The notes under the pieces: generated by a model
Database searches by the model: none
What the model saw: only the letters and a program-made list of their open reading frames with translations
What the model was told of the DNA's origin: nothing
Position numbers and translations under genes: made by a program
Shown: one piece after another, positions 1 to 64,000 of the stretch
How positions within the stretch are numbered: the first letter of the stretch is position 1
Layout: the number at the start of each line of letters is the position of its first letter
Source: Mytilus edulis
Lineage: Eukaryota
Direction of reading: 5' to 3'
Assembly: GCF_963676685.1 (NCBI RefSeq)
Contig: NC_092356.1
Coordinates: forward strand, 40,672,001 to 40,736,000
DNA length: 64,000 nucleotides

Positions 1-459
1 GTTTATGAGAATTGGCAGGTAATAATCATAGAAAATATACGAATATGCAAAGTACTTTAGTTACGGTGACCGGTAACGACCGGAAGGAATATTTGCAGTT
101 GAAACATAGAGAAATTTATCGGGAACAACGTAAAAATGACTTTCTGTTGATATTAACATTGACGGCAATGAGACGGATATTCGTTTCATTTCTATTGGCT
201 GTAAGTTTACTTTTAACATAAAGTTTTAATTTTTAATTACTTAATAAAAAATATTACAAAAAATCCTTTTAGCATGTCAATAATTGTATAACCGGTCAGT
301 TTATGATACCTCGGGTGTTTCCGTTCTTACTCTGGTATGTAATAAGGACAAAATCTCCCTCTGTGACAGAGTCGATCTCAACTAATTATCACCCACTTAC
401 AGAAAAGTCGGTAACTTTTTATGTGTAATTATCGTCTTTCACCCTCTCTCCTTCACATA

Positions 460-3400
460 TAACCTCCTTGATTATCCTAATTGTAGAAAAAGGTGTATAA
501 ATATGACATCATTCAACACTAAATTTTCCTAATGAATAAATCATATGTAAAGGCAAACTTTGTCAAGGTTGCTGTTTTCATTTCCAAAATATGTTTTTGT
601 CATCTTAATATTTCTTCTTGACCTAAGAAATGACATAGAAAATGATACCAAGGATGCGAGTTCATTTGCAGAATATCTAACTCGAGATTTGTGAAAAGAT
701 TCATTTATTCAGAATATCATAAAAGCATTATACAACTGACAGTTATGGGGAATTATGTCATAAAACAAAACTGAATAAATGACAAAAATGCAAAGGCGGG
801 GAATAAATACCGCCACAATCCCCAAGTCCAAGATTTGGCGAGAGCGCCACCCGAGACATCCTTGGAGTCTAGTTTTATGACAAAAAGAAAAATTCAGAAA
901 ATACAGATTATTCAAAATCAAAAATATAGTAAAAATTACAAATGAGGCAGTTAACCACTGCCTGACCTGTTTGGCAAGTAGACATATCAATGTAAAGCAA
1001 CCCCTTTAGAACTTAGCATTCTCATCACCGGCATGTCATACTGTTTGCATTTTAATTGTTAAACTTGAGGTTAAATTCAACCTGCTACCAAGATTGAGGT
1101 AACTAATATGCGTAAGTTACACAGAGTGTAACAGTATAACCAAAGACAAAATATATATCTATAGATAAAAGATGAGCAAAATGTTTGAGAACTGTAAAAC
1201 TTTGTAATTTTCTTTTTTTGGTTTTAACTGCAATTTCTCCTATCCTGAGGAAACAATGAAATGCCAAGAACATCATAGCCTTTAATTAGAACTGGTTGAA
1301 CTGACCCGGTTTAACAGGGGAAACGTTCAACAATAATTTTGATAATATCTCTTTTGTAAAGGGCATTCTAATGTCACAGGAACTCCTCAAATTTTGTTTA
1401 CACTTGGTAATTTTTTTTATTTAACTTTTGAACATAACAGAAATATAAGATGCTATTGTAGACGGTTTATAATTTTGCAAGAACAGAAAACTCATAAAAT
1501 GAAAAACCATCATATGCGTGGATAGATAAGCATGTGATAAAGGGAAGCGTTCCTTACAAAATTGATCTTATGCTTCCTACATCATATTAAAAGATGCCCT
1601 TGTTGTAGATGATACTAAAGCCTGCAATAATGTTCTCGTCATAAATTCAAAAGATGCTATTGCACTGAAACTGGAGCTAGACTTATCCATGTTAACCAAG
1701 GAGCTATATGTTGGGCTTTCTTAAAAGAAAAGCCAGACAACAAATCGCAAACTACATTTGCCTAACCCTCAATTATATTTGCTTTAAAATGAATATAAAA
1801 CTTTAGCGATGCCAAAACTAGTCTGCGGACTAATTTAATTCAAATGACGAAGTTATATTGATAATATTAGTGTAATTGAAGCATATTTAGAGGCCATTCT
1901 CCCGCAAACCAAATACCGCCTAAACCAGCAGTATATTCCCCATGTTCTCCAGCTTCGTCTGATTTGGAGGATCTCATTTTTTTAAATAAGAATATAGATT
2001 TCCATTGTATTAAGACATAAAATCAAACCATGCCCTCAAATCGGCACCCGCTTCTGAATTAAGTGTTATTCCATAATTGGGATATGACCCATTGTTAGAT
2101 CAAATAATCTTCTTAGGTATAGAAATACGACACTACAGGCAAAATTCAATAAATCTAAAAGAGAATGCAATTCTCGATGAATAACCTTCTTTTTTTTTTT
2201 GTTGCTATTTTTTTCTGGTTATCGAGCTACCATAGCCCTAGAATCAACCTCAATGCTATATATTGTTAAGCATGTTGTAGGTAATTAAAGTTTTTGATAC
2301 AGTAAAAAAATGTGTTAAGTGCTTCAGAACACTTGTTAGTATTTACTTCCCCTACAAAAAAGAAATCATCAAGCAAATGTGAAACCCCTCTAATTTGAAA
2401 TTATCTATTCTTAAACTCTGAATTTAGTTGAATTTCCTTGCTCTGTCATATCCTTTGAGGAAAATGTTTCATTTATTTACATTTATTGGTATTGGTAGAC
2501 TTGTGGGTTGTAAGCCACTCTTTACATAAGACTGTGGCATGGTTTTTTTTTATCATGTTTCACACATTGGTGCTTATGTTTGCAGTTGTCACTGGAGCAG
2601 CCACCTGTTCGACAGTGAGTCTAGCAGTAACCAGGTGGGAATTGACTGCTTTGGTGCTGAACCCGGCGTTCAAAGGGAGGACTTCCATTTGTTTATTGGA
2701 TTGATTATTTGATGCATAATTGGTACTAGTATTTGCATGATTTAAATTATCATAAAAGGCATTGCGCCAAAGAACATCATTTACAACTATCCAATAAAAT
2801 TTCATCCCTCTGCATACCTTTCTAAATGTTTCATCATAATGCTTTTGCTATGTTAAACCTAAATTGCTCTGACATTGTCCTAATATCATATGAATATTTG
2901 ATGACTTAAAAAATGTTCACATGGTTTACATAATATATAGATATAAAAAATTTAAAGGCTGCAGTCAAACGATGGATTGTCAAATAAAGGCAACAGTAGT
3001 ATACCGCTGTTCGAAAGTTATAAATCGATTGGGAGAAAACAAATCCGGGTTACAAACTAAAACTGAGGTAAACACATCAACTATAACAGGAAAACAACGA
3101 AACAATAGAAACACTGCATTACAACAAAAAACCAAAACGACAATGCATACATTTGGTTTTGCATATTAGGTAGAAATTTAACTGCTTTCGAACTTAAAAG
3201 AACTTCATCGTCTTAATCTTCATTAAAATTTGAAGAAAGGGTGACAAAATCCAAATAACTATCAGACATAATTTCTTTTCTGATTTTTTTCGCAGAAAAT
3301 TAAAACCCAAGGGTATGTATTTCTAAATTAGTAACTGACTGTAACAGAGTTGTCAATACCTAATGATTGGTCTTTCTTGTGTTGTTAATATAAAAAAGAA

Positions 3401-3900
3401 GATGTGGTATGACTACGTATATAATGGCTGTGAAGTATCCTGCAACTGATAAATCTGACGTCACAGGTGGTACCAATGAGCAGTGGGCGTTGTGTCAGGG
3501 TGACGACGGCAATGTATGCTTACTCTCTGTTGGGAAATCAGGGCCGGTGACCACTTCCTGTGTTGCACTAGAACGTATACCACACACACTTGACAATCTG
3601 TCATCTGATATGCGGACTCCACTGCTGTCGGTTAAGTGTAAACCAGCTCCCCTCAACTGATTGATCATTTCTGCAGCTTTTTCATCCGCTGTTGGCTGTG
3701 ATGTTGTATTTGCACCGCTCATCATATAACCTGTTGATGTAGTTAGACAATTGTTTCGGACTCGTTTTCGCCCTCTTGGTGGATTAGTAGTTTCAGTCAG
3801 TACCACGGGATCTTTGACAAGGTAACTTTCTGTTGAGTCGGAAGGGGCAGCTCTTTGTTTAGGCATCTTTAAAGCACACACAAATATATTTTGCATACCT
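460..3900 (-). mobile_element. Decayed DIRS/Ngaro-type tyrosine-recombinase retrotransposon (gag - RT/RNase H - YR), with internal deletions and a nested repeat
   Basis: Manual minus-strand translation gives motifs in DIRS order. Gag: 'HYDETFRKVCRGMKFYWIVVNDVLWRNAF' (~2760-2840) and Cys/His knuckle 'YC*THCRTGGCSSDNCKHKHQC' (~2560-2630). RT: 'GVSHLLDDFFFVGE' and 'PTTCLTIYSIEVDSRAMVAR*PEK' (~2210-2390). RNase H: 'LNSEAGADLRAWFDF' and 'WFAGEWP' (~1890-2065). Recombinase: 'LIKAMMFLAFHCFLRIGEIA' (~1229-1290). ORF 3495-3896 is probably the disordered gag N-terminus. Ends approximate. Confidence 0.8.
2983..3155 (+). repeat. Dispersed SINE-like repeat (head 'aataaaggcaacagtagtataccgctgttc') inserted in the DIRS element
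   Basis: The same head recurs at ~9053-9272 and partly at ~27105. Confidence 0.7.
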
Positions 3901-6279
3901 GATAATGCCTGTAAACTTACAATATAACATCAAAAAAATATGCGTTTATCACTTATTTAATACTATTCAGTGTATATTGTACATATAGAAAGATCACACT
4001 TCGACAATGTGGAACACACTCATGCAATATAATATGACAACTACATTGTAACCATACATGAATATAACTATGTAAGTGAATGGTACATGTAAAACAGTAT
4101 ATAAATGAAACCATCGAATCTGATACATAAATACAAAAGTGCACTATGTAAAGATGGTTAACCATATGAATGTATAATAATAAAAATATTAACATATAAA
4201 TCCAATGCAAATTGATCCATTTTACAAAATTGCACTGACGTATATGATTACCATAGCCATAACGATGGCAATAAAACTATGTATATAGATATAAAATTTA
4301 ATCCTGGTATCTATGATGAGTTTATTTGTGTGCTACAATAATTTGATAAATTAAGCAAGAGCAGTTGATTGTCTGCAAATCTTTGTATATACTAAATAAA
4401 GTATTAAATAACTGATGTATAAGTTTTCATGAATAATAAAACAATGATGTACCTGTACAGATAATAGCATAAAAGCTTTTTAAGGATTATGTACCCTTGA
4501 GTTGATTCAATGCTAAACATATGGAAATTTTATAGAAAATCCACAGCCTTTCGACTTGTATTCTCATATTTGGCAATTCAATGCTTAAAAGATAAAGGAT
4601 TATTGCATGCAGTGCTAGCAATGATTTCCTTAAAACAAGTTTATAAATTTAGATATTGGTTAAAACAAATATAAATAAGGACCAATTCAAGTACACCTTT
4701 TAAGGTGCGCTCGACTTTCGTGATTCAGCACGAGGTGTTTTCGAATTTAAAGGCTGTTTAGGACTTTTTATAAACAATAAACGCCAGCTGATTATAGAAT
4801 AACACGTGAGTAATCTATGTTTAAAATTTTATAACCAAAATCTCTGTATTAAAGTCTGTGGATTTTCTACAAAAATCCTGGTTTTAATTTCACCAAATTC
4901 TCTTTTTCTACTAAATGCAATTAAACTATATATAATAATGCTTTGCACGAAGTTTCCCCTTGATATGTGTACAAAATGGTCCATCTCTATTATTCATTAT
5001 CTTTGCTGTTTTGATAATATTGCAGTTTAAAAACTTCGTAATTAACAGGCCACAAAAGGGGTCATTAACCTTAATTATTATAAGCAAACTATGTAAACGT
5101 ATCGTTTGATATCTCATTTTGATTTTATTAATTTTTAATTATTTCACGATTTTCACTACCGACAGCTGCACGAATACTTTTAGCGTTGATGTGCATACCT
5201 TCATCATTTAAATGAACTTTATCAGACAACAAAGTTTTTTGAAGACAGTACCTGATTCACTTTGTTTACTTTGTTGTTATAATCGGGACCCGACCTTTCG
5301 GAATACCTCGGCAGTAATTGTATAATGCCTCTTTCAGGAACAAACTTGAAAAAAGAAAATCTTTACTGTTCTGGCAAAACAAGAATAGCGTCTAATAGCA
5401 TTTAGTGTAATTGCGAGAATGCGGTCGCAACTAGACGCTTGATAAGAGTTAGCATGCACTTTTTCTTAATAACGAGTTAAAGTGTTCTTTTAGTTGTCTT
5501 TATTAGTATTACTTTAACTGTTTGGTCTGTTTTTGGCGATATACATTTGACGTGGGTCTGTACTTATGCATCCCGTCATTGTGTTGTTTGGATTATTTTT
5601 CAATTTTACTTGTGTGATTTGTCCTTGTGACTTTTTTTATGTTTCTTTGATACATATTACGTGTTTCTGTACTTTAAACATCCCGCCATTGTGTTATTGT
5701 TCTGTTATATTTTTTTCATACTTTGAACGATAAAATTATTTTATATCTTTAACTGTGTGACGTTTACATTCTGGGGTCAAACACGCGATTCTACGCCAAA
5801 GTTAATGATAAATTTACAATTTGGTCCCAGTGCTTAAAATCTCTTGATCCTATAGAATGCACTTTGTAAATAAAGCCGTTTCTCAAACTACCCCTCTTTT
5901 GAGGAGATGTAGAATATTCATATATAATGAATTTTGTTTACGTACTGGTTCCCAGTTATGATCTCTATGTTTCATCTCATAGAGACATAACTTGGGAGTG
6001 TTACCAGTAAATATACATATGCATATTGTATATATTGAAATCATACAGTCAAGGTAGGGGTAGTTAAGAAATTTAGTGTTAGCTTAAACTCATAGACGTT
6101 CGGGGCATATAAACGTTGAAAATATGCCGTACAGCCCTATATTTTGATCTTTGAAAAAAATAATAGTGCATATGAACTTTCCATTCTAGGAGATAAATTT
6201 TTTCAAAACTTCATAGTAAAAGTCGTACAGTTTTAGCCGTAAAAGGAGTTCCTATGGGAAATTGCATTGTCAAAATTTA

Positions 6280-6565
6280 CACCCCTATTTTAACATTTTT
6301 GCCTGTTATGCCTGTTTGTTTTATTCACGCATCGTTGTCAATATAATGGAAGTTGATGCGACTGTCATGCATGTGAGAGGTTTAGTGCTATAAACCAGGT
6401 TCAATCAACAATTTTCTACATAAGAAAATGCCTGTACCAAGTTTTGAATATGACAGTTGTTGTCCACTCGTTTGATGTGTTTGTGCTTTTGATTTTACCC
6501 TTTGATTAGGGACTTTCCGTTTTGAATTTTCTTCGGAGTTCAGTATTTTTGTGATTTAACTTTTT
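6280..6565 (+). repeat. Dispersed repeat family, likely the 3' tail of a Penelope-like element; other copies ~17588-17760, 18413-18700(-), 29860-30200, 31440-31755, 41600-41720(-), 59450-59570
   Basis: Shared core 'aaaatgcctgtaccaagtcaggaatatgacagttg...gattagggactttccgttttgaattttcctcggagttcagtatttttgtgatt'. Confidence 0.8.
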
Positions 6566-6748
6566 ATCATCATTAGTAAATTAAATTTGTGGCCAATAAT
6601 AATTAGTATTGACCCTGAGCATGCCATGACCATTCTGACCTTGACTGCCTGTAATCAAAAACTTGCATAATTCCAAGAACAAAGACCATTGAAATTTTTG
6701 GTTTCTTATCACAACATTGATAAGAAATAAAACTTCAAAAGCCTCATA

Positions 6749-7473
6749 ATGGGAGTTGATAAAAAAGTAAGTGACTTTTCACAGCAACTTCAAAAAGTTG
6801 AACATAATTTAACAGGTATGATCAATGAAGTGAAAACTGACGTGCATGTATTGAAAACAAAATACGATGAATCACAATTAGAAATAACCACTTTAAGACG
6901 AGACTTCACAGAGTTGGAACAGGGTGTTGCAGGTATGGATCTGCAAATACAAGCAATTGATCGTGAAAAATTACAAAAACAAAAATATGAGCTTCAAACC
7001 CAGATGAATGAATTAAAGGATCAGGTAACATTGCTTGAAAAGCATGAAAGAAAATATAATGTTTTGATTTATGGTATTGATGACAGTAAGGCTGACGAGA
7101 ATATCTATTCTGTTACTCGTCAGTTGTTTAGCGAAAATCTAAAAATCGAACAGAGAAAAGCAAATGCCATTCCGATTGCTAACGCTCACCGTGACCAACA
7201 AGGGGTTGTGGACCCAAACCAATTATCGTTCGATTTATCCACTATGGAGATAAACAACTCATTATGTCCAGTGCCCACAATTTGAAAGGTAGTCAAATTC
7301 GTATTTTAGATGATCTACCCATATCCATGAAAGAGGAAAGATTCCTTCTGTCTCACGTAGCCTACAAAATACCGAAAAAAGACAAATTGCAAACACGCAT
7401 TCGAGATGTCGGGGCACATATGACACTTGAAACCCGGAAAAATAGAGGAGAACCATGGAGCGCAAGAGAATGA
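6749..7473 (+). pseudogene. LINE ORF1 remnant (coiled coil followed by an L1-ORF1-like RRM/CTD), frameshifted near 7190
   Basis: ORF 6749-7285 is heptad-rich, then 'ERKYNVLIYGIDD...NAHR'. It continues in another frame as 'PKPIIVRFIHYGDKQLIMSSAHNLKGSQIRILDDLP', typical of L1-type ORF1. Confidence 0.8.
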
Positions 7474-9052
7474 TAAGCAATACATAACAATATACACTTT
7501 GTTATTTTTGTTTACATGTATATATATATATATATACAAAATTGTACTTGTACATCAATAAGCCATGGCCATAGTTATATATATATAGGCTGTTGTGACC
7601 TACATTTTTGTATTTGTGAGAAACTACAGAACTTTATAGGCAGATGTAGATATCTATTTTATTACATATAACTTATAAGATAATTCTTTAATACCAAACT
7701 ATAGACTTACCCTGAGAAAAAAAAATTACAGTAATTTAGCTAAATGAACACTAAACAGAATTGAATCAATTTGCTTTTTCATCTATTGTTTAAATACATG
7801 TATATGTATAACCTTTTTCTTTATCATATTTTCACAGAAACCATTATTAAATTGATACCAAAATGTAAGTATAGAACTGGGAATTTCATATCAGCTTTAT
7901 TATCTATTTATGCAAATATTTTATTTTTGTTTTTTTTGTTTATTTATTTTTTGCTTTTTATTACTTTAGTTTTGCTTGCTCTCTATGCTTTCTTGCCTGA
8001 CTGTCTGCGATATATTGGCAGACACATATAAATGTACATGCTAATTCTGCTTTATATATACTCATTTTCCAACTTGCTGTGTTGAAATTTTTGCCTTTAT
8101 TATTCATTTATATGTTTATTCTCTGCTGCTTATATAGTTATTTATAATTTTGCTCTTGCTAGTTATTTAGTTTTATTTTAAACTGCTATAATGTGCTTAA
8201 TGCTGTGGTTGCTATATGCTTTACTTTATTAAATCAAATACAGACTGACACAAATGAGTTGAAGCTAGAATATGTAAAGTACAGACCACTTTTTAGTTTT
8301 AAAGTGATGTTTATTTCAAATTAAGAATGAGACACTTGTTTAAAATTATCTTTCCTTGTTTGTGTTGATGGTACATGTACATTATAATGAAATGACCGTA
8401 CTGTAGTAAGCTTTGCACAATCTTTGCTGAAACTAACTCATTAATATGATAAGCATACACACACTCAGGATGTGCAGTCTGTGTTCGATTGTTAGATAGT
8501 TTTGTTAGTTTTTAAGATATATTGATCATGCATTACTTTGATTTACACGTGATACAAAAGTATTGCTACATATATATATAGTGATACTGCATTTGAAGTC
8601 AGTCAGAGTTCTTAATTTTTTGAAATCGTCTCTCAAACTACGCACTGTTCTTTTAAACAAGAAATATTAACATTTAGATAAATCTTATATATTTACAGCT
8701 ACATCTCATAAAGAATATTGATCTTTAATTGTACAAATGTATCAGAGATATAATGAGTATAAAACATCTCTGCCTTGTAAATAGACATAGGATCATATAA
8801 ATCTGTATATTTGACATGGGAGTTTTGTTTAATACATAGATACAAAGGACAAACATAGAAACTCCAATATCTACATGTAGTCAATTGAACAACTCTGACA
8901 GTCTTGAAATATTGTACATAATAGGCTTATTTCGATTATATATAGTTCATTTAACTAAAACTGTTTCAAAAAGAATGAACGTGTTAGACAGACAACATCT
9001 TATGATAAAAATATTGACAAATCTGACTGGATCAGACTTGAATAAAAAAATA

Positions 9053-9272
9053 AATAAAGGCAACAGTAGTATACCGCTGTTCAAACTCATTAATCCATGG
9101 ACAAAAAACAAAATCGGGGTAACAAACTAAAACTGACGGAAACGCATAAATATAAGAGGAGAACAACGACACAACACTACAATGTAACTAACACACACAG
9201 AAACGGACCAAGCATCAGACAAAATCCCAAGAAAATAACAAATATAACATCAAAACCAAATACATGAATTTG
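9053..9272 (+). repeat. SINE-like repeat nested in the LINE inter-ORF spacer
   Basis: Same head as the copy at 2983-3155. Confidence 0.7.
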
Positions 9273-9831
9273 AAGGCAGAACAATGGACATTTGTATACT
9301 TGTGCTTCTTTTGTGATCTTTTCTTTTTTGCCATAACCACATATAATGGAAAAGTGTCTTTGTGTGTTGGAAAGAATGACAGTAAGGAAATTAAAAATAA
9401 TATGAAATTATAGGAATGAAATAATCTTTCAAAATATGTACATAACATGAACTATACAGATATTCACTGTTGGGTTTGCTCAAATTAAATTTCCATCTGA
9501 ATCCAATGTATTTAATAAAATTTCTTCTGAGTTATCTCCCTTAGACCATGTAGAGTGAATATCCTATACAACAACAGTGAATGTCTCAGAGTGCAGATTT
9601 AGTAATTGATTTTAATGTTGGACTTTGTCTTGCTATTGTATTTTATGCTTTCATATATATGTATTTATTGTAAATTACAAATATGTCTTAAGGTTTCACA
9701 GATCTGGAAAAACTATACAGTTTTAAAGGAAAAGAATTTTAAAAGTCCCTTGATTTCACAAATTTCATGGTATATTCATGTATACTCACTCATCATTAGA
9801 GTTATAAATATTGATAAAGCTAAATGCATGC

Positions 9832-12800
9832 ATGAAGGGTGATATTCTTAAAATAATTTCTTATAATTGTCAAGGTCTTTATACAAAGGAGAAACGGAGA
9901 GATGTTTTGAACTATTTAAAGTCAAAGAATTTTAATATATACTGTCTTCAGGACACACATTTTACAGAACAAGATGAATTAAACATTAAAAATCAGTGGA
10001 AGGGAGAATGCCTTTTCAATTCATTAACATCCAATCAGAGAGGTGTGGCCATCTTTTTTAATGAAAACTTTGATCTTCAAATTCACAAAGTTAATAAAGA
10101 TGAGGGTGGAAATCTTCTTGGATTGGACATTACAAGAATTACCTTAGTAAATATTTATGGGCCAAATGTAGACACTCCTTGCTTTTATCAAAAGGTGGCA
10201 GACATTATTGAGGAATTTGATAACCTATCTTGTATTCTTTGTGGTGATTTTAACCTCATTCAAAGTTTTAATCTCGACACCCATAATTATGTTAATATCA
10301 ACAACCCAAAGTCTAGAGAAAAAGTATTACAGCTGATGGAAGACTTTAATCTAGTTGATCCATTTCGGGAATTATACCCCGATTTGAAAAGATTTACTTG
10401 CAGGGGAAAAAAAACCTTTAAACAATCTCGTTTAGATTTTTTTCTGATTTCTGATAATATTTTTCACTTTGTTAACGATGTTAAAATTGATAATAGTTAC
10501 AGGTCTGATCATTCACCTGTGGTCTTTTCTTTCAAGATTAATGAATTATAAAAGGCAGAGGCCTTTGGAAGTTTAATAATTCCCTTCTTCATGCTACTGA
10601 CTATGTTAAAGAGATAAAAAACAAAAAAAACTCATAAGTATAGTAAAAGAACAATATGCTGTCAAGATATATAGAGATGAAAATTTACAAAATATTGACA
10701 ACTCTGAAATTGAATTTACTGTTGATGACCAGTTATTTTTCGAAACTTTACTCACAGAAATACGCGGTAAAACTATTTCATATGCCTCTTATAAAAAAAA
10801 AAGCGGGTATAAAAATTGAAAATGAAATTATTTCAAAATTAAAACAATTAGAAGAAAATGCTCTAACTGTAGAAAATCTGGAAGAGATTGATCAGAAAAG
10901 CGAGGATGAAAAGCAGTTATTGGAGGGAAATATTATTTATTTCTGAATTAACTGCAGCATTAAAGAGGATGAAAAATAACAAGAGTCCGGGGTCTGATGG
11001 TTTCACTGCAGAATTTTTCAAATTTATTTGGATTGATGTTGGTAAATTTGTCCTTAAATCTATAAATTTTGGATATGGGAAAGGCCAAATGTCTGTCACC
11101 CAGAGGCAGGGAGTGATTACATGTATTCCAAAAGATGGTAAACCAAAACAATTTCTTAAAAATTGGAGACCTATACTAAATTCTACATATAAATTGGCAT
11201 CAAGCTGTATAGCAGAGAGAATAAAATCTGTTTTGTCAAAATTAATAAGTTCGGATCAAACTGGTTTTGTTCCAGGTAGGTATATAGGCGAAAATTGTCG
11301 TTTATTATATGATATTTTACATTTTACTGAAGAAAATAATATTCCCGGAATTCTCTTGCTGATTGATTTTGAGAAGGCATTTGATTCCATATCGTGGTCA
11401 TTTCTTTATGATACATTAAGATATTTTAATTTTGGTGAATCCGTTATGTCCTGGGTTAAAACCTTCTATAACAATATAACAGCTGCGGTGACACAAAACT
11501 GTTGTCTGTCAGAATTCTTCACTATAGAGAGAGGCTGTAGACAGGGAGATCCTTTATCCCCTTATATTTTCTTGCTATGGGAGAAATATTAGGCATTTTG
11601 GTAAGAAATAGTAGGGAGATAAAGGGTATTACTATAGATGCTACAGAATTTGTACTTTCTCAATATGCGGATAATACATCATTGATATTAGATGGCTCGC
11701 CAGAATCGCTCGATGCATCTCTTCGTGTTCTCCAATTGTATGCTGAAATCTCGGGACTTAAGATTAATATAGAAAAAACAAGTGTTATTTGGATAGGTAG
11801 CAAAAAACATAGCCAGGATCAAATTTGTGTAAAGTGGTGATTGAAATGGGGCTCCAGTACATTTAAGTTGCTTGGAATTACGTTTTCAGTCGACCTAGAT
11901 AGAATGATTAATTTAAATTATAGGCCAGTTTTAGATAATATAGACAACACTTTGAAAAAATGGTCAAAACAGTATCTCACCCCCTTTGGAAAGATTACCA
12001 TTTTAAAAACTTTGGTCATAGCTAAATTAAATCATCTGTTTCTATCTATCCCTAGTCCAGATGAGAATATGTTACGTAATTTAACAAATAAAATGTATGC
12101 TTTTATCTGGGATAATAAACCAGATAAGGTCAAGCGAGATCTTTTATGTCAAGATTATTATAAGGGTGGTTTAAAAATGCTAAATTTAAAAGCATTTATA
12201 CAGGGACTAAAACTTACATGGGTAAGACGTCTGTATAATTCGAACTCAAAGTGGGTGAGATTAGTCTCTATTGTGGAGCAAATAAATTTTATTGAAATAA
12301 GTTATATTGGGCCTATTAAAAGGTCAACAAATAAATTTTGGCAAGAAGTTTTTGATGCTTGGAAAACCCTTAATCAAATTAGAAAACCAAGATGTATTGA
12401 TGAAATTCTATCGTATTCTTTATGGGAGGTAGAAAACTTTAAAATTGGTGGTTCAAGAGTCTACTATAAAAACTGGGCAAATGCGGGAATTTGGACAGTA
12501 CAAGATTTGTTAGATGACCAAGGCAAAGTTATATCATTTCAAAATTTCCAACAATTATATCAATTTAGGCCAAATATTTTACATTATTATGGAATAGCGC
12601 ACTCGCTTAATAAGTGGTTAAACACGATCAATATTGAAGTAAAGGAGAAAAAAATTCATGCAATACTACCTTTTAACATAAGTATCTTTTTTGAATCAAA
12701 AAAAGGTTCAAGGGAAATGTACAAAGTATTGATTGAAAAATATGTTACATTTGCTGCAGTCTTAATATGACTGGTATTAACTGGAAAAAAATAAACACTT

Positions 12801-13336
12801 CGTGTACAAAATATAGTAAAAGCACTAAGCTTTGCTGGTTCCAATATAGAACTATCCATAGAATTTTGGGGACTAATTCACTACTTTACAAGATGAAAAT
12901 AAATAGTAACAACATATGTACATTTTGTAAAGAAGGACCAGAGACCATAGAACATTTATTTTGGAGCTGTCCGATGGTTGCAAGTCTCTGGCATGCACTT
13001 AACATCTGGATTTTTGAAATGACAAATATTGAACTGCCTTTGAATATTATGATTATTTTATTTGGTATCTACGAAAATGTTAAATTGAATTTTGTTAAAA
13101 ATAAGATTATTCTACTTTCAAAATACTACATTTACAGAACAAAACTACAAGAAGTTTTGCCAAATCTAAATGCTTTATTTTTACAGAACAAAACTACAAG
13201 AAGTTTTGCCAAATCTAAATGCTTTAAAAAACTATTTAAAGGAACACTTGAACTTAGAAAAATACATTTCATTTAAAAACCTCTCTGTAGAGGAATATAA
13301 CAAATACTGGAGTCCCTGGGCCCCTATCATAGAATA
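9832..13336 (+). pseudogene. LINE ORF2 remnant: APE endonuclease, reverse transcriptase and C-terminal zinc finger
   Basis: APE motifs SYNCQG, CLQDTH, GDFN, SRLDFFL, SDHSPV. RT motifs KSPGSDG, NWRP, IDFEKAFD, GCRQGDPLSP, QYADN. Zinc finger 'CTFCKEGPETIEHLFWSC'. Broken by frameshifts and stops (10551, ~11580, 11840, ~12770), a shortened EN-RT linker near 10895 and a 49-bp tandem duplication at 13131-13226. Confidence 0.93.
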
Positions 13337-15134
13337 AATAATAAATGTTAAAATTTGATTGAAACACCACTTATGTATATTGCAAGAACACATAAGATTT
13401 CAATGTTATAAGATATTTATTTATTTTCAACCTATTATTGCACATCATATATATTCAATTGTTGTTTAATTATTTAATACTTCCTTTGTGTGAAAATGTC
13501 ATTCTGTATACCTTTGTTCATACACGTTGTGTTAATCTATTTGTTACATTAAAGAAAATTCATTATAAAAAAAAGAAATAAAACTTCACAAGTTGAAACA
13601 GTAACCTATATAGCTATAAATTAGAATAAAACTGATTTTCGATTGTAAAATTATTGCGTCATTACTTATTTCAGATTTTGAATCCCACAAGTGGCATGTG
13701 CTTTCGACTGCCATTTTTTATTGACTAAGATAGACAGTTTTCGTGCCTAAGTTCGGATTGTTCTCTGCGGACACTCCGGTTTCTTCTACTAGTAACACCT
13801 GGCTTGCATTGAAAAAGCTAATAGTGATTAAAGTAGCGTTAAATAGCAAAAGTCAATCATTACTTATCTCGGACGTTTTCTACACAAATGATATCAATTG
13901 TTAAACAAGAATCTATCAAATAGAACTTTTATATCACTAAAACAATTTGTCTGCCTCACTCAACAATCAATCTGCATGATATTTGTAATATTTGCCACTG
14001 AACATGAGGCAGTGTTAAAAAAAATACTGTTTTTGAATACTTTAAAATCAAATACAGTTATACCTTTATACATTTACATCGATAGTTATGGTTAAAGATA
14101 AATTTTAAAAAATACAATGAAGGGGTTTTGAGGATAAATCAATATAGCCATAGAGGTTGGGTTTGCGCTTTACGGTCATTTTGTCTATCCTATGTTAACC
14201 TTCTCTGTAAGATTTAAACTTAATTAAACTTTTTCAAGTTTTGTTAGTTCGTTTTCTTACTTTATGTCGACATCCGTATATATAAACTATCTATTTTTTT
14301 AATTATGGAAAAGGGTGTGTTTCTGTCCAATAATTGAGCAATTTCAATGAATTAGTCGTTAGATCTCGTTTTGATTGCATCATTCGGTAGCTAAGCAGAC
14401 ATGTCCTTATGGGTCCAAAAGTTGATTCATTGACAGACTTTGTAAAGATCCTATGTGAAAATATGACAAAAAAACATCTATAGAGATATGTCCCTGCTAA
14501 ACTTAGATCTATAGGTTTAAGCTCTTGAGTTCCCAGTGAATATTTTTTTACGTTCACCTATTTTAGGTATACAATTACTAAATCACCCGAAAGTTCAAAA
14601 TCTGACGCACATCTTGACATGTACTCGGTTGTTTATCTGTTCTGATCTGGTTAGACAAGAAATGAAGTCATTAGGCGCATAGGAAAAGTCTCACTTTTAA
14701 AGCTGCGGTTTTTCTATTACGCGTTTTAAATAGACACAGTTGCCTGTCATTCAACTTTGACAAATAGTTCCACAATCCCAGCATAACAGCTTCAAAGAAA
14801 ACAAATGGTGAAATAATTCACTGCAAAAGAAATAACACAACTAATAATTCTATGCCATGCATTTTGTACGAAAAGACAGAGTAATGATAGTTACATACAT
14901 AAGAATGACAGGAACTATATTTTAAGACAACCGAATACGAGCGACTAAACATGTCATTTGTGAAAAAAAGACCATTTATTCTTTTTTCTATTTCGTTCTT
15001 AGATCTTCTCTAATGCTTTTCTCACTATTAAGCATGCAATAACATCTTAATTGCATGTGCAAAAATAGATATGTGCATCAAAAAGAAGTTGGCTAAATGT
15101 CAATGATACAGCAACATAACGACGAAAATATAAC

Positions 15135-16134
15135 CATAAAAGAGGGGCGAAAGATACCAAAGGAACAGTCAAACTCATAAATCTAAAACAAACTGACAAC
15201 GCCATGGCTAAAAATGAAAAAGACAAACAGAAAAACAATAGTACACATGACACAACATAGAAAACTAAAGAATAAACAACACGAACCCCACCAAAAACTA
15301 GGGGTGATCTCAGGTGCTCCGGAAGAGTAAGCAGATCCTGCTCCACATGTGGCACCCGTCGTGTTGCTTATGTGATTACAAATCCGGTAAATAGTCTAAT
15401 TCGGTAGGTCACATTCATGAAAGGGAAGGGGATTGTTGTTACGACGTAAGGAACATATCCGATATCATTTGTGAAACGGTTATTCCATAACGGTCAACCA
15501 ACTCGTGATGGCGTCCGTAAAATTTACGAAGGGATGATTTCAACTTCACCATTTGGAACTCTTGGTTTAATAGCTTCCTTGTGAGCAGTAACTCTCTATC
15601 AAGAAAATCATGATAGGAAATGCAAGCACGGGAATATCGTATCAATTGGGAGATATATACCCCGTATGCAGGTACTGCTGGAATGTTGCTACTTAGAAAT
15701 AGAAAATTCACAATTGGAAAGCTGAAATCATCTCTTTTGTCGTAAAGTTTTGTTTTCAACCGACTCTCATTGTCAATTTCTAGATGTAAGTCAAGATATG
15801 AAGCCCACTTAACTGTATCTGTAGTATCCTTTATCTCCAATTCGATGGGATAGAATCGTTCCACAAAGTCACCAAATTTTGAATTGTTTAGTGAAAGAAC
15901 GTCATCTATATAGCGGAAAGTAGAGTTAAAGGATATTGCTAACTTCTTATCTTTCTTCCTAAGAAGTTCCTGCATGAAGTCAGCCTCATAATAATAAAGA
16001 AACAAGTCGGCAAGTAGAGGGGCACAGTTTGTTCCCATTGGGATGCCGACAGTCTGTTGGAAAACACGTCCTCCGAACGTTACAAATATGTTGTCAATCA
16101 AGAAATCAAGCATCTTGATAATATCATAAGACAC
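15135..16134 (-). mobile_element. 5'-truncated Penelope-like retroelement (RT core and thumb, no C-terminal GIY-YIG) with 3' tail
   Basis: ORF 15439-16134: 'FQQTVGIPMGTNCAPLLADLFLY...FRYIDDVLS...YLDL...KLYDKRDDFSFPIVNF...AYGVYISQLIRYSRAC'. The tail 15135-15438 recurs at 20072-20240 and, degenerate, at ~61670-61950. Confidence 0.9.
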
Positions 16135-16749
16135 GTTTGTGGTAAAAACAGATGCGAGTTTTCATCAATGAGACAGCATCATAGTAACAAAAGATATTAT
16201 GATATTCACTTGACCGATGCTACCATTTGTTGTTTTTCTCAAATTTTTCTAAAACCTGATATCTTTAATTTACACAATGGTTACACAACAACAAAACTGT
16301 ATATAGAACAAAAATTGTAGACAGTAAAGAAAAGTTTCTTTCGTTAGGAAAATTATTGCTTCATTCATAATTACAGATTTTAAACCCCGCACGTGAAAGG
16401 TGCTTTCGACTCCAATTTGTATTGACAAGGATAGCCAATTTTCGTCCCTACGGACGGATAGTTCTCTGTGTACACTGCGGTTTCTTCCACTAATAAAAAC
16501 TAATTGCCATGAAAAAGCCAATAGTGATGAAAGTGGCGTTAAATAGAAAAAAAAACAATCATTGTTTGTTTTAGACGTTTTCTACACAAATGATTGATTG
16601 TTAAATAAGAATCTATCCAAAAAACTTGTATATCACTAAAACAATGTGTCTGCCTCACAAAACAATTTATAAGCATGATATCTGTAATATTTGCCATCGA
16701 ACATGAGGCAGCGTATGATAAAATAATGTTTTTGAATACTTTGAAATTA

Positions 16750-17525
16750 GATAAAATTGAGAATGGAAATGGGGAATGTGTCAAAGAGACAACAACCCGA
16801 CCAAATAAAAAACAACAGCAGAGGGTCACCAACAGGTCTTCAATGTAGCGAGAAATTCCCGCACCCGGAGGCGTCCTTCAGCTGGCCCCTAAACAAATAT
16901 ATACTAGTCCAGTGATAATGAACGCCATATTAATTTCTAAATTGTACACAAGAAACTAAAATTAAAATAATACAAGATTAACAAAGGCCAGAGGCTCCTG
17001 ACTTGGGACAGGCGCAAAAATGCGGCGGGGTTAAACATGTTTGTGAGATCTCAACCCTCCCCCTATACCTTTAACCAATGTAGAAAAGTAAACGCATAAC
17101 AATACGCACATTAAAATTCAGTTCAAGAGAAGTCCGATTCTGATGTCAGAAGATGTAACCAAAGAAAATAAAAAAAATGACAATAATACATAAATAACAA
17201 CAGACTTCTATCAGTTTACTGACATGCCAGCTCCAGACTTCAATTAAACTGACTGAAAGATTATGATTTCATCATATGAACATCAGGCACAATCCTTCCC
17301 GTTAGGGGTTTAGTATCATACCATCATAACATATATGAGACGAACATAACCCGTGTCATGCCAACAACTGATTTTAGAATAAATGTATTTAGTTCCGATG
17401 CAAAGACCTTATCAGTGACTCAATACTAACGCCAAAATATGCAATCTTTAATGACTTGACAGCAGTATCGTAATTATATCCTTTCTTAATAAGTCTATTC
17501 AAAGGTTTTGTAAGTTTCTGAGGTG
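16750..17525 (-). repeat. Non-coding 3' portion of the Penelope-like family found at 57448-58900
   Basis: 17183-17525 matches 57451-57790, which is contiguous with PLE RT sequence. A degenerate copy in the opposite orientation lies at ~35470-35980. Confidence 0.7.
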
Positions 17526-19216
17526 ATTTAGAGATACATTTTTACCTAAAGACATTTACGCTGCTAGTAAAAGTTAAAAAAAAATAATGAGAGGTTTAAC
17601 TAGCTATAAAACCAGGCAGTTTGATCCGACATTTGCTTCATAAGAAAATGCATTTACCAAGTCAGGAATATGACAGTTGTTATCCATTTGTTTTATGTGT
17701 TTGAGCGTTTGATTTTTCCATTTGATTAGGGACTTTCCTTAATTTTTAAATTTTCATCGGCGTTTATCCTTTAGTCTATTCGTTCTTTAATCTTCTTTAA
17801 TGCTATAATCGCTTTATCAAGCATGAAATAACACGTTTTCTAATACCTTTTTTAATACATCGTAATATACAATGCTAAAAAAATATCACCTTAAGGTTTT
17901 TAATCAATATTCAAAAGGCTAGGAATCTATAATACCGAATATAGAATATACATAGATACTTGTTTGTACCAAACTGACCAGTACGTATGATGTTGGTGTC
18001 ATATTATGAACGAGCGTAAATGTAATGTTGGTACTTACACTGATGTTTAAATTACACGTTTCAGTTTTATAGAAGTTAATGTACACATATTCTGAGAGTC
18101 TTTGTTATACATGCACATGTCAATGTTTACATTTTCAAATATTGATTCTTATAATCTGTTAAATAAATGGTTGAATGTGTACTTTGAAAAAATGTGATTT
18201 TGCTGTAATTTACCAAAGGTAGGCTAGACTTAACAAATGATTAAACTGCTTTGAAATGTTTATTAAAGATACCTTCTGTTTGTATTTATTCTTACTTGAA
18301 GATCAAATGCGATACAATTCAGTACACTTTGAAGACACTTATGGTTATCATAAGTATAAAATCTTCTACATAAAATGAAAATTAAAACCACATAAACGAA
18401 GATGTATTATGTAAAAAGTAAAATCACAAAAATACTGAACTCAGAGGAAAATCAATTTGAAAAGTCCATAATCACATGGCAAAATCAAAAAACAAAACGC
18501 ATCAAAAACGAATGGACAAGAACTGTCATATTCCTGACTTGGTACAGGCATTTTCAAATGTAGAAAATGGTGGATTAAACCTGGTTCTATAGCGCTAACC
18601 CTCTCACTTTAATAACAGTCTCATCAAATTCCGCTACATTTACATGATGCGTTAAATAAATAGTCACAATTAATAAAATAGTCAAAATATGGGTACATCA
18701 GTCATCATCGTATAACAACTTAACAGGACACAAAAACATCTACTATCTACGAACACATGGATTGATTTGAGTGTCTGACGTCAGAAAAATTATATACGTC
18801 ACATAAATTTGTCGTTCAATGTGCATACAAACAATTTTAAAATCTATATAGACAATGTACGTATACAGGGTAAGATTAATTGTTTTTCTATTCAATCTGA
18901 AGGTTGACATTCTAAAAAAACATAAGGGCACATATATAATTATGGCATCCACTCCATTTGAGTTAGGGTGTTTGACATGTACAGTCATTGTTGTCCTTGC
19001 TTTTTTGTTTGGTTTACTTATACCGCTCAAAAGTATTCTTGATAATGATACTATTTCTATTGCATATCAATGCGAATTGAAGAATGCATTTGCAGTTGAG
19101 AAGCAAGATAAAAAGTATGACACTTCGTGAGCAGTATGTATAAACTCTGAAATATAATATTTCTACTTTTTATTGCGTATCAGATTTATCTAAAAGCAGC
19201 GTAAAATGCTGTATAA

Positions 19217-20071
19217 TTATACAGAAAAAATAGAGTCACAATACTCAAGTGCATTCAAAATTGATTGATCCATATTAAAATATTTATAACTGGCTAGTCG
19301 TCCAACAAAATGTATATTTCTCTCCTTCTCTGCTAAAGCTTTATATTGTTCATACAGTTCCATATTTCTTTTGTTTGGAACAGGATAGTAGGGATCACCA
19401 TCGCTACATGTTGTCTCCGAGATAATCGTGGTGTGTGGCGAATCTTGATTGAGGAGATGTTTGTATTCTATTATCCTGGTAAATGGAGTTTCGGGACCTA
19501 GATGATTAACGTGAGCACATGGCTGGAAGAATTTAGTATTCTTCAAGCGTTGAATTTCAAAGTTTACGGATCTATACTCTAATTTAGGGTAGCAAACATT
19601 TGTGAAGAAATCATCAATATGTCCAGAATATATAATGGTACAGTTGGAGATAGTAGAAGAATCAATGCCAAAATAGTCACATGACAGGCGTACTGTTATA
19701 TTTTCACGGTCAAGGATGTTTTCGAGAATTTTTGTATAACCATCAGTAGGAAGTGCTTGATATTTGTCACTGAAGTAACGGTCATCGAAATAATTTCTTA
19801 CTGGTACATGTATTATAGCTAACACTGATGCATCCAATTCCTCTGGGTACCTCTTCCATTGTTTAAATGTATAATGCTTAAATATTTTTTCATACAAGGT
19901 TTCATCTACCCTTGGCGTGGCCATTTGATATCCATTATCAATATGTTCATGCTTCAATTGGTTTCAGGACAACCAGTCATCTGCTTCTTGTTGATTTGTT
20001 AAATGCTGTCCACATAACATATTAATAGTTGTTATGTTTGGTGGCAATGGTATGTATTGTCCATCAATTAC
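19217..20071 (-). pseudogene. glf: Bacterial-type UDP-galactopyranose mutase, intronless, 5'-truncated, with one in-frame stop
   Basis: ORF 19217-19957 has Glf motifs 'YEKIFKHYTFKQW', 'PVRNYFDDRYFSDKYQALPTDGYTKI', 'LEYRSVNF', 'FTRIIEYKH', 'PYYPV', 'FVGRLASYKYFNMDQ'. The frame extends upstream as 'VIDGQYIPLPPNITTINMLCG...DDWLS*NQ' with TGA at 19964-19966. The N-terminal FAD-binding GxGxxG is missing. Confidence 0.92.
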
Positions 20072-20240
20072 TAAGCAACACAAACCCCATCAAAAACTGG
20101 GGAGGGGGGTGATGTCAGGTGCTTCGGAAGGGTAAGCAGATCCTGGTACACATGTGGCACCCGTCGTGTTGCTTTTTATTAAAAATCCGGTATATAGTCT
20201 AATTCAGTGAGTAACATTCGTGAAAAGGGAAGTGTATTGT
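20072..20240 (-). repeat. Penelope-like 3' tail fragment abutting the truncated glf
   Basis: Matches 15275-15440 ('acgacgggtgccacatgtg...gcttacccttccgaagcacctga'). Confidence 0.8.
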
Positions 20241-20314
20241 AAGGAAGGTGAAAAAGACAATATGCAATAACATTATAGTTAACAGTATACATGTGATCTT
20301 GTACAAGTGTTTTG

Positions 20315-20485
20315 TGAGTTTATTTACAACCACTGGGTCGATGCCACTGCTGGTGGAATATGACCAAATATTTATTCCCTGAGGGTATCACTAGCCCCAG
20401 TAGTCATCACTTCTATGTTGTCATGAATTATCATTGCGTTTTGAAATACTAAGGGTTTTCTACCTCAGGAATAGATAACATTAGA
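20315..20485 (+). repeat. Partial retrozyme family A unit (structured domain, no hammerhead), inverted relative to the 25-kb array
   Basis: 'accactgggtcgatgccactgctggtgg...gagggtatcactagccccagtagtca' is the reverse complement of the array domain. Confidence 0.8.
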
Positions 20486-20806
20486 ACAGTACACGAATTT
20501 ACAACGAACGTTGTTAACGACAAAAACATAGTACAAAGAGAATGAATCGTGCAGTGTGAAAATTCTGAGGTCAGTAAATGTCTGTATTATGTATTTCAAA
20601 CAATGCCATCACAAAATACTCCGTCGCAATTTCTTTACTGCGTTACCTAACCTAACTTCCCATACGACGAAAACTCCGTTATTTTGACAACATTGGGTAA
20701 ATTTCCATGAACTACAGATTTATAAAGCTCTATATAGAATGAATTCAATATACAAATATATTTTTTTAGAGGAAAAAAGGTTTACTAAACAAACATTACA
20801 TATATA

Positions 20807-20933
20807 ACACATAGCTGAGAGGGTGATAGAGCAGATATTACCCGGGAAAACATTGTCAATCACGCCGAAGCCAAGGTTGACAATACTTTTTCGAGGGGTA
20901 ACAATCTGGTCTATCACCCTCTCAGCTATGTGT
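20807..20933. repeat. Long palindrome / fold-back element
   Basis: 24-bp perfect arms acacatagctgagagggtgataga / tctatcaccctctcagctatgtgt, with further imperfect pairing inside. Confidence 0.8.
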
Positions 20934-21446
20934 CATTTAATGTATTATACTGAATGTCCTATCATCATTGTCTTTTACAGATTTAATTATTTTAAAAGTT
21001 TTTTCAATGACAACGTTACGGGTATTATAAAAAATAACAAAACTTAATATAAGCAAGAGGTTTTTTTTTATTGTCAAATAATAAATTATGAGTCAAAACG
21101 TAGAACTTAAGCATTGTATTTAAATACTTGATGTAAATTCAATTCATTGTCCTTTAAATAATCGAGTTTTGATTTATCATGACGAGAGGGTAACATTAAA
21201 ACAAAATTGTCACCCGCTCAGCAATGTGATAGAATACACACCCTCGTATAAGCCAATCAAAACCTGGCATTTTAACGTGAAGTGTAATAAATATTAATAT
21301 CTAATTATCGATTATTACCGCGACTGGTGTGAAATTTTATGACATATTCTATAATAGTGTGTAATTTCCAGTGCTATTCAGTCTCAATTTTGTAGAAATT
21401 CAATAAAAATCTACATCATATTTATATAGCAATCTATTAGTATATA

Positions 21447-23213
21447 TGTCGTGTACATGTTATTATTGTGTACAGGTTATTACTTGTACAAACATTTTAT
21501 ACAAGTGATTACTTCTATGAAGCCATTATACAAGTTATTACTTATAGAAATACATTTGTACAAGTAATAACTAGTTAAATTTTTACTGAGAAAAAGATTA
21601 CTTCCATGCTTGTACAAATCATTATATTTGATGTTCTCAAGAATTGTTTCCCTTTTTTGAATAACAAATATATCATGAGCAAAACTTAAAAAAGACAAGC
21701 CAAAACTTGAGTGTTAAGATGGAAAACAGTGTAGAAAAACAATATCAAGAAATAATTAACCCTAATAATTCGCTTTCACACGGGTAAGACAGTATAGAGA
21801 GAATATAAGTAATGTAAGGGAAGCCAAGATAGATTCCAAAAAGCCAGCACTTCAAAGATATTTCTTAGGACAGAAAGGTGTTATAAATGTAGCAGTAATT
21901 GAACAACACATTCCCAAATGAGACGAAACTGTTTATATTGTGCAGTTGATGAACTTTACCCTTTGATAAGAACAGCACATGTCAAAAGATGATTAAAAAG
22001 ATTTAGAAATTGGAGACATTGAAATGGTAGACAGAGGTCTGATTGACTGTAGAAATATCAAAGGAGTTATACTGAATATTGCGGGAAAATGAAAAATAGG
22101 AACACAAGTTGAAATCATGATTGGTTTAATGAGTCGAAATCAAATTGAAAAGGATTTGACAGAGTTGGATATACCATAAAGCACTGATGTTAACGTCATG
22201 GAAGTAGTACAAGTGTTTTCTTTGAGTGGTGATTCAGATCATGTTCACTGGCAGTTGTCGGGCAGGCTGTCTCCGGCGCAGAGATCATATCCGTTCTGTT
22301 CAATACTTTGTAACACTACACTCAAGGTGGCATGGTAGTATTTCCTGGCCCATAAAGGATAATGATAACTTTTTTAGAATTTTCACCACTTTCTAACACA
22401 GCAAAAAAATCTACAGTCAAAGTTCACTGAAGTACTTTCATTTTACTATTCAGAAATGAATGTAAAACAATTCAAACGAGAAAACAAACGGCCATGTGTA
22501 TGTACAGAAATGAAAGAAAGAAATATGTAACACATCGACAATCCACAACCACTGAATGACAGGCTTCTGACTTGGACATGCAGATACATAATGTGGCGGG
22601 GATAAACATGTTAGCGGGATCCCAACCCTCCCCTACCTGGGACGGTGATGTAACATTAAAACATAATAAAGAACTATAAAAACCAGTTGAAAAAGGCTTA
22701 ACTCATCAGATGGATACGATCAGAAATACTACACAGAGTGGACGTGACCAGATTCTGTTATATCCAATGCAACAACAACAATGAAAACCCACTAAGTTCA
22801 GAATACACATTTGAAAAAAAGAAAAGAAAAACAAACGCAATATAGATTTCAAAAATCAATGTAGTTTCTATGACAAGAAAAAAATAAACAAACAAATAAA
22901 TAGATACGAGAAAACAGTAAAAGGAAAATAATACCCGACAATTGACAAAAAAATTTCCCAGACTTACTAAATCAAAGAAAGGAGTTTTTCAATAAAACAT
23001 TTTGTTTAAATCAAAAGTAGAAGCACATACAACTCAAAGATATTGTGTTGTACAAGTTATTATCTTTTTCTCAACAAAAAAAGTACAAGTAATTACTGGT
23101 ACAATTATATTTGTACAGGTAATAACTTGTATGATGGCATCATACAAGTAATTACTCATACAAAGTTTTTGTACAAGTAATAACCTGTACAAGATAATAA
23201 AATGTACACGACA
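21447..23213 (+). mobile_element. Internally deleted Ginger2/KRBA2-like DNA transposon with ~200-bp imperfect TIRs
   Basis: Termini TGTCGTGTACA...TGTACACGACA. Remnant peptides 'YCAVDELYPLIRTAH' (~21935) and 'VDRGLIDCRNIKGVIL...KIGTQVEIMIGLMSRNQI' (~22027-22147). Nested SINE-like repeat at ~22455-22800. No clear TSD. Confidence 0.65.
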
Positions 23214-24599
23214 TTTTTACAGATCTCTGGGTAATTATGTGATTTTGACCAGACCAAAGCGTTGAATTTAAAACCCTGAATCTTGAGCACCAGCACAAAT
23301 TGATGACAATGACAGCATTATCACAGAGTAAAGGTATATTTTTTTCAATCACACACATAACAAGGGTTGGTGGTGTTTTTTTTTTTTTTTTTTGTTTTTT
23401 TTTGTTGTTGTTTTTTTTTTTTTTTTTGCACAGCTCATTAATTATCATTTTGTTTATGAAAATCACATATAAAGATATTGTTTCCTTCAAATGTTAAAAC
23501 TATATTTTAAACGTTTTATGGTACTTAATTGATCACAATTGAATTTTTTAAATTATGAGTTTTACAATAGATAATATTGTCTATTGAAGGTCGCATATAA
23601 AGAACGTCTATGTATAAATAGATATATTCTTTATATTCTTAAATGGAATTTATTTTTAAATGTTATGTCTAGTTAGTCCATATAGGTTTGATATTGATTT
23701 TTTTTTCATTTGTCTATATATCTCAATATCTAACACTTAAATAAATTAATCATCATCGTTTGAGTATTTGAAGTTTCAAAATACCAATTAGAACTCAAGA
23801 AAAATGGGCCATTGGTGTATAGGTTAACATTTTTTTTTAAACAAAAAAAGACATTTTAATTCTCAATAAATCATGTTCACTGTCGGTTTATTTACTTTTT
23901 CCAATGGTGCACAGGTTTACACAGTAATTATTTCAAACATAACAAGATATTTTAATTGTCAGTCAATCATGTACATTGCCAGCTTTTTTACTTGATTTTG
24001 TTGAGATATTCCATCAGAAATTGGAAAGTCTTTTTTTTTTTCAATTGAAAAATTCACCAATTGACACTTCTTTTATAAATGTGAATGTGTTCATCTTAAG
24101 AGTATGAAACGTACCTGCATCTCTTAGAAAAGAATATGGTGTTTCTAGAAGTCTTTTGTTAATTATGAACATATTTAATGAATATTGGAAAGCCATATAT
24201 GCTTCATATAAAACTAAAACCGCAACGGTCTCGATTTAATATAAGTGCAATAAGTATATGTAGTATAATTAAATCTTCTTTATATAGAATACTTCAGGTT
24301 TTGTTTAAATCTTCTTGATTGGGTAAAAATAGTCATTATGTTTACTGTCAAAGGAAAACTTTAAATAGAATACGATGTCGTCACGATTATTTGAAGCAGG
24401 GAGAAGGGAAGTATAAAATCAGACGTTAAGGTTTTCAGGATGGAATTTTTACTTTCAGTAAAGAAAAACTAAATACCAAAGTAATGTCGGCAGTCAGATT
24501 AAGATAGCATAGACATAGCGTCGATTATTGATTAATTAGATACATGTTGAAAAACACATTGAACAATTACAAACGATTTTCTAAGAATTGACCACAGAG

Positions 24600-24644
24600 A
24601 TGACTGAACAAGCAGAAAATTGCGACAACAATCTAACTAATCAG
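24600..24644 (+). CDS. Possible first coding exon (MTEQAENCDNNLTNQ) of the rootletin-like gene
   Basis: ATG preceded by an in-frame stop. Donor cag|gttagt is phase 0, matching the 30550 acceptor. No homology support. Confidence 0.3.
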
Positions 24645-25082
24645 GTTAGTTTCATTGATTGTACAATAATGTGACTTTAGATATCGTATTTTTTAATATA
24701 CAGTTTTCAGATTGTATAAATCCATTTCTAAGATACAAATCAAGGTCAACATAAAAGCTGACAGTATTTCACGCTTTTCAAATGGCAAGAGTCTTTGCGA
24801 ATTGCGAATAATGCAAGCATATTGGGGACTCTTCTTAATCGATCGTCGCTTTCGATCTCACTCCTTTCAGGTTGCACTTTGTAAATACAGCTGTTCTCAA
24901 AACACGCCTCTTTTGGGGAGATCTTGAATATTAATAGAAACTTAATTTTGTTTACATACTGGTTTCCAGTTATGCTCTTTGTGTTCCATCTTACAGAGAC
25001 ATAACTTGGGAATGTTACCAGTAAATAAACATGTGCATATTGTTTACATTGAAATCTGTGGTAACTTTTCATTCAAGGTAGT

Positions 25083-26334
25083 GGTACCAGGATTATAATT
25101 TAGTACGCCAGACGCGCGTTTCGTCTACATAAGACTCATCAGTGACGCTCAAATCCAAATATTTATAAAGCCAAACAAGTACAAAGTTGAAGAGCATTGA
25201 GGATCCAAAATTCCAAAAAGTTGTGCCAAATACAGCTAAGGTAATCTATGCCTGGGATAAGAAAATCCTTAGTTTTTTCGAAAAATTCATATTTTTGTGA
25301 ACAGGAAATTTATAAAAATGACCACATTATTGATATTCATGTCAACACCGAAGTGTTGACTACTGGGCTGGTGATACCCTTGGGGACGAAACGTCCACCA
25401 GCAGTGGCATCGACCCAGTGGTGTAAATAGTTATCAAAGGTACCAGGATTATAATTTAGTACGCCAGACGCGCGTTTCGTCTACATAAGACTCATCAGTG
25501 ACGCTCAAATCCAAATATTTATAAAGCCAAACAAGTACAAAGTTGAAGAACATTGAGGATCCAAAATTCCAAAAAGTTGTGCCAAATACAGCTAAGGTAA
25601 TCTATGCCTTGGATAAGAAAATCCTTAGTTTTTTCGAAAAATTCATAGTTTTGTGAAGAGGAAATTTATAAAAATGACCACATTATTGATATTCATGTCA
25701 ACACCGAAGTGTTGACTACTGGGCTGGTGATACCCTCGGGGACGAAACGTCCACCAGCAGTGGCATCAACCCAGTGGTGTAAATAGTTATCAAAGGTACC
25801 AGGATTATAAATTAGTACGCCAGACGCGCGTTTCGTCTGCATAAGACTCATCAGTGACGCTCAAATCCAAATATTTATAAAGCCAAACAAGTACAAAGTT
25901 GAAGAGCATTGAGGACCCAAAATTCCAAAAAGTTGTGCCAAATACAGCTAAGGTAATCTATGCCTTGGATAAGAAAATCCTTAGTTTTTTCGAAAAATTC
26001 ATAGTTTTGTGAACAGGAAATTTATAAAAATGACCACATTATTGATATTCATGTCAACACCGAAGTGTTGACTACTGGGCTGGTGATACCCTCGGGGACG
26101 AAACGTCCACTAGCAGTGGCATCGACCCAGTGGTGTAAATAGTTATCAAAGGTACCAGGATTATAATTTAGTACGCCAGACGCGCGTTTCGTCTACATAA
26201 GACTCATCAGTGACGCTCAAATCCAAATATTTATAAAGCCAAACAAGTACAAAGTTGAAGAGCATTGAGGATCCAAAATTCCAAAAAGTTGTGCCAAATA
26301 CAGCTAAGGTAATCTATGCCTGGGATAAGAAAAT
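25083..26334 (-). mobile_element. Retrozyme-type tandem array, family A: 3.5 units of 356 bp
   Basis: Units start at ggtacc 25083, 25439, 25795 and 26151. They are nearly identical and each contains a hammerhead. Confidence 0.92.
25106..25147 (-). ncRNA. Type I hammerhead ribozyme (further copies 25462-25503, 25818-25859, 26174-26215)
   Basis: Minus strand: cguca-CUGAUGA-guc uuaugua gac-GAAA-cgcgcg-UC^-uggcg. Complete core, stem I, stem II and palindromic stem III. Predicted cut between 25111 and 25110. Confidence 0.92.
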
Positions 26335-27510
26335 TAAAAGTGGTACAGTTTTAGCCGTAAAAGGAGTTCCTATGGAAAATTGCATTGCCGATATTTACAG
26401 AAATGCAACCTTCAGTTGGTATCATGGTTGCCATGATTTGTCTGTCTTTGTCAATATACTATTGAAAGATAACATGTTTGAATGATATTGCGATGTCTTG
26501 ATTTATGATTTTGTTTTCACATTGTTTATTTTAGTTTAAATTTGGCTTTGATCTAGAAGTTAGTAACTTCTGGTACTTTTATGTCTTTTTTGTCCTTCCT
26601 GGTTTTTTAAGCCATTGTTTTAAGAAAAATTCTGTTAACCGAAGCTCCACTTTTCAAATTATTTTTTTTTGTTTTTTCATTTTTTATTAAATATTTTTAC
26701 ACTGTCCCTGGTTAGGTGCACAACAATGTGTGAATACCCCCATTCTTTATGTTATCCATGTTGTGATTGGTTTCTGTAAGAATTGATTAAGAATATTATT
26801 GTTGACGTACAATTCATATTTATTTCTTTTTATTTTCAATAATTTTAGTTTTTTTTACTAAATCTTGCGGTTAAACAAGAGCATTCGGTTTATCTCTATG
26901 AATATATCGGACGGTAAATCAGTTTAGCTAAAAACTAGTAAAAGGTTGTTAGTATTAAGCAAATGCAGTGAGAGTAGAAAATATCATTGAAATTATATCA
27001 TTGTATTTCTTCATAAGTATACAATTATTAAGCATGCTTGTATTCTCAATTGTAGTATGAAAGGTGAACTAGATTTAGATTGTTATAAATAAATTCAACA
27101 ACTGTATACCGCTGTTCAATTCAAACTTTTAAAATTATCTCTTTCAAAATGTAAATTTTGATTGAATAGTACAGAGTTGTCTATAGATAAATACCTAAAA
27201 CACTTTAAAAAAAAAATTCTCTGTTATATATTTTTGTTTGAAGTTTTAAGGGGAATTAAGTGTCCGGTCAGTTGTCCATTTAAATAAAATGAAATGTGCA
27301 TGTTTAATTCAAGTTGTCAGCATTTAAAAGGACTTGACCCTTATAAACCAATTAAAAATAACACCCTACTTTTCATGCATATGACTTTAAAAATTGGTAT
27401 ATATTTAACTCAGTGTGTATGTTATCGCTTGCTTGAATTAGACTTAGGTGGGATATATTCCGTACATATGCATTAAGAGGTGCTTAATATGAGTCAGGCA
27501 TTACCTGTAA

Positions 27511-27970
27511 ATGGGGACGAAGTCTGTATGATTTATTTTTTTGTAACTTAAGTATTTGTTAAAAAAAAAAGAAACGGAAATACCGTAACGTTTCCGATTT
27601 TGGTTCTGTTGTTAGGGATTTTAGTTGTGACGTTATTTAAATTATGACGTCATATGCAATGTAAACAAAGAAACGCTATCATCAGGTAACGTTTTTTCAT
27701 ATCAAGGAATTATTAAAAATGAAATTGGTATTGCGCGTTCCTTCCTATTTTATACTAGACTGATAAATATATATTTTACTCAAAGTTTCATACAAACGAG
27801 TCCGGAAAAAGGAAGTTCATTGTACATTTCTGCGCCGGTCCGGGATTTCAAAACACGACAAAAAAAATTTGAACGATTTTGAGTTCATTAGTACAATGAA
27901 AAATTCGGGAAATTTTCCCGAATTTTTTTTTTATTGAATTTTCTACTGTTATTGGGGACTTCGTCCCCAT
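27511..27970. mobile_element. MITE-like element with 14-bp TIRs
   Basis: atggggacgaagtc ... gacttcgtccccat. Confidence 0.6.
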
Positions 27971-28099
27971 ATAATTATCAAAAGAAGCTTACATCCTTTT
28001 CTCCGAAATCAGTTCAATCAACTTAAAATTGTTCTACCTTGTAGACCACCATTCTCCGTGAAATTGTATAAAAGAGAAAATTCACAATTCTTTTCATAT

Positions 28100-30200
28100 G
28101 AAAATCTTAGAATACGCTATAAATTTACAATACGGCATATTTTGTCAAAATTGTACAAAAAGGTAAAACATATTTGTTTAATTGGAGGTAATCCTTTTAA
28201 ACGAATTGTCGGCATTCCTATGGAACTGAACTTTTACTTATGTTCACATGAATCGGAGTTCCATCAGACACTTGTAAGAAAAACATCAAAGAAGCCAGAC
28301 CATCGAATTTTGCATTCAGATATATCGATGATTTTCTTTCCCTTGGCCATTAGCCATTGCGTTCCATTAATTAAACTTATCATATATACCCGGATTAAAA
28401 TTTATATTTACGCCGGACGCTCGTTTCGTCTACAAAAGATTCATCAGTGACGCTCGAATCAAAAAATGTTAAAAGGCCTAAGTACAAAAATTCCCAAACG
28501 TTTTTCCAAAAACAGCTAACTAAGGTAATATATTCCTGAGGAAGAAAAGCCTTAGTACTTCAAAAATTCAAAATTTTGTTAACAGTTAATTTATGATTAT
28601 GAACATATCAATGAAAACTCAAGTCAACACAGAAGTGCTGACTACTGGGCTGGTGAACAGCATTGAGGGCCAACAATTATTAAACGGTTTTTTTCAAATA
28701 CAGCTACGGTAATCTATTCCTGAAGAAGTATATCCTCAATACTAGAAATTTAAAGACACGGCGTTATCTACCTTAGTTTTAGAGTGACACATCATATATG
28801 ACATGCGCAATCATCTTAGTACATAAATCAATGACAATCAGGTTGTTTTTCATTTTGAAATTATCAATATTCCCCGCCTTTGTAGCAAAATAACAACTTC
28901 ACCTCCATACGGGATATACATTTTGAATCCCAATTTCTATTCAAGAGCTTGCAGCTGCCGCTCAGACTTGTAAAGCGTCACCAGTGTCTGAGCAGAAATT
29001 TGATGAACCAGGGTTATGTCACGAACGTCTCGCGCTTTTTATAAAAAAAAACAAAGTTCATCGTGAGATATAAAAAAAAGAAGGTGTGTTATGATTAAAT
29101 GTACCAATGAGACAACTGTCCATAAGAGACCAAAATGATAAAGAAATTATCAAAGTATAGGTCACTGTACGGCCTTCAACAATGATCAAAGCCGATACCG
29201 AAAATACCCATATAAAAAAGGAGATATGGTATGATTGACAATGAGACAACTCTCCACAAGAGACCAAAATGACACAGAAATTAACAACTATAGCTATAGG
29301 TCACCGTACGGCCTTCAACAATAAGCTAAGCCCATACCGTATAGTCAGCCTTGAAAGGCCCTTAAATGACAATGTAAAACAATTCAAACGAGAACGGCTT
29401 TATTTTTAAGTACAAAAAATGAACGAAAAACAAATATGTAATACATAAACAAACTACATCCACAGAATTACAGGCTCCTGACTTGGTACAGGCACATACA
29501 TACATAATGTGGCGGGGTAAAACATGTTAGCGGGATCCCAACCCTCCCCCTAACTTGAGACAGAAGTATAACAGTAACATGAGAAACTTTTCAACTTTAA
29601 CCCTGTATACCACCATACCTTGTTGTTAATTATTTGATGTAATACACGAGGGTCTTGAAGTATAGATTCTAGGTACTGATGTTGTTTATCATCTTCAAAA
29701 CATGTTATAATGTTCCTTCGTTTGTCTTTGTAAATTATAACAACAACTGTCTATTTGGGTAATAAACGTTTGACACGGCTCGGTATTTATACATCCCGTC
29801 ATTTTGGTATTCTTGTTTTTCGATTTTGCTCATGTGATGTGCTTCGTCTTAATGCTTTTTTCTACATATTTTTTAAAAGTGATTAAGATTTAAACACAAT
29901 GTTGAAAACTATACCCCTATGTTTGCCATTTTTACCATTTTATATCTCTTTGTTGTGTTCACACATTGTTGCCAATATTATGGAATTTCATGTAACTGTC
30001 ATCCAAGTGAGATATTTTCAATAGCTATAAAAACAAGTTTTATTCAACATTTTCTACATAAGAGCATGCCTGTTCAAATTGAAGGATATGACAGTTGCTA
30101 TCCTTTCGCTTGATGTGTTTGAGCTTCTGATTTTTCCATTTGATTAGAAACTTTCTATTTTGAGTTTTCCCTGGGTTCGGTATTCGTGTTATTTTGCTTT
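28100..30200 (+). mobile_element. Highly decayed Penelope-like element interrupted by a retrozyme monomer and SINE-like repeats (29075-29580)
   Basis: 'GGNPFKRIVGIPM' (~28183-28220), 'ttcagatatatcgatgat' (FRYIDD, ~28315), thumb region 'FEIINIP...TSPPYGIYI...SRACS' (28853-28957), then the tail family at 29600-30200. Confidence 0.7.
28390..28740 (-). mobile_element. Diverged retrozyme family A monomer with hammerhead at 28411-28452
   Basis: Minus strand: cguca CUGAUGA auc uuuugua gac GAAA cgagcg UC cggcg. Stem II and the stem III palindrome each carry a mismatch. Confidence 0.8.
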
Positions 30201-30549
30201 TATACTACTCTGGATTCATCAATATTCGTTGGCTACCAATTTTCGTGGATTTCGTGAGTCCAGGGAAACTGCGAATTATATATTTAACGAATTACAAATT
30301 TTGTAAAGGAATGTATGTAGACTTTGCCAAACAACAAAAGTAATATCCTCAAAAATGCCAGTTTTCCTCAATCCATGACAATTGGTATCTACGAAAACAA
30401 ATGCATCCACAGAATGTTTTGATAAGGTATGTAGTAAAATGGCATGTTCTTGATTGGCTGTCTTAAGTTATTGGCCAGCATATGAGAAAAACCACGAAGA
30501 TGACAAATATATATTTGACAAAAGTTGAGTTTTGTACAATTGTTAACAG

Positions 30550-30683
30550 AAATTATCATTGAGTGTGCCATTAGCAGACGACACCAATCCTACCTCCATT
30601 GATGAGTTACCTACAGAGCTGGTCGCAGTCATCAGAATGAATGACGGTAATAGTAATTCAAAGGAGCAGCTACATTCCAAAAG
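30550..30683 (+). CDS. Putative upstream exon of the rootletin-like gene (non-rootletin sequence)
   Basis: aacag|AAA...AAAAG|gtaaag, open frame KLSLSVPLADDTNPTSIDELPTELVAVIRMNDGNSNSKEQLHSK. The phase-2 end matches the next exon. Confidence 0.5.
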
Positions 30684-33189
30684 GTAAAGTTTAAAAAAAA
30701 ATAAAATTGGTCAACTTTTTCCGATGTTGTTGGAATTTTTTATCATTGCCTTGGTCATTTCTAGTCATATATAGTTGAACTAAAATATAGCTGTTGGCTT
30801 TAAAAGTAGACAGTCTATCAGAACGTTTGATGACGATAAATTTACCTCAGCTTTCATAAAGTAAACTCCAAAATTTGCTTAAAAATAAACTCAATCTTAT
30901 GGTCAATTAAAGGAAATTGAAAACCAAATTTAAATTTGTGAATCATTTAGATAAACTGGCAAAATTTAACCTTTCAAGACTCATTGAACTGGTTCTCCAA
31001 TGTTAAAAAAATGTTTGATATTTAAACTAGAGATTCGCTTAGATTTTAAACTAACCCCATTTTGTTATTGTTCTATTATAATGCCAATACGTTATTTTTC
31101 TATTACAATTTTGAAAATAAGTTGAACGACAAAATTATTTTACTCGCGTAGTGGTATTAACCGTATGCGGATTCTTAAAAATTCTAAAGTACTTCTGGAT
31201 GATTTTAGATATCGGTCATTTTTTTTAAATTAGTTCTAACGAAACTTTTCATCTTTAACCCTGTATACCACCATTCCCCATGTGAAATTGTAATTTTTTC
31301 AAAATAGTTTGAACGACAAAATGATTTTATATTTCTTCCTGTGTGACATTTTCATTTTCTGACATCAAACACGCAAAGCAATGAATGTGGTTGTTTAATT
31401 TGATATATGCTTTTAGTGCTTCTTTGTTAAATATTTGTTTGCTTTGAGATTTTAACACAGTGATGACTGCTGTACCTATATTTTGACAATTTTACTTATA
31501 ATGTCTGTTTTTTACACGCATCGTTGTAAATATAATGGAATTTAATGCGACAGGCATCCAAGTAAGAGGTTTAGCGCTAAAGAACTTGGTTCAATCCACC
31601 ATTTTCTACATTTGAAAATGCCTGTACCAAGTCAGGAATATGACAGTTGTTGTCCATTCGTTGGATGTGTTTGATCATTTGATTTTGCCATTTGATTAGG
31701 GACTTTTCGTTTTGAAGTCTGTTCGGAGTTCAGTACTTTTGTGATTTAACTTTTGATCACGATTGTTAAGCATTTATATAAACTGACAAAATTTAACCTT
31801 TCACGACTCATCGAATTTGTTCGGAATCAAAAAATGTTTGATATTCAAACAAGAGATTCGTTCAGCTTGTAAACTAACCCTTTAAGCACGGCTGGTCAGG
31901 TTTTTCTACAAGAGAATGTTCTGCGCTGATGATTTGGTCCTGACTGTGGTTGCTGGTTGTTAAAACATGTGCGAACAAAGATGACAATAGACTATTTTCG
32001 TCGTTTCTCTTATAAAATATGAAAAGAAAAAAAAAATGTTTTTTTTTAGTTTTGTTTTAGTTGAAAGTCAAGCAATTTAAATTTTATTCCTCTATGCGGC
32101 TACAACATGCATAACAAAAAAGTTACCGTGTTTTTAAAAAAAACAACGCAGAATACTACTAGGTGCTCATGGAGTCTGTTTTTTTATACCAAAATCCTTA
32201 CGACTTTTTTGAGGGGGGAATACTAAAAAACTGCGATTTATCAACATTGTGCATTTTTCTTAAGAAAATTAAGTAAAAGTAGAGAAAATAAAAAAATGAA
32301 ATGATTATTTCAGAAAACAATTGGATGCCTTCCCACCTCACATGTTGTTAATAGAAGTGGGACATTTAAAGACGTATCGTATCTGTATCTGATACGTTGA
32401 CGTATCTGAACGCATCTATTGGTTATACTTACAATACATGTAGCAATCGAGAATAGGGAAAAGAGTTTGAAAAAATATGAAAGGATAATGACATTTTTTT
32501 AGTCTCTTTCATTTTTTATACATGAATTGGTTTTTTTAATAAATGTTCAATAGTTTACATACTTGCTTCCTGTGAGTCAAAATTCTGACTTCTTATATCT
32601 ATTATTATACATTTATTGCTCTAAAAGTGATGTTCCTATGATATATATTTACAGTACATATAATTATGCAATTATGAAAACATGGACGACAACAGAAGAT
32701 AACATTTACACACATCTAGCAATCACGTGTTTTTCGTGTCAATCTATCATAATATACCTGTATATGTTTTAACACTCGACGTTTAAATCATTACAACAAC
32801 ATGTAACCATGCGTGAAGTTGAATTATAAAACAAATAATGTAACGTTATAATAATTAAACCCATACATTATATTTGCTAATAAATGGGGATGAATCATTC
32901 AACATCAGCAGTTACGAATTGATGACTGATACCAGTATTAATACATTTACAAATTAGCAGGCATTACTTTTTTTTTTGGGGGGGGGGGGGGAATCTCAAA
33001 AAAAGAGAACAAAAATTTCCATCACCCTTTCCCTATTTGTTCTCTATCTTTTTCTTGTTCTCGGAATTTTTATCACAGTGTTTGACTCAATCATTAACTA
33101 TATCTGCATTATTATTAAAAATCATGCCTGAATAGATAAAAACGGGTGAATAATTTTATACTCTCCGGTGTGTAATAAAAAGAGTGTTT

Positions 33190-33319
33190 AAGGTTCATGT
33201 GGACCCTTTGTCTAAAATGGCTGCATTAAATCTTTCCAGATGCCCAGGTTTGTCTTTTTCAGAGTAAATGTTTTGGGTTAAATGCAGCCATTTTAGCCAA
33301 AGGGTCCATACGAACCTAC
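33190..33319. mobile_element. Small MITE
   Basis: Inverted arms aggttcatgtggaccctttgtctaaaatggctgcatt / aatgcagccattttagccaaagggtccatacgaacct. Confidence 0.65.
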
Positions 33320-34573
33320 ATGACCGGAAGACATAACAAAAATAAAAACAATATATAGATATGAACTATTTAGACACGTAAATAATCCATGATTCAATAT
33401 CAGATTTCTTGCAAATATAGCATACACATTTCCATCTCCATTTCGACACAAGTAGTTGCTTTCTCAAATCGATTGTCCAACATTTTAGCAAAATTTAGAC
33501 ATTAACATACTGATATTTATCATTCAATCCATTGGCTAGGTTTTATGGGCATATATGGACGAAAGAGACAACAGAAAAATTAAAAGTTTCTTGCATGGTT
33601 GAGAACTGGATAATGCATACAAATACCGAACGCCGAGCAAAATTCAAAACGGAAAGTCCCTTAACATATGACAAAATCAAAAACTCAAGAACAACAAACG
33701 AATGGATAACAGCTGTCATACAGTTTAATGAATATTTGCATTTTGATGAGACATGATAGTGTATAACAGACACCCTTCATCAATACAATACTGATGAAGT
33801 TTAAAAGGCTTTAATTCTCTACTCATGTGACCCTTACTTTGTGTAAAAGTATGCGATGGCTACTTTTGCTATCAAATGTCACAGCTTAGACCTTTTTTTG
33901 TTCCTCTGTGACTATTGAATATTTCTTATCTAAATTGGAAATGGAAGGCCGCATCCTTGTTCTTAATCATGCCATGATCGTACCAATGCATAATATATAT
34001 ATAAATTCGTGTGATTTTTTTCTTCATTTTTTTTTTCATTTTTATTTTGATCAGATTTGTGTGCAAGAGTAAAAAAAAAAATGTTTTATTACGTAACAGA
34101 TGGTTCTGGTTTTATCATCTTAGTTAATTTGGTTAAAAATCCTCATTTACAATTGTTGTCCTTTATAACTGTGCTCATATGTTTCTGGTGTTCAGCAATC
34201 AAATGTTACAAGGAGCCTAATGCACAATGTGCCTTTCAATCTAACTAGAACCATGGTGGCCTTTTTTACAGATACATCATTCATATTGTACTTTAATAGA
34301 TTCTGAAGAAGAACATTAATTTTATTTTTAAATAACACTTCATAGTATATTATTTATGGTTTTAAGTTTGTTTTAAGGCAGTGTTTTTTACCTACTTCGG
34401 GTGCGAGATTTTCTCCTATTGGTGGCCTTCGACTATTATCTGCTCTTTGGTCGAGTTTTTGTCTCTTTGACATATTACCCATTTTAATTCTCAATTTTAT
34501 ACAAATATTTTATTGCACTGATAGTTGTTAGTAATATTTATTTGTATGCAATTTAATTTATTTTTTACTTCAG

Positions 34574-37500
34574 TCACTGTAAAAGTGACCGGTTAGAACA
34601 CAAAGTCCGTTGTAAAGAGGAGGAGCTTATGGGAACAAAAGAGGTTCAAGGCAGGACATTTTTGGACCAACATTTTCTAGAACAGAAAACTGAAGTCAGT
34701 AAGTTAATATTGATTAGTAATATGTTTGATAATTCATTTTAAAATCACATTTATTAAGAAGTTCTAACTGAAATATGGAAAATATATATAAATAATTCTT
34801 ATATGATTTGCATATCTATAAACACTTGATTTGGATTGGTCAATTTTAATTTTTCTCTCGGTTTACAATTTGATAAATCATGTTTCCGAAACTACTTTCG
34901 TAATCTATTCATGATCGGTTTGCAGGGATCTCTGGATTTCATCAAATTGAGATTAAAAAACATACATAGTATATGACTGTACTATAATGCATACATGTCT
35001 ATAACAAAAAATAAATAAAATAGATAGATAAATGCACTTAAGCTTCGAAAATGTATTACTTTAAAATTAGATAAAATTCCGCGTCAGAGTAATACACGAC
35101 GTCGTACGAATGAAAACTATTTTGTTACTAAACCTGTCAATTGTGCATTTGGTGGTATTTATAGTTACCTTTACACAAAAAAATTTTTATTTAAGAATCG
35201 CAAATATTTTTCCTTAAGAGTTATAAGGATTAAACACATTTTTTCTAGAAGTTATTGATGTGTAAACCGGGGCTCTTACTCACAAACTTTACATAGGACT
35301 TTTATTCAGTTTGTGAGTTAATCGACCTGGTTTACACATCAATAACCTCTAGAAAAAATGTGTTTAATCCTTACAATTCTTAATAAAAAATATTTACTCG
35401 CAAACTTTCTATAAAAGTCCTTCGGACTTTTATTCAGTTTGTGAATTCATCGGCCCGGTTTACAGGAAAGACATACATTTATATAACGCATATTAATAGT
35501 ATTGATTGGTTTAATTGAAGGCTGGAGCTAGCATGTTATTAACTGCTTGTAGTTTATGTTAATTTTTGTTAATTACTGTTTCTCTTTGATTATTTCCTTC
35601 TGGTACTTATTCTAACATCCGATTCGGAATCAATGGAACTGATTTTTACTATAAGTATTGCTGTGTGTTGTTTAAACCAAATTGGCTAGATGTCTCACAA
35701 AACATGTTTAACGCCGCTGCATTCTTTGTTTCTGTCCCCAATCAGTAACAGCTTACCTTTGGTATTTTTTAAGCTTGGTTTATATAAATATTTCGGAGTT
35801 TAATTTGACTTTTATCTTCACTGATCTAGTACATAAAATTATTAAGAGATCCAATAGAGTTTACATCCGGGATTTTTTTTTACATTTTTGAAGACACATT
35901 TGTGGGTTGTGCAGTTTTCTACTTTTTGTCTGATTGTTGACACATTCCCTGTTTCCAATTTCAATTTAATTCTTCATCTTTTTAATTACAGATGACGCAT
36001 TGAACAAATCTAAAGTTCAGAAATCTGACCTTGAACTTGGAATAAACAAATCAAAGACAGAGGAGGCTGGACTGAATGACGGTTTACATCAGGATGAAAA
36101 GATTTTTCCCATGGTAGGTTGTTTTATTAAACATATGTCAACATAACGGAGAGTTCAGCAAGATATCAGTTTTGTGTTTCATATGTCATTTAAAATGAAA
36201 GGTTACGATTAAAAGTATACAAAAAAGTGATAAAATAAATCTCTTACGTCAAAGAAACATTGTTGATATATGATTCGGATAATTTCTTTTTCGATGACCT
36301 CCAGAAGTGCATGCAACTATTCAAGTTATATATGTTTGCCCTGGTTATCAGAAATTGACAAATATGTAATATATGTGTAGGAATCAAATCTATTTTGGGT
36401 TTCAAATCTATGACAGATTCCTTATTTATGGAAAATGTGACGTCATGCCATCCCAAATCTATAGCAGATGTTTTTACAATCCTAATCTATGGCAAGTTTT
36501 GTAACTTCCCAATCTATTGAGGATTTGTGTTGTTTCCAAAGTTATGGCAAATATTGTGCAAATGGAAAACAATTGTGCATATTACCTGTATAACCCATTC
36601 ATCAAACCAAATAGTAAATCCCTTAACAAACAAGAAGGCAGGTTTAAAAAAAAAATATGAATAAAAACAGTTTGAATTTTCACATAATGTTATTTCATCG
36701 TTAATACTTTTACTTTTTAATTTGATGACGATTCGATTTAAATCAAATGGGTATTCAGTAAATTATAATCTTTCACATTTTATAAACTTTGCCAGCCGTA
36801 AAATATTTATCATAACTCTTTTTATAGAATATCCAGTGCTGAAACGGTGTTTTTATTTATTATGGGCTTTGGCCGGTACGGCACATTTGTTCCCTCTTTT
36901 AGATAAAAGGTCACATCTTTCTTTAAAACATCCGCATATTGTTGTCGAGGGAAATACCTTCACCTAGAATGGTGTTCAAATCTATGGGTTCCGCCTTCGT
37001 AAGCGGATGCGACGATGTAATATGGCGTTTTTCAATTGTGACGTTATGAGAAAGATCTGCTACAGATTTGGAGAAAAGAAAAATTTGCCATGGATTTGAC
37101 TTGTTTGACGTTTGTAAAGTCACATTTGCCATAGATTAGGAACCTGCCAGAGATTTGGAACCCGCCATATATTTGAGTCCTACATATGGGTCCAAATAGA
37201 TTACATGTTTTATGCGATAAACAAGTTGAAATGGTGCAATGCTAGTGGTGATATATATTCTACAGTGAATTTGTAAAATCGTTGGAATAATTGGTGATTT
37301 GTTATATCTCTTTCAGTTTCGTGGGTTTTATAAAATCCATGAAATTATAACGAATGTTTTGAAACAACTGAGAATCTTGTCAGGGATTTTGTAAAATTTT
37401 AGAATTGTGTTTTTTATAAAGAAAGACCACTGAGTTTGAAATATTTTTTTTTTAATAAATACTACTAATTAAAGTTATGGTATATTGATAATAGATAAAA

Positions 37501-40500
37501 GACATACGGACTGATATTAAGACTACAAGTTTCTTATTTATAGATATAAAAAAAATGTGGTATGAGTGCCAATGAAACAACTATCCATCCAAGTCGTAAT
37601 TTGTAAAAGAAAACCATGATGCATATTAAGTGTATCTGACATTAACTGTTCTACGATATTGTTCTACTGTTCGACAGGCATACCTATATTGTTCAGATCT
37701 ATTCTTTCCAGACCACCAACTATTTAACAAATTATGTCAAACACTAACGGAAGACATTTGTGCTTGTCTAAAAGACATGAAATTGTCAATAGTTACAGCT
37801 GATGGTCTCTAAAAACAGGGTTCAAACAGGGTTTCAATTAAATGCTCGGTAGAATGACGATAATTCTTCTCAGACTTTTCATGTACATTTGCCATCCTAT
37901 TTCCTGTGTCACCCTTTTCAAGATAAACATCTAGGATAAAAATAATAGCAAAACATATAATATCGACTTCTTCTACAACTTTATTAGACTTACTGAACAT
38001 ACTTTTGCTAATTGAGCGTAAAATTACAAATTTGTTAAAAATCTATAGTCACTGTAGTGAGTGATTGCATTATTTATCAGATCAACCAGTCCTCAGGATT
38101 TTGTAACTGTTTGCTTGACGACAATGCATTTACTGGTAGTTCTACTTTTTTTAGTTAGAATTCTTCACAAAGTCCCTTGTAAAGTTCAAAAGCTATTAAA
38201 CATTTGCATACCTTTTATTCACTCTTTTATCATTTTGTCCATATCACCACAACCTATTGATATGTGAATTTTCTTAATATAGCATTTCTGAACAATTTAT
38301 AGAACAAATATACATACGTTATGAATTTACTTTGTATTCAGGTTAAGTGAACGATGCGTACTGTAAACTGTGGATTTATGATAAGTAATCATAGTTAAGG
38401 TCCAGGATTTTCTTATTTGGCGAAATTCTACATCTTCTTTTTTTCGCCTAATACAGGTTGCACTTTTGTTAAAATAGACAATGCAATTTCACATATCGTT
38501 TTGCTTATTTTGTCGCTAGGTTTATATGGTCTTCTTTTTGAAATAAAGTACATGATTGGTTGCTCTGAATCGATTTTCTATACGTTGCTCTTCTATAGAT
38601 ATAGACTGCAATTTCTCATAGGAACTCCATTTACGGATTACACGGTTACACTTCACTATGAAGTTTCGTTTGAAAGTTGATATGAACTATTTTTATATTC
38701 ATAGGTCAAAACATAGGATTATTTGACATATTTTTAACATGTATATGCTCCGAATTTCTTTTAGTTTATACTTATACTAAAATTCTGTACTACCTCACCT
38801 TCCACTTAAAGTGTTCCTCGGAATTCAATTTCACTGCTATATTGCGTATTTATACTGTCGTGTATCAATCCTATGAGTACTAGAGATCTTATTCTGGGAA
38901 ATTGTACGTTAACAAAACAAAATGTCTATGAATATTATTTATCTCCCTAAGATGCAACCAGTAGGCTGTTTTTAAAAACAATTTTAATCCAACGGATTAT
39001 TTTTTTTTACAAATTTCCTTTCAATATAATCAGGGCGTCTGTAAAACAAATATTGATTATTTCAGTGATTCTATAAAATCTATCCAAAATCATGAATGTT
39101 TTCGGGTAAAAATCAGAAAAAAATCTCCCCTTGACTTTAATGCTTTAAATCTATGTTTTGAATTAACCTGATTTACCTTTAGAAATTAGAAGCTTTCGTA
39201 TATCATTCATGAAAGTACAAATATAGCCCTATCTTTTGCAACATTGAAAACATATGATCATTCTGCATTTTTTTTTTGGCATTTACATGGTCTTTTCATC
39301 GGAGTTCAGTATTTTTGTGATTTAACGTTATTATTCGCACTTAATTTCTTCACTGATCAACCTTACTCTTTAATCCTGTAGTAAACAAATTTAGTACATT
39401 CAGCATTTTTTTTTTTTAATTTTATCTCTAGTTTTGATCCATCTATCAAAAAACATTTATCACAAATATTAATTACCAATCAGAAGAGCAGAGGACTTCA
39501 TTTCTTACAGAAAACTCTCCTCTGAATGGGCGGTCCTTGATGACGTATACATATTTACTGAATTTCCCCCTATATATAACCATTTATCAATTCAGTGATT
39601 AAAAAGAGCCTGAACATTTTCCTGATTTTACAAATTCACTGTAAAATATATATCGGGATAAATTTTTGATGAAGCATAATTTTCTTGTGTCATGATTTTA
39701 AGTTTACTTTGCTGTTTAATTGATGTATACACTTCGTTTTAGTCACGTAACAATTGAAAACAACACATTTAATACTTTCTTGCGTCCGAAGCGCTATTCT
39801 GGATTTACCTTCATCAGGAACGCTCAAAGCAAAACATTTGAAATCCGAAGATGTATAAGTACCGAAACCGTTGAAGAGGTATATGACAAAAACACCAAAA
39901 ATAAATAGCCAAATTCATCTAAAGTCAACATTGTCTGAGGGAGTTGAAGCCTTAGTTTCTTAATAATTTCAAAATTTATAAACAGACAATTTAAGAAAAG
40001 TTTGTTAAATCATGTCAATACCGAAGTACCGACTACTGAGCTGATGATCCCCTCGAGGACTGATAGTCCACCAGCAGAGGTATCACCCCAGTGATGTAAA
40101 AAATTGAAAACAACACGTTAAATAATGTCTTGCTTCTGAAGCGGTTTTCTGAATTTACCGTCATCAGGAACGCTCAAAGCCAAACATTTGAAATCCGAAG
40201 ATGTATAAGTACCGAAACCGTTGAAGAGCTATATGACAAAAATACCTAAAATAAATAGCCAAACTCATCTTAAGTCAACTTTGCCTGAGGGAGTTGAAAC
40301 TTAGTTTCTTAATAATTTCAAAATTTATAAACAGACAATTTTAGAAAAGTTTGTTAAATCATGTCAGTACCGAAGTACCGACTACTGAGCTGACGATCCC
40401 CTCGGGGACTGATAGTCCACCAGCAGAGGTATCACCCCAGTGATGTAAAAAAAAATTGAAAACAACACGTTAAATAATTTCTTGCGTCTGAAGCGGTTTT

Positions 40501-43500
40501 CTGGATTTACCGTCATCAGGAACGCTCAAACCCAAACGTTTGAAATTTGACGATGTATAAGTACCGAAACCGTTGAAGAGCTATATGACAAAAATACCTA
40601 AAATAAATAGCCAAATTCATCTAAAGTCAACTTTGCCTGAGGGAGTTGAAACTTAGTTTCTTAATAATTTCAAAATTTATAAACAGACAATTTTAGAAAA
40701 GTTTGTTAAATCATGTCAGTACCGAAGTACCGACTACTGAGCTGATGATCCCCTCGGGGACTCATAGTCCACCAGCAGAGGTATCGACCCAGTGATTTGA
40801 AAAATTGAAAACAACACGTTAAATAATGTCTTGCGTCCGAAGCGGTTTTCTGGATTTAGCTTCATCAGGAACGCTAAAAGCCAAACTATTTGTTGATATT
40901 ATTTGCTCAAAAAGCTTCAAAAGAAACAAGTTAGAAAATATGATTCCATTGTTTTTTGAATTTGATAGAAAGAGATTTAAAAGGTCGCCAAGTATTGAGA
41001 GATTTCAATGCTTATACAGGAGATTGATTATTTCTAATTGATTAAGGCCTTTAAATCCCACATTTTAGGTCATCAATAAGGTACCGAGCTCAATTATACT
41101 TTAATAAGAAGCTAGCACAGCTGAAGTTATGGGGTTAATGGCGTTTATTAGAAAGAAAATGCAAACATTAACATTTTATGACTATGTTCTCAACAAAACA
41201 AAATCATGCTAACTCTATTCTGTTGTATTTGGAGTCATAAGTTTTAGTCAAAAAGACATATTTTTCCAATTTTTATATTATATTATAGAAAATTAGGCTT
41301 GTTTTCTTGTTAGAATTGTTTTACATTGTCTTATCGGGGCCTTTTACAGTTGACTATGAGGTATGGGCTTTGTTCATTGTTGAAGGTCGTACGGTGACCT
41401 ATAGTTGTCTGTGTCATTTTGGTCTCTTGTGGACAGTTGTCTCATTGGCAATCATACCACATCTTCTTTTTTATATTATGTCAGAAGTAGCAAAAGTAGT
41501 GTCAATAAAGTAATGGCATTGGAAGTTAAAATTGTAGTAAATAGTTTGTACCCAGTAAAATACTGTATTATAAAACGTTCATCTATTTTGTATGAGAAAG
41601 AATGGCAAAAGGTAAAATCATAAAAAAAATGAATTCCGAGGAAAATTCGAAAAGGAAAGTCCCTACTCAAATGGCAAAATCAAAAGCTTAAACACATCAA
41701 ACGAATGGACAACAACAACAATTTAGAATTATATTGATGTAGCATTATTCATTATCTGATATTTTTCTAGGTTACAGAACATAAACAAGCATTAGCAGCT
41801 GAAGAAAAGGGTGAACCGTACGTTCAGGTTATTGACACTACAAGGGAGAAAGTAATCTCCTGCTTGAAGGCAGACAAGGATGTCCTTGAAAATTCCCTAT
41901 ATGAGGTTAAAGAACAAGCTCGCCAGTTGGAAGTCCGCAATGAACAGTTGATTGGAGAAAACCAAGATTTGATCATCGGGAAAGAAAACTTACAAGGTAA
42001 ACATGTAATGTATAAAATTTATCGTTAAATTGTGCAAATTGTACCGAAAGAAAGGTATTAACTAGGAGATACCAAGACTAGTCACTTTGAGCATCTCAGT
42101 ACATTTGTGATTCTGTGCATGGAATGGAAGAAATGGGTCATGTCAAAATGCAATGCACCGCTTTTGTCTTTGTTTTTCTGAATATTGTCCAACGAAAGAA
42201 ATTCTATATATTTGTTATTGTAAAAAAAATTTAAAACCTCTCATGTTAAAATTTATTTTAAACAGGCACCTTTCGGAATAGGTAGTACACCTTTTTCCAA
42301 AGCAAAACGTATACTATATTGCACTTATCTTCGAACTAAGTTCAAATATAACATTTAAACGTTATAGCTTGTACTTACATTAATTCTTTTATAAAATTGT
42401 TATGTTTATAGAAAAGAATATTGTCCAACGAAAGAAATTCGAAAAATTTGTTATCGTTAAAATAATAAAAACCTCTCATGTTAAAATTTATTTTAAACAG
42501 GCACCTTTCGCAATAGGTAGTACACCTTTTCCCAAAGCAAAACGTATACTATATTGCACTTATCTTCGAACTAAGTTCAAATATAACATTGAAACGTTAT
42601 AGCTTGTACTTATATTACTTCTTTTATAAAATTGTTATGTTTATAGAAAAGAAGATGTGATATTTGACAGAAATTTAAAATTTTAGGTCACCGCACAGGT
42701 TGAACATTGAGTAAACCCATACCGCAAAGTCAGCTATAAAAGGCCCCGAAATGACAAATGCAAAAACAATTACAACGAGAATACTAACGGCCTAACTTAT
42801 TTACAAATGAATGAAAAAAACAAATAAGTAACACAGCAACAAACAACAACTTCAGGCGGCACTGAATAACATGCTCCTGACTTGGAACATTAATACATAA
42901 TCCTTTAAAAAAATGACATAAGATTGTGGATTTGATTTAAAGTTACTCAGTAATTGTCATCTTTCCAATTTTCAAGATTAACATAAGCAGTAAGAATTCT
43001 ATTGCATACAAATATTTTACAATTTTATGGTGATGAGAAAATAAGAATATCAAATATGGGAGAATTTCAAGTCAAAATATGCTAACTGACTTAAAGTTTT
43101 CCTAAATTTCAGTCGAAATCACACGTTTACGCGAAAATAAAGACAATGAAAAAGTGTTGTTTGATTTAAAATTTGAGAATCTGAATCTTCGTTTGGCACA
43201 ACTGGAGAGTAACAAGCAGATGGCCATTACACAGGAGAAACAAGTTCATAAAGATGCTGTCGATCGTCTCAGTAAAGAAATGGTAAGTGGTACTGATTCC
43301 AAATACAGTTAAAATAAACAATACATCTTAAAGATATCGTACATCTCATAAAATTACACAAGTAAAGACTATAGAGAACTGCATACATTATAAAATTTTG
43401 ACAAGATTAATCTGAAAAATTAGAGTAAGCACATACTACACGAACACACAAGTCATTCTTGCTATTATATCTTCTGGGTCACTTTAATTCGTCTAAATTA

Positions 43501-46500
43501 AAATATTTAGCAAATCTGAGGTCTTATTTATACATTTTCAGTGAATATGTATTCATATTAATTCTAAACATGTTAGTAAAGATGAATAATTATAAAGAGT
43601 TGATTTACTTTAATGTGATGAAATTGTCTTGATCCTTACACTACAAAAGTCAAAAAGTCTGAAAAGACCCAGTGTTTTGTCTGAATTTGCATGAATTTTT
43701 ACTTGTCATTCTTTATTTGTCTGAATAATTTCAAGAAATTCTTCACATAGTATGAATTTGTCTAATAAGGTTCTTGACAAGTGTTTTGACAGTATGAACA
43801 TTGTCTAAACATTTCTCGACACTTCTGTATAATCTGATAAGAATCTTGATTATTATAATCTCGACCAATTATTGACTGTCTTAAATTTGTCTCGATCAGT
43901 CTTGATATATTCTATACATTCTTAATAAGGTCTAATTATTGTCTGAATATGTCTTGACACATTTTTGACAGTTTTATTACTGTCTGAATATATCTCGACA
44001 CTTCTGTATCATGTGATAAGAGTCTGGATTACAGTCTCGACACATTCTTGACAGTCTTAAATACGTCTTGACACTATCTCAACAGTATAAATTTCGCCTG
44101 AAATGTGTACACACTCATTCTGCACTAATTATGACTTTCTTTTGCTGTTATATACACATTTTTATAAGGGCTAAACTTGAATGATAAAGTATTAATTTTG
44201 TATAGTAAGATACTCTTTGGGTGCAATTAAGTTGGAATACCCTGATTACCCCCTCCCCTTTTTGTAGTTTAATTTTGATTAATTTTTATTACACGTTTAA
44301 TTTATTGTGTTCGCGTTGAATATATATCAAAGTTACTGACAAAAAGCATTTAGATTTTTGCCGTTCACAAAACTGCCAGTCAAATTTGCTTTACTTAAAT
44401 AGGTGACTTGAAGCAGTTGCAAAATGTGACAATTTGTCTTTTTTTAACCTGCAGTTAATCTTTTGCGTTTGTGTGACTACAAAAGAGGGGGCTTTCGTTT
44501 AGGTCAAAGAATTTGTTCCTATCTTGATTCAAAATTATTCATTATTTAAAACAACCAAAAACATTTTTTTATCCAAAATTGAGTGTTGAATTTCATATTT
44601 TGTTTTATCAAAAATACATATTAGTGATAACTCCCTCCTGAAAAGAAAAAAAATGTTTAGAGCTATATTATGCATGTCTGTTTGAGATCTATTTCATAAG
44701 ACCAATGATTTCTTTATGATGGGACCCATTATAAATACAGATTTTTTTATTATTATTCCTTGAGTAGATAATAATATTCTTTTAATCTTTGGGACATTAT
44801 TCAATTTGTTTTTATTTTAGAATAATAAACTTCATAATTTTGATGAAGAAAAATCCATTTTAATCCATTTTTTCAATTAAAATGATAATTTTTATTTTCA
44901 TCTACATGTCTAACAAACTTTTTAAATTTTAGTGCAGTCGGTTAACTGATAAGTTGTTTGTCTGATTAAAGCTAAAGCAGAAATTTGTTCATATAACAAT
45001 TGGTTGTACCATGTGGTGTATATAGTGGAGCGGCGGAGAAGACAATTTTTAAAACTATATAATCTAAGTTATCACCCCTGATAAACCAAAGTTCTTAATT
45101 TTCGAATAAATGGTTGTGTTTTATTTTCACAACACAATAATGCTACCATTTCAAAGATGAAATACCAAAAAGTGTATATTTTTAAATGAAAAGTGTTTCT
45201 GAACAAAATTCAATTTTGTATCAAATTTGATTATCTAATGTTACAGGAACGTATCCAACAGTTACAGAGGGCAGTCACCAGCAGTGAACGTGATCGTAAT
45301 GTACTACAAGAAAGATTAGATTCCACTAGGTATGTCAGTAATTAACATGTAAAACAATTTTAGAAACTAGAAGTTTTAGGGTCAGATACTCTTAATTTTT
45401 CAACTCAAGAGAAAGAAATGTTGTGGACGACTAAAGGTTAGAAGGTCTATGTCTGATGTCTGAAAAACTGGTCCACCATGGTCATATAATTGATTGATCA
45501 GTCCAGTGGCATAAATATATTTTCCTGAAAAGACCTCATTCATATACTGTAAATTCAGAAATTATTGCGATTCTGTCAATTAAGTTTAAAATGCGTTTTT
45601 AATTTTAGCGACATTAAGAAAAATCCTGTTTAGTTCATGTGAAATATTTCAAAATGCGAGTTTCAATTATTGCGATTATAATCCTGTCACATTTTTCGCA
45701 ATAATAAAAACCTCCCAATAATTTCTGAATGTTATTTCTTCAAATGTTATATAAGTACTTAATAAATGTTTTTAGCGTAAGTAATCAGATATGTTTATGA
45801 TATTAATGAAATAAATGAGGACTAACCTAAATCTCTCTATTATTTCAGACAAGCTTTGAATGATGCCAAGAAACAAAATTACGACCTCCTTGAACGTGTA
45901 CAGACATTACAGAATGACTGTTCTGAAAGTGAAGTCAGAAGGGCAGAGGTTGAAGGTCAACTCCGTCAGAATCACGGTGTAAGTTTATATAGAACGGTTT
46001 AGCTTTAACTTGATAGAATTGAGCCAAACTAAACTGAATTTATAATATGCATTATGTTAGACAGTAAATTGTTTAAGGCGCAATCTGTTCGTTTCTTTGA
46101 AATCAATGTTTCTAAATATGATTCTTCAAAATGCTGGCTTAAATGTTTTGAAGCCATATGGCAACTGATGTTTTGGAAAAAACTATAAAAAAAAACTTTA
46201 TTTGTTTCAGCGATTAACTTCTAAAAAAAGAAAAGTGATATCACTAATGGCAATTTAAAGAATTAAATTAAAGTTTATACATATTTTGATAAATTCCTAC
46301 GGTCTGTATTTTCCCAGGTTTTCATGTTTATATGTTAAGGTCAGCTTGTCAGCTTGTCAGTTTGTTTTAATTAAGAGATTAAGGGATAGGTATTAGATCA
46401 TAGATAGGAAACAGTATGATGACAGTATGGGTGTTATCAGAGAAACATCTGTATATAATTTTGATAGGATGGTCAGTTGTTGTTTGAGCATTGCACCGTA

Positions 46501-49500
46501 AGCAGTCATATTTTTACTTGTTGAAAATTAATTCAGCCCACCCACCGTTCCCCAGCTACACCTTAAATTAATGTTAATTATTTTTCATTATTTTTTTTAA
46601 AAGGGGCTACTCATAACAATGTGTGATTTTTTTTTGTTTTTTGTTTGTTTTTAAGGTAGCACAATACAAAGATTTTTCATCCCCAATCAGACACCTTTAA
46701 ACTGATGTAATTCCACTCATCTTCCTTTAAATTTTATAAATGAGGTACCAAAAGAAAGAAGAAGAAGGATTAATCTTTCAAATGGTGATAATTTTATTAT
46801 GACATAATTATTACATAATTAATTGTTATGTAATAAGTTGCCATATTGTGATGCCCATACTTGAATGAATTTAGCTTCTTTGTTATTCATAGCATCCCAA
46901 AATATTTTATAGATTCTTGCACAACACAGTTTGACCTCAAAAACTGTGTCTCAGATTTTTCCTATTGCATTTCATTCTCTCATAAATCTTCAATGAAGTT
47001 TACAACATCAATTCATACGAGACCACTAAATTCAATTGGGTATAAAATTTGTTCTATTGAAGTTTTTGAAAATCTGAGACATAGTTTTGGAGGTCAAGCT
47101 GTGTTGTACAAGAATCTATAAAATCTTTCTTCTTTCTTTTGGTACCTCATTTATAAAATATAAAGAAGGAATAAATGAATTACATCAGTTTAAAGTTGTC
47201 TGATTGGGAGTGAAAAAATCTTTGTATTGTGCTACCTTAATTTGTGATTTTTGTTTGTTTTGCCAACTTAATTTCAGAGAAATTTTTTCCCCCAATTCAT
47301 TAATACATCTTATAAATATTTAAGGCTTTGTTTTATTTAAGGGTGATAATTAAGTTAGTTTTTGTACCTGTTGGGATCTACCGCAGGAATTCTCATTTTT
47401 TCAAAATTTATACCTGTCTGGGTTTTACCAGTCAGATTCTAATAGTACCTGTTGGGATCTACCGCAGGAATTCTCATTGTTCAAAATTTATACCTATCTC
47501 AGGGTTCTACCAGTCAGGTTCTAAAAGTACCTGTTGGGATCTACCGCAGGAATTCTCATTTTTCAAAATTCATACTTGTCTGGGCTCTACCACACAGGTT
47601 CTAAAAGTACCTGTTGGGATCTACCGCAGGAATTCTCATTTTTCAACATTCATACTTGTCTGGGCTCTACTACTCAGGTTCTAAAAGTACCTGTTGGGAT
47701 CTACCGCAGGAATTCTCATTTTCAAAATTCATACTTGTCTGGGCTCTACCACTCAAGTTCTAAAAGTACCTGTTGGGATCTACCGCAGGTTTTCTCATTT
47801 TTCAAATTTATACCTGTCTGGGCTCTACCAGTCAGGTTCTAAAATAAATTTTTCAACTGTTCTTAAAATTGCATAATTTAGGTAATTTATTTTTATTAAA
47901 ATGATGTTGAGTAGGTAGTGTTTTTTTATTTGGTTATTTTGATTAGTATTATTGTAAGTTTTAATGAGTAGCCCCCTAGAAAGCCAAATGATATATTTAT
48001 TATTATTTTCATATGTATTCAATGTAATAGTTTTAATTGTTAGTGAATATGATACTAGTATACTGTGTATACAATTGTGTCTTAGTTTATTAGTTTGTTA
48101 ATAAATTAGAATAGTTTATTATAAAGTTTTGCGTATGATATCAAAATATCCATTATGGCAGAATAAGTGTTCTATTCAAGTAGAACATTTCCCTTTCTAC
48201 TCTTAGTATCTATATTAGTATAGATAATTGTGGTATGATACATGAGACTTGTTTTTGTCTATAAGGAGACATCTATTGTTCAATGTGGTATGGTATATGA
48301 GACTAGTTATTGTCTATTGGACACTTCTACTGTTTCAATGTGGTATGGTATATGAGACTTGTAAGGTTTTATTAGGAGACATCTATTGTTCTATGTGATA
48401 TGGTATATGAGACTTGTTGGTGTTATAAGGAGACATCTACGGTTCTGATAGTAATAGGTATAAAGATCTGAATATCTGTTATCAAACAAATTTTGCCAAT
48501 TGGAGAGACAACAGATTTATGCCATTTTGGACTTTATATGGGATTCAACATATATCAATTAGGATTGAATACAAAGTATATAACATGAAAAAAGATAATG
48601 TGTTATTTACTACTGTTTAGATTATTACTTTCTCTTGCATTATCAAGGAGTTATCTCCACTTAAAAGTATATTGTAAAAGTATGTTTTGACCCATTCACA
48701 TTATCTTTGCAGAATCTTCCCTATGATCTATACCACTAATACATATGACTTATTTTTAACCTAAGGTACTGGTAAAGAGAACAGAAACTGAACAAGAGCT
48801 GAACCAGATGGTACAGAAACTAACCCAAGATAAACAAAACATGCAGGACCATATCTCAAATATATCTCGTAATCTGTCAACTGTCGAGACACAGAAATCA
48901 GAGATGGAGAGAACATACAACAGACTGGAGAAAGATAAATCTGCTCTCAGGAAAGCTTTAGATAAGGTCAGTAATATAGCAAGGAGAAAGATAAATCTGC
49001 TCTCGGGGAAACTTTGAAGCTCCTGAGAAAAAAATTGATTTACTTGAACTAATGGTTTTTGAATTAGGTGATGTCTTGGAGACCTCTGCTAATACACCTA
49101 GGTATGAACCTTTATGACTGACTGTTTTCACTTTTTCCATTGTGTTGTCTGTATAGTCAGTTTAAAATAACTCTGTTGAATTTGTATGCACCTGCCACAG
49201 CAAAAACAGGGTAATAAAATTTACCCTTGTCTGTTTGTCTGTCTGTCCGTACATCCTGAAATTGGTTTCCCTCATCTAACTTTAGTTTACCTCAACCAAA
49301 TCTTATGAAACTTATACATAATGCTTTAATATTACCATTAAACACCGATCAAACTTGAATTTCCATGGCATCACTTATACTGTTTTACTATTATGCCCCT
49401 TTACAAATGACAAAAAAATGCTGAAGTTTATGTTTTCCTTTCCTAACTTAATTTGGCCTCATCAAAATGTTATGAAACTTATACAGAATTCTTTATTATC

Positions 49501-51124
49501 ACAAAACTCAGATCAAGTACATATTTTGGTAGCGTCACTGTTACTATTCTTGAGTTGTGTCCCTCTATAATTTTATGCACTTGTGGGCATCATCTATGTC
49601 CCATGGACATATTCCCAAGTTATTTTTATTTCATATAAGTGTGAATTCATTGCTTTAGTTAAGCATTTACTTTCTTTTGCAGAATTTGTTTAATTTTGAT
49701 GACTTAAAATGTTTTTAGGTTGCACGTGAAAAACTTAAGACAGAAGATATCGTTAACACTTCACTGGTGGAAAAGGGATCCTTGGATAGATCATTGGCTC
49801 GTCTGGAAGAAGATAACTCTGATGTCAATAAACAAGTACAACAACTTCAGGCACAGTTAGCAGAGGCTGAGCAACAACATGCTCAGAGGTAAGGACTTTG
49901 TCTAATATTTTCAGGTTCAGTTAACCAATTCCCAGCAACATTATTTTAACAGTAAATGCATTGATGTGTATGCAAAGGCACCTACATTTAAAAAAAAATA
50001 ATCTGTAAGGAGTGAAAGTTTACTTCTTATGCTATAGAAAGAAATTTTCATGTTAGAATTATTGCATTGAAAAACAAATCTCTAACTTTAACCATAACCC
50101 GTTTGGAAAAAAATAGCAGTGAATAAAGTATGTTTCCTTTACATGCATTTGTAACCAAAACATGGAGACATGGTTTATACACGAAATTTAATAACATTTT
50201 TTTTTAAATACATGTTATGATAAGTACATTGAAATAATTTTTCACTTTTAGGTTGATAGATGTTACCACAAGACATAGAGCTGAAACAGAGATAGAGATA
50301 GGGAGACTCCGAACTGCTCAGATGCAAGCTGAAAGAATGCTTGAAACAAGAGAGAGATCAAATAGAACTAAAATCAAGGGTCTTGAAGAAACAGTATGTA
50401 CTTGTTTTTATTAATGATAAAGGGGGATTGGGAAAAAGACTTAATTCCAATCAGAACCTAGGATAAAAGTACAGTAAATTTTTAAACACTAAAACTACAT
50501 TGTGATATATAGTTGTTGGGAACAAAATGAAATTATCATTCAAGAAAGTCAATAACATGGTATATCACCTCAAGAAAATAAATCAACATTTTTTTTTAAA
50601 TGTGACATTATATATTTCATGTATTCACCCTTGTAAATTATTACGTTTTCTTTCAAATTTTTGGTAAATCAATTTGTTAATTGTTCACCTAGCCTGTATA
50701 TTTAGGTTGTCCTTTACTTAAAGTGTTAAGCATTTTATTGAAGCACTTTTAATTATACTAATATTCTAAATGTTTATTTTAGGTTGCCACATTGAAAGAC
50801 CAACTGTCAACTGAAACGAAGAAACGTCAGCTCTATATTTCACGTAGTGCCTGTACAGGTGATAAAATTCGTAATATACGATCTATTCTGGAATCTTCAT
50901 TATCAAATGTCACACGTGACCAGTCTCTTGATCCGCTCATCATGGAGACAGAAACCAGGAAACTAGACGAATCTTTGGAATTCCGTGGAAGTTACAGATC
51001 ACAACCAAGACGAAGAACAAGTCCAAATCGTACACCAATGAAATATTCTGATAGGTTGACATCAACACCTGCCATGCGTCGAACCCAGAGCCCCATAGCA
51101 CTGCGTAAAAAACTATTGAAATAA
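34574..51124 (+). CDS. CROCC-like: Rootletin (CROCC)-like coiled-coil protein, shortened. Exons 34574-34698, 35992-36113, 41771-41996, 43113-43282, 45247-45329, 45849-45978, 48766-48966, 49719-49888, 50252-50393, 50783-51124
   Basis: All introns are GT-AG with matching phases and there are no internal stops. Peptides align by eye with rootletin: 'LKADKDVLENSLYEVKEQARQLEVRNEQLIGENQDL', 'ERIQQLQRAVTSSERDRNVLQERLDSTRQAL', 'RLEKDKSALRKALDKVAREKL', 'RLRTAQMQAERMLETRERSNRTKIKGLEETVATLKDQL'. Confidence 0.85.
35224..35373. repeat. Fold-back palindrome / MITE
   Basis: Arms taaggattaaacacattttttctagaagttattgatgtgtaaacc / ggtttacacatcaataacctctagaaaaaatgtgtttaatcctta. Confidence 0.8.
36340..37225. mobile_element. 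Non-autonomous DNA transposon with long degenerate inverted ends and internal 'aatctatggca' repeats
   Basis: 36375-36445 is approximately the reverse complement of 37118-37188. Confidence 0.5.
39752..40890 (-). mobile_element. Retrozyme-type tandem array, family B: ~3.25 units of 349-352 bp
   Basis: Units start at aattgaaaacaacac 39752, 40102, 40454 and 40803. Confidence 0.9.
39782..39823 (-). ncRNA. Type I hammerhead motif, family B (further copies ~40132-40173, 40484-40525, 40833-40874), each with lesions
   Basis: Minus-strand consensus: gcguuc-CUGAUGA-a gg uaaau cc a-GAAA-agcgcu-UC^-ggacgc. Confidence 0.8.
41290..41475 (-). repeat. SINE-like repeat ('gatgtggtatgattgccaatgagacaac...ggtcaccgtacggccttcaac'); other copies 22455-22800, 29075-29580, 37545-37610, 42650-42900
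   Basis: Direct sequence recurrence. Confidence 0.8.
42180..42652 (+). repeat. Intronic tandem duplication, 2 x ~236 bp
   Basis: gaatattgtccaacgaaagaaattc starts at 42180 and 42416; the units are highly similar. Confidence 0.9.
45545..45735. mobile_element. MITE
   Basis: tactgtaaattcagaaattattg ... caataatttctgaat. Confidence 0.55.
46655..47236. mobile_element. Kolobok-like MITE with TTAA TSD
   Basis: TTAA at 46651-46654 and 47237-47240. Termini GGTAGCACAATACAAAGATTTTT / AAAAATCTTTGTATTGTGCTACC, ~115-bp imperfect TIRs. Purine termini favour Kolobok over piggyBac. Confidence 0.8.
47364..47845 (+). repeat. Minisatellite, 6 units of 79-82 bp
   Basis: gtacctgttgggatctaccgcagg starts at 47364, 47445, 47527, 47607, 47687 and 47766. 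Confidence 0.95.
48228..48445 (+). repeat. Degenerate ~55-bp minisatellite, about 4 units
   Basis: Recurring 'tgtggtatggtatatgagactt...ggagacatcta'. Confidence 0.75.
49185..49621 (+). mobile_element. Helentron-associated (HINE/DINE-like) repeat
   Basis: (GTCT)n microsatellite near the 5' end, internal tandem subunits and a terminal short palindrome 'atgtcccatggacat'. Confidence 0.45.
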
Positions 51125-51689
51125 ACTGCCGAGCCTTTGTATGAGAAATCATGTTACAATTATTTATAGCAATGTTGTGTGGTTGTGAAGGTCATTCCTG
51201 TTTATTTTTAGACATTCCAAGGTCATATGTATGAAGTATCCCATCATTAAAATCTTTATTCAAGAGAGTCAATGGACTAAGCTAATTTCTCAAATTTTAA
51301 GTTTTAAGTACTGTCAGTGTGACCTATATTAGAATCTAATATGTCAAGTTGAATATGTCGATAGACTATTTACTTTGGTCGCATTTGAATTCCGCCATTG
51401 CATGATTAATTCAAAAAAATTTAGTCGGTAAAACCTTATGATCGAAAACAATGGACTAAGCAGGTTGTTTACACTGTCAACTTTCGATAGGGTCAAGCAA
51501 AATTTTCGAAACTATTAGTTCATGTAATCTTTAATTTTGTTACAGGTCCTAAATTTTAGTGATATTGGGCCTCAAACATTAAACCGGTAATGAGCCATGT
51601 TTGTAAATTATTTTTGTGGTTTTTTTGACATGCAGTGTGACATGTTATCGTATTCAGTTTATATGAGAAAACTATCGCAGTTATATTAG

Positions 51690-51801
51690 AAAAATATTCC
51701 ATTCGGACGAACGAATGGACGGACGAACTGCGGACGGACGTACGGACGCACAGAACCGAAAACGTAATGCCCATTAATGGGGCATAATAAATGGGGCATA
51801 A
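51690..51801 (-). mobile_element. HINE-like element end: (GGAC)n microsatellite plus 'atgcccattaatggggcat' hairpin
   Basis: Direct reading of the sequence. Confidence 0.45.
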
Positions 51802-52139
51802 CAGTCATCTGGAAACGTCGTCCATTAGAGTTATAAATTCAACGCAAACAGACAGCTTAGCAGTCAGTGAAAACGTAATAGAGGTTCTTGTAGCTGAAGA
51901 AACAACAATTCTACCTTGTGAAAGGACAAGACGAAGGGGAGCCATAAAAAAACAAGTCATTTGATCGATTTCTTTTAAAATTAGCATCCTATACACTAGT
52001 TGTTCATGTTTGCAGGGCGGGAGAAAAGAAAAATGGGCAGAAGAAGGAAGAGAAGGGGTAGGAGAAAAGCGAAAGGTACTCCCTTACCGCCCCCTCTTAA
52101 ATAACATCGCTAGTTTTACAATGTTCAAATGTTTAGACG

Positions 52140-55055
52140 TTAAAAATTATGCACCATAGTTTCAATAAACTATTGAAATTATTGTTTGACAGATTGAATG
52201 AATGTATGCATAGATTTTTTGAATAAGGTCATAAATGTTTCGAGAAGGAATATGTTCTTTAAGAAAGGTTTTGAAACATTACGGTAAAAAAATCAGTTTT
52301 CCATAAAGGGTCGTTGTGGATGAATCTGAGGAAATTCTGAAATTTCATTCAATAGATTCTGACAGAGTTAAAAGCACTGACCAGATATGATTTTTATGGA
52401 AAACATTTTGAGGTTACTGAAAAGATAATTCATCCAAGTTGCTTCTCGATGATTTATGATTTTTGTTCTCATAGAATATTGTTATTTAAAAAATTGCTAG
52501 AATTTAGCTGTCATAACCCCAGCAAAGAGTGGATAAATAAGACACTGTAATTTTTGGTTTTGCTTTTTAAGGGAGATAATATATTATTGTTTTGTTGATT
52601 GATTTTTGTTATAATGTGTGTTAATTTTTAATTTCGTTCTATTTTCACATATTTAGTAATTCTATTATATGTTGGGTAAGATATAGCGAAACATTACTTT
52701 TAAATGCTAATGATTTAAATATTCTAATATCAACAATATTTTGCATTTATTCTATATCAATTGTAATCAGTTGACCTCAATTTTCAACATATAATAAGTC
52801 AAGTCAAGACTTCTTTCTTAATACACAATAGAATGATCTATCATAAATTGAAGATAAGCCATGAAAACTTTAACCGTCCTTTTAAAGTTTTTGTTTTATT
52901 CAGTCAAAGGATTTATTATTTACAACACTGTATGACGGTTTTTTGCAGCAAAATATATTTATATATAATCGCTAGTTTTACATAATAATCTTCAAGATAT
53001 GTCTCGTTACTGAGCTTTTCCTTACATCTCTTACAGAACTGAAATGTTTTCTGCAAATTTACAGCAGACCTGCTGCTATTTTCTTTACATTTACTGTTAA
53101 AATATTGTTTCCTTAGTTACTGGTGTAAAGACAATTCATAATTGATTGCATGGAAAGTAGGATAATTGCATCATTTCTATTTATAAACATTTTTTTATCA
53201 AAATATCTGTGATAAATGTTAAAATGTATGCACCATATTTTAAATAAATTATTGTATTAATTGTTTGATTAGATTGAATAAATGTATGTATAGATTTTTT
53301 TAATAAGGTCATAAATGTTTCGAGAAGGCATATAAAGGAGTACCAATTGTTCTTGAAGAAAGTTTTTGAAAAATTAAGTAAACAAAAATATGTTTCCATT
53401 TAGGGTCGTTGCTGAAGAATTGTAGGAAATTCTGAAATTTCATTCGATAGATTCTGACAGAGTAAAAAATCCCGACCAGATGTGATTTTTAGGAAACATT
53501 TTGCGGTTACTGAAAAGTTAATTCATCCAAGTTGCTTCTCGATGATTTATGATTTTTATTCTCATAGAATATTGTTGTTTTAAACATGGTAGAATTCAGC
53601 TGTCATAGCCCCAGCAAAGAGTGGAAAAATTAGACACCTTTTGCTTTTGGTTTTGCTTTCTAAGGGAGATAATCTATTATTGTTTTGTTGATTCTTTTTA
53701 GTTATTGTGTGTGTTAATTTTTAATTTTATTCTATTGTCACTTATTTAGTCATTCTATTATATGTTTAGGTAAGATATAGCGAAACATAACTTTCAAATG
53801 CTATTGATTTAAATGTTCTGATATCAACAATATTTGGCATTAATTCTATATCAATTGTAATCAGTCGACCTCAAGTTTTCAACATATAATAAGTCAAGTC
53901 ATGACTTCCCTAATTCTCAATAGAATGATCCATCAGATATTGAAGATATGCGATGAAATATGTTATCCGTCCTTTTAAAGTTTTTGTTTTATTCAGTCAA
54001 AGGATTTATTATTTACAACATTGTATGACTTTTTTTTGCTGCAAAATATATTTACATAAAAAACACCAGTTTTACTAAATAACCTTACGATGCGTCTCGT
54101 TACTGAGCTTTTCTTCACATCGCTTACAGAACTGAAATGTTTTCTGCAAATTTATATCAGACCTGCTGCTATTTTCCTTACTTTTACTATAAAAAATCAT
54201 GTTTCCTTTTAAAATTACTGGTGTAAAGAACAATTTATGGTTGATTGCATGGAAAGTAGGATAATTGCATCATTTCTATTTATAAACATTTTTATTAAAA
54301 CATCTGTGATAAATGATAAAAAGTGTGGCCCATAGTTTGAATTAATTATTGTATTAATTATTTGAAATTTGAATAAAATGATTGTATAATTTTTTTGAAT
54401 AAGGTCATAAATGCTTCAAAAGGTCATATAAAGTAGTATCAAATGTTCTTGAAGAAAGGTTTTGAAAAATCAAGTAAAAAATATATATTTCCATAAAGGG
54501 TCGTTGTGGATGAATTGTAGTAAATTCTGAAATTTCATTCAATAGATTTTGACAGAGTTAAAAACCCTGACCAGATGTGATTTTTAGGCAACATTTTGCG
54601 GTTACTGAAAAGTTAATTCATCCAAGTTGCTTCTCGATGATTTATGATTATGATTCTCATAAAATATTGCTGCTTCAAAAAATGTCAGAATTTAGCTGTA
54701 TATCCCAGCAAAGAGCGGGAAAATGAGACACCCTTTGTTTTGGTTTTGTTTTCTAAGGGAGATAATCTATTATTTTTTTGTTAATTCTTTTACGTTAATA
54801 TGTGGGTTAATTTTAAATTTCATTCTATTTTAACCTTTTTAGTCATTCTATTATATGATATGGTAAGATATAGCGAAACATTTATTTTAAATGCTTGTTA
54901 TTTAAACATTCTAATATCAACAATATTTGGCACTTATTTTATATCAATTGTAATCAGTTGACCTCAATTTTCAGCATATAATAAGTCAAATCATGACTTC
55001 CCTTATACAAAATAGAACGATCCATCAGACATTGAAGATCTGTGATTTAAACTGT
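52140..55055 (+). repeat. Diverged tandem triplication, ~2.7 units of ~1.09 kb
   Basis: 'ccata...ttg' start blocks at ~52150, ~53230 and ~54328. The shared block 'aattcatccaagttgcttctcgatgatttatg' occurs three times. Confidence 0.9.
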
Positions 55056-55836
55056 TATTTTACTTCTGTAATGAAATAATTACCTAGCTTTATGCTTGAT
55101 AATCATTTGAGAAATATGTGTTTATATCTTAATATATAGTAACATGTAAGCATGACCCCCACCCCATTTCCGTTAGACCCATCCTGATTCAAATATTTAG
55201 ATTTTTAATTTGAAAGAAGTAAATTTGAATCAGGCTACACACATTACATAAGTATATGTGTAATTCCTGCAAGTTTTCTGCAAACAAGCAGCAGTAAAAT
55301 TAACTTAAATGAAAAAGCTTGGAGCAAAAAATTGCAAATAAATATTTATATGTTTGCCGCAAGCTAACAACAAGCGTCATTTACATGGCAAAACGGTTGC
55401 GGCAAGATTGAATCAATTGTTTGCTGCTAGCTTTCTGCGAATGATATCCGCAAGGCTTTTTTTTAGAAGTGTTGACTCATTACTAAGCTTGTTTCTCATA
55501 TGGAAGTTAAATAAAACGTGTGTATGCAGTTCAGTCTTTGTGGGTTTTTTTTAATATAATGTTTATCAGGTCCTTGAAGTTATGAAAGCCGTAGCGTAGA
55601 CACATGTTCTGCATTTCGAGAGTGTTACCTTGACAGAATCAACAGCTGCTAAAGATTGTGATGGGGTCCGTTTATCAAATGTTACTGGAGATAACTAGAT
55701 GACATCTCATACACATAGAATAGGGAAATATTTAGGATGTATTTCAATAAGAGAGGAATCAAGAAAAAGATTTAAAATCAAAAGAGCTTGAGGCCAGTAT
55801 ATGGTCAACAATAGACAAATATCAATTAACTATGAC

Positions 55837-57444
55837 AACCTCTTAATTATCATAATTGTAGAAAATGGTGTATAAATATGACATCATTCACTCTAAATTT
55901 GCCTAATGAATAAATCATATTTAAAGGCAAACTTTGTCAGATTGCTATTTTCGTTTCCAAAATATGTTTTTGTCAGCTTAATATTTCTTCTTGACCTAAG
56001 AAATGACATAGAAAATGATACCAAGGCTGCAAGTTCATTTGCCGAATATCTAACTCGAGATTTGTGAAAAGATGTATTTATTCAGAATATCATAAAAGCA
56101 TTATACAACTGACAGTTATGGGGAATTATGTCATCAAACAAAACTGAACAAATGACAACAATTGCAAAGGCGGGGAATAAATACCGCCACAACCCCCAAT
56201 TCCAAGAGTTGGAGACTAGTTTTATGACAAAAAGAAAAATTCAGAAAATACTGATTATTCAAAATCAAAAATATAGTAAAAATTACAAATTAGGCAGTTA
56301 ACCACTATCTTAACTGTTTGGCAAGTAGACATATCAATGTAAAGCAACCCTTTTGAACTTAGCATTCCCATCACCGGCATGTTATACTGTTTGCATTTTA
56401 AAAATCGTTAAACTTGAGGGTAAATTCAACCTGTTACCAATATTGAAGTAACTAATATGTGTAAGGTACGCAGAGTGTAACAGTATAATCAAAGACAAAA
56501 TACATATCGATAAAAGATGAGCAAATTGTCTGAGAACTGTAAAACTTTGTAATTTTCATTTCTGGTTTTAGCTACAAATTCTCCTATCCTGAGGATACAA
56601 TGAAATGCCAAGGACATCATAGCCTTTAATTAGAACTGGTTGAACTGACCCTGTTCAACAAGGGAAACGGTCAACAATTATTTTGATAATATCTCTTTTG
56701 TAAAGGACATTCTACTGTCACAGGAACTCCTCAAATTTTGTTTACACTTGGTAATTTTTTTTATTTAACTTGTGAACATAACAGAAACATGAGATGCTAT
56801 TGTAGACGGTTTATATTTTTGCAAGAACAGAAAACTCATAAAATGAAATACCATCATGTGCGTAGATAGATAAGCATGTGATAAAGGGAGGCGTTCCTTA
56901 CAAAATTGATCTTATGCTTTCTACATCATATTAAAAGATGCCCTTGTTGTAGATGAAAGTGAAGCCTGCAATAATGTTCTCGTCATAAATTCAAAAGATG
57001 CTATTGCACTGAAACTGGAGCTAGACTTATCCATGTTAACCAAGGAGCTATATGTTGGGCTTTCTTAAAAGAAAAGCCAGACAACAAATCGCAAACTACA
57101 TTTGCCTAACCCTCAATTATATTTGCTTTAAAATGAATATAAAACTTTAGCGATGCCAAAACTAGTCTGCGGACTAATTTAATTCAAATGACGAAGTTTA
57201 ATATTAGTGTAATTGAAGCATATTAAGAGGCCATTCTCCCGCAAACCAAGTACCGCCAAAACCAGCAGCATATCCCCCATGTTTTCCAACTGCGTCTGAT
57301 TTGGAGGATCTCAATTTTTTAAATAAAAATATAGATTTCCATTGTATTAAGACATAAAATCAAACCATGCCCTCAAATCGGCGCCCGCTTCTGAATTAAG
57401 TGTTATTCCATAATTGGGATATGTATGGCCCATTGTTAGATCAA
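55837..57444 (-). mobile_element. Second copy of the DIRS/Ngaro RNase H-YR segment (duplicate of ~461-2103)
   Basis: Colinear, same orientation, high similarity along ~1.6 kb. Confidence 0.92.
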
Positions 57445-57447
57445 TAA

Positions 57448-58900
57448 CCTAATACATAAATAACAACAGACTACTAGCAGTTAACTAATATGCCAGCTCC
57501 AGACCTCAATTAAACTGATTGAAAGATTATGTCTTCATCATATGAATATCAGGCAAAATCCCTCCCGTTAGGGGTTTAGTAACATACTATCATAAAATAT
57601 ACGAGAAGAACATATCTCGTGTCATGCCAACAACTGTTTTTTAAATAAATGTGTTTAGTTCCAATGCAAAGACCCTATAAGTGAATCAATATTTAAGCCA
57701 AAATATGCAATCTTTAATGACATGACAACAGTATCGTAACTATATCCCTTCTTAATAAGTCTGTTTAAAGGTTTTGTAAGTTTTTCAGGTCAATACTGAC
57801 ATTTTTGTGCTTTGTAAAGAATATTACCATAAAAGATTGGATGTGAAATACCTGAACGTATAAGATGACTGCATGTTGAGTTATATTTACGAATTATTTC
57901 CTTATACCGAGGATAAAATTTAGTAAATGTTTTGACTAGTTTGTGATATCGAAAACCCTGGTGTAATAATTTTTCAGTAATACATAACTTTTTCTCGCTA
58001 AAATCTAATACGTTGTTACATACACGAGCGAATCGTACAAGTTAAGATATATAAACACCATAAAATAGTGACAAGGGAACGTCACCATCTCAAAATGGAT
58101 AATTAACGATAGGAAATGAAAAATTATCTCTTTTATCATACATTTTTGTATTAAGCTACCCGTTAATGATAAATATATCAAAATCTAGGAAAGGGCAGTG
58201 GTCATTGTTAGTATAAGCTTTATTTAAATAAGTTCAACGGGATAAATTTCTTCAGTATACATACTGAAGTCGTCATTATTGAGAGCCAATATATCATCCA
58301 GAGATCTAAAAGTATTGTTAAATGTTTGTATCAAATGTAGTTTCGATGGGTCTTTGCTAATTTTAGTCATAAATTGTAACCCATAACAATACAAAAACAG
58401 GTCCGCAATAAGTGGTGCACAGTTAGTCCCCATTAGAATTCCAATAACTTGACGATATACGGAATCTCCAAATCGAACAAAGATGTTATCAAGTAAAAAT
58501 TCAAGCGCATAAACATTATCAAAGCATGTCCAATTGACATAGTTCTCCTGTTTATTGCTTCTAAAAAAATGACCTGAAAGAGTGAAAATATGTACTCGCA
58601 TTCTTACTTTTTAAATGCCTAGTTAATTAGGGATGTGAAGTTTTTCTTAATAAGAATATGAGGCAAAGTGGTATATAGGGTAGAAAAATTCAAAATCACC
58701 AATATATGCATGTAATTTATCAAGTATTTCCAACGAGTTTTTGACACTCCAAAAATAATTAATTCCACTATTTTCAAAGGCCTTATTTGAACAATTTATC
58801 ATCAGGTTTTTTATTGTACCAAGTGTACTAGTAAGTAGAATAGACAATTTAGTAGTGGAACAATGGCTTGAAAATGAAATAAATCTATATTTGTAATTCA
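57448..58900 (-). mobile_element. Decayed Penelope-like element (RT plus 3' tail)
   Basis: 'YRFISFSSHCSTTKLS...NYFWSVKNS' (ORF 58647-58997) and 'FLLDNIFVRFGDSVYRQVIGILMGTNCAPLIADLFLY...FRSLDDILALNN' (ORF 58224-58601). Confidence 0.88.
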
Positions 58901-59204
58901 TATTCAACTGATCAAAGCAGAAAACTTTACAATTGTTGAACCCCCCCCCCCCACACACACACACACACACACACATAAAGACTACGAAACACAACAATGT
59001 TGAAACTCCATCTGGAAGTTTTACTGTGGAAGTTACTCCTAGGTCTTTTTGATAATGTTTATTAAGCTCAGTAATGTTACCTACATCTGGCTTCTAAACC
59101 GTAGATCTAAGAATTTTTACAAATCAGCATCTGATTTACACGGCTTATAGGATATACATCTTCACAATATTTCTTGAGGCAATATTTTACATTTTTATCG
59201 AAAG

Positions 59205-59570
59205 ATTATTGAACTTAACATTCGGATATATTGATGATGTTCTAACCATTAACAAACGAAACTTTTTTGATTGGGTTCCATAATATAACCTCCAGAACTA
59301 GAAATTCATGAAATTAAAGAACATAAATCGTATTTTGTAGACTTATAACTCGAATTTGACATGAGCGGCGGTTATATTAGTACTAAAAGTAATGACAAAT
59401 TAAAACATCATAAATAAGGAAATTATGTACCAATTAAGGAATTGGACAAATTTTTTTTTCTATTTGTTTGATATGTTTGAGCTTTTGTTTTTATCTTTTA
59501 TCAATGTGCTTTCTGTTTTCAATTTCCTCGGAGTTTTTTTGTGGTTTTTATTTTTTGTTATTTTTTATTT
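59205..59570 (+). mobile_element. Short Penelope-like RT remnant plus tail
   Basis: 'NLTFGYIDDVLTINKRNFFDWVP' at 59212-59280, then 'PPELEI'. Confidence 0.65.
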
Positions 59571-60871
59571 ATTTTTTTTACTGTATATAGATTGACAGCA
59601 AGACCTTTAGAAAGACATTTAGTAAATCATCATGGCGACCTAGCGATAAATCCTTTTTATAAGTTGTTTTATGGTAAGGTATCCAGTATGAAATATATGT
59701 TTATTTTCCATTTTGTATGTTAAGACCAAACCAAAGAAGGACATATTTTTGAGTTTTTATTGCCCTTAAAAACGTGTTTTGTTAATTCCATAACTTCTAC
59801 TTCTGTCGAGTGTTAGAAAACTTACATGCGCGATTGTCTACGAAGTTGGTGTTTTATGGTCAAACGAGAGTAAACTACTGTAGACGAAAATACAAAATAT
59901 AAAGCAAGGTATCTATGATGAGTTATTATTATTTTTCTATTGTGCTATGCCTTATTTTTTTATATAATAAATCAATTTATTTTGTATAGTACCACGACGA
60001 TGGTCATATAATACCCTACCATGACAATTATCATCTTTCTGGTTGCTGGTGGATTTCGTTTTACACATTTTAATTTCTAAATTAAATGCTCTGTATAATG
60101 TTGTTTGAGATTAAGTCCGGTTTTTTTTATTATTAGTTTGTTATTGTGTGGGCAGTTTCTCTGACATTTAAGTTGGCACATCCTTTTGGTATCTTTTTTT
60201 ATATCATTTTTGCTTGTACATTGTTGTAGACTGTATATTAATAGTCTTTTTTCACGTGATACAAAACGTACGCCTGACATACACAGCAATAATCCTGGTA
60301 TGTATGATGAGATAATTGATCTTTCTTAAACAACTTATTTTAAACTATTGCATTACTTCGTCATTGAAGCAAATGTTACAGCACCTTCATTCTAAGTAGA
60401 TGAAGAAATAATATAAACCTTTAATCAACTTAAATAAAGATTTATTTGATATTTAAAAGCGAAAAAAAGTGTTCGTATAGGGTTAGAAAACATGCCCGAC
60501 GCATAGTCCAGTTGTTCTTATACTTGTATAACAGCTGACCAAGAAAGTTACACTTGTGATAGCAAAGATCCCCTTCTTTTTTCTTATATTGTGACATCAC
60601 TGAACTAATTAATTAGACAGGTGCCATACGTTTACTCTTCAGGAGCATCCATGGTTTTGTTCAACGTCGTGTGATCAATTTCATGGATCTATTGTAGTCC
60701 AAATCTTTCAATCGTTTATTAACCCTGGTATTTCCTTTTCAAAATTAAAATTTTAAGGAGCAATAACTATGGCATGAAATTTGTTCACAGAATAATAAAT
60801 AAAAAAGAACTTTACCGTTTTATGTGATTACTTTTACAGATTAAAATAAGAAAGAAAACCACAACTAGGTT

Positions 60872-62252
60872 TTATGAACGAGTTCTAAATACTAAAATGT
60901 AATAGTCATTCATTTTGAAATAGAAATAATACAGATCGTTATAGCTTACATAGTAACCATATGATTTACCAACAACACATTGAAAATATTTCCCAAAAAA
61001 TATTTCTGATCTCTGTTTAATGTATTTTGCAACCGCCGATTGTTCACTATGTTGTTGAAAAGCCTCTCTTGCAAAACTCAATATCATGTGTTGTGTATTA
61101 TATCTCATATCAACTGCTAATATATCATATGAAACGGATCTTTTATGTTTTTCCTGTGGAAGTAGTCCTAAAATAGTTTTAAAAATAAAGGCCATAAGTC
61201 GTTGTGCTTGTTCATAATAATAATTATTTACTATAACTCTTTAAAAAAAAACCCGTCAAATTTCAATTAGCATTTACAACGATTTTGGAGATATAATAAG
61301 TCTATCACGTAAATATAAGTGTATAACGAGGCCATATGCAAATTAAATGCATGTAATTTTTTGTGTTGTTTAATAAATCATGGCTTCAAAGCATTAGTTA
61401 AAATTTACAATAAAATAAAAACAAAAAGAATAAGGTCATTAATGCCTGAAAACAAACCAAGAAGTTAGTTAAAGGAACATGTTGGATTAATTTTTACACA
61501 ATTAATATACGGTTTTGGTACTTAACCTGCAACCAAGAGTTCCAAGTGGTTAAGTTATTATCTCTTTAAAAATTTTACAGCCATCTTCACGAGTTGGTAA
61601 TAATTAAAAATATTTATTTCAAAGACGACGACGGATATTCACATTAATCGTTACATGTACCACAAACTAGTGTCCTTTCCTTGAATGTGATATATCGAGT
61701 AAGACTTATTTGGGTTGTACTTACATGTGCATCATGATGGATGCCTCATTTGGAAAAGCATCTGATTTACCTTCTGGACCGCATGAGATCCCCCCAGTGT
61801 TTGTTGGGGTAAGTGTTAGTCAGTCTTTTGTTGTCTTTGCTGATTTTTAAACTGTTATTTGTCTTAGATCGTTTTTCCTTTTTGCCAGTGCATTGTAATT
61901 GTTTTCAACTGATGAGTTTGAATATCCGTTTGATGTATATTTCGTCCATCTCATGTTGAATTACCTGCTAAATAAATCGTGTGTCTCAATTTTATGTTCA
62001 GTTCTTTTTTTTAATATAAGTTGTCGAATCATATAATTGACACTATATTTCTATGAAACTCGTTGAAGTTTGTTGACTTTTCCGTTCTATCTAAATTGTA
62101 TTTACCTTGAAGATATGCATGATATGTTCCTGTGATATTTAAAAAAGAAATCATACTTACTATTTCTATGGTGTGATTGGTTTGTAAAATTCCTTCTCAA
62201 AATCATTGATGTGTCGCCGATTTCATTTTTCAACGAATAAACGTAGAACATG
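60872..62252 (-). CDS. Divergent dynein light chain type 1 (LC8-like) protein; probable exons 62252-62161 and 61167-60872 (alternatively the single ORF 61195-60872)
   Basis: 'ILAVDM...AVAKYIKQRSEIFFGKYFQCVVGKSYGYYVSY...YFYFKMNDYYILVFRT' fits the LC8 pattern ([30 protein letters not shown]...FIYF...AILLFK). Acceptor ttttag at 61168 and donor gtaagt at 62160 are phase-compatible. Confidence 0.75.
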
Positions 62253-64000
62253 CTGAAGGCTTTTAAAAGAAAGTAAATGAATTTGTGGTTGTGAACTGAT
62301 TTTCAACATCACAAATTATGCATAGCAGAAATTTAACAATTGAATATAAAATGTGCTTTTATGAACTCGATAAATCTAAAATGTTCATGTTAAGTTTATT
62401 TGAATTATATATATATATATATATAAATATATAATACGTTATTGAATATCTAAAAAGTAAATTTGTCTTGAAATTCGGGCGTCATTTTCACGAAATTGAT
62501 TCATTTATGTAGCTACTGTTACCTTTTTTAACAAAAAAGCCCTAATAGAACTTCAAATGCTCTAAAATGCATGCACAATCATTGAAGACATATCAGAGGT
62601 ATCAAAGTTAAGCATGAAGAGGACTATGAAAAAATCAATAACAAGACACAAAAATACAGGAACACAAAATTAAACGCAGTAGTTGTCATCATATTTCTCT
62701 TTAAGGTAGTACAGCAGATGATTACTGCGCACAAATGTAGTGTTGCACTCTCTTCCAGATCTTCTTGACAGTGTAATTTAACAACAAATTGAGTAAGTGC
62801 AATATGCTTTGTAAAGATTTTCTTTTATATGTTGTGCTTCAGTTTAAAAATCAATATCATTACTAAATTTCATTCCTAGTTCGGAAAGTTTGACAAATCG
62901 GTTTACAGAAAATGTATTGGTGCTTTCCCTCTTTTGACCAACTAATACAGCTTCCTTATACAAATTTAATTTCTTAAGTGGAAACCTTTTCAAACATATG
63001 CGTAAATATAAATATAAAATGGTTCTTAATTTTAGTGTCAATAGGGTTAAGAGCACCAATCGTTGATCACTTTACGTTTTGAAACTTCAAAGTAGTTTAA
63101 AGTGTATCAGTTAGTTTAGAAAATTCATTCATCATTAATTTTTTGGCTTATGAACATGTCGTAAAAAGTATGAAAAATATCAAAAATTTACACAAGTATT
63201 TTATGTTTTCTATGTACAGTATTTATTGCTCCTGCTTCCAGAACACACGAGTTCACAATGCGTGCACACTGCTTTGTTCATTATTGTGTCTAGATATTCG
63301 TTCTTTTGACTATAGGTGTAACCCACCAAATTATGGTACGTCACATCCGGTTGTATACGAGAAATAGGTCGAAAAAAAATTCCCTTGAATTTGACAGTTG
63401 TATGTAATTAATCCTACATTTTATTGCAGTAAAACATTTCTATATCATAAACATATATGTCTTGGGTATTTCAATGCACCATTATATTTTTATTTGGGAT
63501 TTCTATAGAATATTTTGTAAACTTGAGGTTACATGGTTACTAAACCTTGTAAACAGATTAAATAAGGGGAGAAATTTGATTGGTTAACTTCCAGTGATGG
63601 TTATTTTCTTATATGCAAGGAAATGTTAATTGAATTTTTTTCTATAGTACTGGACAGGATAAAATTTGACTCATGCCAAGTATTTCTTTATTTGAAACAA
63701 AGATAAATTCTGCACATTTTTTTTTTAAAAGTGCAAATTTAACAAAGACTCATAGCGGAAAATCAATGGTGGTATTACACCTATAGTTGTGATATTCTTT
63801 TACTTGTTTCTGTATTGCTTCATTTGTATCTTCTATAAAATCAGAAACTTATCAAATGTTGTGAACGTGGTCTCGAATGCGCAAATCGCTAAAACGTTAA
63901 TTAAATCAACGTCACCGCCGTTAATAACGCAATGCTGAGGGCTGTACCCCTATTTTTTGAAATTTTAGCCGATTACGTCTAGTTGTTTTTGTTCACACAT

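Follow-up and report, generated by a model that had tools for sequence, protein, structure and literature searches.

A dead copy of a bacterial-type UDP-galactopyranose mutase gene and its intact paralogues in a tandem array of Mytilus edulis

Main finding

The window analysed, a stretch of 64,000 nt of the Mytilus edulis genome (G000:C13:40672001-40736000; contig NC_092356.1 of GCF_963676685.1), contains a dead copy, c3, of the gene glf, encoding UDP-galactopyranose mutase (UGM). Copy c3 belongs to a tandem array of nine copies. The probable reading of the data is that the intact members of the array are cytosolic FAD-dependent UGMs, that they stem from the marine giant-virus/protist pool by horizontal transfer, and that they would supply UDP-galactofuranose (UDP-Galf) for the glycans of the mussel.

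Structure of the window copy

The coding remnant of c3 is represented by 285 codons without an intron, which match the family PF03275 GLF in Pfam (E 8.9e-69), in agreement with a preliminary description of about 285 intronless codons with Glf homology. Over residues 88-369 it is 92% identical to an intact paralogue, the identity of DNA being 93%. Codons 1-87 are absent from c3, and with them the motifs GCGLSG, HIGGN and KYGxHLFHTN of the FAD-binding start, so the prokaryotic Glf motif set, considered complete at first, is incomplete in this copy. The missing codons hold 21 of the 92 columns conserved in at least 90% of the rows of a 601-row alignment. The internal TGA, described before as the single stop, is indeed the only one, but it is accompanied by a 6-nt insertion and by the substitutions G143D, R173I, P236H and P276L, all at columns with at least 90% conservation in the same alignment. 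Arg173 aligns with Arg198 of the Deinococcus radiodurans UGM, which we take to be an active-site residue. The view of c3 as a near-intact gene with one stop is therefore abandoned: the start, the upstream exon and Arg173 are all lacking.

Table 1. Features of copy c3 and its surroundings (positions in the window)
Feature	Position	Strand	Remark
c3, glf/UGM array copy 3; 5'-truncated pseudogene, codons 88-369 and terminal TAA	19217..20071	-	G000:C13:40691217-40692071
Internal stop TGA at codon 123; CGA in intact copies	19964..19966	-	
Arg173>Ile and 6-nt in-frame insertion right behind the Arg173 site (insertion 19804-19809)	19804..19816	-	
3' UTR-like stretch common to intact copies	19063..19216	-	
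Host high-copy repeat adjoining the 5' break of c3	20070..20484	.	contig depth
Host high-copy repeat on the 3' side of c3	18335..18835	.	contig depth

No detached N-terminal piece of c3 was found in the window or in the rest of G000, where all 8 matches belong to other copies, and the window likewise contains no counterpart of the exon that lies upstream in these copies. The score of c3 against TIGR00031, 208 bits, is below the cut-off of 303.75. Having lost the FAD-binding N-terminus, the open frame and the mobile-loop arginine, c3 fails as a working enzyme and, judged from its sequence, cannot encode one.

The high-copy repeats on both flanks (called from contig depth, which was never used as copy number) and the LINE relics found farther out by Pfam bear out the earlier description of host repeats around the gene. 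The repeat at the 5' break is 80-84% like a repeat located, in the same orientation, within the 5'UTR intron of copies 1, 5 and 7; the break is either a deletion or a fresh repeat insertion. TTAG at the break raised the question whether an intron starting at 20071 separates off an N-terminal exon; this was rejected: the intact copies are continuous at this point, and no N-terminal piece is present. On the 3' side, a contig of run X15, which is perhaps not independent of the assembly, crosses the 3' UTR-like stretch and the flank (18842-19173) with 0 differences; no contig bridging the 5' break was found among the matches listed. The GC content of c3 is 0.349 vs 0.315 for the window, with GC3 of 0.30-0.33. 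This low GC is uninformative on origin, since the median GC3 is 0.23 in viral and 0.38 in bacterial relatives.

Elsewhere in the window, positions 6731-13276 (+) contain a fragmented LINE with coiled-coil ORF1, endonuclease, reverse transcriptase (RT) and zf-RVT, and further RT relics are present at 15439-16161, 27938-28450 and 58224-58610. At 60872-61240 (-), an intronless frame of dynein light chain type 1 was found (PF01221, E 2e-18, GC3 0.21), possibly a retrocopy.

Nine-copy array and selection

All nine glf copies, c1 to c9, are located on the minus strand of C13 between 40.579 and 40.827 Mb, in tandem over about 250 kb. Whole frames of 369 codons are present in four of them, c1, c4, c5 and c7, the last at G000:C13:40799768-40800877, so the search for intact paralogues proposed in the preliminary description gave a positive result. 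Active-site residues are kept in three, c1, c5 and c7, with departures at 2, 1 and 1 of the 92 conserved columns, respectively. Copy c4 carries R173K and Y328H, and its splice donor is deleted. The remaining five copies of the nine are broken in G000: in addition to c3, c2 is frameshifted and already stopped at codon 2, and c6, c8 and c9 have frameshifts in one A-run at nt 442. Intact, selected and transcribed paralogues are situated 70-135 kb from c3, which upholds the earlier supposition of a recently functional parent.

A gap of 100 N parts c1 and c2 from the other copies, and the likeness between c5 and c7 is 97% along 5 kb; accordingly, the count of copies may include assembly duplication. 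Protein P0001 of M. galloprovincialis has a whole frame and the distinctive residues of c6, so some of the breaks in the array may be polymorphic.

Purifying selection acts on the whole copies. The dN/dS ratio (Nei-Gojobori) is 0.14-0.36 for the six pairs of whole copies and 0.14-0.20 among c1, c5 and c7. For c3 and its nearest copy, c4, the ratio is 0.92 (7 synonymous and 26 non-synonymous differences). Comparison of the frameshifted copies c6, c8 and c9 with one another gives 4-7 non-synonymous against 0-2 synonymous changes. The array is characterized by birth-and-death of copies around three good ones, c1, c5 and c7.

Orthologues are named in M. edulis, M. galloprovincialis, M. coruscus and M. 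trossulus, in several assemblies, on contigs of 0.16-75 Mb; those of M. galloprovincialis and M. coruscus are whole and come from other assemblies. The presence of orthologues in four species excludes contamination, and, together with the X15 contig, it led to the rejection of a contaminant or chimera, in line with the chromosomal location assumed at the outset. An endogenous giant-virus element was also rejected, as no further viral gene was seen around the array: the ORFs of at least 150 aa over 334 kb look by eye like glf, transposons and simple repeats (Pfam was run on 22 frames of the window, and the rest of the ORFs were judged by eye).

Two further observations concern the surroundings of the array and a second location. 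Near copy 1, long, almost whole retroelement frames were found at G000:C13:40563339-40569863 (-) and 40586054-40590393 (+), by eye Pao/BEL-like and DIRS-like. A decayed glf fragment of 260 nt with stops, 71% identical in DNA to c7, is located at G000:C11:62404740-62405003 (L014/L015).

Transcription and leader intron

Transcription is represented by contigs of run X1, which consists of assembled contigs presumed to be RNA. One of them, of 476 nt, is composed of two pieces, L286:4749-4661 and 1734-1401, contiguous in the contig and with 0 differences; its first 53 nt are unplaced. The contig skips 2,926 nt, which start with GTAAGT and end with TTTTACAG, that is, a GT-AG intron in the 5'UTR. The acceptor, tctaaatttgtttt(a/g)cag, is present about 55-57 nt upstream of ATG in all 8 copies with a 5' end. 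Three X1 contigs, namely, the spliced one and two over the coding region, are identical to c7 and have 7 differences to c5 in 428 nt.

In three raw RNA runs, of which 6%, 6% and 18% were read, the depth over the coding region was 0-0.4, which points to low or tissue-restricted expression; the transcript is present in one of the four mapped runs. The proposed check of transcriptomes thus yielded a spliced c7 transcript in X1 and next to nothing in the raw runs. Runs X2-X14, with small word shares, were left out as evidence; in run X2, no coverage of the gene was found at 97% likeness.

The upstream exon, L286:4661-4749 (G000:C13:40803861-40803949, minus strand), starts with ATG and opens an upstream frame. 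In copies with a 55-nt leader this frame is in frame with the mutase and is closed by two conserved TGA just before ATG. Its end is basic, then hydrophobic, and it may be a uORF or the relic of an anchor.

Enzyme type, fold and active site

Copies c1, c4, c5 and c7 pass TIGR00031 with 351-364 bits (362-364 for c1, c5 and c7, 351 for c4), and c1, c5 and c7 hold the N-terminal FAD-binding motifs GxGxxG, HxGGN and GxHxFHT. All 13 sequence matches in the PDB are prokaryotic UGMs, with none of the eukaryotic type. The AlphaFold model of c1 (pLDDT 78, alignment of 16 rows) has the three-domain UGM fold according to Foldseek, and with D. radiodurans UGM 3hdq it gives TM 0.88-0.90 at 42% identity.

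The active site of the D. radiodurans enzyme presumably comprises H88, H109, F176, T180, W184, R198, Y209, F210, N296, R305, E325, Y335, R364, Y370 and N372. Their counterparts in c1, hand-counted in the alignment with 3hdq, are H62, H83, F151, T155, W159, R173, Y184, F185, N274, R284, E304, Y314, R343, Y349 and N351. Thus, c1 is identical at 15 of the 16 residues that we take to form the substrate site, including both arginines, R173 and R284, the exception being F175, replaced by I150. In c5 and c7, active-site residues were checked via motifs and conserved columns. By the modelled fold and active-site residues, the intact copies are bacterial-type UGMs.

Eukaryotic-type UGMs, such as A. fumigatus GlfA and T. 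cruzi UGM, share the reaction and the overall fold with the mussel type, but their chain is longer, with an additional sheet and helices and about 470-510 residues, and the c1 model compared with them gives 13-18% identity and TMq 0.71-0.76 (Foldseek). With 369 aa, this low identity and no representative among the 13 PDB matches, assignment to the fungal, trypanosomatid and nematode type was rejected, as the preliminary description had expected. GLF-1 of C. elegans, the textbook animal UGM, is of the eukaryotic type. The mussel enzyme is similar to prokaryotic UGM/Glf (TIGR00031, PF03275; 3hdq, E. coli 1i8t, K. pneumoniae 2bi7) in length, fold (TM 0.84-0.90), FAD motifs and active site, and differs from it in having neither an operon nor an adjoining glycosyltransferase, in its eukaryotic exon-intron leader, and in its position in the trees apart from the main bacterial clade.

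No signal peptide or membrane anchor was found in the intact copies, which have 2 residues ahead of the Rossmann strand, and the mussel UGM is accordingly predicted to be cytosolic. The available part of one source gives the reaction as UDP-Galp <-> UDP-Galf, with an equilibrium of 11:1 towards UDP-Galp, and describes an NADPH site in eukaryotic UGMs and not in bacterial-type ones (PMC7662398). Since bacterial-type UGMs are described there as having no such site (PMC7662398), keeping the flavin reduced is a point against the preferred reading.

Phylogeny and origin

Among the matches listed, the closest proteins outside Mytilus are the P0002 cluster (75%, 28 members), P0004 (70%) and P0183 (67%); the contigs of P0002/P0136 are as long as 751 kb. 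In the same matches, chlorarachniophytes rank next with 61-63%, the viral loci, among which giant-virus MAGs are numerous, reach 60%, and the bacterial ones 58%. Scans with P0136 and the clade alignment revealed no relatives above 62% identity in metagenome or viral contigs among the matches listed. Proteins of venerids, Ciona and Amphiura were not found among them, nor was any oyster, scallop or other animal named in the matches listed (120+120), save Mytilus and Gigantopelta.

The tree (IQ-TREE, LG+C20) was built from 62 rows hand-chosen from 601, a sampling that favours near matches and is without Ciona and venerid proteins. Mytilus and P0002, P0004 and P0183 form a clade of 7 rows with support of 100/99 (0.997-1.0 in FastTree). 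It is located inside a clade of 36 rows (97/88), which includes 11 giant-virus MAG loci, chlorarachniophytes, 4 bacterial loci and other rows; the node of 26 rows uniting Mytilus, viruses and chlorarachniophytes has support of 88/90. Giant-virus (GVMAG/IMG-VR) and chlorarachniophyte Glf, which fall in the same clade as the mussel protein, are the nearest named relatives among the matches listed, at 58-63% identity. Outside the 36-row clade are 73 of the 77 best bacterial loci. In AU tests, for which the groups were named after the trees were seen, the grouping of the mussel with the main bacterial clade was rejected (p=0.0008), as was that with the Gigantopelta-type fusions (p=0.005), and the grouping with the three Bacteroidota of the 36-row clade was not (p=0.205).

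A chromosomal place, host flanks and orthologues in related species, as for a domesticated horizontally transferred gene, were found, and the mussel gene was likely gained horizontally from outside animals. Horizontal acquisition, proposed in the preliminary description with a bacterial, protist or viral route, is retained as likely, with the main bacterial clade rejected as donor. The trees are best read as a gain from the virus/protist pool, though this is not proven, and the donor probably lay in the giant-virus/protist clade.

Direct transfer of the same enzyme, for the same use, from a bacterium of the Bacteroidota, as proposed for Ciona, is unlikely. The coding block is intronless, the bacterial equivalog TIGR00031 is passed, and the grouping with the three Bacteroidota loci, one of which is in a GT2 operon, is compatible with the AU test; however, the main bacterial clade is rejected, nearly all of the best bacterial loci are outside the 36-row clade, and the best bacterial identity among the matches listed is below those of protists and viruses.

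According to the available part of the paper on Ciona, this tunicate has two horizontally acquired UGMs, KY21.Chr5.483 and KY21.Chr14.742 (PMC13390645, 2026). Similar to the mussel genes, they are of the bacterial type, located in the chromosomes of a marine filter feeder, intronless in the coding region and expressed, and horizontal transfer was proposed for them; in contrast to the nine-copy tandem array of Mytilus with birth-and-death and a spliced 5'UTR intron, they are two dispersed single-exon genes with a proposed bacterial donor (PMC13390645). As no named Ciona protein is present in the best 120 matches listed, separate acquisition by Ciona and Mytilus is suggested.

Vertical descent of an old eukaryotic or early bivalve gene, lost in most animals and with no recent transfer, is of equally low probability. 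Homologues are given for Mercenaria, Ruditapes, Amphiura, Ciona, diatoms, haptophytes and a red alga in Fig. S4 of the available material, the leaves of which include 11 Mytilus, 11 venerid and one Amphiura protein, and venerid leaves adjoin those of Mytilus there in file order, not in a drawn tree (PMC13390645). Membrane-anchored UGM fusions are also present in Gigantopelta aegis and the choanoflagellate Hartaetosiga balthica, and the relatives P0002, P0004 and P0183, at 67-75%, may be other animals. Against this, the AU test rejects a single clade of the mussel and Gigantopelta types, the architectures of which differ, the coding region has no intron, and Mytilus and Gigantopelta are the only animals named among the matches listed. 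An old transfer into the ancestor of bivalves suits the venerid neighbours equally well. The distribution in animals is in any case wider than assumed in the preliminary description, with homologues in venerid clams, a brittle star and Ciona (according to the available part of PMC13390645) and in a gastropod.

The gastropod protein, Gigantopelta aegis UGM-like XP_041356356 (P0400), has a bacterial-type domain with 53% identity to the mussel protein and is likewise encoded on a mollusc chromosome, but it differs in its N-terminal hydrophobic anchor and C-terminal DUF3431-like domain, and common origin with the mussel gene is rejected. With its relatives P0403, P0201, P0432, P0194, P0241, P0301 and P0326, as well as P0216 of Hartaetosiga balthica, it represents a second kind of UGM, in which a hydrophobic anchor and the UGM are followed by a C-terminal domain matching the DUF3431 region of viral-type fusions (E 1e-10 to 1e-14; Pfam gave no DUF3431 call at 1e-6). 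Several members are located on contigs of 0.1-0.7 Mb. This second kind resembles a mutase and a transferase of Golgi type on one chain, and it may identify DUF3431 as the domain that transfers Galf. FastTree joins the choanoflagellate protein to the Gigantopelta clade (0.94), and the 62-row IQ-TREE does not. Another group, P0015, P0033, P0105 and P0210, forms a clade (100/98) of UGMs of about 395 aa with a short N-terminal extension; one is on a 1.2-Mb contig and one has an intron-like start, and the clade may be of venerid type or belong to another eukaryote.

Proposed function

In the proposed mechanism, an intronless coding block would have come to lie downstream of a host promoter and a non-coding exon. 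Tandem duplication would since have amplified it, some copies dying as others arose. In the cytosol, N5 of reduced FAD would attack C1 of UDP-Galp, and the ring would close as a furanose, according to the known mechanism of UGM; the intact copies very probably run this reaction with UDP-Gal. Cytosolic UDP-Galf would be taken up by a putative host nucleotide-sugar transporter, and a putative co-opted host glycosyltransferase would place Galf on surface or mucus glycans. That these two putative partners act in this way has, in our estimate, an even chance.

Glycan building is suggested by the relatives, in which the mutase is fused to or adjoins glycosyltransferase-like domains of GT90, DUF3431, GT61, GT1 and GT2. 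In giant-virus and chlorarachniophyte Glf, fusion to or proximity of GT90, DUF3431, GT61, GT1 and epimerase domains is frequent, whereas the mussel protein stands alone. Beside the viral glf of one giant-virus MAG locus (L111:5953-7092), an ORF with cementoin-like repeats and a gene for UDP-glucose dehydrogenase were observed. In G000, no partner was found with DUF3431, DUF4422, Glft2_N, the Gigantopelta C-terminal domain and a viral DUF3431 protein as queries; these are weak negatives, split genes being matched exon by exon and the positive control working for one of the five queries. Fungal Galf transferases belong to GT31, and animals have GT31.

That the intact copies are mutases for another sugar nucleotide (UDP-Arap, UDP-GalNAc or a deoxy sugar), or serve a non-glycan use, is improbable. 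The five queries that revealed no Galf transferase in G000, the same fold in C. jejuni UDP-GalNAc mutase 4mo2, and the fact that no report of Galf in bivalve glycans was found in the literature searched agree with such a use. The residues of the substrate site argue otherwise: those which we take to contact galactose in D. radiodurans UGM are kept, and His62 of c1 aligns with E. coli His59, where UDP-GalNAc mutases of the C. jejuni type presumably have Arg, so this type was rejected for the mussel protein. A digestive role needs no nucleotide-sugar mutase, since free Galf mutarotates by itself.

A decaying insertion or assembly contaminant with no present function, to which the five broken copies, the decaying c4 and near-zero reads in three of the four mapped runs could be ascribed, is highly improbable and largely refuted by the low dN/dS among c1, c5 and c7, the spliced transcript with conserved splice sites, and the whole orthologues from other assemblies.

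Relation to published data and significance

Galactofuranose is best known from microbial cell walls and is regarded as a sugar of microbes, fungi, protists and nematodes. In the available part of one review, Galf comes up only in connection with fungi or in an analytical remark (PMC6994554), and UGM is presented in that of another source as a drug target 'absent in higher organisms' (PMC7662398). The presence of UGM in Mytilus is already known from RefSeq/GenBank names and from the paper on Ciona, the available part of which states the UGM domain in three Mytilus species and an ostracod (PMC13390645); the surprise is reduced accordingly. No analysis of the mussel locus was found in that part of the paper (PMC13390645). 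No published account was found of the anatomy of the array, its intron, the selection on it or its virus/protist affinity, and the search, which reached few subscription journals, revealed neither a study of a mussel UGM array nor a report of Galf in bivalve glycans.

With a multi-copy UGM that is spliced and under selection in an edible bivalve, the question whether Galf glycans are made by molluscs becomes open to a direct test. The finding also concerns the distinction of self from non-self glycans in bivalve immunity, as well as the role of giant viruses and algae in donating genes to filter feeders. A broader and rather doubtful proposal is that mussels decorate their own glycans with Galf by means of a mutase from a giant virus or its protist host, and that marine invertebrates gained microbial-type UGMs repeatedly. 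If this is true, the repeated gains would comprise the mytilid array, the membrane-anchored UGM-glycosyltransferase fusion of gastropods, and the genes of Ciona, venerid clams and a brittle star, and Galf, instead of being an exception confined to nematodes, would be a recurrent though hidden component of the animal glycome.
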